NCBI GenBank assembly: GCA_035221665.1
Contig: CM069131.1
Span: 92,070,001-92,134,000 of the forward strand
Reading direction: 5' to 3'
DNA from: Okamejei kenojei
Taxonomy: Eukaryota
DNA length: 64,000 bases
Shown here: piece by piece, positions 1 through 64,000 of the stretch
Layout: each line of letters begins with the position of its first letter
Numbering within the stretch: the first letter of the stretch is position 1
The notes under the pieces: model-generated
The model's input: the letters and a program-made list of their open reading frames with translations, nothing else
What the model was told of the DNA's origin: nothing
Databases searched by the model: none
Program-made: the position numbers and the translations under genes

Positions 1-991
1 ATCAATGGTTGCCATTTAATACCCTTTGGACACTAGATGTTTGCACGTGGTAAAGTTCTCCATTTTGAAATGCCTATAACAAACAAATTTGTTCAAATTC
101 GATAAATCCAGAATAATTCTACATCCCCCAGTCTTTTTAGATCTGGGAAATATACTTGACAGAAATTGTTGACTTTGATAGACAGAAGGCTCAATTACCC
201 CTTCTTATGTAACGACTGCCTTCAATACACTAAGTATGAACAAATCTGATGTCAACTGCTGCCATTGTTTGAGAACAATTTTAACCTTCCCCAATTTGAA
301 CAGGAACATCAGTTAATTCATCGTCTGTCAAATGTTATATTCCTTACCAGCATCTTTCCTTGCGGCCTTGTTGTCCTCGACTTCTTGTAGAGAACATTTT
401 TTGCCTTGCTTCCAGCTGGCTTAATGAGGGCCATGGTTATAACAACCTCATAACAGTCTTTGACCCTTTTTGCAAGGTTACCACCAAACAACAGATTTCG
501 TGGTGGTACACTGGTCGGTTTGCACAACTCGCCAAATTCGGGTTAGCACTGGCCTAATAGCGGCCCTCCCGACATTATTAATTTCAAAATGCATTACAAA
601 GGAGTCGCAGTTCATCCTGGTGTGCTTCAACCATATCATTTGTATCAATAACTTTCACCACAGCTGTAATACCTGCTTACAACAGTTTAAGCACTTTTTT
701 AAAACTTCATCTCCTGGGCCCTAGCAGGCAAACCCATCTATGCAAATTTGGTGATTAACCACCGGTACCTTCAGGAGATCACAATTAACAGGAGCTTTAT
801 AGTTTTTTGCTACTTCATCCATAGCTAAATGGTGGGAGAGCATATACTGAATGGCTTCGGCCAATTCTACATCAATCGCCTTTCCTGCCTCTCTACACTC
901 AGCAGACTTCCCAGCAATGTTTGGAATTACCTCCAATCGAACACCTTGCTCTCCCCCAGCATAGATACAGTGTCAGCAAACTGCCCTGATA

Positions 992-1311
992 GAACATCCT
1001 CCTCACAGGCAGGATAGTTCTGCAGCCCTGAAACAGGTGCTGCTAGCACAAGCTCTCCATCAGCCTGGCTTGGGCATCACTCCTCCTCACGGAGCTGGAA
1101 CATCCTCCTCACAGGCAGGATAGTTCTGCAGCCCTGAAACAGGTGCTGCTAGCACAAGCTCTCCATCAGCCTGTCTTGGGCATCCACTCCTCCTCACGGA
1201 GCTGGAACCATCCTCCTCACAGGCAGGATAGTTCTGCAACCCTGAAACAGGTGCTGCTAGCACAAGCTCTCCATCAGCCTGGCTTGGGCACCACTCCTCC
1301 CCACAGAGCTG
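992..1311. repeat. Tandem triplication of a ~106-107 bp unit inside DIRS gag
   Basis: Unit GAACATCCTCCTCACAGGCAGG...GGAGCTG starts at 992, 1098 and 1205; single copy in the second DIRS. Confidence 0.9.
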
Positions 1312-1699
1312 GTCCCTGTCGAGCATTCTTTTGAAATAGAATCTCGACGTGGGAGAGCCGTGAGCAAACGGACTCTCCTATGGAGGGTACAACCTCCAGG
1401 CCCGACTCATTTACGGGCCACAGAGACTTGCCAGTGGCCTTCCACCCTACTGACAAGCCTCCACTGCCCCCCGGCAGTGGGTCCGCAACCACTGGCTGTG
1501 TAGCCAGCACCGGACCAGGTTACCAGACGGGCCTCCATCCTCAACACTCTCCTGCCACTTTACCTTTCTACCCCCGGAGCGCCTCGCCGACACCTTCTTC
1601 CCTTTCTGCAACATATCTACAAAAACTCCCAACCGTTGCAGAAAAAGACCTGTGGTAAAGTATTTCAACAAACCTTACCTCGTTTCAACTTGTTAACGA

Positions 1700-1812
1700 A
1701 AACTGCTGGAGAATGGAGGGTGAAGTCTGAAGAAGGGTCTCGACCCAAACGTCGCCCATCTCCTTCGCTCCTTAGATGCCGTTGCACCCGCTGAATTCTC
1801 CAGCTTTCCATG
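1700..1812 (+). mobile_element. Penelope-derived 3' repeat with hammerhead-like core, inserted in the DIRS leader
   Basis: CTGAAGAAGGGTCTCGACCC(-)AAACGTC from 1727; segment absent from the second DIRS copy. Confidence 0.7.
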
Positions 1813-2025
1813 TAACCCGCGGTTTTAAACTTACCGCTCGGAGGAGCGCTGCTGCTCCCCCCGCCCGACTGCACCAGCGTCTGACGTCATGACGCACCAA
1901 CGGCTGTACGGGCTTCTATTTCACGTAGTCACTCACGTGACTCCGAAGTAAAATCATGATTATCAGAAGGCATCATTCTTGATGTTTGTTCCTCAGGGCT
2001 CAGTCCAACTACCGTGGGTTACTGT

Positions 2026-2350
2026 GTAGGAAGGAACTGCAGATGCCGATTTATGCTGGAGATAGACACAGAGTAACTCAGCAGCTCAGGCAGCTTCGAT
2101 CGATGCTGCCTGATCCACTGAGTTACACCTGTATTTTGTCTCTACCCTAAGTTAATTGTAGACTCAAGGAACTGCAGATGCTGGTTTATCCAAAAAGATG
2201 TGAAGTACTGGAATAATTCAGTGGATCAGATGTGGATAGGCGATGTTTTGGCTTGGCACTGAAGAAGGGTCATGACTGAAACATCGCCTATCCATGTCCT
2301 CCAGAGATGCTGCCTGACCCACTGAATTACTCCAGCACTTTGTGTCTTTT
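2026..2350. mobile_element. Two adjacent palindromic Penelope-derived repeats
   Basis: Inverted arms GAGTAACTCAG..CAGGCAGC / GCTGCCTG..CTGAGTTAC; CTGAAGA...GAAAC core at 2259-2285. Confidence 0.7.
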
Positions 2351-3359
2351 GTTTTACCGCAACCTACTTTATACATCGGCAACAATACAGTATGTGAGCT
2401 GAGGATAAAAGATCAAAACCATGCATTTTGCCAGGCAATGACAAATGTAAATTAGAATGAGGTGGAAACTCATGTAATTTAGCCTTTTATATTTGGTCAG
2501 CTGCTCAATAAAAGCATGTTAGAGATAACGACTCCTACTTTGCACACTTTCCTTTTATCGCTTAGATTTATTTTGCATGCGAAACAAATATTGTTCTTTT
2601 GAAATTAATCTAAACAGCTGAGCACCCCCAGCCTCTGGATTAGAGAATTTGATAGATTCACATCTCTTTCTCCTCATGCAAGCTTTCAACAGTTGATCTC
2701 TTGCCCTGAGACACTTTTCTTCAATAAGATGAAAGCCTACTAACTTCTTATTTCTTTTAAGTTATGTTGCAATCATGAAGTTCCTTGCCGTAAAACTGAA
2801 AATGCAGTATTTGGAAGAGAGCAAATAAAAATGTAAAAATGTAGATAACTGCATTGGAGATCAAATATTGTAATTTTAAGAGAATGAAATCAAAAAGCAC
2901 GCGTGACCTGCCCAGATGGCAAAAATGAAAATTGCCACCTTAGATATTTTATTCCTGTATAGTAAATTAGAATAATTGTAATATATATTAAAGCTTTTGA
3001 ATAATCACTATACTGTTTTCATTTTGTGGTGGATAGTTTCAGGGTCAGCATGAAAGGAAATATTCTATATTTCTGTTTTTTTTTCATCTCTTAGGTAATG
3101 TTCATTTTGAGCAAAACCTGAAGTTTACAAATGAACACATTTTCAGTAATTAAGAAAGTAATTCAGTCTTGTTTGTATGTAATGACTGTCATTTGTCAGA
3201 TTTAAGTTGACCTGAAATATTGTGAAGTCGGATCATGCATTTCAGCAGGAAGGATATTTCAAGTTGCCTGAACTCCAAATATAATTTCAATAATTTCTTC
3301 TCAACCTCAGGACTATTGTATTATACCAGTTATTAGTATAGTGCAAATCATATACGATT

Positions 3360-4103
3360 CATGCAGAGAAGCTTCACCAGACTGATTCCTGGGATGTCAG
3401 GACTGTCTTATGAAGAAAGACTGGATAGACTCGGTTTATACTCTCTAGAATATAGGAGATTGGGAGGGGATCTTATAGAAACTTACAAAATTCTTAAGGG
3501 GTTGGACTAGATGGACTAGGGGGAACTTCTTTACTCAGAGGGTGGTGGCTGTGTGGAATCAGCTTCCAGCAGAAGTGGTGGAGGCAGGATCGATTTTAAC
3601 ATTTAAGAGTAAAGTGGATAGGTATATGGATGTGAAGGGAATAGAGGGGTATGGTCTGAGTGCAGGTAGATGGGACTAGGGGAAAACAAATGGTCGGCAC
3701 GGACTGGAAGGGCCGAGAGGGCCTGTTTCCGTGCTGTAATTGTTATATGGTTATATGGTTATAGATGCAGGAAGATTGTTCCCGATGTTGGGGAAGTCCA
3801 GGACAAGGGGTCACAGCTTAAGGATAAGGGGAAATCCTTTAAGACCGAGATGAGAAGATCTTTTTTCACACAGAGAGTGGTGAGTCTCTGGAATTCTCTG
3901 CCACAGAGGGTAATTGAGGCCAGTTCATTGGCTATATTTAAGAGGGAGTTAGATGTGGCCCTTGTGGCTAAGGGGATCAGGAGGTATGGAGAGAAGGCAG
4001 GTACGGGATACTGAGTTGGATGATCAGCCATGAGCATATTGAATGGCGGTGTAGGCTCCAAGGGACGAATGGCCTTCTCCTGCACCTAAATTTCTATGTT
4101 TCT
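3360..4103 (+). mobile_element. CR1 LINE 3' fragment ((TTTCTATG) tail) with a nested CR1/HER1 3' end at 3514-3761 ((TTATATGG) tail)
   Basis: CR1 ORF2 C-terminal peptide FFTQRVVSLWNSLP; nested insert flanked by TAGATG at 3508-3513 and 3762-3767. Confidence 0.85.
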
Positions 4104-4223
4104 AATAACCAAATTTGGATCAACATATCATGAGTTTCTCAAGCACAGCAACTTCTGGTTGAAAATCAAATTTTTAATTCCTTTGTTGAGACAGCAGATC
4201 TCAGCTTGGGATCTTAGCTTGAG

Positions 4224-4425
4224 GAAGATAGACACAAAAAGCTGGAGTAACTCAGCGGGACAGGCAGCATCTCTGGAGAGAAGAAATGGGTGACGTTTTG
4301 GGTCACTACTCCTTCTTCAGACACCCATTCCTTCTCTCCAGAGATGCTGCTTGTCCTGCTGAGTTACTCCAGCATTTTGTGTCTATCTTCGGTTTAAACC
4401 AGCATCTGCAGTTCCTTCTTATACA
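4224..4425. mobile_element. Palindromic Penelope-derived repeat
   Basis: ~65-bp inverted arms GAAGATAGACACAAAA..AATGGGTG / CACCCATT..TGTGTCTATCTTC around a degraded antisense hammerhead core. Confidence 0.75.
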
Positions 4426-5217
4426 TTTTGTTTTGGCTTGTGGGTACAGAATGATGTCAGTTGTGTAAGTATGGACTGCAGACACTGGTTTATCATTTTG
4501 ATGCAGGCCCTGCTTTGTTCTGGACCTTCCCATACCTCTAGTTTCCCCCTCCCTGACTCTCACCTGATAAGTACGTTTACTGGTTTAGTTTATCAGTCCT
4601 TGTCATTGTCAGGCCATTCACAGAAAAAACTGTCAATGGGTGAGGACCAGAATGGGTGTGAGTCTTATGCACCTTATAAGTCCATAACTCACCATTACTT
4701 ACTGTATAAGGATAAATTGGGTACTGCTATTGCAGCCCAAAACAGAAAATGTGACCATGATTCCAAGACTAATTCATGGGCTACAATTTATATGGAAACT
4801 GTATACCAAATCTGTTGTCCCCTTTCAGTTGGACAGAGAGGGAGAGAGAGAGATCCATGGATTTCAGACAATTTATTAGAGACAAGCTGAACAAAATCCA
4901 AAGTAAGAGAGAAATCTAATGTCCACAGGGGATCAGGAAGCCCCATTGCATTTATAGCTTTAAGGCAGGGGAGGAAATGGACAACACCAGAAATGATACT
5001 CTTTGCGATGGGGCAGGACTACAAAACTTCAATGACCTGACACAAGTGGTCAAGTTCAGTGAGCGCAATTTCAAATTCCATATCCCACCGTCTGCATCCA
5101 CCAGCCTTCAACATTTGTTCAATGCAACACAGCCTCATACCTCATTCATCATCCATCTCTACCAATCTGGTCTCATACCTAGCACACATATTCTCCACCA
5201 TACTCACACACACATTC

Positions 5218-5540
5218 ATGGGGGCAGCATGGTGGCGCAGTGCTAGAGTTGTAGCCTTACTGCGCCAGAGACTTGGGTTTGATCCTGACTTTGGGTGCGT
5301 TTTGTACGGAGTTTGTACTCCGTGACTGCATGGGTTTTTCCCGGGTGCTCCGGTTTCCTCCTACATTCCAAAGACAAATGTGCAGGTTTGTAGGTTAATT
5401 GGCTATGGTTTAAAACATTTGTAAATTGTCCCTAGTGTGGCGGATAGGGCTAGTGTACGGGGAACGCAGATCGGCACAGACTCGGTGAATCAAAGGGCCT
5501 GTTTTCGTGCTGTATCTCTAAACTAAACTAAACAAAGCTA
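5218..5540 (+). mobile_element. tRNA-derived V-SINE (HE1-like)
   Basis: A-box TGGCGCAGTG, B-box-like GGTTTGATCC, V-domain GGGTGCTCCGGTTTCCTCC, CR1-like tail AAGGGCCTGTTT.CGTGCTGTA, (CTAAA)n. Confidence 0.85.
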
Positions 5541-6799
5541 AACTTACAAATGATGCAGGTCTCACACTCATGCCACATAGCTGGCATTGACTGTCACCAA
5601 TACACCAGTGACAGCAGCCAAACAAAGTCAGGCGTGCAAGGTTACAGGGAGAAGGCAGGAGAATGGGGTTGAGGGTGCAAAATAGATCAGCCAAGATTGA
5701 ATGGTGGAGTGGACTTGATGGGACCAATGGCCTAATTCTACTCATATGTCTTCTGGTCTTATGGACAGCAGCGACCACTAACTGTCTTCTCTTGCAGAAG
5801 AAAATGGTATTTAATTAGAGTGAGCAGCAGTTTTCCATAGATAATGTGTAAGCTTGTATCAAAGTGAATACTTTAATGAGATAGTGCTTTCTCTGTTTGG
5901 AGTGATCACTGCTGGGATAATGGTGATAGTACATGGCAGATTTGATGTATACTGACATGCAAATAACCTGAAACCTGAGGGAAAGATGAGTTATTCCCGA
6001 AAATTATCACAATTTCAAGCACAATTTGCACTCAAAGCCTGAGCACCAGCGTCATTGTAGAATTAGTAAAAGAAAATTAACTTTTATGACCTTTCAATAT
6101 AGCAGTGATTTGAAATCTTATTTAAGTGACATGCAGAATTTAGAGATTTATCTTTCATTGGTTAGGTTTTCAAAGGAAATGCCAGTTACATTTCATTTTT
6201 TATATTAAGCAGATTTTGTGTCTCCTTTGGTAGCATGTTCATTCGGTTGTTAAAAAATCTCCCATTGAGAAATTAAATGTTTACAGAAGCAGTCAACATT
6301 TCATCAACTTTGTTCAACAGTGTTGGCAGAGACTTAGTGTTTCCACTTAAACACTAATTAGGTTTTGGATGTAGTGTCCATCCCTCCAGTCACGATTCAA
6401 AGTTTCTCAATGGAGTTGGTGGATTTCCCTCCAGTGATTGCCTCAGCGACACCATTATTATTGAATACCAGTAAGATATGGTCTAAAAATATTGCCAACT
6501 CATTTCCTATTTGTAAGACAATGTCCCAAAGGCTAAATTTATAGCATTCCTGTCAATGCAAAAGCATAACATCTGACAGCTCAGTTGCTCAAGGGAACTA
6601 CACTAGAGTGATACCCTGTTTTGCTGAAAGACTTTTTTGGCAAAGACACTTTTTCACTTCTCCTTCCTACTCAAAACCTCCTCCTGTTTCATGAATGAAG
6701 ACTTTACTTGTGTGCCCTGCCACAATTGTAATGGTCTAAATATCATAGCACTTTTTTAACAAGGAGAGTAACAAGCTTGATAGAAGATTATTTGAGCAA

Positions 6800-7800
6800 A
6801 AAACAAACTGCTGGGGGAACTCAACGAGTTAGATAGCATCTGTAACTGGAAATGGACAGATGATAAGTTCATAAGTTCATGGAGCAGAATTAGGAAAACG
6901 GCCCATTGAGTTTACACCGAACAAATCATGGGTTTCCCTCTCACCCCCATTCTCCTGCCTTCTCCCTGTAACATTTGACACCCTTACTAATCAAGAAAGT
7001 GACAATCTCTGCTTTAAAAATACCCAATGACTTGGGTTCCACAGCCATCTGTGGCAATTAATTCCACAGATTCACCACCTTCTGGCTAAAGACATTCCTC
7101 CTCATCTCCTTTCTGAAGGTACGTCCTTTTATTCTGAGGCCGTGCCCTATGGTCCTAGACTCTCCCACTAGTGGAAACATTCACTCTTTCTAGGCCTTTC
7201 ACTATTCGGTAAGTTTCAATGAGGACCCCCTTCATACTTCTAAACTCCAGCGAGTACAGGCCCAGAGTCTTCCAATGCTAGTAACCTCCTCTGGATCTTC
7301 TCCAACGCGGATGATGTTTCAGGTCACGGCCCTTCGTCAAGACCAGTGCAATGTTGGCTGAGCTGGCAGAAAGAAGGAAGAAGAAGGGATGGGGCAAGTG
7401 ATGACAAGTGTTAGGTGGATCCAGGTAAGGAGAGTGATTGGTATATGGGTCAAGTTGGGGAGAAAAGGGTACAGATAGTCCGAAAGGCTGGAGGTGAAAA
7501 GTAGTGAAACTAATGGGCTGCAGATGGTGGAAATTGATAGGAATGGAAGATGAAGTGTGAAATGAGGAAGCAGAGAGAGTGATAGTAAGCACGTGGGAAC
7601 AAAGGGGTGAAAGAAGGGGACCTGGAAGGATGGGGTGGGTGATGAGCAGAAGGGAGAGGTGGATGAGGAATGGCCGATAGAAGGCAGGAGGCTTAGAAAG
7701 AAAGGTATATGTGAGAGGACCTGGCTAGATCAAAAGACGAGATAAAGGGTGGGTGTACCTGAAATTGCAGAATTCAGTGTTCATGTTGTTGGGTTGTCAG
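6800..7800 (-). mobile_element. Penelope-like 3' fragment interrupted by a minus-strand CR1 (about 6866-7290)
   Basis: Penelope ORF C-terminus-like QPNNMNTEFCNF near 7760-7800, purine-rich tract, degraded antisense hammerhead 7311-7341; CR1 ORF2 tail in between. Confidence 0.65.
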
Positions 7801-8259
7801 CCAAGACTCTGCTTGCAGTAAAGATTGGTTTGAATGTTTCAGACCCTTCACACAGCTCCCCCTTTGGCCCATTCACATTTTGAACCTCACGGCCTGACTC
7901 AAAGCTGTAAAGCACAGGCCAGATCAGCTCTCCGTCAACTTAAGTAAGAGCAAATATACAGGCACAGCAGATGGCAATACAAGTAGCTGGCTCAAACTGG
8001 CCCAATTACCTTTGGCAGACTATCGGAGGCTCTGCATTTGTCATTGCTGCTCTGCAGCCAGTGATCTGCGCAACCAAACCCTTCACCTTCGGTTCGTTAA
8101 TCACATTGGGAAGCTTTATTTTCTCTCACTCTGGTTACTTCCCTTGATAAATCTTTATCTGTGCTCCCCAAACCCCTTTGAATAGGGTTGACATCTAACT
8201 TAGCCATTCACCTATTGATCCAACAAGATGCCAAAATGTGTCACAAAACTGACACTTTT

Positions 8260-8648
8260 AACCAGCCCTCTCCCTTCTTCCTCCATATCTCTTCCCTTCT
8301 TCTCCCTCCACTCTCCCCGTGTCCCGCCTGGACTTGCATCTATTTCCCCCATCCCCTCCACCTACATTTCTTCCTCTAGCTTCACATTAAGCTCTTCAAT
8401 CCTTTTGTTTCACACCTTCTGTCTTCTCATCTCTGGCCTTAGTCAACTATATGCCTATCAAAAAGCCTTCCTCACCCGTTTCAACCTATCACTTGCGAGG
8501 CTTTGTCCTGCCCCTCCTCTTCCAGCATTCTTTCCAACACCAGTCCGACAATCAGACTGAAGATGAATCCTAACCCGAAACGTCACCCATCCATGTTCAC
8601 CAGAGATGCTGCCTGACCCCCTGAGTTACTCTAGCACTTTGTGTCTTG
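8260..8648 (+). mobile_element. Penelope-like 3' end with hammerhead-like core
   Basis: Pyrimidine-rich 3' region, then CTGAAGA...CCCGAAACGTC at 8557-8584 and the shared GATGCTGCCTGACC..GAGTTACTC arm. Confidence 0.7.
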
Positions 8649-8814
8649 CCCTCCAAAATGTGTTGTTGTCCATCAAACCTGCTCACGATTGCGGTGTCAG
8701 TGTAAATATTATTGCCTACTCCTCTCCTCTATTGTGAACTGCATTTTATGAGTGGGTTCTTAATTTTAACTTGCACAGCCACAATGAATAATAAAGAAAC
8801 ATGGGCAACAGCAA

Positions 8815-9160
8815 GGGTGGCACAGCAGTGCAGCCAGTGGAGCTGTTGCCTCACAAGGATAGAGAACTGGGTTCAATCAGACCTCATATAGTGTTCGTGT
8901 GGATTTGCATGTTCTCCCTATGACTGCATGGATTTCCTCCAAGAGCTCTATTTTCATTCCACATCCCAAAGATGTGTAGGTTGGTAGATTAATTGGCTGC
9001 TCTAAACTACATCATGGATGTAGGTGAGTGGCAGAATATCGGGGTAGTTGATGAGTGGAGAATACAAATGGGATTAGTGTAGAGTTAGTATAAACAGGTG
9101 ACTTATGGTTGGAACAGATTATGTGGGTTAAAGGGCCTGTGCCTGTGCTGTATCTATGAC
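8815..9160 (+). mobile_element. Older V-SINE
   Basis: Diverged tRNA head, V-domain, AAGGGCCTGT tail. Confidence 0.7.
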
Positions 9161-9844
9161 TTTCCTTGTGTATATTATTTATGGAGGTTATATATATTTC
9201 TTATTTTTACCAAGGTATCTCTTCGTACTGTATACATCAACAATGGCTCTAGCATCCATTTCCAAAAGTCAAATTAGCCATGTCGGTGTTAAAAAACAAA
9301 TTCAAACATATTGGTTAAAGTGCTTCACTACGTGACTTTAATGATAGTTTTCTTGCTGTCTTTACTGATCTTCCACACTCCCCTCATGATCTAGCTGAAC
9401 AAAAATGTTATTGGATCGAAACTCTGCAGGGATATAACCTGAAGTAGAATGACGTGGGATTATTCCCCAGTTGAGCAAAATGCAACTAATCATTGTCCTG
9501 TTATTAAGTTTGAACACTGTTGAGAATTTGAGAATCACATCTTGGACAATCTTTATTGATCTCCACACCTTGCTATTTGACGTGGAATGATTTGGTGAAA
9601 TAAACAACGTGAATGCAGTCAGATAAAAGTAAGTGAAATCAAGTATCATAATCCAAAATCAGTTCAGTTGAGATATACATGTCAATTCTTTGGTGGTGTG
9701 CGGTCACAGTATTTAACATAATATGAATCAATTTTGAGTGGCTAATTGTGAATATTAAGAGGATGTCAAATCCTTTCTCACAATGAGCAACATGAACTTT
9801 TTGGAAATATCCCATTCGTCATTTCCAGTTTGTGAGAGTATCTT

Positions 9845-10138
9845 AGAATAAAGGGGAGGTCATATAAGACTGAGGTGAGAAAAAACGTTTTCACCCAGAG
9901 AGTTGTGAATTTATGGAGTTCCCTCAGAGGGCAGTGGATGCCAAGTCACTGGATGGATTTAAGAGAGAGTTAGATAGAGCTCTTGGGGCTAGTGGAGTCA
10001 AGGGATATGGGGAGAAGGCAGGCACGATAGGTTATTGATAGGGGACGATCAGCCATGATCACAATGAATTGTGGTGCTGGCTCGAAGGGCTGAATGGCCT
10101 CCTCCTGCACCTATTTTCTATGTTTCTATGGTTCTATA
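9845..10138 (+). mobile_element. CR1 LINE 3' end
   Basis: TTTTCACCCAGAGAGTTGTG, GATCAGCCATGATC, (TTTCTATG) tail. Confidence 0.85.
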
Positions 10139-10389
10139 TCTTTACTGGCTTGATTTTGCAATCTGGAGAGATCATGATCAATATCTTCATGTAAACCAGT
10201 TGTGAAATAAAATGAATCGCAAAAGAAAAATGTCTGCCAGTGCTGGAAATCTGAAAGAAAATGCTGAACTATCATATTGTTATTTCCTTCATGTTTGTAC
10301 CACCAACATGTTCAGCTTCAAGCTTTCAAAAAAGGTATAGTTTCAACACATTTAACACAACTCTGTTCCATCAACAACAGTAATAATGG

Positions 10390-10565
10390 TAGGCAGACAC
10401 AAAATGCTGGAGTAACTCAGCGGGACAGCTGAGTCTCTAAGAAGGGTCTCGACCCGAACCGTCTCGACTCAACCCTTCTCTCCAGAGATGCTGCCTGCCC
10501 TGCTGAGTTACTCTAGCATTTTGTGTCTACCTTCAATTTTAACCAAGATCTGCAGTTCGTTTTTA
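10390..10565. mobile_element. Palindromic Penelope-derived repeat
   Basis: AGACACAAAATGCTGGAGTAACTCAGC / GCTGAGTTACTCTAGCATTTTGTGTCT arms; degraded AAGAAGGGTCTCGACCCGAACCGTC core. Confidence 0.7.
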
Positions 10566-12936
10566 CAGAGTAATATTGGTAGGGTCTCTTATCCTTATTC
10601 CAATATTTATTTGATTCAAACCCTCCTTTTATATAAATATATAAGAGAATAATATGACAATCTGCATTACAAAATTAAAACTAAACATTGACTGTTTAAT
10701 CTGAAGATGATGCATTCATACTCATCCTACATACTCTCTCATGAAACCCTGATAATGCATCTGCAATTGCATTTTGTTTAAAACTTCCATACTCAATTGT
10801 GCAATCTTATTGAGAGAAGAATTATCTTCCTTTGGAATGTCAATGCAGCCAAAGTGGGTTTTGCAGACTTGAGACCAGGAATTGGCAGACTTGTGTTCCG
10901 TGACTAAGATAAAAGATAAATGATTGATGAGACTTTTTCTCCCAAAAGCAATTTCTAATGCTGCTTTCTTAATTTGATTCTAAATATGTTTGTTCTTCAT
11001 CAATGTGCATATTGTATACTCACACATTTTATTCTTGACTGGTACCCATTATATGACAATTAACAGGTCCAACTCCATAGCTCCAAGCATCTCATGCAAA
11101 TTTCAATGAACATATTTTAAGAAAGTTAAACTGTCAAAGATTCACTTCCAAATTCCTCAAATACCTTTTGGTATTCTTTGTTCCAATTCCATTTTGCGTC
11201 TTTCTGACAGGACTGACAAAAACTTGGCATGTTATTGTACCATGCCCAAGAATGATCGACATTCTGAAATCTTTTCAGGTCTTGTTGCCAGTACACTTTT
11301 GTTTATTTCCTGATTGATTGCAATCCTTTTGCATCTAATTTGGTCTTGATAAACTGCCAGTTTTTCTATAGATGCACATTTCGTTTGAATTCACGTACAA
11401 CATGATATTTGCTTGAATATTCAAGCCTTTTCTGCTTTAACACTGCTAGTGATTGATACATTATCATAGATTCACATGCAAATACAATGTACTATGTTTA
11501 CATATTCTGTTGTGCTGCTGCAAGTAAGAATAAAAATTGTTCTATCCAGGTCATATGACGATAAAACATTATTGACTCTTGACTCTTAATGGCTAGCTAG
11601 TGGTTCTTTGAGATTGCAAATTCAAGGCAGAAAATACACCTTCTGCAATGAGTGTTAGCATGAGATTTCAACCCCAATGCATTGTAGCATGGAAGTAAGC
11701 AAAGGGCAGGAGGTTAGGTGCAGATGGATCCATCCTCCTGTGCACACCCTGGATACTGAATTCAAAGGTAGTTTATAATGTGCTCTGGTGAGGACTGCAT
11801 TGCTTTGTTTGTATCTGGCCTCTTAGTTTTATCTTAATAGGGCATCATTCATTTGAATGGGGTTACTCACTGACATTCACCACAAAGGCAAGTGAAAGAG
11901 TGAAGATTTTTGATTCCACTCTCATATGATTAATCCCAATGTGAATAATTTGAATGAGGTTGTATATTTATATTAATATTATTAATTTGTTAATTGTTAT
12001 GAAGGTTATATTTTTGAATTATTTAAATATTACTCCACTGTTTCCTAATGTTTCTTTTCAACAGAAACATTAGAAAAGTGCTTCGCATGGCAGAGAAATT
12101 AAACAAGTACTTTGTGATTCCAAAAGCATCTTGGAAATCTTAGACAATTAAGGAGAGTGAAGGAGTGAAGATTTTATTTTCACTCTCATTTGATTAATCC
12201 CAATGTGTTTAATTTGAGTGTGGTTGTACATGACATTAATATTATTATAATATTAAAAGCTTCTTAAATGCCAATAGGGTACCACATTAGAGGCTTACCA
12301 GCAAAACGGTAGCACATTGTATAAAAGGGACATAGATAGTCTGGGTACAAAGTTGGTGAAGTAACAGATGGTCGTGGTGAATGATTGTTTCTCAGATTGG
12401 TGGAAAGTGAATAGTCATTAGGATTTCCCAAAGATAAACCAGCAATCTGATTTCTAAATTTGAGATTAAATTAAAACTCGACAGCAGTACTGTTACTGCA
12501 ACAAAAAAAGCAGCAGGATATTAAAAGGGTGCTGGAATAGGCAAACATGCACACAAGGTTTAGGACTGTAGAATTACTTTGATAGAGTGAACAAAGAAAG
12601 GCAATACAAAGTCAAAAAAGAATTGCAGGAGCAGAGGAATCAGTGGATGTGGGTCAGGCACGTGCTGTGAGTGATTACCACCCTGACGGCACATGCCGTG
12701 AACAATTACTCAAGGTAAGCAGTCAATCGGCTTTAAAAAAATCTTAAACCGCACATGCGCAGATTGTTCTCCTCTCCGTAAATATAAAAATAACAATTCA
12801 ATTTGCCCAAGGCTTCCAAATCTCCTTCATTCTGAATTACTGAATGGGTGGGGGGTGGAGGGCGAGGGCAGGTGGAGAGAAGATGGGAACAACGGGATCA
12901 CACCGGGACAAGTTGAATCAGTTGCGAATCAGTGCG

Positions 12937-14993
12937 AATCTGGCACCAGATCCAAGCAGCTAAGAAGGACAAGAGAGACCTACATGTGATCTTCCTCGAT
13001 CTGGCCAATGCATTTGGTTCAGTTCCCCATGAACTCCTTTGGGAATCTTTTGCCTTTTTCCATGTACCAGAGCTCATCACCACACTGGTCAAGAACAATT
13101 TCCAAGACCTGCAGCTGTGCTTCACAACAGCTGAATTCAGTACAACATGGCAGCGCTTGGAAGTAGGCATCATGGCAGGCTGCACAGTCTCACCCTTGGC
13201 CTTTACAATGGCCATGGAAGTCATCATCAGGGCCTCAGAATGGGTGGTGGGCGGTGAACGAACCAGTGCTGGGCTCCGTCTGCCACCCATCAGGGCATAC
13301 ATGGACGACATGACAACAATAACCACTACTGCAGCATGCACCAAGCGGCTACTTGGAAAGCTGCAGGAGAACATCAAGTGGGCCCGAATGAAAATCAAAC
13401 CAAGTAAGTCTCGAAGCATCTCCATAGTTAAGGGGGTGCTTAGAGACACAAGGTTCTGCATCGGTGACGACCTAATACCAACAGTGTCTGAGCAGCCAGT
13501 AAAAAGCCTGGGCAGATGGTACAACGCAAGTCTCAAGGACAAAGAGCAGATGCAACAACTAAGGCAAGAAATTGTCAACGGCCTGGAGAACATCAATCAG
13601 ACCCTACTGCCTGGGAAGCTGAAGCTCTGGTGCCTACAGTTTGGACTCCTTCCTCGGACAATGTGGCCACTGACCGTTTATGAAGCCCCAATAACAACTA
13701 CGGAGAAGATGGAGCGAACCATAACTTCATACGCGAAGAAATGGCTTGGTGTCCCACAATGTCTAACTAACATCGGCCTCTATGGCAAAGGGGTCCTGGA
13801 ACTACCTCTCACTAGTCTAACAGAGGAATACAAGTGTTCCAAAGTAAGACTCCAGATGACACTAAGGGAGTCTAGAGACAACACCATCAGTGCTGTTGCG
13901 CCGCCCCTAGTAACTGGCCGGAAGTGGACACCATCTGATGCAGTACAGCAAGCTTCATCAGCCCTGAGGCACAGAGACGTCGTGGGGCAAGTGCAGCAGG
14001 GAAGAGGAGGCTTTGGCCTTACGACAAGTAAACCAACTTGGCAAAAGGCCACAACATCAGAGCGGAGGACATTGGTGGTTGAGGAGGTGCGGCGACAGGA
14101 GGAGGCCGCAAGAAGTGCAAAGGCGGTCTCTCTTGCCAAACAGGGGCAATGGATGCAGTGGGAAGGTGTGGAGCGGAGGAAGATCAGCTGGAAAGAACTA
14201 TGGGAAATGGAATCAAGCAAGATCAGCTTCATCATCAGAGCGACATACGACATCCTTCCATCACCAAAGAACCTCAATCAGTGGTACGGCGAGGATCCAA
14301 CCTGTGCCCTCTGCCCAACTCCAGCGACCCTCAAACACATCATGGTAGGCTGCAAGACCAGCCTCACACAAGGGAGATACACGTGGAGGCATAATCAGGT
14401 ATTTAAAAAGCCTGGCAACAGCCCTTGAGAACAGGCGGTGTGCGACCAACTCCTTGCCTCCGAGAGCAAGCAACCCCTCCCACTTAAGGGCGACAACCTT
14501 TGTCCGAGAAGGACAGAAAACACCTAAACATCCTTCCACCAGATCAGAAGAAGGAAACCTATGCAGGGCCCGTGACTGGAGGATGCTGGCGGACATCGGC
14601 CGACAACTAATCTTTCCACCTGAAATTGCTTCAACCAACCTCAGGCCAGATTTGGTGTTCTGGTCCCTTTCACAGAAGACTGCTTACATCATAGAGCTCG
14701 CAGTTCCATGGGAGAACTCTGTTGTGGAGGCCTTTGAGCGTAAGAAGCTGCGCTACACAGAGCTTGCAGCAGAGGCAACGCAGCGTGGCTGGAACACCAA
14801 GGTTTATCCAGTTGAAGTGGGATGCAGAGGATTTGTTGCGTCATCTACCATCAGACTGCTGAAGGAGCTTGGAATCCATGGTCAGGCTCTGCGGAAGACC
14901 ATAAGATCACTCTCAGACGCGGCTGAAAGAAGCAGCCGTTGGATTTGGCTCAAGCGGGAAGACCCATGCTGGGCCCCAAATACGTCATGGTGA
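12937..14993 (+). pseudogene. Hero RT-RLE polyprotein, one frameshift
   Basis: ORFs 12932-14428 and 14454-14993 join into one frame (RHNQVLKSLATALENRR) if one T is removed from TTT at 14402-14404. Confidence 0.88.
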
Positions 14994-15011
14994 ATTTTTG
15001 AGGCAGTTTGA

Positions 15012-15132
15012 CACAGGACACGCGCTGAGGGCTGATCATCCTGCAGCGGGCCGCCCTTGTGGAGGGTGTATAGTGTTAAAAGGCCGAAACACGCAGTGAT
15101 GCAAGGGTACACTACTGATGATGTGTCCTGTG
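15012..15132 (+). ncRNA. Candidate non-circularly permuted hammerhead ribozyme in the Hero 3' UTR
   Basis: GTA 15068-70, CGAAAC 15085-90, CTGATGA 15115-21; stem I TAGTGT/ACACTA; stem III GGGTGT/ACACGC; extra helices CCCTTG/CAAGGG, GGCC/GGCC and CACAGGACAC/GTGTCCTGTG. Activity untested. Confidence 0.6.
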
Positions 15133-16374
15133 CCCAGCTGTCCTGAAGGTTACCCAGGCCAAGATATACGTATACGTACCCCCCCCCCCCCCCCCCCCGC
15201 CCCCCCCGATGTTGAGCGTCTACCACTCTCAGCAATCAATGAATGTCGTGAAATGCTCCCCACCTACTGGCACAAGGGACTTCTTAACATCTTGTCCTGT
15301 GTATTTGATTCTGCGATCAGGTGTGAATTCCGTATTAAATGTACCGCGCATGAAAGGCACGGAGAATTATGCCTACCTAAGAGATCGATCTCCTAGGTGG
15401 GCATCATTCTCCCGTGCCTTTACTATTTATATTTAATAATTATCATTTTATAATTTTAGTCAGGGTAGGCAGTGCCTACCTTGCCTACCCTGACGGCATG
15501 TGCCGTAACATGGGTGTACATGTAATTTAACATGGCAGGTCAAGATGCAAAAGCATTAATAAGGCATCTACAATTTTAGATTTTAATCAATGGAAGCATA
15601 GAGTATAAAAGCATGGAAGTCGAATTCAGGTCAGGCTTCAACTGCATTAGTGTACTCAATTCTGGTTGCCTCAGTGGAAGATAGTAACCAGAACTATTTA
15701 TGATAGTAAGGGTCCAGAACTATTTATGAGAATGGTTCCTGAGAGGAGGGACTAATGTAACAAGTTTATATTAAAAAAAAGGCCGGGATTGTTGTTTTAT
15801 TTTTATGCAGTGTTGTTGGAATCTGGAATGCATTGCCTGTAGATCTGGTGAAAATATTTTCATTTTCCAAAGGGAACTGGATAAATGTATAGTGAGCATA
15901 ACTTAACAAAGCTACAGTGGGGGAGGGTGGGGTGGATCTAGTGAGTTGTTCTGGTTAGATGATGGCACAGACTCAAAGGGCTAAATGGAAGAGACCATGT
16001 TGAAATCCATTCTACGATATCTGTCATGTCACTATTCAAGAAAGCAGAAAACTATTGACTTGGTAATTTTACATTTGTCATCAGAACAAAAAGCCAAAAT
16101 TCATTATAAAATAGGTAACAGCAGTACATTTAGAAAAATCATGAGGCAGTCATGCAGAATCAACATTGTTACCGTACATGAAAGGTAAATTATATTTGAC
16201 AAACATTCCTTTGCCATTTAAAATCAGAGTGGATAAAGGGGAACCAATAGATGTGGTGAATTTGGATTTCAAAAAGGCATTTGATGAGATGCTGCATATA
16301 TGTTATTGCCACCATTTAAGAGTGCATAAGGTTGTGAAGAATATAATGGTATGGTTAAGGGAGTGGCACTAATG

Positions 16375-18176
16375 TAACGATGTTACAAAACTTACCGCCT
16401 GCGGCGCTGCAGTTCTGCCACTGGCCGTGTGCGTGTCTTTGGCGCCTTTAGGGTGGGGGGGGGGGGGTTTGAGATTAAAATCCAGTTTTCTACTGCCTGT
16501 CGAAGGCGGATTTCCTCGGGCTACTAGCTGCTGAAGGAAAATCGATTGGACTTTCGTTTCCGTTTTTTTTTCAATCGCGAGACAATTTAATAATTAGATT
16601 AAAATAAAAAGCGACTTCTAATGCCCTCAACGTGAGTGATTGCAAGAATGGGACAAAACAAGGGGTAAGTCGTATATTTTACATATAATCTTGCTTCTTG
16701 GGATGGCTTCAATCTAATTTTACGTTGCGAAAATGTGATTTGGGCCGCAAACGAACCAGCAGTGTATTTCCTGCCGATATGGAGTTCAAATTCACCGCAA
16801 ATGCAACGTTCCAATCAATCGTGTTCCAGGAAAACCCACTCGCAAGATGATTTAAATGCTCTTATTTTTGGACAATCATGTCATAAGAGCATCTAAATCG
16901 TCTATATTTTGTGTTATTGTCTATCCATAGTCAATATTCAGTTTTAGTCCCATGTATTGTGCAAAAAAATAATAATTTTGATTATATTGAGTGGATGTTT
17001 CTAGATTAATTTATGGGAATTAAACATTACATTCCATCCATCTGGCATATAAATTCACGACAGTGAGATTTAAAAATCATGTTATATCGTGAATTCTTGT
17101 GTGAATGGGATTAGTTTGTTATTTGGATACTTAGAAACAACATAGAAACATAGAAATTAGGTGCAGGAGTAGGCCATTCAGCCCTTCGAGCCTGCACCGC
17201 CATTCAATATGATCATGGCTGATCATCCAACTCAGTATCCCGTACCTGCCTTCTCTCCATACCCTCTGATCCCCTTAGCCACAAGGGCCACATCCAACAG
17301 TGACTTAAATATAGCCAATGAACTGGCCTCAACTACCCTCTGTGGCAGAGAGTTCCAGAGACTCACCACTCTCTGTGTGAAAAAAGTCTTTCTCAGGATA
17401 CTTAGGCTATTTTAATAAAATATCCTTTTCTTAAGAAATGCAATCTACAGGACATTCTTAATGGAAAGTAGTGTGCAGAAAGGCATGTCATGTGTGGTTT
17501 GAAGAGCAAAAACTTGTGGTTTACAATGCCAAAATTGAAAAGTTGAGGAAAAACAAGGTGTACAGTTGCTTATTGGTTACAATCTGAGGAGTATGATGAT
17601 GCTACTGATTATGATATGCCAATGTACCAGCTAACAACTGATCTTCTCCATAAAGACTTGGTCTATTGCTAGAAATTGTAATTTATTTACCTATCTGTTA
17701 CGGACTTACGGCATAAAATACAATAATATTAAAGTTCTGATCTTGAGAATATCACATTTTTGAATTTTCAAGGCAGTCTGTGTGTTAATTACTCTTTCCG
17801 TCACAACGGTCAATTTTGTAATTAATTACAATTAGGTAATTAACTAATTACATGCTTTAATTTCAGGTCATCCAAGTAAGATGTTTTATATTTGTTTCAT
17901 AATGCTTCAGTCTATAATAACTGAAAATGTAATTCAGTTCTCTTAATTTTTAAGAAAGTTATGAGCTTTTGACTGTCCTCGATCACAGTGTTAAGTCAAT
18001 GGAAAAGCAATAGGGAACAAGATGCTCATTTCCGAGTATGAAATTGGCTATAACTTTTTTAATACTGAAGATATGAAAATGAATTAGGTGTCAAATTAAA
18101 CTGCGTTTTATACTTTATCTGATGGGATAAATTGCAGACTTGATTTTTAAAATCTCAAATTGTTGTAACATTGCTA
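16375..18176. mobile_element. Non-autonomous TIR DNA transposon with 7-bp TSD
   Basis: Ends TAACGATGTTACAA / TTGTAACATTGCTA; ACTAATG at 16368-16374 and 18177-18183; interrupts a decayed CR1. Confidence 0.7.
17135..17395 (-). mobile_element. CR1 3' end with 10-bp TSD
   Basis: GGATACTTAG at 17125-17134 and 17396-17405; (CATAGAAA) tail. Confidence 0.9.
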
Positions 18177-18535
18177 ACTAATGGGTTACTAATGGGAAAC
18201 ATAAAGTTATGAATATATGTTTAGATTGGCAATCACTAACTTGGAAATTCTGCAAGGTTCAGTGCTAGAACCTCAACTATACAAGATCTATTATGATAAC
18301 TTGAAAGAAAAAAAAACAAATGTACTGTGGCCAGATTGGCTGATGATCCACAGTAGGTGGGCTAACAAGTTGTGAGAAGCACACAAAGAGCCATAGAGAT
18401 GAATACTTAAGTGGAGTGAGACAAACAAATGTAGTGAAAGGAAAGGATATGTGGGGTGCTAAAACATGGAACACAAAATGTTAGCACCATGTGCCACAGC
18501 AGAAAGCTCCTCTTCAGTGGTGCTGCCTGATCCGT

Positions 18536-18823
18536 TTAAGAATAAGGGGTAGGCCATTTAGAACGGAGTTGAGGAAAAACTTTTTCACACAGAGGGTTGT
18601 GAATCTGTGGAATTCTCTGCCTCAGAAGACAGTGGAGGCCAATTCTCTGGATGCTTTCAAGAGAGAGTTAGATAGAGCTCTTAAAGATAGCGGAGTCAGG
18701 GGACATGGGGAGAAGGCAGGAACAGGGTACTGATTGTGGATGATCAGTCATGATCACAGTAAATGGCGGTGCTGGCTCGAAGGGCCGAATGGCCTACTCC
18801 TGCACATATTGTCTATTGTCTAT
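18536..18823 (+). mobile_element. CR1 3' end inserted in a Penelope-derived repeat
   Basis: FFTQRVVNLWNSLP peptide; (TATTGTC) tail; Penelope arm on both sides. Confidence 0.85.
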
Positions 18824-19324
18824 TGAATTACTCCAGCATTTTGTGTCGATCTTTGGAATGAATCAACATCTGCAGTTCCTTCCTATACAAACAAGTTAGC
18901 TTACGGGTGCAGCAAATAATTAGATTGGTTCATTGAAGACTGATGAAATGTTGGCTCTTATTAAAGGGGTGCAGAATATGAAAGTCAGGAGGCCTTGATG
19001 AACATGTTTACAGGGTGGTTAGTGAGAGCCCAGCTTCTTCATATTTAAGGAAGGATATACTTGCTTTTGGAGGCGGCACAGAAATGGTTGATTAAATTGA
19101 TGAAGAGGTTGATATAAGAAGAAAATTTGAGTAGTCCAAACCATACACTTCAGAGTATGGAGGAATGAGAGGTGAAAAATTTTGATTCAGAGGACAATTG
19201 AATGAGAGGTGAAAATTTTGATTCAGAGGACAATTGATGTTGAGAGGATATTTCCCCTAGAGTGGGAATCAAGACTGAGGGGCCATGATTTCAGAATAAA
19301 TTATTACCCATTTTAGGTGGTAAT

Positions 19325-19614
19325 ATAACCATATAACCATATAACAATTACAGCACGGAAACAGGCCCTCTCGGCCCTTCCAGTCCGTGCCGACCATTTG
19401 TTTTCCCCTAGTCCCATCTACCCGCACTCAGACCATACCCCTCCATTCCCTTCACGTCCATATACCTATCCACTTTACTCTTAAATGTTAAAATCGATCC
19501 TGCCTCCACCACTTCTGCTGGAAGCTGATTCCACACAGCCACCACCCTCTGAGTAAAGAAGTTCCCCCTCACGTTACCCCGAAACCTCTGTCCCTTAATT
19601 TTCATGTCATGCCT
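19325..19614 (-). mobile_element. CR1/HER1 3' end nested in an older CR1
   Basis: (ATATAACC) tail, GNFFTQRVVAVWN peptide; TAAT on both flanks. Confidence 0.85.
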
Positions 19615-20747
19615 AATGTGGAGAAATTTCTCCTCTCAGAGAGATGCTAATCTTTGGAATGCTCTCTCTCAGGGAGCCATGGAGGTAGTCATTGAATATA
19701 TTCATAGTGGAGATGAACAGACATTTGAACTACAAGGATGCCAAGAAGTATGGGGAGAGATTAGAAAACGGCATGGAGGCCAATATATGATATTATTGAA
19801 ACAGTCACAATCTTATTAAATGATGGAGGAGGCTCGAGTGCCTGCTTTGTTTAGATCAGCTTATATTTCTATTTGTTATAGTTCTATCTTCTAACATTTC
19901 ATATGGTTTCATTATGGTTATGATGAGAAGGCAGGAGAATGGTGTTAGGAGGGAGAGATAGATCAGCCATGATTGAATGGCAGAGTTGAGTTGATGGGCC
20001 TAATACTAAACCTATTCCTTATGACTTTTTTTCAATTAAACTGCACACACTCTTTGGATAATGAAGGATCAAAATCTATTAATTATTTACTGCATTTAAG
20101 AAAATGTGAGAAACACAGTGAAAATAGTTGCATTCTGAGATTATAAATATAGTCCAAGATTTGCACGTAGTTATTCCCCATTTGATCCATCATTTTATAA
20201 GTGTGAAATGATCTCTGTTATAAATTAGAAGCTTTCTGCATGATTGCATTAAATATCCATTAGTGATCATTCATGCACGCAACTGACAGGAAATGCAGGT
20301 AGTGACTACATCACAGTAGCCTCATTTGCTCAAAGATTTATAAAGGATTTATAGAAAGGACATTTAGGCTCTGCAAATATCTTATTGCATGTTAATTACT
20401 TACACTTTTATGCAGCAGAAATATATCTTACAATATAATTTTATCAAGGGCGTGTAATTTAGAATGTGAATAGATGTGCCTCTCAACAGAAATTGTCTTT
20501 TGTTGTTAATATGAATCATAATCATACAGCATTGGTACAGATTCTTGAGTCCACCAACTCGATGTTGATCAGCAGGCACCCATTTATACTAATCCTGCAA
20601 TAAGGCCATATTTATTCTCTGCCAACTGCTCAGATTCTACTGCTCACCTAGACACTGGGGCAATTTACAACAACTAACAAATGTACCCAGCCACAGGAGC
20701 ACTCAAAGAAAACCTATACAATCACAGGGAGAATGGGGAAACTCCAC

Positions 20748-21057
20748 AGGGGGTGCACGGTGGCGCAGTGGTTTAGTTCCTGCCTTATGGTGCCAGAGAT
20801 TCGGGTTTGATCCTAACTACGGGTGCTGTCTGTACGGAGTTTGTACGTTCTCCCTGTGACCGTGTGGGTTTTCTCCTGGTGCTCCGGTTTTCTCCCACAC
20901 TCCAAAGACGTACAAGTCTGTAGGGTAATTGGCTTCAGTAAATTGTAAATTGTCCCTAGTGCGTCGGGCAGTTCTTGTGTATGGGATGATCGATGATCTG
21001 TGTGGACTCGCTGGGCCGAAGAGCCTGTTTCCGTGCTGTATCTTTAAAGTCTAAAGA
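20748..21057 (+). mobile_element. V-SINE (HE1-like) nested in an older minus-strand V-SINE (about 20510-21120)
   Basis: Full tRNA head, V-domain and tail; the flanks are the two halves of an antisense SINE. Confidence 0.85.
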
Positions 21058-21269
21058 CTGACCCTGGATCACTGAAGTTGTGAGGTAGCAGCTCAACTAG
21101 CTATGCCACCGTGCCACCCAAAAATTCTATCGACTGAAGATCATATTACACTTGTTTATGATATTTATAAGCTTTGAAGTGAAGTCAACTGATGAATCAA
21201 ATATTAGCAATTAAACATTTACAAGAAAGCTGAAATAACAATAAATATTATCAATTATTAAAAAAAAAT

Positions 21270-21720
21270 AACATGCTGGAAACACTCAGAAGGACAGCTA
21301 GGATCTGTGGAAAGAGAAACAAAATTAATGTTTCAGGTTTGGGACCCTTCATTAGAACTGGGAAAGGGAGAAATCAAGTTAGTTTTTAGTAGAAGAATTG
21401 GGGGAAGGTTGATAGAAGGTTGGGTATATCTTTGATAGGATAAATCTAATTGCTTCCTCACTTGGTCTCAATTTACTCACTTGGTCACTTGGTTAACTTA
21501 CTTGGTTTCAAATGATCATAGATACAGTATGTCCTTTGTCCTGTTAGTCCCTCTCCTTCCAATTTTCCTACTGAGAACTAACATCGTTTTTTATTTTCCC
21601 ATTTCTAAACAAGGGTCCTGAACCTGAACTGTTGACTCTATTTGTCTTTTTCACGGATGTTGCCTGATCTCCTATTTCCAGCGATTTTTCTTTTTATTGC
21701 AGATAATCTGCAGTTCTTTT
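21270..21720. mobile_element. Long diverged inverted-arm Penelope-derived element
   Basis: Arms at about 21270-21410 and 21555-21690 are reverse complements, each carrying a decayed hammerhead-like core. Confidence 0.6.
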
Positions 21721-22437
21721 TTATTTTCGATATATATGTCACTGAATTTCCTCAGACTTTTTGGTATTCCTTAATTAGATATGTGATGTTTAAAAGAAAC
21801 AAGGAAGTATAAATTACTACAATAGCACGTTCAATAATTTAACATTGGTAATTAGCAATGAGCAACATTTCAGAGTAGAGCTTACATTTCAGGCACACAA
21901 AATGGTCTGGAACATACTCTGCCTATGTTATGCTGCAAGTTTCAAATAACATTTATTTAACAAGTCACAGGAAAAACTCACAAGAGCTTGCATAGTCTGG
22001 CAGTATAATAGAATATCATTATTTGATTTATTTTCCCATTAAAAATTCTACAACTTATTTAATGACAGAACTGATAGTCTTTTTAAAACCACAGAGAATT
22101 CTCCACCCGTGAGTGCCCAAAGTAAAATTGCTGAATTCAACTATATACAAAACCATTTGTTAATTACATTTGTGTACTGTTATCATTTCTATGTAAAGAA
22201 AATACATTCTGACAATATTTTATTTTAATAACACCTCTGTAAAAAGGTAATTCGTACAATTTGAGGAGGCTACTTAAAGCTGCAAAATTGGTGTTTTCTG
22301 GTAATGTCTCCTTGGCATCACCATCAGTTTTGTGTGCAGAGCTTTGTTAAGGGCAAGTCAATTGCAACATTAAAAAATAAAGCAATCATGAGTATTTTTG
22401 TGCATATCAACTGGAAGTTTAAATTGTCACTGATTAG

Positions 22438-22910
22438 AGGAGGCACAGTGGTGCATTAGTTAGTTCTGTTACCTCACAAATCCAGAGTCTGGTATCGATA
22501 TTGCCAGCATGAATGTATAGAGTTTGCTTGTTTTCATGTAACTGTGAGTTGTTGATGGATTCTCCAGTTTCATCCCACATCCCAACGAGGGCACAGTAGC
22601 ACAGCTGACAGTGCCCAGGCTTTAACTGTAACCTCCAGTGTTCTTAGTGTGGACTGTGCTTATTCACTTTCCGACCGTTTGATTTTCTCCTGAGTGCTCC
22701 GTTTTCCTCCCTCATCCCAAAAATGTGCAAGATGGCTGATCAATTGTCCACTGTAAATTGTAAATGTTTAGGCGAGTAGAATCTGAGACGGAATTGATGT
22801 GAAAGCGAGGAGAATAAAAGGTGTCAGATAAGATCAGTATAAATGTTTGCATGATGGCAGGCATGGACCAGTAGGACCAAGGGGATCTTGTTTCCACTCA
22901 ATATCTCTCT
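22438..22910 (+). mobile_element. Two tandem old V-SINEs
   Basis: Two successive tRNA-head/V-domain units. Confidence 0.6.
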
Positions 22911-24540
22911 ATGAGAATGATCACTATGCAGTTCCAATCACGCACAGTAAAACAATTTCCAAATATGCTTACTTTTTTTATTAATCCATAAACTATTTAT
23001 CACTAGAGCTTTACATTTCGAATGGCTGAACAAAGCCTTTCATAGACGGGCTTAATTACAATTTTTCAGCTTTCAAGACAGAAAAGAAAAGTATACTAGG
23101 TATACTAAATAAGCACGAATAGTTAGTCTGTGCAAATTATACTCTCAACTTTGCAGAGTACTACAGTGTCAAAGAAATACAAAAAGAAAACTTGGCCAGA
23201 GCTCCATGAAAATGTCTGAGAATCGATGAAGCATATTGATCACACAAAATATCAAAACAAAATCTATTTGGGCACCTTTAGGACATGGCAGGGGTTCAAC
23301 CTTTTCCCTTTTACTTAATATTTTGCTTTTGGCTTTGTGCGACAGAGGAGGCAAAACTGCTATTTCATGTGTGTTGGCATCTGTAGTGATGGTGGAGGTC
23401 AGATCTCCCTTCAGTTTTGTTCTCCCTAATGAAGGTACACTCCTTTTGTCTTTTCACTCCTTCCATCCATTTGAATTTCAATAACCCCCAGTGACAGATC
23501 AGTATTTGTCTATCTCATCCTGTCATGGGACATGATGTGATGCAAAGGAACATCATTCTTTATTCTTTTTAACATGTCAAGGTTTATCTTGCTTGGTGAC
23601 ACATATTGGTGAAGACTGCACCAGTGATGGACATAATTTATGAACGCTAGAAATGAGTCTTTGTTCAAATAGCAGGCATGACACACAATAATGCTTATCC
23701 TGGGTGTTCCTACATTCACTCTAATACATAGTTGAGACTATCCTGCAGCAAAAATAATTGGCATCCTTTACACCTCTAGATTCAGAGACAGTTTTGTCCC
23801 AGCTGTTAATCAAGCAACTGGACCATCCTACCTGGAATTTCAGAGGTTACATAATTGCTGAAAGATAGCAGGGATTTATTTCAGCAGATATTAAGAGTAG
23901 TACTGGGACAAGAGGGAACTTATGCCACTTTTAGATCAAATCTGGAAAAAGAAGTAAGAAGACCAATGATCAGTGATACTTCTTGAGGCATTATGAGAAT
24001 ATAAAGTAATTAAAATCAGGTGATAGACAATAGAAGTGGTTGATTAAAATAGTAAGATTAAATGAGAACTTACCAGTTTGAAGCTTGATCTTTATTTTAT
24101 GAAGAGTTACGATGAGGGATTACGTGAAGAACCACGTACAGCCGTTGGTGCGTCAATCTTCAAAGCAGTGGAGTGAAATCACAGGTAACAATGACTGAAA
24201 TATAATGGTAAGATAACAAAGACTAGAACTACCAGATGATATTTATGAGGGTTGGGAGCAGAGGGTAATCCCTCATCATAACTCCTCATAAAATAAATAT
24301 CAAACTTCAAACTGGTAAGTTCTCATTTAATCTTACTATTTTACTTCGGAGTCACGTGAGTGACTACGTGAAGACTTCAAAGCACTGTAATTTCATGCCG
24401 CAGGCCCAAATCCAGCATTCACACTGCATCGATAGACTCAACAAATCGTTAATAATCAATAATGCATCAATGACAACATTGTTAAATGAATAACATTTAT
24501 TTAACAATGTTTATTTACAAACGAAACAATAACAACCCCT

Positions 24541-25536
24541 CTAACTCGGGGAAACTATAACAGAACTCAAAACAGAGTCAGCAAACAACCCCAGTCTTGT
24601 AATCATCTTATGGTAAAACTTTTGGAAGGTCAGCTCACTGGACCATCCTGCAGCCGTGAGGATATTGTCTATAGGCATGTCCATCGCCCTTGCCGTGGAA
24701 GTTGATGCCGCCCAGGTGGAATGAGATTTTAATTTATCAGTATCAATCCCAGCACTTCCCAGAACCTGCTTTAGCCACCTTGAAATTGTTTGCACTGACA
24801 CCTTACTGTGTGTTTTTTTGTGGCTAATAAATAATGCAGACTCTGTTATTCATAGGGCTCTGGTGGCCTCAATGTAACAAGACATATGTGATACTACACA
24901 CAGGCGAGCATCTGTGGGGTATGCTGAAAACACAATCTTACATCCTGTCATGCCCATTGTACTATGTTTAAGCAAATCATGGACATGAAAAGTGATAGCA
25001 TCTGCCGATTCCCGCATTCTGTCTAGCCGTAGCTTTTGCAATGTTTGCACACGTCGGGCTGATACCAACGCCGTAAGCATGACCATCTTCATGGTTAGTT
25101 TGGCTAGAGATAGGCTTGCAACAGGAGCCCACTGGCGAAGAAGTATAAGAACTCCACTCACATTCCAAATACCGGCATATCTGGGTTTAGGAGGATTAGA
25201 ATTGAAAACTCCCTTCATAAATTGAGAAACTAATGGATGTGTCCCTACTGAATGTAACTCTGAATTCATGGGTAAATAAGAAGACAAAGCACTTCGGGCT
25301 GTATTGATCGCACTATAGCTTAATTTTTTATCAAAATAAAGAGTGGACAAGAACTCCAATACGTCTGGGATGCCTGCAGTCTGATATGAGATATTCTGCT
25401 GTAGACAGAATTCCTTCCACTTCCTTATCGAGGTGATGTACTGCTTCTGAGTACAATCCCTGCAGGCCGACATGAGAACATCCACGGTATGATCAGACAG
25501 TCCTCTCCCCAGGTATGGCCTCCTTAAAATCTGCAA
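24541..25536 (-). pseudogene. DIRS tyrosine recombinase (disrupted)
   Basis: SYSAINTARSALS, ARRVQTL, KSHSTWAAST (HSTR decayed), AAGWSSELTFQKFY; stop near 24850. Confidence 0.9.
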
Positions 25537-27660
25537 ATTAACAGATCAATACAATCATGTAAAGGATGTTGATCGCCAGTTACTGGATTTACCAGTAGCT
25601 TTTTATGCTTGGGAATAATCATGTAAGGCTGACTAGCCATTTGTAATACGAGAGGAAACCATGGTTGTGTAGGCCAATCCGGCACTACCAATACTCCTGA
25701 AGTGGAGTATTGCTTGATCTTTTGCAAGCATCTACAGATGAGACAGAATGGAGGAAATGCATAAACAAACATTCCACCCCAATGCAGCGAGAATGCATCC
25801 ACCGCTGCTGCACCAGGATCTGGTTCCCATGAAGCATATCTGGGCAACTGATAGAAACGTAGAAACATAGAAAATAGGTGCAGTAGGCCATTTGGCCCTT
25901 CGAGCCTGTACCACCATTCAATATGATCATGGCTGATCATCCAACTCAGTATCCTGTACCTGCCTTCTCTCCATACCCCCTGATCCCTTTAGCCACAAGG
26001 GCCACATCTAACTCCCTCTTAAATGTAGCCAATGAACTACCTTCTGTGGCAGAGAATTCCAGAGACTCACCACTGATGGTTTAGTCTAGATGCAAAGAAG
26101 TCGATATCTGACATTCCATACTGAGCAATCACTTGATTAAATATGTCCTGATTTAACATCCATTCTATGTTATCATTGAATTGGCGTGACCTAATGTCAG
26201 CTACTGTGTTTAATCTACCTGCTAAATATATTGCTGAAAGCCAGATATTTTGGTCAATGCACCAGCTCCAGATCGGATTAGCCAGTCTATCACAAGACTG
26301 TGACTTGACTCCACCCATGTGGTTTACATATGCCACTGCTGTAGTGTTGTTAATCTGAACCTGCACATGCAAGTCCCTCCTGGCAGAGCAATAAGCTTTA
26401 AGCCCATACCAAGTTCCCAACAGCTCTAAATAATTGATCCCTCTTAATTGAAGAAGGGATGTCTCATCAGTATTCCATCTGCCTCCACAAATGGAAGACA
26501 TATCTGTAGCACCCCAACCCAGCGCACTTACATCAGTCTGTAATATTATGGAAGGTGATTCCACCGAAACCTTCCTAGAAATTTTTGAAACATTTATAAT
26601 CCACCATTGAATGTTGGAAATTGCCACAGCTGACAATTGCATAGGCCTATCAAAATTGCTCACTTGTGTCCTTAGTGCCTGTTCTTTTGTTGGTTGTAAT
26701 TGTTGATAATGCAGAGGTCCATACTGCATAGCTGGAAAAGCAGCCACCAATTTACCAATTAAACTGACTACTTGTCTAATTGAAGGCCATTGTTCTCTAA
26801 TGAGATTAACACAATCCTTAATTAACTGTTGCAATCTGTCCCTAGGCAAAGTTACCAACATGTGATTTGAATTAATGGTAAATCCCAAATAATCAATGAT
26901 TTGAACTGGTGATAATTTGGATTTATCTGGATGAATGACAAACCCTAATTGTTCAAAAGTGAGTTTAACAATTGAAACAGATGACTCAGCTACAGCACGA
27001 GTCTTTCCAACAATTAAAATATCATCTAGGTAGGCCATTACCACATGCTCCTGAGCTCGGGGTAATGCTAGAACAGGTTTTAACAATTTAGTAAATAGTC
27101 TAGGAGCTGAAGTTAACCCATTAGGCAGTGCTTTGAACTGAGTCATCCAGATACATTTCAAATACCTCCTATCATCACTATGAATAGACACTGAATAATA
27201 TGCATCCTTTAAATCAATGCTGGCCCTATAACACCCTTTGGAAACAAGATGTTTGGCCGTGGAAAAAGTTTCCATTTTGAAATGCCTATAGCAAACAAAT
27301 AAGTTCAAACTCGTCAGATCCAAAATAGTTCTACATCCCCCAGTCGTTTTAGACCTAGGAAAAATACTTGACACAAACTGACGACTTTGACAAACTGACT
27401 TCTCAATCACCCCTTTCTTGTGTAATTCATTAATTTCTGCCTGTATGAGCACATTTTCTTCTTCTGAAAATATAAGTTTCCGACTTGGAACATGCCGATT
27501 AGGTGGACACACAGTACAGTAAAATTCAATTTGTACCCCTTCAATACTGTTAAGTATAAATGAATCTGATGTTATCTCCTGCCATATTTGAGAAACAAAT
27601 GTAATCTTCCCCCAATTTGAACATCTATTTTACTTGATTCATTCTCTTTAAGAGGCATTT
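25524..27660 (-). pseudogene. DIRS RT - RNase H - methyltransferase-like ORF, interrupted by CR1
   Basis: IDLKDAYY, LPNGLTSAP, AYLDDIL, TD.S..GWG, INYLEL, DFFASRLNHQ|LPRYASW..DAF..W..YAFPPF. Confidence 0.92.
25853..26071 (-). mobile_element. CR1 3' end inserted in the DIRS MT domain
   Basis: ACTGAT duplicated at 25847-25852 and 26072-26077; removing the insert restores NHQLPRY. Confidence 0.9.
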
Positions 27661-27748
27661 TTCCCACCTGCATACGTCCTTGGCCCCGGCCCTTTGTAGA
27701 AAAAGTTGTCCTTCCCTTCACACCAATGGCAGGCTGCCAGTTTCGATA

Positions 27749-28858
27749 CTACAGACCTGAATGGCTGGTTCCTTCCCCTGCGTCCGAACTGGTACCCCGC
27801 CGGTAAGGGAAATTCCTCTTCCCTTGTTTGCCACCCGGCTTAATGAGGCCCATTGTTTTAGCGTCCTCATGACACTCTTTGACTCGCTTGGCGAGATCTC
27901 CTCCAAATAAAAGATTGGGTGGTTGTACGCTGGGCGGCTTGCGCAAAGAAGCCAGATTGGGATTGATAATTGGCCTTATAGCGCTTCTTCTAATATTATT
28001 GATCTCGAAATAAGCACTACAGAGGAGTCCCAGTGCATCTTGATGGGCTTCTGACATATGCCCTTTATTTACTGTAACGGCAAATGCCGTAAGCCCTGCT
28101 GAAAGTAGTGTTAGTACCTTCTGAAATTTTAATTCTTGAGCTCTGGCTGACATCCCCAACTGTGTTCAGATCAGATGGTTTACCATTGGTACTTTAAGTA
28201 AACCGCAATTGATAGGGGCTTCATATTTTTTAGCCGCCTAATCCATGGCCAATTCCTGCAGTTGGTGAGAGAGCATATATTGTATAGCTGAAGCCAATTC
28301 ATCCCTTAACGGCTCTCCTGCCTCTCTCAGCGCTGCAACTTTTTCTGCAATATTAGGGATAATTTCCAGCTCCACTCCCTTATGGCACTCCTCCACCACT
28401 GTTTCGGCATCAGCAAACTGCACCGGTATAATTTCCTCCTCAAAGGTAGGATATTCTTGCAGCCCTGTTACAGGTGCTACGAGCACAGGCTCTCCACTAG
28501 CCTGGCGTGGGCACCACTCCTCCGCACGGAGTTTGTCCCTGTCAAGCATTTTTTGCAATAAAATCTCGACTTGGGAGAGCCGTGAGCAAACAGTCTCTCC
28601 TTTTGAGGCTACAACCTCCAGGCCCGACTCTGGGTCCACGGGCCTATTTGATTTTCCAGTAGCCTTACGCCCTGCTGGCATGGCTACGCTCACAGGCAGC
28701 GGGTCCGGTGTCGCTAGCTCCATAGCTGGCGTCGGACTTGGTGTGCTAAACGGGCCGCCACTAACAATGCTATCCTGGTCATCGACCCTTTTTGCTGCGG
28801 AGTGCCTCGCCGACACCTTCTTCACTTTCTGTAACATCACTAAACGGAGTATCGACAA
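27749..28858 (-). pseudogene. DIRS ORF1 (gag-like), disrupted
   Basis: Position upstream of RT; homologous to the first DIRS copy; probable ATG at 28835-28837 (MLQKVKKVSAR). Confidence 0.75.
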
Positions 28859-29334
28859 CCACTGCTACAGAAAATGAACACTGAAAAAGTTTGAAAACTT
28901 ACCTTCCTTTTTAAACTTACCGCTTGGAGGAGCTCTGCTGCTCCAACCGGCCGACTACAGCAAAGCGTCTGACGTAATGACGCACCAACGGCTGTACGGG
29001 GTTCTTCACATAGTCACTCATATGACTCCAAAGTAAAATAGTGTGCTTGTTGCACTCAATATCCAAACAAAGTGTATTTGGGACCCAGGTTTAGATTTAG
29101 GTTTGTCATTGTAAAGTGTACTGAGGTACCGTGACAAGCTTTTGTTTACATGCTGTCCAATCAAATCAGAAAATACCATCAGTAAATACAATGAAGACAA
29201 ACACCAGTAATATAGAGCAAAGGGTAAAGGTACTGAATGCAGAAAGCATTTTCCCAGCATTAAAGCACAACAGAGCCAAACTTCAATATCCGCAGGGAGA
29301 GGAGAATCGGACAGTACCTTACCTTAGAGGAAAC

Positions 29335-29578
29335 ACTTTTTCTCACAGAGAGTGGTGAGTCTGTGGAATTCTCTGCCTCAGAGGGTGGTGGTGGCAGGTT
29401 CTCTGGATGCTTTCAAGAGAGAGCTAGATAAGGCTCTTAAAAATTGCGGTCAGGGGATATGGGGAGAAGGCAGGAACGGGGTACTGATTGGGGATGATCA
29501 GCCATGATCACATTGAATGGCGGTGCTGGCTTGAAGGGCCGAATGGCCTACTCCTGCACCTGTTGTCTATTGTCTATT
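29335..29578 (+). mobile_element. CR1 3' end
   Basis: TTTTCTCACAGAGAGTGGTG, (TATTGTC) tail. Confidence 0.85.
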
Positions 29579-29579
29579 A

Positions 29580-29935
29580 GCTTATGGAATGACCATTCAG
29601 ATAATGGAGGGGAAGAAGCTATCCCTGATTATGGTGGTTCACAATTTCAAGCTTCTGTAACTCTTACCTAAGGGATAATGGAGAAGAAGGAATAACTGAC
29701 GTGGGAAAAGTCTTTGATCTTGTTGGCTGCTTTCCTGAAACATTGTCAGTGGTGGGAGTTTGGTTTGTGCAATGGACTGGGCTACATCCACCAACTGTGC
29801 AATTTTTGCAGTGTTGGGCAGAGTTGTTCCCAAACCAAGCTGTTATGCTACCTAACATTATGATTTCTATGGTGCATCCATAGATGTTTGTAAGAGTCAT
29901 TGGACACATGCCACATTTCTTCAGTCTCTTTTTTG
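29580..29935 (-). mobile_element. Rex1/Babar-like LINE fragment
   Basis: TLTNIYGCTIE..ITAWFGN peptide, typical of the Rex1 post-RT domain. Confidence 0.7.
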
Positions 29936-29989
29936 AACAGGGCAGCTGTACAACCCCTTTCATATTATTCATTCATAACATTCACTGAT

Positions 29990-30260
29990 AGGGCGGCAGT
30001 AGAGTTGCTACCTTACAGAGCTTACGGTGCCAGAGACCCCGGTTCGATCCTGACTATGGGTGCTGTCTGTACAGAGTTTGTACGGGAGTTTACTCTGAGA
30101 TCTTTGGTTTCCTCCCATATTCCAAATATGTACAGGGTTGTTGGTTAATTGGCTTGGTATAATTGTAAATTGTTCCTAGTGTGCGGGGATCGCTGATCGG
30201 TGCGGACTCGGTGGGCAGAAGGGCCTGTTTCCACACTGTATCCCTAAACTAAACTAAACA
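29990..30260 (+). mobile_element. V-SINE (HE1-like)
   Basis: B-box GGTTCGATCC, V-domain, (CTAAA)n tail. Confidence 0.85.
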
Positions 30261-30539
30261 TGTACAATATAAGTCTGTTTGTGTCTTGCCAAGTGTATTT
30301 GAAATAAGATTTTGTCCTGGCTTGTCTTGACAAAGAATGTTATTGAATTAGGTGACCACTATACTATCCATAATAGAAATACATAGCAATACTCTCTATT
30401 TGTGTCACTGACTGTGATTAATTTCGACCCAAACATGTCCAAACACATATTTTCTTTCAGATATTTTGATTCCATGCTTTGTGATTTCAACAACATTTCA
30501 GTGACTAGGATCACTGTAATGCAGTGACTAATGACTAGT

Positions 30540-31134
30540 GACTCTCACCAAACATCTACAGATGCGCCATAGAAAACGTTTTATCAGGATGCCTTACAGC
30601 ATGGTTTGGGAACAGCTCCATCCAAGGCCGCAAGAAATTGCAGGGAATTATGGACGCCGCCCAGACCATCACACCAATCAACCTCCCTTCCATTGACTCC
30701 ATTTGCACCTCACGCTGTATCGGCAACGTAACCAGCGGAATCAAGGACAAGTCAGTCGCACCCTGGACACTCCCTCTTCTCCCCTCTTCCATTGGACAAG
30801 AGGTATTAAATTGTGAAAGCGCACCTCCAGATGCAGGGACAGTTTCTTCCCAGCTGTTAAGAGGCAACTGATCCATCCTACAAACAACTAGAGAGCAGTC
30901 CTGAGCTACCATCTACCTCATTGGAAACCCTCGGACTATCTTTATTCAGATTTTACTAGACTTTATCTTGCACTGTACACTATTTATGTTATTCCCTTTA
31001 TCATGTTTCTATACACAGTGGATGGCTCGATTATAATCATGTATTGTCTTTCCGCTGACTAGTTAGTATGCAATAAAAGTTTTTCACTGTACCTCGGTAC
31101 ACGTGACAATAAGCTAAACTAAGCTAAACTAAAC
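30540..31134 (+). mobile_element. Rex1/Babar-like LINE 3' fragment
   Basis: NIYRCAIENVLSGCLTAWFGNSS..AQTIT..LPSIDSI peptide; GTGACAATAA + (CTAAA) tail. Confidence 0.75.
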
Positions 31135-31699
31135 CATTTCCTATTTTAATATTGTTTGATTCCAATTAAGGTACCTCTGGATTAGATTGTCTTCCCTTAG
31201 CTTAATTTACTATGTTGTTTTTGAGTCCATGAGTTCATGGGGAATTAAAAAAAGAGATTTCAGAGCTTCTTATAAAATATTTATTATTGTGTAGCAACTT
31301 ATCAAAATCAATATTCAGTCACAAATCCATAGCACTGGTTTCCATGTTTAGCAATTGGTAACTTCATTAGGTGAACCCAGGTTTAGATTTTAACTTTTAA
31401 TTCGAAGATGTTGACTTCTTTATTCTGTTTGTGTCATTAAAATCAAAATTAGAAGATTTATCTATGATTAATCCATTTAAATTCTAATGGGATATTTACA
31501 CTGTATGTATACTTATCTGGGGCTTTAATATAAGAAAAATTCCCATCACCACCATACATGCTCACATCTTTTATCAGAGGCATTTTGAGGACCCACAGCA
31601 CTTCAACATTTATATAACTATAGAAAATCATAGGGAATTTAAACGTTGGCTGTAATACTTCAGAAATGTCTGACATTATGACATTCAGAAATGTCTGAC

Positions 31700-33866
31700 A
31701 AATGTGTGAATTGCGACACTTTGTTTTATGGGAAGGATGTAGAAGAGAAATGGAGGACATTTAAAGGGGAAATTGTAAGAGTACAGAATCTTTATGTCCC
31801 TGTTAGGTTGAAAGGAAATAGGAAAAATTGGAAAGAACCATGGTTTTCAAGGGAAATTGGACACTTTTTCGAAAAAAGAGAGATATCTACAATAATTATA
31901 GGAGGCATGGAGTAAATGAGGTGCTAGAGGAGTATAAAGAATGTAAAAAGAATCTTAAGAAATAAATTAGGAAGGCTAAAAGAAGATATGAGGTTGCTTT
32001 GGAAAGAAAGGTGAAAGTAAATCTAAAGGGTTTCTACAGCTATATTAATAGCAAAAGGATAACGAAGGGATAAAATTGGACCATTAGAGAGCCAGAATGG
32101 ACAGCTATCTGCAGAGCCAAAATAGATTGGGGAGATATTGAACAATTTCTTTTCTTCTTCGGTATTCACCAAGGAGAAGGATATTGAACTCTGTGAGGTA
32201 AGGGAAAAAAGTAGAGTAGCTATGGAAACTATGAGATTCAAAGAGGAGGAAGTACTGACACTTTTGAAAAATATAAAAGTGGATAAATCTCCAGGTCCTG
32301 ACAGGATATTCCCTAGGACATTGAGGGAAGTTAGTGTAGAAATAGCAGGAGCTATGACAGAAATATTTCAGATGTCATTAGAAACGGGAATAGTGCCGGA
32401 GGATTGGCGTACTGCGCATGTTGTTCCATTGTTTAAAAAGGGTTCAAAGAATAAACCTAGCAATTATAGACCTGTTAGTTTGACATTAGTGGTGGGCAAA
32501 TTAATGGAAAGGATACTTAGAGATAATATATATAAGCATCTGGATAAACAGGGTCTGATCAGGAACAGTCAACATGGATTTGTGCCTGGAAGGTCATGTT
32601 TGACAAACCTTCTTGAATTTTTTGAAGCGGTTACTAGGGAAATTGATGAGGGTAAAACAGTGGATGTTGTCTATATGGATTTCAGTAAGGCCTTTGACAA
32701 GGTTCCCCATGGAAGGTTGGTTAAGAAGGTTCAATCTTTGGGTGTTAATGGCGGAGTAGCAAGATGGATTCAAAAGTGGCTGAAATGGGATATGTCAGAG
32801 AGTAATGGTGGATGGCTTTAAAGTTTGTCAGTTGGAGCGAGCCGGTGACCAGTGGGGTGCCTCAGGGATCTGTGTTGGGTCCACTGTTGTTTGTCATGTA
32901 CATCAATGATCTGGATGATGGGGTGGAAAATTGGATACGTATATGCAGATGATACTAAGATAGGTGGCGTTGTGGATAATGAAGTAGATTTTCAAAGTTG
33001 AGAGAGAGTTGGGCCATTTGGAAAAGTGGGCTGAAAGATGGCAGACGGTGTTTAATGCTGATAAGTGTGAAGTGCTACACCTTGGCAGGACAAATCAAAA
33101 TAGGACGTACATGGTAAATGGTAGGGAATTGAGGAATGCTGTGGAACAGAGAGATCTAGGAATAACTGTGCATAGTTCCCTGAAGGTGGAATCGCATCTA
33201 GATATGAGTGGTAAAGAAAGCCTTTGGTGTGCTGGCCTTTATAAATCAGAGCATTGAATATAGGAGTAGGGAAGTAATGTTAAAACTGTACAAGGCATTG
33301 GTAAGACCAATTCTGGAGTATGGTGTACAATTTTGGTCGCCTAATTATAGGAAGGATGTCAACAAAATAGAGAGAGTACAGAGGAGATTTACTAGAATGT
33401 TGCCTGGGTTCCAGCAACTAAGTTACAGAGAAAGGTTGAACAAGTTAGGTCTTTATTCTTTGGAGCGCAGAAGGTTAAGGGGGGACTTGATTGAGGTCTT
33501 TAAAATGATGAAAGGGATAGACAGAGTTGAGGTGGATAAGCTTTTCCCATTGAGGGTAGGGAAGATTCAAACAAGAGGGCATGACATGAGAATTAAGGGA
33601 CAGAAGTTTAGGGGTAACATGAGGGGGAACTTCTTTACTCAGAGAGTGGTGGCTGTGTGGAATGAGCTTCCAGCAGAAGTGGTGGCGGCAGGATCGATTT
33701 TAACGTTTAAAAGTAAAGTGGATAGGTATATGGACGGGAAGGGAATGGAGGGGTATGGTCTGAGTGCAGCTAGATGGGACAAGGGGAAAACAAATTGTCG
33801 GCACGGACTGGAAGGGCCGAGAGGGCCTGTTTCCGTGCTGTAATTGTTATGTGGTTATATGGTTAT
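31700..33866 (+). mobile_element. CR1/HER1 LINE, 5'-truncated ORF2 with frameshifted RT
   Basis: [61 protein letters not shown]; (TTATATGG) tail. Confidence 0.93.
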
Positions 33867-33956
33867 TAGAAAAAAGTTCCCTCTGTTCATTGAAGCTTTG
33901 GGGAATTGGTCATGGATGAGAAAATACCATTTTAGGCCATTGAAGTTTCTCACTGA

Positions 33957-36000
33957 GTGTGCTGCCTCTGTCTATTGCTGACATCCGTGCGGGCAAACCC
34001 GGCCTCCCTCCTCACCATGGTGACCGGAAGTTCTATTTGTACTTACGGAGTCTGCACCATCTCCATCAACTTCGGCCACGGCTGCTTTTCGTGGGAATTT
34101 GTCATCGCCGACATTTCCCAGCCGCTGCTGGGCGCCAATTTCCTTTGAGCACATTCACTCCTCGTGGATGTCAAGTGGCATTGCCTGGTGCACTCCATCA
34201 TGCTGGAGCATGTCTCCGTCCGCGTTGCTGACCTGGTTGCACGCCCTGATGGTCCCGTCATCCGTGGGTGCGACTTTTGCGCACATCCTGGCGGATTTCC
34301 CGGACATCCTCGAACCCCACTTCTGCTCCTCCGCCCCCAAGCACGGGGTGAAGGACCATATTCTGACTACAGGCCCACCCGTGCATAACCGGGCATGTCG
34401 TCTCGCGCCGGACAAGCTCCGTCTAGCTCGGGAGGAGATCCGCCTGTTGTAGCCCATGGGCGTCACCGCTCCACATGGTCTCCAAAGCAATAGGGGGCTG
34501 GCACCCGTGTTGGGATTACTGTCATCTGAATGATGCGACTGTTGCCGACAGATACCCGGTCCCGCACTTTCAGGACTTGTTGAATGCCCATCTGGCCGGA
34601 GCATTGGTGTTCTCCAAGGTGGACCTCGTGCGAGGGTAGAACCAGATTCCAGTTCACCCCAATGATATCCCTAACGCAGCTATTATTACACCGTTTGGGC
34701 TGTTTGCAGATGTTATCTGGGTTGAAGAATGCCGCACAGGCCTACCAGCAGCTTATGGTCTGTGTGTGCCGTGGCCTGGACGTCTACTTGGATGACATAC
34801 TCATGGCCAGCCGCACGCGGCAGGAGCACTGCATCCACCTCTGTCAGCTGTGTCAGCGCCTCAGCGATTACGGGTTGGCTATCAGCTTGTCCAAGTGTCG
34901 TTTTGGGGTGACGCCCATCGACTGCCTCGGCCACCACGTAACTCCACAAGGGGTGGGACCTCTGCCGGCCAGGGTGGACGCTGTCCGCCGGTACCCCCGT
35001 CCGACCACACTGGATCGCCCGGTTCGGGGTGCTGCTGAACATGGGGCCTCAGTTTACGTCGGAACTGTGGTCGGCCATGGCCTGAGTTTTGCTTACACCA
35101 CACTATGGCATATCATCTGCAGATGAATGGCCTGGTGGAGTGATTTCACCGCCAACTCTAGGCTTCCCTGAAGCACGGCTCACTGATCCGGACTGGGTAG
35201 ATGCTCCGCCATGGGTTTTGCTGGGGATCCACACCGCACCCAAAGTGGACTTGGCCTCCTCCTCCGCCGAGTTGGTGTATGGCTCTCCGTTGACGGTGCC
35301 CGGGGAGTTCAGTCTACTGGCACAGGGCCCGATGGAGCAGCCTTCGGATGCCCTGCAACATCTTCGGCAGTCGGTGGGCAAGCTGGCGCCGGTGCACACG
35401 TCACGTCATGGGTCTTTCCGTCCGCACGTTTCCTCTGCTCTGGAGGACTGCCAGTTCGTCTTCCTGTGTCGGGATGCTCATTGGGCACCCCTCCAGTGAC
35501 TGTAACATGGCTCGTCCACTTTCATCCTGGACATGGGGGGTCGGCGCGAGACAGTTTTGGTTGCGCGGCTGAAGCCGGCGCATGTTGACATTGATCGGCC
35601 GGTGATGGTCGCGTGGCCCCGGATGCGAGGGTGCCCTCCATTTAGGGTACCTCCTCCAGTGGCTACTCCATCCCCTGCACCTGTTGGTCGATTGGCGGTT
35701 GCTGTGCAGGGCACAGTGCTTACCCGGCTTGGTCGCCACATGCACCCTCCTGTCTGTTTTGTGCCTCCGGTTCTTGGGGGGGGGGGGTGTGCTGTGGCGG
35801 TCCCTGGATATTAGGCCACTCCTTAGGTCATCCCCCTCGGCTCTTGAGGGACAGGGACTGCAGTCGGCCCACGGGGTATCCTGGTTTCTGTTCGGGGGTT
35901 TATCTGGTGTACTATCATGCTTCATTAAAGAACTTCTGAACCTGCCTGGCCTCTAGCCTTTTCCTGACCTTGACCAGGCTACCAGAGCATCCTGAAATCA
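33957..36000 (+). mobile_element. Degraded Gypsy LTR element: pol remnants, PPT and 3' LTR (about 35788-36000)
   Basis: PLLGANFL, DRYPVP, VYLDDILMAS and WVLLGIHTAPK peptides; poly-G PPT then TGT...CA with ATTAAA. Confidence 0.8.
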
Positions 36001-36089
36001 CTGTCAGATGAAAATATATGTGAAAAGGGGGGGGGGGGGGGGGGGGGGGTGGAGCATGGGGAGAGGTCGGGGAGAATGGTTATATTATT

Positions 36090-36400
36090 AGACTTCAGAG
36101 ATACAGCATGGAAACAGTCCCCTCAGCCCACCAAGTCCACGCCAACAGGTGATCACCCCATATACTAGCACTATCCTACTCACTCGGGTCAATTTACTTT
36201 TTTTTTCACCAAAGCCAATTAGCCCTATGAACGTGTACGTCTTTGTGGTGTGGGAGGGAACTGGAGCACCCGGAGAAAACCCATATGGTCACAGGGGGAA
36301 CATACTAGCTTTGTACAGACAGCACCCGTGGTCAGGATCACCCCGGGTCTCTGGTGCTGCAAAGCAGCAGCTCTACTACTAAGCCATTGTGCCACCACGT
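36090..36400 (-). mobile_element. V-SINE (HE1-like)
   Basis: Antisense V-domain GGAGCACCCGGAGAAAACCCA and tRNA head. Confidence 0.8.
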
Positions 36401-36912
36401 ACTCCAAAACAAACTGACGGGAAATTTTGTGGTTTACCAATCTTTTGGTGGTGAACTTGATTTATTTTGTCTCCATGATGTTGAATGAAGTGTGACCAGT
36501 TTACTGTAAGTGCACCTATAACTTCATAACAGACATAATTAATAAAGAAAATGTCCTGTGCATGTACACGGTGGATGGCTCGATAGTAATCATGTATTGT
36601 CTTTCCGCTGACTGGTTCGCACACTATAAAAAGCTTTTCACTGCACAACACTGACAATAAACTAAACTCAAATTAAACTCAAAATGTGCCTTCCCAGTGA
36701 TTTATAATCTGACTTTACAAATTTACTTGTGATATTAGAGCACTTTGTTTTCTGATACTATTTTCGACAATGTTGAGCAACCCTGAGCCAGATGGCCTTA
36801 TGAGTCTCAATGTGAAGTGGTGAAGCTGCAACAGCTCCCCACTGTCAGGTGCTCGCTTAAAGTGCCTTTTTAAATATTCTCCACTGAGCTGCTTGAGAGA
36901 ATCAACAACTCT

Positions 36913-37400
36913 TAAGGGCCTGTCCCACTAACGCGACTTTTCAGCGACTGTCTTTGACCTTCAAGCTCAAGGGCACTCACCTGAANNNNNNNNNNNNNNN
37001 NNNNNNNNNNNNNNNNNNNNNNNNNNNNNNNNNNNNNNNNNNNNNNNNNNNNNNNNNNNNNNNNNNNNNNNNNNNNNNNNNNNNNNNNNNNNNNNNNNNN
37101 NNNNNNNNNNNNNNNNNNNNCAGGGAAAACGGGCGAGCTCTGTCTGAAATTCACACCCGCGATGAACAAGACGGCTGCCACAGTTAGGGTAAGTCCTTTA
37201 GAGTGTAGGGGGGGGGGGGGGTGGTGGGAGAGAAGGGGGAAGAAGGGGGGAGGTGGGGGAGAAGGAGTGAAGACACTTTTAAGAAGCCAGATTAATAACA
37301 TTACGACCTACTATGACCTACCTCGACTAAACCTATGAGTAAAGAAAATCGATTTTCTCCATGCCAACCTTTTTTACTCTCAGGCATTTTTCAGCTTGAA
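36913..37400. mobile_element. PIF/Harbinger-like MITE fragment spanning the gap
   Basis: TAAGGGCCTGTCCCACT terminus; opposite end not found. Confidence 0.45.
36986..37120. other. Assembly gap (135 N)
   Basis: Run of N. Confidence 1.
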
Positions 37401-37880
37401 CATTCACCACAGTGGAATCAACATTCTTCACTGTGGTGGAAGGCAATAACGTTCAGTCAGCCCTCCTCCTTTGTTCATCCGTGGTCAGGGCCATGAACCC
37501 TCCACAGTCACCACTATGGACAGCCCGATGTACCGGCCCTCTCATTGGAATGCTCAAAACTCCGACATCAGGACGGGCGGACACTCCACGGCTTGGAGGT
37601 CCCGAATCAGTCGCTTCCTACCGGAGACCGTGGCCTCATGATATTATAGGCTGCAGGCTGGCAGTCGGAACTCTTCTCTGGTGATCCCCGGTGAGGGTTC
37701 CCAGACTCCGCGATGGAAGCTTCTCCCGCCCAAGTTGCGGGACTGAAAACGACCCGGAGCGGGGCCTGACATCGCCTGGCGCGGCTTTAACGGCCGATGG
37801 ACTTGTCATCGCCCGCCGGGGGCTCCAACATTAAGTCCCGGAGCAGGGCCTTACATCGCCGGAGCGATGTAAGGCCCGAT
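37400..37880 (-). mobile_element. Unclassified GC-rich non-autonomous retroposon (same family as 57200-57662)
   Basis: CACAGTG..CACTGTGGTGG hairpin shared with 57490-57530 in opposite orientation; internal short repeats. Confidence 0.5.
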
Positions 37881-38071
37881 AGTAATTGTAGATGGTTTAT
37901 ATATACAACCAATAATATAGCTACCTCAGTTAACATCAATCATAACGCCTTCCCCTCCCTGGGTACAGTTCAGTAGAAGAATGTAGCCAGTGCTTGATGA
38001 TGTATGTAATACCCTGTGCTATCATTAAAAGATGTTGCACACTTTAAGAGTTTGTGAATTGCTTATTTACA

Positions 38072-38108
38072 TGGTGTCAGAAGTCGGATTCGAACCCACG
38101 CCTCCATA
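38072..38108 (+). promoter_or_regulatory. Extended PBS: 37 nt complementary to the tRNA-Leu 3' end
   Basis: TGGTGTCAGAAGTCGGATTCGAACCCACGCCTCCATA is the reverse complement of CCA, acceptor stem, T-arm and part of the variable arm of vertebrate tRNA-Leu(CAA) as I recall it, with 1 mismatch. Confidence 0.85.
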
Positions 38109-39219
38109 GGCATGCAGAGTAGCATTGTCAGCAATCAGGGACTCATTATTCCTTATCTTGTTGAAAAGATTTATTGACAAAACGTTGACCTTCGCACCAG
38201 TGTCTAACTTTGCAAGGAAGGTTACGTCATTGACAGTCACAGATATGGTGGGATCAGAACGTTGGCCAGGTGCATGTAGGAGGGTAAACACACTCGAATC
38301 CTCGGGAGAATTAATTGGATCTGCATCATAGGATTCAGCTATGTTGGGCTGTGAGCCGTAACAGCCATCAGATTGTCTCAGCATGTTTAAATTTGGTCTG
38401 GACATCTGTACCGGTCTCCCACGGGAACGACAGGCGGCAAAGAAATGATTCAGTTTTTTACAAAAGTTACAGGCCTTGCCATAGGCAGGGCACGTCGACA
38501 GTCTGTGGTGCATGTAGTTATAGCTTGGGCACCTTTTTGGGGGCACTTCACCAGGACCTGGGTTGGCATGCGGCAGAAAAGCAATGTTTCCCATCCGAGG
38601 CTGTGGTCTCCTAAACCCAGACAGGTTAATAGATTTATTGTCCGAATCACGGTGGTCATTTAGCAATACAACGACCTCAGACAATCTGCAGGCATGCATG
38701 GCTTTTTCTAACGTTAGATTCCAATCCCTTAGAAGCTCACATCGCAGCTTCTGGTCACGCATGCCAGTTACTAAAATGTCTCTAGTGAGCTGGTCTGTCA
38801 TGTCACCAAAACAGCACCGCTGGGCGAGATAACACAAATCAGCGATAAAACATTCAACAGGTTCATCTGGCAACTGTTTCCTTGAAAAGAACCATGCCCT
38901 CTCTAGAATGCGGTTCGAGGGCAGGTCACAAATCTCCCTGAACGTACGTAGCAGGCAAGCGGGGTCACTATCAGATTCTGCAGGAGTAGTCACCACGTTG
39001 TTGTCATCCAGGACCGCTGGAGCGTAGGTGGAAGTTCTGGCTCTCTTCATGGCATCAGGTCCGACAAGGTTGAGTAGGAGGGAAGCTTTAAGGGAGTCAG
39101 GATCAGCGTGGTGTGCGACGTTGACAAAGTGGGTGAAATCAAATTCAAACGTGGCCCAGCGCTCAGAGATGTCAGCATCAAAGACAAGCTGCGCGGGCTT
39201 TCTGCAAGAGGACGCCATG
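38101..39219 (-). CDS. Gypsy (Mag-type) gag-protease, inverted relative to the LTRs
   Basis: Open frame; RKQLPDEPV.., two zinc knuckles (CPAYGKACNFCKKLNHFFAAC), protease LDTGAKVNVL and LHAYGG. Confidence 0.88.
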
Positions 39220-39319
39220 GTCAGAGAGATTAAGCACAAATAGCACAAATCAAAAGAAAGAAAGAAATCCCGATAGACAGGAGACGCAGGTATCTTCCAG
39301 CTTCGACACCATGTAATTA

Positions 39320-40825
39320 CGAAACAGAGGACTTGCTCGTACTGTGTGTTGACTTTATTCCCACCAAGCAGTTACAGCCTTTGGCTGAGCACACCGCTGC
39401 CGATCCAGTTTTGCAGCGGCTTGCCGCTGTGATTAAATCAGGGTGGCCAACAAAGCGCTCCAGCGCGCCGTCTGAAGCACAGCCTTTCTTCCTGGTCCGC
39501 GACGAACTGGTGCTCCAGAATGACGTTAACGTCAAGGGACATAAAGTTGCAGTCCCGTCCTCCCTGTTTGACTTTTACTATTGCTCAGCTTGTTTGACTT
39601 TTACTATTGCCTAGCGGACACCCTGGGGTCGATGCAACACTCGCCCATCGCTCAGTGCCAATTCTACTGGCCTGGAATGGCCAAATATATCCAAGACAGA
39701 GTTTCTGCCTGTTCCACGTGCAACAGTCTTGCTCCACACCAGCAGCGACAACCCCTGCTGCAACAGCCCACCCCTGCCTTGGCCTGGTCCTCGTTGGCTG
39801 CCGACATCTTCGAGTGGCGTGGCAACCACTGCCTTGTCCTGGTCGACTCGTACTCAAACTGGTTCGAAGTGGATTTACTGACAACCCTCACGTCGGAGAT
39901 GGTGATCCGAAAGCTGCGGAAACACTTCTCCACTTTTGGGTCCCGTGTCCGGCTGCAGACTGACAACAGCAGGCAGTTTACCAGCCGAGAGTTCAAATGT
40001 TTTGCAGACAAATGGAATTTTGTGCATTTCACCAGCAGCCCAGAGTACCCACAGAGCAACGGCCTTGCTGAATGGGCCATCTGCAGAACCGCGCTTCTGA
40101 TGGAACAGGCGAGACGGTCCAACTCTGATTTGTATTTGGATCTCCTGAACCTCAGGAATGTTTCCAGGGATCCGGCCATGGGGTCACCTGCTCAGCGTCT
40201 GATGTCCAGAACAACCAGATCTACCATCCCGATTGCTCAGCACCAGCTTCAACCTCGGGTGCTGGAGCCTGCCTCCGTGCAGAGGCGCATTCAAGAGAAA
40301 CATGACAGCCAGCGGCGTTCCCACAATCGGTTGTGCAGACCACTCGATCCTCTGTTGCCTGGACAGATTGTTCGGTTGCAGACCGCCGGTGGTCACTCCC
40401 GTCTGGCTACCGTGGTTGGGGTGGCCGACTCACCTCGTTCGTACCTGGTCGACTATGAGGGAACTATCTACCGAAGAAGCCGACAACACCTGCTTGCGGT
40501 TAATGAGCCGAAGCCGCAGCCCCCGGGGCCCTATGCTCCGCCACTCTCATACCAGCTGCCGGCTGCCGTCCCAGCCAGTGTTCCCTGCATGCCTCGGTCC
40601 CCATCTCGAGCGCCCTGTTCCTCTCTGCGCGGGTCACCTGTTGCCGGTCGCGGTTCTCACTCTCCTGCTTCTCCCACCCCACCGCCCTTCCCTGGTTCCC
40701 CAGCTGCTTTGCGTCCTCCTGTTTTTCTGCTCTTTCGGGGGAAGGGGGAGACATCCGTACGCGCTCGGGCCGGATTAGTAAGCCACCTGTTCGTTATGGC
40801 GATTTTGTTTAATTCTGCTGTTTAA
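39320..40825 (+). pseudogene. Gypsy integrase (with frameshifts)
   Basis: ADPVLQ..GWP, YWPGM..CSTC, ADIFEW, VDSYSNWFE, TDNSRQF, YPQSNGLAE. Confidence 0.9.
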
Positions 40826-41204
40826 TTCTGTTGTTGTGACCAATCTGTTTTGATTTTCTAAGGGGAAGGATGTAGATGGCTTATATATGCAACCAATAAT
40901 ATAGCTACCTCAGTACCATTAACCCCGCCTAGTTAACATCAATCATAACGCCTTCCCCTCTCTGGGTACAGTTCAGTAGAAGAATGTAGCCAGTGCTTGA
41001 TGATGTATGTAATACCCTGTGCTATCATTAAAAGATGTTGCACACTTTAAGAGTTTGTGAATTGCTTATTTACAGTAATCACAATGGTTCTCCCCATCAA
41101 CTCCTCCTTATTAATGGCCAACAAGCTTGCCTCATTGATGGTTGCTGAGCAAAAGTGGAAGTGAGGGTTTGGGGTTTGAAGAAGGTTCTACCTGCTGTTA
41201 CGTG

Positions 41205-41840
41205 TCATGGCTATCATATTATAGGTGTCATATTATGTGTATCATATTATGTGTGTGATATTCCGTGTGTCATATTATGGCTATCATATTGTAGGTATAT
41301 TATAGTTATATTATGGGTATCATATTATTGATATATTATGGGTAGCATATTGCGGGTATATTATGGGAATGGTATCATTGATATATAACCATATAACATA
41401 ACAATTACAGCACGGAAACAGGCCCTCTCGGCCCTTCCAGTCCGTGCCGACCATTTGTTTTCCCCTAGTCCCATCTACCTGCACTCAGACCATACCCCTC
41501 CATTCCCTTCACGTCCATATACCTATCCACTTTACTCTTAAATGTTAAAATCGATCCTGCCTCCACCACCTATATTATAGGAATCATATCATGAATATCA
41601 TATTATCATATGGTCATAAGGAATAGGATTAGAATTAGGCCATTCAGCCCATCAAATCTACTCCGCCATTCAATCATGGCTGATCTATCTCTCTCTTCTA
41701 AACCCATATGGGTATAATGGGTATCATATTATGGGTTGTATATCATGGGTATCATATCATGGCTGTCATATTATGGCAATCATATCATGAATATCATATT
41801 ATGGGAAATATCATGGATATCATATTATGGATATCATATT
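41205..41840. repeat. AT-rich minisatellite (TATCATATTATGGG-like) interrupted by two minus-strand CR1 tails
   Basis: Degenerate ~14-bp units; CR1 tails at about 41382-41570 and 41612-41706. Confidence 0.75.
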
Positions 41841-42129
41841 ACAGGACTTCAGTTATATTGCCTTTGCCAATTTCTGGAGCTCTGAGATCAAATCAGCGCT
41901 GCATAATAGTTGATGCCACCAGATGCCTACTCTGCATACTTTCATATTTGCAGACGTCATAAGTCAAATTAGGTAATACTTGTGCTGAAAATTGTGGGCA
42001 AATTTGCACAACACACAATCTCCCAGCCCTGATATTCTTCAGCATTTAGCTTATAAATCATTTCTGCATTTTATTGTCTCAATTGGGAAAAAGGCAAGAT
42101 GTCTCTTTGCAAACGTATTTGTCTACCAA

Positions 42130-42560
42130 ATGGGTCAGAGAGCATCTGTGGTGGGAAATTGCTAGACGGCTTTTCGAGTCGGGACGTTTCTTCAGACTGA
42201 ATAGTGAAAGGCCTGCATTGAGTGGATGTGGAGAGGACTAGGACCGGAGGCCATAGCATTCAGAATGAAAGGATATACATTTAGGAAGGAGATGAGGAGG
42301 AATTCTGTGGAATTCATCTTCACAGAAGGATATGGAGGCCTAGTCAATTGATATTTTTAAGGCAGATATTGAAAGACAAGAGCATGGGTATTAGGGATTA
42401 TGGGGTTCAGAGGGGAAGATAGCTAGATCATCCATGATTAAATGGCGGAGTAGACTTGATGGGCCGAATGATCTAATGCTGTTCCTACAAATTATGAACA
42501 TGTCCATTTCCTTCCACATGCTGCCTAACCTGCTGAGTTCCTCCAGCACTTAATTATTTT
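42130..42560. mobile_element. Penelope-derived palindromic repeat split by a CR1 3' fragment (about 42203-42500, +)
   Basis: Left arm ends CTTCAGACTGA; right arm GCTGCCTAACCTGCTGAGTTCCTCCAGC; CR1 tail between. Confidence 0.6.
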
Positions 42561-45500
42561 CCTCAAGTTCCTGGTGTCTCCAACCTTGAAGTGCAATCGA
42601 CTGAAGCCCTGTTGATAAAAATACACACATAAATAATTACATAATGTGGATATTTATCATAGGCTCCTATATTTCTGCATACCCCAAAAATATTAACACC
42701 AAGGTCATGCAAGCGAATGGCAAAGCTGTCATCATCGTTTGATTTCGCAGAGGCTCACACATCACCTGCAGACATATCACACTATGCCAACCAGGTGACA
42801 GCTAGCTGCAGACATGTACTATGCTTGCTTCAACCAATTCTATCTCATTTGTAGTTGGGGCATTAATCAGCAGAGAGCACAAAACCGTGCTAAAGAACCT
42901 ACAGAGCTTTCCATCTGCTGTATTAATTTTTAATTATATGCAGATTTTAATCTTCTTGATGTCAATACCTTAATGGTTATGAGGAATGCATTCCTGAAAA
43001 AACGATATCAGAGGCAGTTTTGGAAAATATAATCTAGTGTTTAATCGAAGGAATTATTTAAACCAAATAGTCTTATGTTAATTGAAGGCTAATAATGTTC
43101 TGGAAAAGTGCAACCACATTTGCTGCAGTTTCCAGTGATGCATCCCCACTTCATTTTCAAAGTGCAACACCAGCACCTGTTCACGCAGTCAGTGGTGTTT
43201 GCTCATGGCAGATGCTCAAGCTGCGCTCTAATCTGACTGGGGCTCCAATGGTCAGCAGGCTGTGAGAACCGCTGCCTTGCTGTGGCAAGCCCTGTCTCTC
43301 AACGAGGCTCGGTGCAACCCTCCAAGCAGATTTTGCCACGACTTTGAAAGAGTGACACATTGGCCTTCGAGATTGATGACCACGAGACTGCTCCTCAGAT
43401 GCTATGAGTGCATCCAAGTCTGCAAATAATTGGGCAAGAAGTGAATGCTTCTCGAACAGCCTGCCGACTTGATGTAAGCAATTAAAAATGTTTTGTTCTG
43501 TAAAATAAAATATATTGGCCATTTATTTTGAGATATTGCTCATGGAATTAACAAAGTCTATTGCTTTGTGGATCACCTGTATTCAGTCTGCAAGGGTGAC
43601 TCCTAACTGTCTGTTGCCTGCAAATGTAATACCTCACCCCACTCTCCCATATCTGTCCATAGCTTCCTACAACTACGCCTTGAGGAACACCATCTCATCT
43701 TTCATCTTCCACTTTGCATTTTTTTGGAATCTACAACTTTACGTAACCTGCCTTCTATGTCAAGACTGACCATTGCTGTTGTAGTCACCCACCTCTGATT
43801 CTGGCTCAGATTTTCTTCCCTCCTTTAGCCCAGCCTGGCATGCAGTTCAGTTAAGTATGGCCATACCTATGCACAATTCCCGATTAGTGCAGTGCATAGA
43901 AATAGTCCACTGAGTCTGCATGGAAGAATCATAGGTTTGGTGCCACTTTCGAAGTCAAGTCCAGTCTGTGTGCTCGGTCTTCTGTATTCTCAAAATCAAT
44001 CTGCAGTTATATCGTAGCTTTAGTTCTACAGATGAAAAGCTAACATTCTATTTTTAAGATATTTAATTGAATAACCACTGTGCTGTTCTGGATAAAATAT
44101 TGATAAATTATGTTAATTAATGTTACTTTACTTGTGCATTTCTGCTTAATTTGCGATATACTTCCGTCAAATAAGCAAAAAAACAAACCACTGGAAGAAC
44201 TCAACAGGTAAAGCAACGTCTGTGGAAGCAAAGGGATGGACGAGTTTCGATTCGAGAAATTGATTCAGGACTGTGATCTCACAGTCCGCCCGCTATCATG
44301 CCTAATCACAATAGGTTAGTCATTCATCTGTTCATGGAGTGGAGCATTCAGATAACAACAAGCGTCTGGAAATACTTAAGTTGTTCTATATTCTGCTTTA
44401 AAATAAGGACAGTAACTTTTTCTGTATAGTTGTTAAGTGTACATTATTAATGTTGAAGATAAAGATTTACCAACAAAATATACAACTTGGCCAAATGGCC
44501 AAACCTACATAAAACCAACTTTTAACTATTTATGTCATTTTATAACATAGGGAAATGTAGCATTTTTAATCTGCTTCTTCCATTCAATTCCTCAAAGCAC
44601 TATGCTGTTAAAAAACTGATAAGTGATCTTCGCTCACTGTGGTAGATAACTGAAAAATACTATGAATGTTGTCACACCAGCTCAGTGGTATAAAATAACA
44701 GTGATCCACAGATTAATTCTCAATATTGAAGGAAATTAGAACTTTACAATAAATCATTTTACAAATTCGAGTTAATTACCCAAAAAGTTGACCTTTTAAG
44801 AAAATGTAAAGATGAGGGCAAATTAATTAATTATGTTGATAGTAATAAATTAGCATATGCTGATGGTTTAAATTTAGCAAAGCTTCCACGGGTGAAAAGC
44901 CAAAGTTCTATTTTTAAGATATTTAAATTGCATAACCAATGTGCTGTTATGAACAAAATATTAATAAATTATGTTAAATAATGTTAGTTTAATTTGAGAT
45001 GAACTTCCCCCCAAATAATTCACATGGATAGTACTTATTTATATTGCTAAATGGGAATAATATAATGGTGAATTGCAGTAACTATAACCAAACCATGCTT
45101 AAAAATTGCAACATTATGCATTGGATTTAGAAATAAAATCTTGACTTCAAAAGAAATTGGAGGCTAGAAGGTGATACCATGCTTTCAAAACTCCTCTGGG
45201 GGGCATACTAATTTCAGTCTCCTCTCTATCTTCACAACTCTTTAAAACATCTAAATCCACATCTCTAAACCTGCAGTCATCTAATTCTGGCCCTTTTGTC
45301 TTTTGATTATTCTTAAATTCATTCATCCTGCCACTAGAGTCTATACATTAATCCCCAATGTCTGGCCTTTCTTCCATAAACTATCTCCAATCTCTATTTC
45401 TCACTTTCCGATCTCTATTTCTCTTTTCTCTTAGGACTATCCTTGAAACCTGTTTCTCCGTTCAAGCGTTTCATCATCTGCCCTAAGGAATCCTTCAGCG

Positions 45501-45962
45501 GGCTGGTGTTAAATGTTGTTTGGTCACAATCCTACTTTGCACTTTAAGTTGCTTTGATTTGTTCAACTTACTTGATAAATGCAAATTACTTTTTGTGGAG
45601 CTTTCCTAACTGATGATTAAACATACAAACACATATATTTGCAGCTTTTATATAAATATCTTCCATATTAAATTAAAAAAATATACTTTCTGAAAGATCA
45701 TTAAATTCCTACTGTACCAAAACTTACCAGGATATGACGGTCTGAAGAGGTGGTTCAGCTCTGACTACAGATTCATTGTACATTGTAAACTCTCTATTGA
45801 ATTTCTAACATCTAAATATCTTATAATGACATGTTGAAGTAATAAATGCCCCTACACAAAGGTATTTACAATGACATAGACTTGAGTAAATTATAGGCAC
45901 ATTTTAATTCCTATCTTTGTGGTTGATGCCTGTTATTCACGCTGCCTGAATTTTATAGGTAA

Positions 45963-46650
45963 CTAGACCATGTGCAGACCAACGCAATATTCCAGCACTC
46001 ACCGCAGGTGGGCGTGGACCCAAGAACCGGAGCGAGGCCGAGGGTGGACGAGGACCCGTGGGCCCGATCGAGGCCGCGGATGGGCGTGGACCCGAGGACC
46101 TGAACAAGGCCGCGGGCAGGCGTGGACCCGAGGACCCAAGCGAGGACATAAGCAAGCCCGCGGGCGGGAATGGAGCTGAGGACCCGAGCGAGGCCTCACT
46201 GCTGTGGTCTCGATGTCTCCTTCACCACCGCAGTCTCGATGCCTCCTTGATGGCCGCGTAAAACCCCAGCCAGTGCATCGCGGGTAGAAGCCCAGGTCAG
46301 AAAAAGTGGAACGTTAACTTAAATGCGGCCCTCCCCCTGACGTCACTGGAAGCTGGTCGCCTCTCACTCCTCCTTGGTGGCCGCCCACCTCCTCTTTGTG
46401 ACGTCACTCGAAGCGGGTTGAAGGTTTGCCGTTTAATCAGTTGGTTTTTCCTATTTTTTAAATGCTGTAACTTGTGAAATATAGCATGAAATGTGAAGTG
46501 AAGCAGTTTATTTTGTCGACGGAGTTAATGTGATTAATAATGTGTGAAAATTTCTGTGCTAGCACATGGCGTTTTGACGAAGGTAGAAAGACACCGACGA
46601 CACACACATGTATACATACATACAAGGTAAGACTTTTAATTTTATATAGA
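45963..46650 (-). mobile_element. Non-autonomous Helitron A
   Basis: On the minus strand it starts TCTATATAAAATT and ends GGTCTAG followed by host T; 3' hairpin degraded. Confidence 0.7.
46005..46195. repeat. GC-rich ~30-bp tandem repeat inside Helitron A
   Basis: GGGCGTGGACCCGAGGACCCGAGCGAGGCCG-like unit repeated about 6 times. Confidence 0.85.
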
Positions 46651-47721
46651 CTAGACCAACCGCGGACCCGTTGGGCCCGATCTCCCAAGACAATATTCCA
46701 CCACTGACCCATAGCCCCCAACTGTGCAGGCGCGGCTGAAGGGTTCCCCTTGTGAAGCCAGCGATCACCGTTGTGACTCGAGTCATGGCAACCCTCCCCA
46801 ACTGTGCCTCGCCATCCCTCTTCCTACCCCTATCCTCCTCCACTCCCCCTCATCCCCAGCACTCCATCCCCCTCCTCTTCACTCTCCTTCATCGTTCTCC
46901 TCTCCTCCTCCCCTCCCCATTCCCTCAACCTCTCCCTCCCTCTCCTTTCCCCTACCCTCAGTCACTCCCTCCCTCCCTCCATAACCCATCTCCCTCCCTA
47001 CCCCCCTCCTCTCCCTCTATCTCCCTGCTCCCCCACTCCTCACCTCCCCACTCACCTCCCCTCTGCCCCACACTCCCTCCTCACCTCCCCTACTGCCCTC
47101 CTCTCCCTCTATCCCCCACTCCCTACCTTCTCCACGCCCCCTCCTCGCCCTCTATCCCCCCCTCCTCCCCCTCTTACCTTCTCACCTCCCCCACTTCCTC
47201 TCCCTCTCCCCTCCCTACCCCCCTCCTCTCCCTCTATTCTCCTGCTCCCCCCACTCCTCCCCTCCCCTCATATTCCACCCCCAACAATGAAAATAGCGTG
47301 TTTCTTTTTAATGAAACCCCCCCCTATCCCACACCCCCACAATGAAAATTGCGACGTTTTATTAAAAATGAAATTCTCAATGAAAATGTTGGCTGTTAAT
47401 GAAAATGGAAGAATTTGATTAAAACAGTTTCCAGTTCGAGATTCCATTGTGATGTCATTGTGACTTCGAACATGGCTGATGGGCAGGGCAAGTGGGAAAG
47501 TGGTTTGAAAAGTGATTTTTGTAAAGTTTAAAATGTCAATAATGTAAAATATAACATCAATCCAAATTAAACTTGCTCCATTCACATACCAGGACAATGG
47601 TGAGTAAGGTGGGCCAATATTTGTAGCGCTACCGTGTACTGTTTTGGTGGGGTTTTGGGATATCATGCACATGCACGTACGCATACAAACAAGCAAGATG
47701 AGAGTTTTAGTAATATATAGA
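46651..47721 (-). mobile_element. Non-autonomous Helitron B
   Basis: Minus strand: host A, then TCTATATATTACTAAAAC; hairpin CGGGCCC-AAC-GGGTCCG (46663-46679) 8 nt before terminal CTAG; CT-rich interior at about 46810-47290. Confidence 0.8.
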
Positions 47722-48194
47722 TATGTTTGGGTTGGTACTGTGGAACAGCACTGTTGTCTCACAGCTCAGGTGACTGAGGTTCATTCTGCACCCTGATGTA
47801 GTCAGTGTAGAGATTGTATGTTCTTACTCTTAATATAGATGGTTTCCTGCGCAGTGACACTGTGTCCACCCATATTCTAAAAATGTGTCAATTGGCATTG
47901 AAGATACTACTAGGAAACAGATCCTTTGGCCTGCTGAGTCCACACCACCCATCACTCATCCCTTCGCACTAGTTATTTTTAAATGGCCAGAATGCCTATG
48001 CAAATGGTAGGCTGAATGGTCCCCATAAAGTGCCAACAATGTAGGTGGGTGGTTGCAGAATTATAGTGGAGTTAGTTGAGCATGTGGAACAGGAACAAAT
48101 CAGGGTTTGGACTTGAAGGCATCTCTCTGAAAACCAGCATAGATTGGCATTCGATATCATATGAAATTGAGAGAAATGAAGGACATTATTGATA

Positions 48195-48612
48195 TTGAGG
48201 GAATGCAGCATAGGTTCACCAGGTTAATTCACGGGATGGCGGGACTGATGTATGATGAAAGAATGGGTCGACTGGGGTTATATTCGCTGGAATTTAGAAG
48301 GATGAGAGGGGATCTGATAGAAACAAATAAAATTCTTAGAGGATTGGTTAGGGTAGATGCAGGAAAGATGTTCCTGATGTTGGGGGAGTCCAACTTTTTC
48401 ACCCAGAGAGTTGTGAATCTGTGCAATTCTCGGCCACAGAAAGCAGTGGAGGATTTAGCTCTTAGGGCTAAAGGAATCAAGGGATATGGGAAAAAGCCAG
48501 AATGGGGTACTGATTTTAGATGATAAGCCATTATCATATTGAATGGCAGTGCTGGCTCAAAGGGCCTAATGGCCTTTTCCTGCACCTATTTTCTATGTTT
48601 TTACGTTTCTAT
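48195..48612 (+). mobile_element. CR1 3' fragment with internal deletions
   Basis: RFTRLI..GLYSLEFRRMRGDLIE, FFTQRVVNL; (TTTCTATG) tail. Confidence 0.85.
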
Positions 48613-50869
48613 GTTGTCCACATTTGTGCCGTGACTGCAACCAGGGAGAACACCATGATGCTTATCTAAGCAGCTTTCTATCCAATACATGTTGATGAAT
48701 ATCTCTCTGGTTCTTAGAACTACCCTATCTTTGTACTAGATGTGTCTTCAGGTTCAATGGCGTGAACAAAGGTTAACTCGGGGTAAAATGTCTTTGACTT
48801 GTTCATCAATGATGTTTGGAGAAGGCGATCTCACCGGCTAGTAATTACAACTTCTACACGTTTAAAAACCCATATGTCAATAAGAATTAATTTGTGAAAA
48901 CGAATGTTTTGGTAACACATCTTAGACCATAAAGTTAACATGAGGAAACTATTGAGAATCTTTAGACAGTTCAGTTCGCCAGCTGTGGCATGCGTTTTTG
49001 GATTTGTCGCAAGAGATTAAACTGTCTGGTGGGTTGTTCTAAGTTTCTTGATTACAACTCGAGATGAGTCATCAAGCTACTTATCACATCCCATTATATT
49101 CAATATTATCTTCCCAGGAAACGGAAAACAGAAACTGTTGCATGAAGTTAAAAGCTCTTCTGTTAGTTGCACAAATAGTTAACAAATTGTTATTTCTGCA
49201 CCAGAGGTTGGTTTTGATTCAAACTACTGGCCATGTATTATTTCCCTTTTTGCTGTCGGCCTCCTGTGTGGAAGGTCATTAAGTATCCCCTAGAATGGGT
49301 TTATAGAACAAAATTGCCAACCCCAATCTGAATGAAGATAAGGTTGGATGGTCCTTGAAAAGCAAATGTCAAAATGGCACAGCATGAGATACTCTTCTTT
49401 GCTTAGAATTAAAATGTGATGCTTAAAGCAGAACAAGAGCTGTCACTGAATGGTATGGATTAGATGTGAGCACTGCATGCTGCTATTGTGTAACAAAAAT
49501 GCTCCATTTTTCATAAACACCCTTCTCAAAATTGGCACAAAATCCATCATAGAATATAGAACAGGTCAGCACAGGATCAAGCTCACAATGTCAATGCCGA
49601 ACCTGATGCCAAGTTAAACTAATCACCGCTCCCTGCAGTTGTTCCATATCCCCCCATTCCCTGCATATTCATGTGCCCATCTAAACGGCTCTCTAAACAC
49701 TGGACAGTCTATCTGCCTCCAATACCATCCCTGGCAATGCGTTTCAGACACCCACCAATCTCAGTAAAAAACTTGCTCGCCCATCACCATAAAGCCATGC
49801 CCTTGAATCATTGATATTTCCACCCTGGGAAAATGATTCGGAACTTCTATCCATCATAAAGTGTATGTCAAGATATCGATCTGCTAATATTAAAAAGAGA
49901 TTCAATCAAATTTGTGTTTGTAAAATATATTATTATCTTTATGCATATTGAAGTAGTTCACTGCTCAGATGTAAGGATTGAGTCTGCAAGGTTAACCTGC
50001 ATAATATTATAAAACAATGTGTGGGACACAAGTGTTTTCTAACCCCAGCATATGACTGAGCCACTTTATGGACTGCAATAACAAACTCAGAAACAAGCAG
50101 CCAACGATAATGTCCTCTTGGAGTTGAGTGTTCTAGTCTTCGTGTAATGCAAGGTTTTTCTTTGTGATGATATGGCACACTGGCACCTCTGAAAAATTGA
50201 AAGTTGTTATTTTGTTTTCCAGCCAGATGACATGTATATTTATTAAAGGTGTGTACCAGCAGCTTCTTGTGTACAAATAAATCACTGGTCTTATGTATTG
50301 AGGGACAGCATATCTAGAACAAAGGCTATCTTCTTATTAAACAGGCACCCAGATTAGAATAGGGATCTAGTGACAAGGACCAAATAAGCATATTGTGACA
50401 ATAGAAACACATGGAACTGCAGATAATGCTTTAACACAAAGTGCTGGAGTAACTCAACGGGTCAGGCAGCATAGCTGGTGTACATAGATGGGCAGAGTTT
50501 CAGTTTGGGTCCCTTCTTCAGGCTCAATATACATTGGGACAAAATATTGGGAGTTGATGATGTGCACTTCTCTTATCAAGTAACTGCATGAGTTGGAGAT
50601 AGTTGCTGTTGAGTACAAGGGAAATGGAAACTTTCCGGAGAAATGTTGTCATTGGAGATAATGGGCCTTTTCTTAGCAGCATCAGTATGATAATCCACAC
50701 ATAAATGGACAAAGGAATGCCTTAGGAATAAAACTACTAGATCATGTCCAAAGGCTAGAGACGATGGGGCATGTGTTTTTATGTAGCAGATCCTGAAATT
50801 ACAGAACCTACGAGTGTGGGATTTGATGAGTGAGGGGGATTTGCTGTAGAAGGTGGAATTGTGAGCAAA

Positions 50870-51925
50870 ACACAAAACACAAAATGCTGGAGAAATTCAA
50901 CGGGCCGTGCAACAAATGAGTAGGCAATCAACAGGTGATGTTTGTAGTCGGGATCCTTTTCCAGACTGATTGTAGTAGGGCAGAGAAAGTGGGAAAAGAG
51001 AGTTGGGGATGGGACAAAGCTTGGAAAGCAAAAGTTGGTTACAGGTAAGTGGTTGGACTAAAAGCAGGTTTTGAAGAAGGGGCAAAAGGGTGCCAGCTAA
51101 GCAGATAGAAAAGTTAAATGTTAAACCAGAGGAAAGGGCGTAGATGGAAGGGAACAAGGGGGAGGGGAAAGATGGGATTTAAAATGAAATTAGGGTCCCG
51201 GGGACGAAATGAATGTACAACAGATGACTGGGGGAGAGGAAGCTTGTGGGAGAAATGGATGCTTGCTGGGGTGGTGGGGGTGGCTGGGCACAACAGGAAA
51301 GTGGGAGGGGATGGGGGTGTATTACTAGAAATTGGAGAATTCGCTATTCATGTAATTGAGTGGTAAGCTACCCACGTGGAATACAAGGCACTGCTTCTCC
51401 AATTTGCGTGTGGCCTCGCTATAGTTAGAAAGGTCAGTACGCAAACAGGAAAGGGAGTTAAAATTATCTGTAACTGGGAGATCTAGCATGCCTTCGTAGA
51501 CAGAGTGCAAGTGATTGGCAATACTGTTGCCTCGTCTACACTTCATCTTGCAAATGTAAAGGAGGCCTTACCTCTTGTACCGCGGTAAATGTGACAATAA
51601 ACTAAACTGAACTGCAAGGATGCCATCCCTTACTCTCAATATCACCATCTCCAAATGCATCTGCTGCTAAGATGGCTTTTCCATCTGGGGCATCTGAGAT
51701 GTCCTTTCTCTTCAGTAAACATGGTTACCCTCCTGCTGTTGCAGTCGGATCCATTGCCCATGTTTTTTCTGTGTCTCACAGTTCTGCTCTTACTCCCCTC
51801 CCCCCAGATGGAACAAGGATAGAATTCCTTTGGTCCTCGTCTCTCACCCCACCAGGCTCCATATCAAGCACATTATTATCCAACATTTCCGTCATCTTCA
51901 ATGTGATACAATCACCAGTGCCATT
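50870..51925 (-). mobile_element. Penelope-like element: 3' end and endonuclease C-terminus on minus, inverted ORF piece on plus (about 51610-51925)
   Basis: DLPVTDNFNS..RKLEKQCLVFHVGSLPLNYMNSEFSNF (GIY-YIG C-terminus-like); plus-strand AIPYSQ and SEMSFLFSKHGYP; decayed hammerhead near 50935-50970. Confidence 0.75.
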
Positions 51926-52338
51926 CACACTAAGGAAATGATACACGACAATGCTGAGAATTATATTCTGCACTCTGTATCTTCCCCTTTTCACTCTCAA
52001 TTGTACTTGAGTTTGAACTGGTTGTGTCATGCATGGTGTATCTCATCTGTTTGGATAGTGTGCAAAACAAAGGTTTTCACTGTAACTAGGAACATGACAA
52101 CAATAAACCTCATAATAATCCTAAACCCGCTGAGATCCTCTAGCACTTTGTGTTTTGCTCAGAGAGGAATGTGATTGTTTCTTTACTACTTTTGTTGAAG
52201 TAGAAGCAAAGTTACTTGTGGCACCAGAAGCAGCAAACTGGTGAGTATCAACCAAATGGGTATTTTCTACCTCTCAGGAACATTCGATTACAATAAGTAG
52301 GGTTTTAAGTAGACGAAGGTTCTGAGCACAACTAGTAC

Positions 52339-52857
52339 TTACTTACTTACTTACTGCCTATTATGCCTCCTGCCATGTAGGGCAGCAAGATAGGTCCTCC
52401 ACTCCTGTCTGTTCTGGGCTAGCTTCTGGACACTACCCCAGGTCAGGCCCATTGCTTTCATTTCCTCTTCAACAGTTCGACGCCAGGTGGTTTTGGGTCT
52501 CCCTCTTTTCCTTTTCCCTTCCGGTGTCCAGTGCAGGGCTATTCTTGGGATGCTGTCTGGTTCTCTTACATTCATCCTAGCATCTGTCGATAGCCCTGGA
52601 AGTCCATCATGCCCAGTAGTGTTGATTCCTTCAGTTGCTGTTTCCGTAATATTTGTTTTACGAGACAGTGTTCTTAGCCCTGTGCTCAACCTCCAACCTG
52701 GAGGACCAGTGGATTGCACTTTGTCTCGCCTTTACCCTTCGACCTGTCCAGCATGGGAGACCATAACAGGAGACAAATCTCCCACTGGCATAGCTCTAGG
52801 GGTCACTGAGACACACAAGCTCCCCGACCACGACAAGGTTGCAATGCAACGGGGAGA
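52339..52857 (-). mobile_element. Internally deleted (bipartite) RTE retrotransposon with 12-bp TSD
   Basis: TSD CACAACTAGTAC at 52327-38 and 52858-69; (GTAA)n tail; PRIALHWTPEGKRKRGRPKTTWRR C-terminus; RTE-type 5' UTR (CCTTGTCGTGG, GAGCTATG, GACAAAG, TCCACTGG). Confidence 0.88.
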
Positions 52858-53676
52858 CACAACTAGTACGCTCAGTTAAAGTGGAGTAACTAGGTGTCGA
52901 GGCCAAGGTTGTGGATGGAGAACTTGGACCTTTGGATTGCTCCTCCTGCAAATGTGGGAAAATGTGGAGAATTCCAGTGTTCCTGGCATGCAGGATTTGT
53001 GTCCACCTGAAACTGAAGCCTTATTCCAGATGTGGTCCCACCAACAGTTGAAATAAGGCTCCCCATAATACACTCCATGCTCTCTGCAATCAAGGTCAAC
53101 ATCCCATTTGCCTTTAGTTACTTGTTATACGGTTGCAAAAGGAAACAAATAAATAAAATACAAATGGAAAATAGAATAGATTCAGTGAACCATGGGACCA
53201 CAAAAACAGTGATATCGCCACTCGTAACAGTGCAGCCTCCAGCTAAACATTTACATTACCCGGTGTGAATTTTCCCTCATTTACATCTTGCTACAATTTT
53301 CTAGTGTATCCTTATAGAATACTTAATTTTCACTGCACATATTATTATCTTCTAATAATGTAAAATAATTTCATTTTGCTATTCAGGGTAGGAGGCAAAT
53401 GGAACAATTTTAATTCATTTTAGTACTATAGTTTGTGGAGGAGAGTGTAAGGATTTTCTAGGTGAAATTTGTTAAGGTTAAATTATCGCCTAATGTTTAG
53501 TTTGCCTTGGTATATAACACAAATAAATGTTGTACCTGGGAATTACGATCTAGCATAAAGCACTGTTGTCTTCACCAGTTGCTTGTTTGCTGAACAATAC
53601 ATCAGAGAAAAGAGAAAAGACCCTCAACGGTGTGCATCAGAATTGAATAGAAATTGATTTCACTTCAGGAATCATT

Positions 53677-54049
53677 TAGAAACATAGAAATTAGGTGCAG
53701 GAGCTGGCCATTCGGCCCTTCGAGCCTGCACCGCCATTCAATATGATCATGGCTGATCATCCAACTCAGTATCCTGTATCTGCCTTCTCTCCATACCCCC
53801 TGATCCCTTCAGCCACAAGGGCCACATCCAACTCCCTCTTAAATATGGCCAACGAACTGGCCTCAACTACCTTCTGTGGCAGAGAATTCCACAGATTCAC
53901 CACTCTCTGTGTGAAAAATGATTTTCTCATCTCGGTCTCAAAAGACTCCCCCCTTATCCTTAAACTGCGACCCCTTGTCCTGGACTTCACCAACATCGGG
54001 AACAATCTTCCTGCATCTAGCCTTTCCAACCCCTTAAGAATTTTGTAAG
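53677..54049 (-). mobile_element. CR1 3' end
   Basis: YKILKGLERLDAGRLFP..FFTQRVVNLWNSLP; (CATAGAAA) tail. Confidence 0.9.
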
Positions 54050-54051
54050 TA

Positions 54052-55667
54052 CAATGGCTTGCAAAAGTATTCATACCTCTTGAACTTTTCCACATTTTGT
54101 CACGTTACAACCACAAACGTAAATGTATTTTATTGGGATTTTATGTGATAGACCAACACAAAGTGGTGCATAATTCTGAAGTGGAAGGAAAATGATACAT
54201 GGTTTTCAAATTTTATTACAAATAAAAAATTGAACAGTGTGGTGTGCAAAAGTATTCAGCCCCCCTGAGACAATATTTTGTAGAACCACCTTTTGCTGCA
54301 ATTACAGCTGCAAGTCTTTTGGGGTGTGTCTCTACCAGCTTTGCACATCTAGCGACTGAAATTTATGCCCATTCTTCTTTGCAAAATGGCTCAAGCTCAG
54401 TCAGAGCGTCTGTGAACAGCAATTTTCAAGTCTTGCCAGAGATTCTCAATTGGATTTAGGTCTGGACTTTGACTGGGCCATTCTAACACATGAATATGCT
54501 TTGATCTAAACTATTCAATTGTAGCTCTGGCTGTATGTTTAGGGTCGTTGTCCTGCTTGAAGGTGAACCTCTGCCCCAGCCTCAAGTCTTTTGCAGACTC
54601 TAACAGGTTTTCTTCCAAGATTGCCCTGTTTTTGGCTCCATCCATCTTCCCATCAACTCTGATCAGCTTCCCTGTCCCTGCTGAAGAAAAGCATCCCCAC
54701 AGCATGATGCTGCCACCACCATGTTTCACAGTGGGGATGGTGTGTTCAGGGTGATGTGCAGTGTTAGTTTTCCGCCACACATAGCGTTTTGCATTTAGGC
54801 CAAAAACTTCAATTTATGTCTCATCAGACCAGAGCACCTTCCTCCACATGTTTGCTGTGCCCCCCACATGGCTTGTGGCAAACTGCAAACGGGACTTCTT
54901 ATGGCTTTGTTTCAACAATGGCTTTCTTCTTGCCACTCTTCCATAAAAGCCCGATTTGTGGAGTGTACGACTAATAGTTGTCCTGTGGACAGATTCTCCC
55001 ACCTGAGCTGTGGATCTCTGCAGCTTCTCCAGAGTTGCTATCGGCCTCTTGGCTGCTTCTCTGATCAATGCTCTCCTTGCCCGGCCTGTCAGTTTAGGTG
55101 GACGGCCATGTCTTGGCAGGTTTGCAGTTGTGCCATACTCTTTCCATTTTTGGATAATGGATTCAACAGTGCTCCGTGAGATGTTCAAAGCTTGGGATAT
55201 TTTTTCTAACCTAACCCTGCTTTAAACTTCTCCACAACTTTATCCCTGAACTATCTGGTGTGTTCCTTGGGCTTCACGATGCCCAAGGAACATTGTTTTG
55301 TCACTAATGTTCTCTAACAAAACTCTAAGACCGTCACAGAACAGCTGTATTTATACTGAGATTAGATTACACATAAGTGGATTCTATTTACTAATTAGGT
55401 AACCTCTGAAGGCAATTGGTTGCACTGGATTTTATTTAGGGGTATCAGAATAAAGGGGGCTGAATACCTTTGCACACCACACTTTTCAGTTTTTTATTTA
55501 AAAAAAAAATTAAAAACCATGTATCATTTTCCTTCCACTTCACAATTATGCGCCACTTTGTGTTGGTCTATCACATAAAATCCCAATAAAATACATTTAC
55601 GTTTGTGGTTGTAATGTGACAAAATGTGGAAAAGTTGAAGGGGTATGAATACTTTTGCAAGCCACTG
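54052..55667 (-). mobile_element. Tc1/mariner DNA transposon, full length, defective transposase
   Basis: TA TSD; ~215-bp TIRs starting CARTGGCTTGCAAAAGTATTCATAC; GRPPKL, WSDET, KHGGGSIMLWGCF, QDNDPKHT and SPDLNPIE motifs. Confidence 0.95.
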
Positions 55668-56039
55668 TAGTTGCTGCTTCTGAGGAATTAAACAGCCTGG
55701 CTTTTATTCAAATTTTAAATGAAGCTGAATAGGATTTGGTAAGTTTGAAACATTTTATGTTGAATGAAGATAGGATCAAAACATAATTTCCACACCGTTT
55801 TCCGCTCCTGTGCTAAAGCTATTTGTTGCACGCTAATATAATGACCCAGAAATTTTAACAAATATTTCACTTCTGAATAAAAAACTGTTAATTACATTGA
55901 ACATTTGGCAGTCTTGTACTATTTGGAACATAGAACATAGAACATATCTTTGGCCCGCAATGTTTGAACAGAACATGATGCAAAGTTAAACTGATCTCAT
56001 CTGCCTGTGCACGATCCATAACACTCAATTCACTGCACT

Positions 56040-56235
56040 TCCAGTGCTGGAGTAACTCAGTGTCTCTGAGAACATGGATAGGTGTCCTTTCCAGTTGGGA
56101 CCCTTCTTCAGCCTCTAGAAGGGTCCTGAATTGAAATGTCACCTATCCATGTTCTCCACAGATGTTGCCTGACTTGTTGAGTTACTCCAGCAGTCAGCGT
56201 CTTTATTTGTAAACCAGCATCTACAGTTCCTTGTT
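56040..56235. mobile_element. Palindromic Penelope-derived repeat
   Basis: GAGAACATGGATAGGTG / CACCTATCCATGTTCTC arms; back-to-back decayed hammerhead cores. Confidence 0.7.
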
Positions 56236-57199
56236 TTTAGAGAAGTTAAAATGGTTATCAACTGGGTACTAATAAAGTAATTTTGTGAACAGACATTGTT
56301 TGTCAAAATATTGTCAAAAATGTACTGTAAAACCGACAAAACATGAAAATCTTAGCTGTAAATTTCTGTATGTTTCAGCCTATTACATTTTCTCTTCCTT
56401 GCTGCAATTTTTTAACTAATTATTTCTCAAATATATCCCATTCTGCTTTCCTGGCGTTCTTCCTGATACCATTCCAAAAACTGAAATTATTAAATTATTG
56501 GACTATTATCCTAAACAAGGCAGTTAATGCCATGAAAGACCCACCCCATCCTGGCTATCCTCTCTTCTTGCTGCTACATCGATAAGAAGGCTGGGAACCA
56601 ATACCTTCAGGTTCAAGAACAATTTCTTCTCACCAACCATCAGGGTCTCAAACCACTCTCCACAACCCTACCTCAGTACTGAACCACTACAGACTTTGCA
56701 CCACTATGTTTGCTCTTGATACATTGGTTTGTGCACTATCACGGTCCAATTAGAATAACTTAATTTGTTGTGCGTTTATTATTGTCGTTGTTTCTAATGT
56801 ACCTTGAAGCTGCAGCAAGTAATAATTTAATTGTTCCAGTTCATGTCCGGTTCATATGACAAATGAACTCTCTTGACAAATGACTTGGAAAAGAGATCTG
56901 AAAATGCTCAAGCATTGAATGTTGCAGCAAAGGAACTTAAAACAACCATATTACTATGGAAATTAGCTTTGTCGTCTAAAGCACACTCAGTGACAATGGC
57001 CCATCAGAGAGTTTCACATATCTTATTTGTGGAATATGTTCAAATTCTGGCAGAATACTTCCAGCAATAGCCACTTGAGGTGACAGAGAGCTACATATTC
57101 AACGCTCACAACCAAACACTGAGAAACAGTGAAAGACTGTCAAGGTATTGTATCTTTGGACATTGTTTTTAATGTTGTACACTCATTGCACTCAGATAT

Positions 57200-57662
57200 A
57201 TGTTGTCTGGGATCTCTCCAACCTCGGCCTGCGGACTTACCATCAAGAGCTTGCAGTCTCTGGAGAGGCCGAGTTGGGAAGCTCCAACGGCGCGGAGGCT
57301 CGACCAGCCCCGACCCGTTGTCTGATTGCCGGTGCAGGGGAGCTGATGTCCCCCCGATGCAGGAGCTTGATTGCCCTGATGCGGAGGTCCCACAGCTGGC
57401 TACGGGAGTCAAAATCATCCCATCAATGGATGGCTCGAGCCCCTTGACTTGAACAAAGAAGGGAAAAGATTAGAACTTTTTTTCACCTTCCATCACAGTG
57501 AGGAATGTGGAGGAGTCACTGTGGTGGATGTTTATGTTAAAATGTATTTTGTGTGTTCCGTTGCTTTTTATTGTATGACTGACTTCGCAAATGAAATTCC
57601 TCGTATGTTGCAAAACATACTTGGCTAATAAAGTATTATTGTGATTGTGATTGTGGTTGTGA
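57200..57662 (+). mobile_element. Unclassified GC-rich non-autonomous retroposon
   Basis: GGACTTACCATC motif, terminal hairpins, AATAAA and (TTGTGA)n tail. Confidence 0.55.
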
Positions 57663-57729
57663 TTTAAGAGTTGAAACAATACAGTCAAGGCTGTTAGGGA
57701 CAAAGTGCTTTACATTTGATTTAGTGTCA

Positions 57730-57930
57730 CATGACTGCAGATGTTAGAATCTTGAGAAAGACACAGAGTGATGGAGAAACAGCAGGTCAGGCAGAGAGAA
57801 TAGATAGGTGACGTTTTGAGTCGGGACCCTCCTTCAGATTCTGGGACCCTTCAGTTAGCAGAAATGTTGTCTGTCCATTTTTCTCCACAGATGCTGGCTG
57901 ACCTGCTGAATTCTTCCAGCACTTTGTTTT
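57730..57930. mobile_element. Palindromic Penelope-derived repeat
   Basis: CAGCAGGTCAG / CTGACCTGCTG arms; antisense core GACGTTTTGAGTCGGGACCCTCCTTCAG. Confidence 0.65.
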
Positions 57931-57969
57931 TAGAGTGGTTTTGGTGTGTAGGGTTGTGACACCGTCATC

Positions 57970-58755
57970 GGGTGGTGCCGCGAGTGGCAGCCTCGCCAGC
58001 AGCCCCCCTGTCTTTTCAACTTTTTTTGTTAATTTTAATGGGTCTAAATGTATGATTTAATGTTTCTCGGTATGTTTTATGGGTGGTGTAGGGGGGAATA
58101 GGGGGAAACCGTTTTCAGGCACTTACCTCGACGGAGATGAAACTTTTTTCCATGTCACATTTTTGCCCCCCTCTAGGCCTAACAATTAGTTTGGTGCGGC
58201 CTTTCCAGACCAGCCTTGAGCTTCAGCAGCAGGCGTGGCGCGGTGCGGACTTACCATCACGGAGCCTGGGATCCTTTGCCGAGGGTCGCCAGTGTTGGAG
58301 CGTCCTTCGGAGCTTCTAGTCGTGGGTGCGCTGCAGACTTACCATCGTGGAGCCTGGGATCCCTTGTCGGGATAGCCAGAAGAAGTGCGCCGACCGCTGG
58401 CCCGTGGTTGTTAACACCGTGAAGCCGCGGTTTCCGGTAAGAAGTGGCCGATTCAGGAACTCCAAGCCGTGGAGTGTGTTCTGATCCGTCCCAATGTCGG
58501 AGTTTAGAACATCCCGACTAGAGGGCTTGTACATCGGGCTGTCCATAGCGGCAACTGCGAAGGGTTCAAAGCCCCGACCACAGATGAACAAAGGAGGAAG
58601 ATTGACCAAACTCTATGATGGTTCCACTTTGATGGATGATTATGTTAAACTCTATCGTGTGTTGTGTTCTTTTTTCTTGTACGGCTGTATGGTAACTCAA
58701 ATATCACTGTGTCACATTAATTGGTGCATGTGACAATAAATGTGAACTTGAACTT
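57970..58755 (+). mobile_element. Unclassified GC-rich retroposon with Rex1-like tail
   Basis: Internal ~90-bp repeat GACTTACCATC..GGAGCCTGGGATCC; GTGACAATAAA + (GAACTT) tail. Confidence 0.55.
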
Positions 58756-59329
58756 AATGGCAGCTAAGTACACCAGGGAACTTTGTCTCCTGAGTCAGCC
58801 ACAAATGTACAGCTAGCCTTTCATCGAAGAACTGCTCAAAGCTTCCTCCAACAACAGCAATAACATCAGACAAGTGAAAGTGGCATGAATCATAGTATCA
58901 TTAGCCATTCTCCATCCACTGTTCTTCAAGTTTAAATGGTAATAATGTCAGCAGAGAGGATGATCAATTTTACAAGTCAACAACAGACAAGAATGTAAGT
59001 TTCTTTGAAGCACAAAAAGAGCATCCACAAAATATTACGACCACTGGAGATGAGCTGAATGTACTTAGTTCAGTATCTATACATCAACTGATGGGATTGC
59101 AAGATGACAGTCCTGACTGACACAGTTACTAAAAATTCAGCAACAGTCTCTTACATTGTGGAGAGAAACATATGACAAACAGTACTTTTAGGAAGGAATG
59201 AGGTTGGTCTCAAGTATTATTCAGAACTACTTTTAAAAGTCGGAGAAGATGCAATAGATAGACTACACTGGGCAGCCGACAATAATAGGTCAGGATTGAT
59301 TAGCAGGATGAAAATTAATGGATAGAGGT

Positions 59330-60770
59330 TTTAGAGATACAGCATGGAAACAACCCCTTTGGCCCACTGAGTCTTTGGAGACCATCAATCACCCCCTTCA
59401 CACCCCTTCCTGTGTTTTCCCACTTTATCATCCACTCCTTACGCACAAAGGGCAATTTACAGAAGCCTATTAACCTACAAACCCGCACGTCTTTGGGATG
59501 CTGGAGGAAACCACTTCACCCGGTGGAAACCCGTGCAATCACATGGAGAATATGCAAACTCCACATGGACAGGACCCGAGGTCATGATCGAACCAGGATC
59601 TCTGGTGTTTTGATGCAGCAGCTCTACTACCACACCACTGTGCCATGCTTACTTTTCAGCCTGATTGTGGCCACATTAATGCATGAATTGTTAGATATTG
59701 ACTGGAAATGTCAATTTTTTCTTTGCAAATTGTCTGCGATGAATTCACTGCAGCAGTCAGTCTAATTCTTCAGTAACTTTAGTAAGGTGTAATACTTTGA
59801 GAGAATGGTGCCATCTGGAGAAATGGCCATATGTTGCCCTGCAGACATTCTGTAATCATTTTATTAAATGATTATCAACTAATGCAAGCTGTTCAAAACA
59901 AGAACGATAAGGGGTGGCAGTTGTGCTACAGTCCAGAACAACAGTCCTGAAACATTACTGTGACACAGTGGTAGAGCAGCTGCCTCACAATGCCAGAGGC
60001 CCAAGTTCAATCCTAACTCTGGGTGCTGTCTGTGTGGAGTTTGTATTGTCTTCCTGTGTCCGTGTGCATTTTTTCCAGGTTCACCGGTTTCCTCCCACAT
60101 TCCACAGACATGTAAGTTTGTGGGTTAATTGGCTTCTGTAAATTCCCCTTAGTGCATAGGATACGCAAATGGGATAACATGAAACTAGTGAACCAGTAAT
60201 GACCTGTTGGCATGAACCTGGTCGTCTGAATGGGCTGTTTCCAGGCTGTATCTCTTAAAACTAAACAAAAACTTTATAAATTCAACTGTCTCTTTCCGAC
60301 GACATATTGAGTTCCTCCAGTTGTTTGTTCAGACCATCTGGTAGAGGTACTGCCTCACCGCACGATGACCCAGGTTCAATGCTGACCTCCAGTGCTGTCT
60401 CTATGGAGTTTATACAATCCATTTGTGACTGTCTGTTTTATCCGGATGCTCCAGTTTCCTCCAATATCCTGAAAACATGTCAGCTGGTAGGTTAATGTAA
60501 ATTTGCACTGGTGCGCTAGTGAACAGTAGAATCTGAGAGCAGGTGGAATGTGACATGAATAAAGTGGGAATGCGGTAAGATTCATGTAAATGCATTTGCA
60601 AGGGCACTGTGGGCTGATGGGCCTGTTTGCATGTGGTAAGATTCTACTGCCGCCTCAATTGCCAGAGACCTAGGTTCAATCCTGAATATGGGTGCTGTAT
60701 ATATGTGGTTTGCATGTTCTCCCTGTGTTTACTCTGGGTGCTCCACTTATCTCCTACATTTTAAAGACAT
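59330..60770. mobile_element. Cluster of V-SINEs (59330-59645 minus; 59960-60265, 60340-60640 and 60648-60770 plus)
   Basis: Repeated tRNA-head B-box GGTTCAATCC and V-domain. Confidence 0.75.
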
Positions 60771-62112
60771 AAGGTCATAAGGTCATAAGGTCATAAGTGA
60801 CAGGAGTAGATTTAGGCAATTGGGCCCATCAAGTCTACCCCACCATTCAATCATGGCAGATCTATCTTCCCCTCTTAACCCCATTCTCCTGCCTTCTCTC
60901 CATAACCTCTCATACCTGACCTAATCAAGAATCTATTTATCTCTGCCTTAAAAATATCCACAGCCTCCACGGCCTTCTGTGGTAAATAATTCCACAGATT
61001 CACCACCCTCTGACTGAAGACATTTCTCCTCATCTCCTTTTTAACAGAACATCCTTTAATTCTGAGGTTATGTCCTCTAGTCCTAGACTCTCTCACTTGT
61101 GAAAACATCCTCTCCACATCCACTCTAGCTTTTTGCTATTCTGTATGTTTCAATGAGGTCCCCCCTCATTCTTCTAAACTCCAGCGAGTGCAGGCCCAAT
61201 GCCGAAAAAACCCTCATCATATGTTAACCTACTCATTCCTGGGATCATTCCTGTAAACCTCCTCTGGACCCTCTCCAGAGCCAGCACATCCTTCCTCAGA
61301 TTTGGTGCCCAAAATTGCTCACAATATTCCAAATTCGACCTTACCAGTGCCTTATAGAGCCTCAATTACAACCCTGTTTTTGTAAACAAACCCTCTTGAA
61401 ATAAATGCTAGTATTGAGTTTGCTTTTTTCTACTACTTGCAGATTAACTTCGACTTGCAGATTAACTTTTTAATCAATAGACAATAGGTGCAGGAGTAGG
61501 CCATTTGGCCCCTCGAGCCAGCACCGCCATTCAATGTGATCATGGCTGATCATCCACAGTCAGTACCCCCACAGACTCACAACGCTCTCTGTGAAAATGT
61601 TTTTCCTCATCTCCATTCTAATTGACTTACCCTTTATTCTTAAACTGTGGCCCCTGGTTCTGGACTCCTCCTACATCGGGAACATGATTCCTGCCTCTAA
61701 CATGTCCAAACCCTTGATAATCTTATATGTTTCAATAAGATCCCCTCTCATTCTTCTAAACTGCATTCTAAACTATTTTTACTATTCTGACCTATTTTTG
61801 GGAATCCTGCACCAGCATTCCCAAGTCCCTTTGCACCTCCGATTTCTGGATTCATTCCCCATTTAGAAAATAGTCTACGCCCTTGTTCCTACTACCAAAT
61901 TGCATGACCACACTTTGCTACACTATATTCCATCTACCACTTCTCTGTCCACTCTCCCAACCTGTCCAAGTCCTGGTTTATCTACACTACCTGCCCTTCC
62001 ACCTATTTTCATATCATCCGCAAACTTGGCCACAAAACTTTCAATCCCCTCGTCCAAATCATTAATATACAACATGAAGAGTAGCGGCCCCAGCACCGAC
62101 CCTTGTGGAACA
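60768..62112 (-). mobile_element. CR1 ORF2 fragment with a nested CR1 3' end (about 61476-61765)
   Basis: [41 protein letters not shown]; (CATAAGGT) tail. Confidence 0.85.
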
Positions 62113-62502
62113 TGCAAGTTTGTTGGTCAATTGGTTTCTGTAAGTTGCCCCTAGTGTGTTGGAATGATAGTGTGTATGGGTGATTGATGGTTAGCATGGA
62201 CTCAGTGGGCCGAAGGGCCTGTTTTCACACTATAACTAAATTAAACTAAACTAAATCTATGATCTATGTAGTCGTTCTAATTGGAAAAGAATTCCAAACA
62301 AGCTAAAAGTTTTGTGCATTTGCCAAATATTGGTAAAGGGTTGCCTGCAGTTCGGCAGTGGTGCAGAGTGATATTTTCTCGGACACCATCACAACCAAGG
62401 AAATGGTCCATGTTTACTAATTCAAAGAGTCCATGTTGATTTTTGTCGAAAGAAGAAAGATAATTTCCTTGTGTTGATTGATTTCACTCAAAATGGTTTG
62501 AA

Positions 62503-62566
62503 ATATATATATGTATATATATATCTATATATATATATATATATATCTATGTATATATATAGATAT
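62503..62566. repeat. (TA)n microsatellite
   Basis: Interrupted TA run. Confidence 0.9.
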
Positions 62567-62962
62567 ACACTTGTACTGCAACAGAATGTAACACTGTATA
62601 GCTGAGAGAGCTGCACATTTGTTACTGGCAGAATTAATAGCCAACAATGGACCAGAGTTCACTTTGAATTGATCCGAGCGTCTTGAGCGAAGTAACAGCA
62701 TCATATATTTTTCAACTGCATCACCTGTTTGCAGTTGGGCTGAAGATGGATCTGTATGGGTATCAAAAGGTGTCTCGAAGAAGCAAGAGTTCCAAGATTA
62801 CTCAAGCTTCAAGATTCACAATGACTCATTAATCGGTTAAATTGCTGTGAAAATGCCATATGACTCCAGACTGGTTAATTCCAGCATAGTTACTAATGTA
62901 TCATCGTGCAATTAAGTTTGGTACAGCCAAATTCAGCTATTGAAACAGAGTTCAATGTATTA

Positions 62963-63093
62963 GTGTAGGAAGGAACTGCAGTTGTTGGTTTAAACCGAAG
63001 ATAGACACAAAAAGTTGGAGTAACTCAGTTGGTGAGGCAGCATCTCTGGAGAAAAGGAATAGGTGACGTTTCAGGTCGAGACCCTTTTTCAGG
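62963..63093 (-). mobile_element. Single arm of a Penelope-derived repeat
   Basis: Antisense core reads CTGAAAAAGGGTCTCGACCTGAAACGTC on the minus strand. Confidence 0.7.
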
Positions 63094-63157
63094 TTGTACA
63101 TACTACTATTAGTAATATGTATATTAGTAATTAGTATACTAGTAACACATACTGTAT

Positions 63158-63648
63158 CAGTTTAGTTTAGTTTATTATTGTCTGAGATACAGTGAAAAGC
63201 TTTTTGTTGCACGCTTGCCAGTCAGTGAAAAGAAAATACCTGATTACAATCAAGCCGTCCACAGTGTACAGATAGATAGTCGGAATAAAGATAGTTCGAA
63301 GGTCTCCAATGAGATAGATGGGGGATCAGGATCACACTCTTGCTAGTGAAAGGATGGTTCAGTTGCCTGATACCAGTTGGGAAGAAACTGTTCCTGAATC
63401 TGTACCTCTTGCCTGATGGAGAGGGTAGAAGAGGGAGTTACCGGGGTGAGACTGGTCCATGATTATACAGATGGCCTTGCTGAGGCTGCGTGACCTGTAG
63501 AAGGAGTCAATGGAAGGGAAGTTGGTTTGCGTGACGGTCTGGGCTGTGTCCACAACTCCCTACAATCTCTTACGTTCTTGGATGGAACTGTTCCGAAACC
63601 ATGATGTAATGCATCTCGATAAAATGCTTTTTGTGGTGCATCTATAGA
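63158..63648 (-). mobile_element. Rex1/Babar-like LINE 3' fragment
   Basis: AQTVTQTNFPSIDSFYRSR..SHPGNSLF peptide; (TTTAG) tail. Confidence 0.75.
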
Positions 63649-64000
63649 AGGCAAAGAACAGCATTTCTAACTGAGTGAAAAAGTCAGACAAGTGTGCAGG
63701 TGTGAGACTCAACAATGTCACCTCCGTGATGTAGTTCAAATATGAAGGATAAAAAGTACTTTGGTACTTCCAGAAATCATGTCAGAGAAGTTCATGTACA
63801 TCAAATAATCACGGCAAGAGATGGTTCCATCGACACTGATTTAATGCAATATGACAAATCTATTCCTGTTTCGATACGGAGTTAACCACTGATCAAGAGC
63901 CACACAGTAGCGGTAAGTGAAGTCAAGAGGTTGTGACTTCCTTGGTTCTAGGAAGAAGTACATCATTAGAGTCTGGTGCACACATGAGGGGGTCAAACTG

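What the first reader, a model, noticed from the sequence alone, without database searches (positions are those of the whole stretch)
15012..15132. Non-circularly permuted, pseudoknotted hammerhead ribozyme candidate in the Hero 3' UTR
Seen: all three hammerhead core segments with correctly placed helices, but in the order GUA (15068-70) -> C-GAAA (15085-89) -> CUGAUGA (15115-21). No circular permutation (types I-III) gives this order. Stem I: TAGTGT 15071-76 pairs perfectly with ACACTA 15109-14, directly before CTGATGA. Stem III: GGGTGT 15064-69 with ACACGC 15089-94 (1 mismatch). Stem II: GGCC 15082-85 with GGCC 15049-52. Further helices: CCCTTG 15054-59 / CAAGGG 15102-07; hairpin 15023-15048; 10-bp closing stem CACAGGACAC 15012-21 / GTGTCCTGTG 15123-32. 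Established: non-circular hammerhead permutations have been reported from sequence-mining work, and R2-like elements use 5' HDV-like ribozymes. I know of no report of such a fold at the 3' end of an RLE retrotransposon. Inference: it could process the transcript 3' end or read-through RNA, or serve as the RT recognition structure. Caveat: A9 is not directly followed by the stem II strand, and this insertion retains sequence downstream of the predicted cut.
Basis: partly seen in the sequence, partly recalled or inferred. Interest (0 to 1): 0.88.

Follow-up and report, generated by a model that had tools for sequence, protein, structure and literature searches.

The report
Rewired hammerhead ribozyme in Hero retrotransposons
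The tail of this jumping gene and of dozens of distant relatives carries all parts of a hammerhead ribozyme in a strand order not found in the papers searched; it is predicted to cut the RNA of head-to-tail copies into single units, which likely close into circles at least sometimes and are then copied back into the genome as tandem arrays.

Summary
The motif lies in the 3' UTR of a 5'-truncated RT/restriction-like-endonuclease retrotransposon (Hero-like; window 12938-15313). 56 of 68 homologous 3' UTRs (proteins 36-82% identical) carry the hammerhead core (controls 3/47, 0/68). In 29 diverse copies the core is nearly invariant, N7 varies, the cut-site base is never G, and 19 of 21 pairs in stems I, II, III and a pseudoknot change on both sides. 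The topology is type-SGC-like (Eckert 2023) but opened between A9 and G10.1, a link that paper assumed unbreakable; two abutting helices splint the gap (24 of 31). The family sits in head-to-tail arrays with a fixed junction (233 exact matches; 28 of 30 unit starts follow another unit's tail). Seven independent breakpoints fall exactly at the predicted cut (controls 0 and 1), and two arrays carry the same cut-site deletion in both units, pointing to a circular RNA template. Cleavage and circles are inferred, not shown. No report of a Hero hammerhead was found in 10 searches.

The parts
12938..15313 (+). 5'-truncated copy of a non-LTR retrotransposon (family unit about 3984 nt); 3' end 15310-15313, no poly-A tail
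   Evidence: matches to full-length genomic copies start at 12938 and end at 15311-15317
12938..14428 (+). ORF piece with reverse transcriptase domain (frameshifted near 14350-14430 in this copy)
   Evidence: ORF list; Pfam RVT_1 E 1e-17
14349..14993 (+). ORF piece with restriction-like endonuclease motifs (PD..E..K type; label recalled, no Pfam hit), stop codon 14991-93
15012..15022 (+). closing helix P0, 5' strand (pairs with 15122-15132)
   Evidence: geometry conserved in 24 of 31 motifs
15023..15048 (+). hairpin stacked on P0 and abutting G10.1; loop holds the palindrome TGATCA
15049..15052 (+). stem II 5' strand; G15049 = G10.1, invariant in 29 of 29
15054..15059 (+). pseudoknot helix linking stems I and II, 5' strand (pairs with 15102-15107)
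   Evidence: 6 of 6 pairs with changes on both sides
15064..15070 (+). stem III 5' strand and NUH triplet; predicted cut after A15070
   Evidence: genomic breakpoints at 15071
15071..15076 (+). stem I 5' strand (pairs with 15109-15114)
   Evidence: 5 of 5 pairs with changes on both sides
15082..15094 (+). stem II 3' strand, G12-A13-A14-A15.1 (15086-89, invariant in 29 of 29), stem III 3' strand; G15093 is private to this copy
15102..15121 (+). pseudoknot 3' strand, stem I 3' strand and C3-U4-G5-A6-N7-G8-A9 (15115-21)
15122..15132 (+). closing helix P0, 3' strand, starting directly after A9
15179..15207 (+). C-run of variable length between copies
15276..15313 (+). terminal hairpin and fixed insertion end; candidate signal for the start of reverse transcription (inferred)
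   Evidence: similar motif in 8 of 68 homologous UTRs, 0 of 68 on the reverse strand; fold

Best explanation
The 3' UTR of this Hero-like retrotransposon holds a conserved, covarying hammerhead fold built from four strands, which is predicted to cut read-through RNA of the element's head-to-tail arrays after position 15070, likely yielding unit-length RNAs whose two ends stay base-paired and at least sometimes close into circles that would template reverse transcription from an internal start. Shown: the conservation and covariation of the fold, the tandem arrays with one fixed junction, the fixed insertion end 243 nt downstream of the cut, breakpoints at the cut, and shared variants in neighbouring units. 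Inferred steps: (1) an array is transcribed across unit borders; (2) each ribozyme copy cuts by the standard hammerhead chemistry (G12 base, G8 2'-OH acid; established for hammerheads), leaving a 5'-OH at 15071 and a cyclic phosphate at 15070; a cut-to-cut monomer carries the old tail, the 5' UTR and the whole ORF; (3) in this strand order the two ends of a monomer are held together by stems II, III, the pseudoknot and P0, which would favour re-joining or let the RT cross the nick; (4) the RT starts at about 15311, so the first 240 nt copied are the RNA's 5' part, then it crosses the cut site and may go round more than once, giving 5'-truncated single copies, partial tandems and multimers. Part of the RNA pool is probably linear and terminally redundant.
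For: Fold; co-changes on the same tree branch 64 for true pairs versus 12.2 +/- 3.4 (max 27 of 5000) for re-paired columns, 17 of 21 pairs used. Catalytic signature: G12, A13, A14, A15.1, U4, G5, A6, G8, A9, G10.1 invariant in 29 of 29, C3 28 of 29, U16.1 28 of 29, N7 all four bases, position 17 A/U/C only. Arrays: 233 exact junction matches against 1184 exact 3'-end matches; 28 of the first 30 unit starts follow another unit's 3' end; homologous contigs L100 and L134 assemble as unit-length circles and 7 loci run on into the next ORF. Cut-site footprints: of 17 genome-wide matches with a non-A before 15071, 9 loci (7 independent events) are truncations, deletions of 13-58 nt or insertions ending exactly there; the same probe design gave 0 of 8 at 15029 and 1 of 16 at 15100 (p 0.003, or 0.018 counting only truncations and deletions). 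Arrays L406 and L407 carry the same deletion ending at 15071 in both units. Neighbouring units share minor alleles at 119 of 173 informative sites versus about 12% between arrays, with 25 variants private to one array and present in both units (30 of 46 arrays usable). Upstream partial copies start in 15071-15121 in 15 of 90 junction loci (14 events) but in 15020-15070 in only 2.
Against: No cleavage, ligation or circular RNA was observed; the RNA runs available were contigs only. The pile of 5' ends is spread over 50 nt, not at one base, and positions 15108 and 15115 recur in terminal copies too, which fits RT stalling on the pseudoknot. A pure circle predicts the same truncation pattern on the first and second pass, but terminal copies show no step at the cut (5 of 78 loci, 4 events, versus at least 3 just upstream). 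L031 and L034 lack 6 nt near the 3' end in the upstream unit only, and L343 and L347 have unlike haplotypes in the two units. Shared deletions and alleles could also come from local DNA duplication or gene conversion. Event numbers are small and were classified after seeing them. In a Penelope-like element, hammerhead mutants did not affect insertion in vitro (PMC11167929, passage). The 29-row alignment was chosen from 38 motifs after a structure parse, which favours the structure.
Confidence: 0.65

Rival explanations
1. Active ribozyme, but it only sets the 5' end: the upstream unit's ribozyme frees a linear, terminally redundant RNA (tail piece + unit + tail) while the downstream ribozyme stays uncut, like the 5' HDV-like ribozyme of R2. 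Longer tandems come from uncut read-through RNA or template jumps; no covalent circle is needed.
For: The step in 5' ends at 15071 is seen in upstream copies (14 events versus 2, p 0.002) and not in terminal copies (Fisher p 0.04); L031/L034 differ between units in the tail; the competing hairpin 15053-69 could keep some copies uncut (inference); R2 RT crosses between templates (title in a reference list).
Against: Does not easily give the same ribozyme-destroying deletion in both units of two arrays found nowhere else, nor 25 array-private variants in both units; about two thirds of upstream copies run seamlessly through the cut site.
Confidence: 0.22
2. Active ribozyme used to cut off the element's own tail, to limit activity or to end read-through transcription; the tandems arise independently by an RT jump from the RNA 5' end to its 3' end.
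For: Terminal copies must come from RNA in which the tail is present; a 3' UTR hammerhead lowers expression of mammalian Clec2 genes (PMC6765202, passage).
Against: Jumps made anew at each insertion should give varied junctions and free-standing unit starts; the junction is fixed and 28 of 30 unit starts follow a tail.
Confidence: 0.06
3. A hammerhead-like but non-cleaving fold that serves as the binding site for the element's protein.
For: A9 is not linked directly to G10.1, which no ribozyme in PMC10085705 shows (sections read); no cleavage data.
Against: Exactly the catalytic positions are invariant while N7 and all stems vary and position 17 avoids G; breakpoints mark the predicted scissile bond; copies lacking half of the fold were inserted.
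Confidence: 0.06
4. Chance arrangement of short motifs.
For: z = -1.2 for the single-sequence fold; no Rfam match.
Confidence: 0.01

Closest known systems
Type-SGC non-circularly permuted hammerhead ribozymes (HRIMA-1; Eckert et al. 2023, PMC10085705; abstract, introduction, sections 7, 13, 14, 15 and most of the discussion read)
   Same: Order cut site, GAAA, CUGAnGA; stem I joined to stem II by a short linker; an extra helix joining the other sides of stems I and II; pseudoknotted core.
   Different: There the stem II strand follows A9 directly (their block C, assumed unbreakable); here it lies upstream of the whole core and the A9/G10.1 gap is splinted by two helices, a form outside their six permutations. 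Theirs come from metatranscriptome contigs near hairpin ribozymes; these sit in animal retrotransposons (supplement search for Danio, Branchiostoma, Metazoa, HERO: 0 hits).
Penelope-like elements with hammerheads in pseudo-LTRs (PMC11167929, first part and passages; PMC6765202, passages)
   Same: Tandem or partial-tandem genomic copies, a hammerhead in each unit, reverse transcription starting inside the RNA, a proposed circular RNA step.
   Different: Those encode a telomerase-like RT with GIY-YIG nuclease and carry type I hammerheads; this element encodes a LINE-type RT with restriction-like nuclease motifs and a pseudoknotted four-strand hammerhead.
R2 retrotransposons with a 5' HDV-like ribozyme (PMC13580325, PMC6765202, passages)
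   Same: RT plus restriction-like endonuclease in one ORF; a ribozyme frees element RNA from a longer transcript.
   Different: R2's ribozyme is HDV-like, at the 5' end, and acts on an rRNA co-transcript; here it is a hammerhead inside the 3' UTR acting on the element's own arrays, with no fixed target site seen (varied flanks).
Retrozymes (bioRxiv 10.64898/2026.07.22.740005 and PMC6765202, passages)
   Same: Hammerhead-processed repeats that form circular RNA and are thought to spread by a rolling-circle route.
   Different: Non-coding and dependent on LTR or Penelope-like elements, with type I or III hammerheads; this element is autonomous and 4 kb long.
Pseudoknot-containing (pistol-like) hammerhead (PMC11300833, abstract, introduction, start of results)
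   Same: Hammerhead core stabilised by a pseudoknot.
   Different: There the pseudoknot replaces helix II and forms from a stem-loop; here stem II is kept and the strand order is non-circular.

Membership tests
Hammerhead ribozymes | C3-U4-G5-A6-N7-G8-A9 conserved, N7 free | tested here: met
   six positions 28-29 of 29, N7 has all four bases
Hammerhead ribozymes | G12-A13-A14-A15.1 with U16.1:A15.1 pair and NUH cut site (H not G) | tested here: met
   29 of 29; U16.1 28 of 29; position 17 A 11, U 10, C 8, G 0
Hammerhead ribozymes | Stems I, II, III adjoining the core, with G10.1:Y11.1 | tested here: met
Hammerhead ribozymes | Tertiary link between stems I and II | tested here: met
   pseudoknot helix, 6 of 6 pairs with double changes
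Hammerhead ribozymes | A9 directly followed by the stem II strand (at most 1-2 nt between, per PMC10085705) | tested here: not met
   backbone leaves at A9 into helix P0 and returns at G10.1 from a hairpin; so not a member of any described permutation type
Hammerhead ribozymes | Self-cleavage after NUH | not testable with these tools
   only indirect genomic footprints
Type-SGC hammerheads (Eckert 2023) | Block order S, G, C with intact block C | tested here: not met
   S-G-C order holds but block C is split; stem II 5' strand precedes block S
Rfam hammerhead families | Match to a covariance model | tested here: not met
   none at E up to 10 in 9000-20000
Hero clade of non-LTR retrotransposons | Single ORF with RT and C-terminal restriction-like endonuclease | tested here: met
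   RVT_1; intact homologues of 1100-1200 aa; nuclease motif read by eye against recalled consensus, no Pfam hit
Hero clade of non-LTR retrotransposons | Host range fish, lancelet, sea urchin (PMC9004415 passage); no fixed target | tested here: inconclusive
   named homologues from fish, lamprey, lancelet, mussel; varied flanks; fits but does not define
Hero clade of non-LTR retrotransposons | RT phylogeny grouping with named HERO elements | not testable with these tools
   no named HERO sequence was available (supplement search: 0 hits; one search gives only distant L1 and R2 proteins)
Penelope-like elements | GIY-YIG nuclease and telomerase-like RT | tested here: not met
   works like one in array layout, is not one

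The most novel reading that the evidence does not exclude
Hero-type LINEs are an autonomous, clade-wide class of retrotransposons that replicate through a 4-kb circular RNA made by a previously undescribed four-strand hammerhead, whose rewired topology clamps the two ends of a unit-length RNA together for self-ligation (perhaps helped by a palindromic kissing loop), and whose RT does rolling-circle target-primed reverse transcription from an internal start.
Probability: 0.45. Interest if true: 0.95.

Novelty: new variant of a known kind. Interest (0 to 1): 0.88.

Why it matters
It would add a hammerhead topology outside the six permutations thought possible, with a helix-splinted break inside the catalytic core, which explains why descriptor and Rfam searches miss it and implies many undetected ribozymes in animal genomes. 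It would be a hammerhead in a restriction-like-endonuclease LINE, where HDV-like ribozymes are the known case. It also makes an open question testable: whether a retrotransposon is copied from a circular RNA, so far proposed for Penelope-like elements and retrozymes; here young arrays keep footprints of the cut. R2-family proteins are being developed for gene insertion, so a relative that starts internally and accepts circular templates would be of practical interest.

Tried and rejected
Rfam scan and plain folding give no support because they cannot represent this strand order. Viral contigs held no relatives; prokaryote genome contigs gave 2 stray contigs. Sequencing runs: no RNA holder listed on record; the four runs laid were contigs and show no ends or levels. 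A simple count step across the cut (905 matches 5' of it, 1038 matches 3' of it) was rejected as evidence: of 31 loci with only the 3' probe, most were point mutants and only 2 started in 15071-15078. An extra T at the cut in 5 loci was rejected as a footprint because the control site shows the same one-base doubling. 12 of 68 homologous UTRs lacked the core in the scanned stretch; at least four of these (L099, L104, L115, L173) have a match to the sequence model at another distance or with mutations. Nine of 38 motifs were left out of the alignment (L096, L112, L120, L136, L137, L143, L144, L150, L171: mis-anchored, degenerate or of unusual spacing) and seven out of the junction-geometry count. 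Target-site duplications were not analysed. Literature searches without a report of this motif; these cover only open-licence papers. Not seen: Repbase reports, Fell et al. 2025 (Nature; surveys Hero elements according to PMC13580325) and its supplements, supplements of the bioRxiv preprint, and the 'additional helix' hammerhead variants cited in PMC13725137 (passages of PMC10162972 did not describe them), any of which could bear on novelty.

Full report
Observation. The region follows the stop codon (14991-93) of a frameshifted ORF with a reverse transcriptase domain (Pfam RVT_1) and restriction-like nuclease motifs (label recalled). The copy is 5'-truncated at 12938 and ends at 15313. The family is young and abundant: the 40 best matches are 97-98% identical, and 29 of the 30 fetched have C at 15093, so stem III is perfect in the family. 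A plain fold (z -1.2) and Rfam do not recognise the motif.

Comparative test. A scan of metagenome contigs with the nuclease domain gave 80 loci with 36-82% protein identity, plus 2 from genome contigs. Of 82, 68 have 150 nt or more after the ORF. A core-only pattern (CGAAA, 18-40 nt, CTGANGA; one mismatch in all) is found in 56 of 68, against 3 of 47 coding controls and 0 of 68 reverse strands; exact matches 43, 0 and 0. A sequence-only model finds 64 matches in 83 sources, all on the sense strand. For 38 non-redundant motifs anchored on the core alone, all four stems reach 4 bp in 26, against 30 of 1406 when 5' and 3' strands come from different sequences. On a MAFFT alignment of 29 of the 38, 92.7% of cells pair (shuffled 68.9%), 19 of 21 pairs change on both sides, and no shuffle or slid register comes close. 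On a tree of the proteins, the two sides of true pairs change on the same branch 64 times versus 12.2 +/- 3.4 for re-paired columns. The conservation is that of a catalytic hammerhead: G10.1, G12, A13, A14, A15.1, U4, G5, A6, G8, A9 invariant, N7 free, position 17 never G.

Topology. The order is: stem II 5' strand, pseudoknot 5' strand, stem III 5' strand, cut site, stem I 5' strand, short linker, stem II 3' strand, GAAA, stem III 3' strand, pseudoknot 3' strand, stem I 3' strand, CUGANGA. Eckert et al. (PMC10085705, sections 13-15 and discussion) describe type SGC with the same linker and the same extra helix, and assume that CUGAnGA and its neighbouring stem strands cannot be separated, which gives six permutations. 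Here the stem II strand is moved to the front, so the chain is opened between A9 and G10.1. In 24 of 31 motifs the gap is splinted with no spare nucleotide: a helix starts right after A9, a hairpin ends right before G10.1, and one continuous strand pairs with both (28 of 300 in swapped controls). That a single extra base is tolerated at this spot in a viroid hammerhead is recalled, not checked. The pistol-like pseudoknot hammerhead is a different arrangement (PMC11300833).

What it is for. Insertions end 243 nt beyond the predicted cut, at 15310-15313, without a poly-A tail, so the cut is not the insertion end. The family forms head-to-tail arrays of a 3984-nt unit with one fixed junction (233 exact matches, against 1184 3' ends). 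Of the first 30 of 251 unit starts, 28 follow another unit's tail and 2 begin a few bases before the start: there is no sign of a natural 5' end there. Divergent relatives do the same: two contigs close as unit-length circles and seven run on into the next ORF.

Footprints of the cut. A probe for a non-A base before 15071 has 17 matches in the genome. Nine loci, seven independent events, are structural: two copies start exactly there, three deletions (13, 27 and 58 nt; one has a 1-nt ambiguity) end there, two have inserted sequence there; the other eight are changes of one or two bases. The same design gave 0 of 8 and 1 of 16 at two control positions (p 0.003, strict 0.018; small numbers, classified afterwards). 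In two arrays both units carry the same deletion, seen nowhere else among the 17; in one the units differ by 1 substitution in 1830 nt, in the other by 10 in 643 nt. A junction copied twice is what a circle closed at the cut gives; local duplication or conversion is the alternative. In 30 of 46 arrays with both ends found, neighbouring units share minor alleles at 77 of 114 sites 5' of the cut and 42 of 59 sites 3' of it, against 12% between arrays; 25 private variants are shared, 164 are not. Among 90 junction loci, 15 upstream copies start in the 51 nt after the cut and 2 in the 51 nt before it.

Results against a pure circle. Terminal copies show no such step: 5 of 78 loci (4 events; 33 of the 78 were judged from probe matches, not aligned) versus at least 3 just upstream (Fisher p 0.04 against upstream copies, computed with 4 of 76 and 14 of 89). 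Starts at 15108 and 15115 recur in both classes and may be RT stalls. L031 and L034 lack six bases in the upstream tail only; L343 and L347 join unlike haplotypes. So linear, terminally redundant templates probably contribute. In a Penelope-like element, hammerhead cleavage was not needed for insertion in vitro and no RNA ends were seen at its cut (PMC11167929). No RNA data could test ends here.

Mechanism and odds. Hammerhead fold about 0.95; cleavage in vivo at 15070/15071 about 0.85; processing of array transcripts with at least occasional circles and internal start 0.65; 5'-end setting only 0.22. A cut-to-cut monomer holds the complete ORF, and its ends can pair through four helices (from the topology; a co-fold without pseudoknots recovers P0, the pseudoknot and stem III across the cut), which would explain why this strand order was kept.

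Novelty. Ten literature searches found no hammerhead in Hero or other restriction-like-endonuclease elements and no hammerhead with this break; a 2019 review lists R2, L1Tc, schistosome SINEs, Penelope-like elements and retrozymes (PMC6765202, passages). The library lacks subscription papers and Repbase. It works like a hammerhead and like the Penelope-type array cycle, but is a member of no described permutation type and is not a Penelope-like element. The name Hero rests on domain layout, host range and recall. Verdict: real, new variant of a known kind, interest 0.88.

Noticed in passing
window 15032-15038 and homologues: The loop of the hairpin before stem II holds a palindrome of 6 nt or more in 13 of 31 motifs (shuffle mean 3.8, max 11 of 2000), mostly TGATCA, with symmetric variants TGGCCA and TCATGA; a possible kissing loop that could bring two ribozyme copies together. 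Relatedness was not corrected for.
   Followed up: partly
window 15276-15313: A terminal hairpin motif recurs just before the insertion end in 8 of 68 homologous UTRs, the closer relatives; candidate signal for the start of reverse transcription.
   Followed up: partly
window 15053-15069: The pseudoknot 5' strand can pair with the stem III 5' strand as a local hairpin, an inactive fold that could delay cleavage during transcription.
   Followed up: no
window 15095-15101: The linker between stem III and the pseudoknot has a conserved GA (27 of 29 at each position), perhaps a tertiary contact.
   Followed up: no
L031 and L034, upstream units: Two unrelated arrays lack the same 6 bases near the 3' end in the upstream unit only; unexplained.
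   Followed up: no
L269, L288: A second, diverged family with the same motif exists in this genome.
   Followed up: no
window 15179-15207: C-run of very variable length between ribozyme and terminal hairpin; several upstream copies start in or near it.
   Followed up: no
window 18485-18733: Short frame resembling the tail of a CR1-type LINE protein (recalled likeness).
   Followed up: no
L173 (genome contig named as an uncultured Brevinema bin): A prokaryote genome bin holds a piece of this animal retrotransposon with an intact motif, probably host contamination.
   Followed up: no

Follow-up and report, generated by a model that had tools for sequence, protein, structure and literature searches.

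Deletions that arise by faulty strong-stop transfer beside the primer-binding site (PBS) of retroviral vectors, some of them with tRNA sequence, were reportedly described by Pulsinelli and Temin in 1991 with a single-round vector assay. In HIV-1, 44 proviruses have been found to carry 7 to 54 nt of tRNA-Lys3 beyond nucleotide 18 of the primer at a deletion junction, with a change at the A58 position in 5 of the 44 (Hardy et al. 2025, PMC12657518, accessible text). Loss of m1A58 lets the reverse transcriptase (RT) run on into the tRNA, as stated in the available portions of a 2021 study (PMC8599865) and of a review (PMC13191261). For Ty1 and Ty3, tRNA-tailed strong-stop DNA is described as being displaced and accumulating as a dead end (PMC5371799, available in part), and because this DNA is displaced a loose tRNA-tailed primer exists in the Ty1/Ty3 group. 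Complex LTR insertions formed by template switching, in which the rearranged cDNA is inserted as one unit, are known from plant LTR elements (Sabot and Schulman 2007, PMC1950507, available in part), and inversions are present in a few HIV proviruses, with no link to tRNA in the available passages of that work (PMC9278108).

Here we describe an element in the window, the whole 64-kb stretch of DNA that was analyzed, in which a retroelement read-through error has likely been fixed in an animal germline, together with an added inversion.

Architecture and classification of the element

The coordinates that an earlier note on this DNA had given are confirmed, as are the LTRs, the polypurine tract (PPT) and the target-site duplication (TSD) that it had called intact; all features are collected in Table 1. 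The LTRs are direct repeats with TG...CA ends and the TSD is 5 bp, within the 4 to 6 bp of Ty3/Gypsy elements; as in these, a tRNA PBS stands behind the 5' LTR and a PPT ahead of the 3' LTR. The two LTRs differ by 3 transitions and one 19-nt indel, giving a distance of 0.0165 (95% interval about 0.003 to 0.047). The domain order protease-RT-RNase H-integrase is seen by way of a little-skate polyprotein relative, P0001, in which protease, RT and RNase H are followed by the linker that precedes the integrase of the element. The RT of P0001 has 4ol8 and 7q5b as its best two PDB matches (E about 1e-66), including a chain of Ty3-G Gag-Pol, and the Ty3-type RT assignment is that of P0001, the element itself having no RT. 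Given this domain order in P0001, and with Ty3 Gag-Pol among the closest proteins of known structure, the element is classified as a defective Ty3/Gypsy copy. The named relatives point to a cartilaginous fish as the probable host. The element may belong to the Mag-type clade of Ty3/Gypsy, for which the tRNA-Leu primer and the cysteine pattern are suggestive; that clade is recognized by placement in an RT-based tree, a tRNA-Leu primer and tandem zinc knuckles.

Table 1. Coordinates of the element and of metagenome loci with tRNA-Leu tails
Feature	Position or loci	Strand	Source
Whole element, TG...CA LTR ends	37887-41074		window
Left TSD, GTAAT	37882-37886		window
5' LTR, 185 nt, TG...CA; without 19 nt found in the 3' LTR	37887-38071	+	window
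First PBS, complement of tRNA-Leu-CAA nt 76-59, single mismatch at 38085	38072-38089	+	window
Putative read-through present in the tRNA only; begins opposite A58, crosses the T arm and enters the variable arm	38090-38100	+	window
Joint 1, 8 nt that match the variable arm of the tRNA as well as the Y-G-G codons of the protease	38101-38108		window
Inverted gag and N-terminal half of protease, open frame	38103-39218	-	window
Inverted 5' leader	39219-39300	-	window
Second PBS, inverted; tRNA-end match of 7 + 4 nt with a one-base gap	39301-39311	-	window
Last 5 nt of U5; joint 2 at 39316/39317	39312-39316	-	window
RNase H-integrase linker and integrase	39317-40825	+	window
PPT	40860-40870	+	window
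3' LTR, 204 nt, TG...CA	40871-41074	+	window
Right TSD, GTAAT	41075-41079		window
Families with CA end and tRNA-Leu tail	L020, L023, L036; L006, L019 (= L080); L083 (= L105, L108), L107		eukaryote-type metagenome DNA

From 38101 to 39316 the sequence is inverted; this block comprises, in this order, the N-terminal protease half, gag, the leader, another PBS and 5 nt of U5, in agreement with the earlier description of an inverted protease-gag ending at 39301-39316 in a reversed PBS and 5 nt of LTR end. Its minus-strand gag-protease frame is 55% identical to P0001 over 381 amino acids, and the match stops at A-Y-G-G. The plus strand picks up at the residue aligned to position 948 of P0001, past RNase H; the alignment thereby confirms that the plus strand resumes before the integrase and that RT is absent, as had been read from the sequence. 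Missing are about 517 residues (P0001 431-947, about 1.55 kb), which comprise the rest of the protease, RT and RNase H. Near 39565-39650, a 26-nt tandem duplication and a change of frame interrupt the linker-integrase region. With the linker peptide as query, one search yielded no homolog and the representative search did yield homologs.

Elsewhere in the window, 24850-28864 on the minus strand carries an RT frame and a frame with a phage-integrase-like SAM domain, which we take to be a DIRS-type element, probably. RT-bearing frames are also present at 12917-14993, 32126-33843 and 34584-35126, all on the plus strand, the first two being of non-LTR type by appearance. The left flank (37700-37886) is a high-copy repeat in sequencing runs X1, X4 and X7 and closes with a 14-bp hairpin (37846-37877) immediately upstream of the TSD; an assembly gap of 135 N (36986-37120) lies about 770 nt upstream of the element, and degenerate AT-rich tandem repeats of 11 to 14 nt (41174-41864) lie just to its right.

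The tRNA-Leu segment and the two joints

Behind the 5' LTR, 36 of 37 nt (38072-38108) equal the complement of the last 37 nt of tRNA-Leu-CAA-2-1 (the reference being human, from the sequence table of PMC10359600), and the matching ends there; the match is in register with the LTR end and includes the complement of CCA. A 37-nt tRNA-Leu complement, about twice the usual length, had been claimed before and is borne out, the one mismatch at 38085 having been overlooked. Nucleotides 1 to 18 of the segment make up a full-length PBS, nucleotides 19 to 29 are found in the tRNA only, and nucleotides 30 to 37 are common to the tRNA and the protease codons. Chance continuation over the 11 tRNA-only letters past the 18-nt stop (38090-38100) has a probability of 2.4e-7, and the correct base sits opposite A58. 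The mismatch, at nucleotide 14 of the PBS, is a transversion and counts against faithful copying of the tRNA. At the equivalent position the tRNA-type base stands in 123 of the 123 listed metagenome matches with 24 nt of upstream context (three loci with short context left out), and judged by these matches the deviating base is specific to this copy. The next two letters of the window continue in just 2 of the 123 listed metagenome matches, neither of them in a tRNA gene. The 37-mer folds into weak, uninformative structure. Two Rfam matches to snoRNAs (E 4.8 and 8.4) were rejected as chance.

At joint 1 the segment runs into the inverted protease, and the end of the P0001 match agrees with the claim that the overlap fits both the tRNA and the Y-G-G codons. 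The overlap is 8 nt by human CAA-2-1, 7 nt by the tRNA-Leu-CAA probe of PMC7997516 and 6 nt by a tRNA-like contig in run X4. Because these CAA-type sequences differ, we put the overlap at 6 to 8 nt and the length that would derive from the tRNA at 35 to 37 nt, both by CAA-type references. For a random joint, P = 0.0018 for at least 6 letters in common and P = 0.0002 for at least 8. Even if the host tRNA is without the full 8-nt segment, the read-through reading stands, the overlap merely dropping to 6 to 7 nt. Taking all orders of the jumps and descent from a copy with such an event together, it is very probable that read-through by RT is at the origin of this segment.

Joint 2 retains exactly 5 nt of U5, next to a second PBS that is short in its tRNA match, as in the short-PBS family. 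The element reads C-N-Y-E where its two closest relatives, P0001 (57%) and P0010 (73%), read H-P-Y-E; for this reason, and since just 5 nt of U5 are kept, the overlap would be about 0 to 1 nt unless the subfamily of the element differs, an estimate that uses relatives of just these identities. The second jump was probably not driven by microhomology. Of the mechanism put forward in the earlier note, read-through past nucleotide 18, a microhomology jump, copying to U5, a second jump and insertion by integrase are retained; joint 2 itself shows little or no microhomology. In vitro, ends that overlap by 2 nt are joined by retroviral RTs, for which untemplated additions can also serve; the clamp activity requires C or G within the overlap (PMC3035444, accessible part), and an A/T-only joint may be without one. 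Autointegration was ruled out, as joint 2 cuts 5 nt inside U5 and not at the LTR end. The letters GTAAT at 39313-39317, the same as the TSD, are treated as a coincidence.

The microhomology at joint 1 and the near-blunt joint 2 would also suit repair synthesis by the host after insertion, in which a break by the PBS invades a tRNA-Leu gene or cDNA and then, using microhomology, moves over to the element's other strand. Such repair is of the MMBIR or polymerase-theta type, and a tRNA gene could base-pair with the 15 nt of PBS that follow the complement of CCA. It would require the template to be switched three times and a tRNA gene to be located far away, ARAGORN having found none within the 64-kb window, whereas the RT primer is already attached at that very spot; we consider host repair very unlikely.

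We propose instead that the element probably goes back to a single RNA and to one round of reverse transcription that went wrong. Minus-strand synthesis would stall 1,554 nt past the PPT, and strong-stop DNA, without a PBS acceptor, would run on through the primer tRNA. The tRNA-tailed strand would pair with the protease codons on the uncopied plus-sense RNA via the overlap of joint 1 and copy this RNA back to its trimmed 5' end at U5; the copied strand would then join the stalled minus strand, which gives joint 2, and the product would be integrated by an integrase-type insertion, with its TG/CA ends and 5-bp TSD. RNase H spares a few bases of U5 next to the PBS. The single stall would explain the deletion, the start of the inversion and its end at U5+5, and RT and RNase H would be missing because neither strand copied them. 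The joint 2 step is the weakest of this mechanism. The LTRs would be identical in a fresh product, and their 3 substitutions and 19-nt indel count against it in that later change is needed.

These LTR differences could also be accounted for by two RNAs, and Ty3 packages two (PMC5371799, in the portion available). In such an order joint 2 would form first: a finished minus strand from a second RNA would be joined end to end to the stalled minus strand, which would then copy that strand into plus-sense PBS-gag-protease and, through the 8-nt overlap, pair with the strong-stop DNA that had overshot, much as in a second-strand transfer to the wrong place. The read-through is the same and the final sequence identical, so that the order of the jumps cannot be read from the product. 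Two primed RNAs would be required, as would a pause or an invasion right at the codons of the protease, and the joints of LTR or PBS to antisense gag-protease in the family, described below, are explained less simply than by the single-RNA order; we regard the two-RNA order as unlikely.

Hypomodification of the primer, that is, absence of m1A58, is plausible because loss of m1A58 extends plus-strand synthesis (PMC8599865, PMC13191261, both in the portions available). The correct base opposite A58 fits an unmethylated A58 or a bypass of m1A58.

Related copies and metagenome loci

Evidence on the family comes from 4 of 22 listed sequencing runs aligned to the window, namely the contig runs X1, X4 and X7 and the raw-read run X21. 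In all three contig runs, contigs pass from the LTR end through a short PBS into the leader. Contigs of related copies (record 3 of X1, record 11 of X4) align from exactly 38101, the preceding 40 letters being unaligned; therefore the 8-nt overlap is protease sequence and 38072-38100 is not. From these alignments and from the LTR-short PBS contigs, a long PBS is not the family norm, which counts against the concern that intact copies might already carry the 37-nt PBS. A strand-switch joint at 39316/41069, with 5 common letters in X1, X4 and X7, is expected from an ordinary junction of LTR, short PBS and leader.

The same contigs bear on the idea that the event did not take place at this insertion, a long PBS being normal for the family or the element being a daughter of an earlier rearranged, non-autonomous copy. 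LTRs, full PBS and PPT remain, so that mobilization in trans would be possible, and a related inverted joint is present at about ten times the flank depth. Against this, contigs in each of the three contig runs pass from the LTR end to a short PBS and on to the leader, and the pieces listed carry no multi-copy sign of joint 1 or joint 2. We hold this to be highly improbable, and a daughter copy would record the identical read-through anyway.

No contig among the pieces listed spans joint 1 or joint 2, which neither supports nor refutes them. The 5' insertion edge is bridged in X1 (record 2), reaching 34 nt inside the LTR with 8 differences in 168; at the 3' edge, contigs of X1 and X7 with flank-level depth reach 22 and 27 letters into the LTR, fewer than the 31-letter rule demands, and X4 has no depth on the right flank. 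A chimera of assembly or library that joined a tRNA gene to an inverted and an integrase fragment would accord with these unspanned joints, with the N gap at 36986-37120 and with the finding that no run contains half of the sampled words (best 0.39). Assembly overlaps usually exceed the 8 and about 0 to 1 nt shared at the joints, which is too little for them; one TSD encloses the whole unit, and its edges are bridged or crossed as described, with the 3' edge below the rule. We give a chimera hardly any credence.

A further joint, 38082/38248, has a depth of 321 in X1 and 281 in X7, compared to 37 and 20 for the right-flank contigs (depth not being copy number). By mapping it has 2 common letters, owing to the mismatch in the window; the tRNA complement from locus L003 has 7 letters in common with the 38248 target, ending at PBS nucleotide 18, the normal stop. 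It would be in keeping with a strand that halted at the normal stop and then jumped to the protease region in plus sense; as a multi-copy family joint, it suggests that inversion came about in the same way there, after the usual stop at 18 nt. This joint is a single contig per run, with a short side of 21 to 22 nt and the flag 'between: not known'. Two other joints from LTR to antisense, 38021/38143 and 38065/38457 (X1, X7), have 6 common letters each. With short sides of 21 to 29 nt, the same flag and a likeness setting of 80%, the three antisense joints serve as leads, by which other family copies seem to link LTR or PBS to antisense gag-protease via 6 to 7 common letters.

In X1 and X7, a joint at 38090/39893 seemingly links the PBS to a far downstream site. 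The X4 joint 38106/38290 was rejected as a rearranged copy; we take it for a gene resembling tRNA-Leu whose second part matches by chance. The family is absent from the raw-read run X21, where the 3 reads that aligned have loose ends before 38075, as expected of a tRNA gene, and scans found no family DNA in viral contigs or in metagenome contigs.

Scanning the metagenome with a 21-nt tRNA pattern, which detects tails of at least 35 nt only, gave at least 123 loci. The CCA complement is present in 16 of the 122 listed loci with enough upstream sequence, and 10 of these 16 follow a CA end (about 0.1 expected). Counted as distinct sites they are 7, spread over three repeat families whose tails measure about 35 to 53 nt, and a TG start is seen in two of the three families. 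That tRNA tails stand right behind CA-ending repeats at 10 of 122 listed loci, against about 0.1 expected, further argues against host repair at the element. The other 6 loci include L013, L121 and probable tRNA genes or pseudogenes, and no inverted element sequence follows the tail in any of the 16 (flanks of 300 to 700 nt).

Several of these loci have features of their own. At L013 the tRNA-Leu tail runs into a same-sense RT frame, like the HIV deletion class, at L121 a second PBS follows the tail after about 135 nt, and L036 has two tails in tandem. In L083 (267-352) and L107 the tail returns to the 3' end of the repeat itself, with a TSD-like match of 4 of 5 letters, and looks like a tiny LTR-tRNA-U5 unit inserted by integrase. 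At L020 (447-774) a solo LTR-like repeat with a tRNA tail has a 51-nt host stretch on either side, the two copies being 96% identical, which resembles a one-ended insertion completed by host repair.

Comparison with known systems

Read-through as a class is not new, having been described in HIV proviruses; the inversion and the second joint are the difference. What we describe is a single dead copy with no shown function, and its core error is already described in HIV. On the proposed reading, a transcript past both known tRNA stops can be rescued and integrated via a plus-sense RNA jump that inverts gag-protease. If such copies are common, tRNA tail lengths would provide a readout, from assemblies, of RT stop sites on germline tRNA, and the copies themselves would offer a way for antisense copies to come about. 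As a tentative extension, which we regard as doubtful, displaced strong-stop DNA of tRNA-Leu-primed short-PBS Gypsy families might regularly re-prime on its own RNA and be integrated as LTR-driven antisense gag-protease copies; the tails (18 nt at the family joint, 37 here, about 35 to 53 in other eukaryotes) would then be a fossil map of RT stops, and inverted copies could seed small-RNA silencing of the family. Our literature search, with older and subscription papers mostly outside its range, found no read-through case in a retrotransposon and none that combines read-through with inversion, and the word 'inversion' is absent from the accessible main text of PMC12657518.

The strong-stop DNA of Ty1 and Ty3 (PMC5371799, portion available) resembles the present case in superfamily, in a short genomic PBS and in a free tRNA-tailed strand; in yeast, however, the tail stops after 12 nt and is not inherited, whereas here the tailed strand would have been rescued into an integrated copy. 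The complex insertions of Sabot and Schulman fuse two parent elements, and the abstract of that work mentions neither tRNA sequence nor inversion (PMC1950507). In the available portions of PMC8599865 and PMC13191261, read-through past position 54 is held unable to integrate, whereas here both stops appear to have been passed and the product integrated. The aberrant, delayed second-strand transfer of HIV-1 (PMC12657518, accessible text) has intact LTRs and PBS, tRNA past nucleotide 18 and an integrated product in common with the element, in which tRNA sequence beyond nucleotide 18 directly follows the PBS and ends at the rearrangement junction with both LTRs intact. The primer in HIV is tRNA-Lys3, as opposed to the tRNA-Leu of this Gypsy retrotransposon. 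Finally, in HIV the jump leads to a downstream site on minus-strand DNA and gives a same-sense deletion, whereas in this element antisense gag-protease follows the tRNA sequence, pointing to a plus-sense jump that yields an inversion and a second joint.
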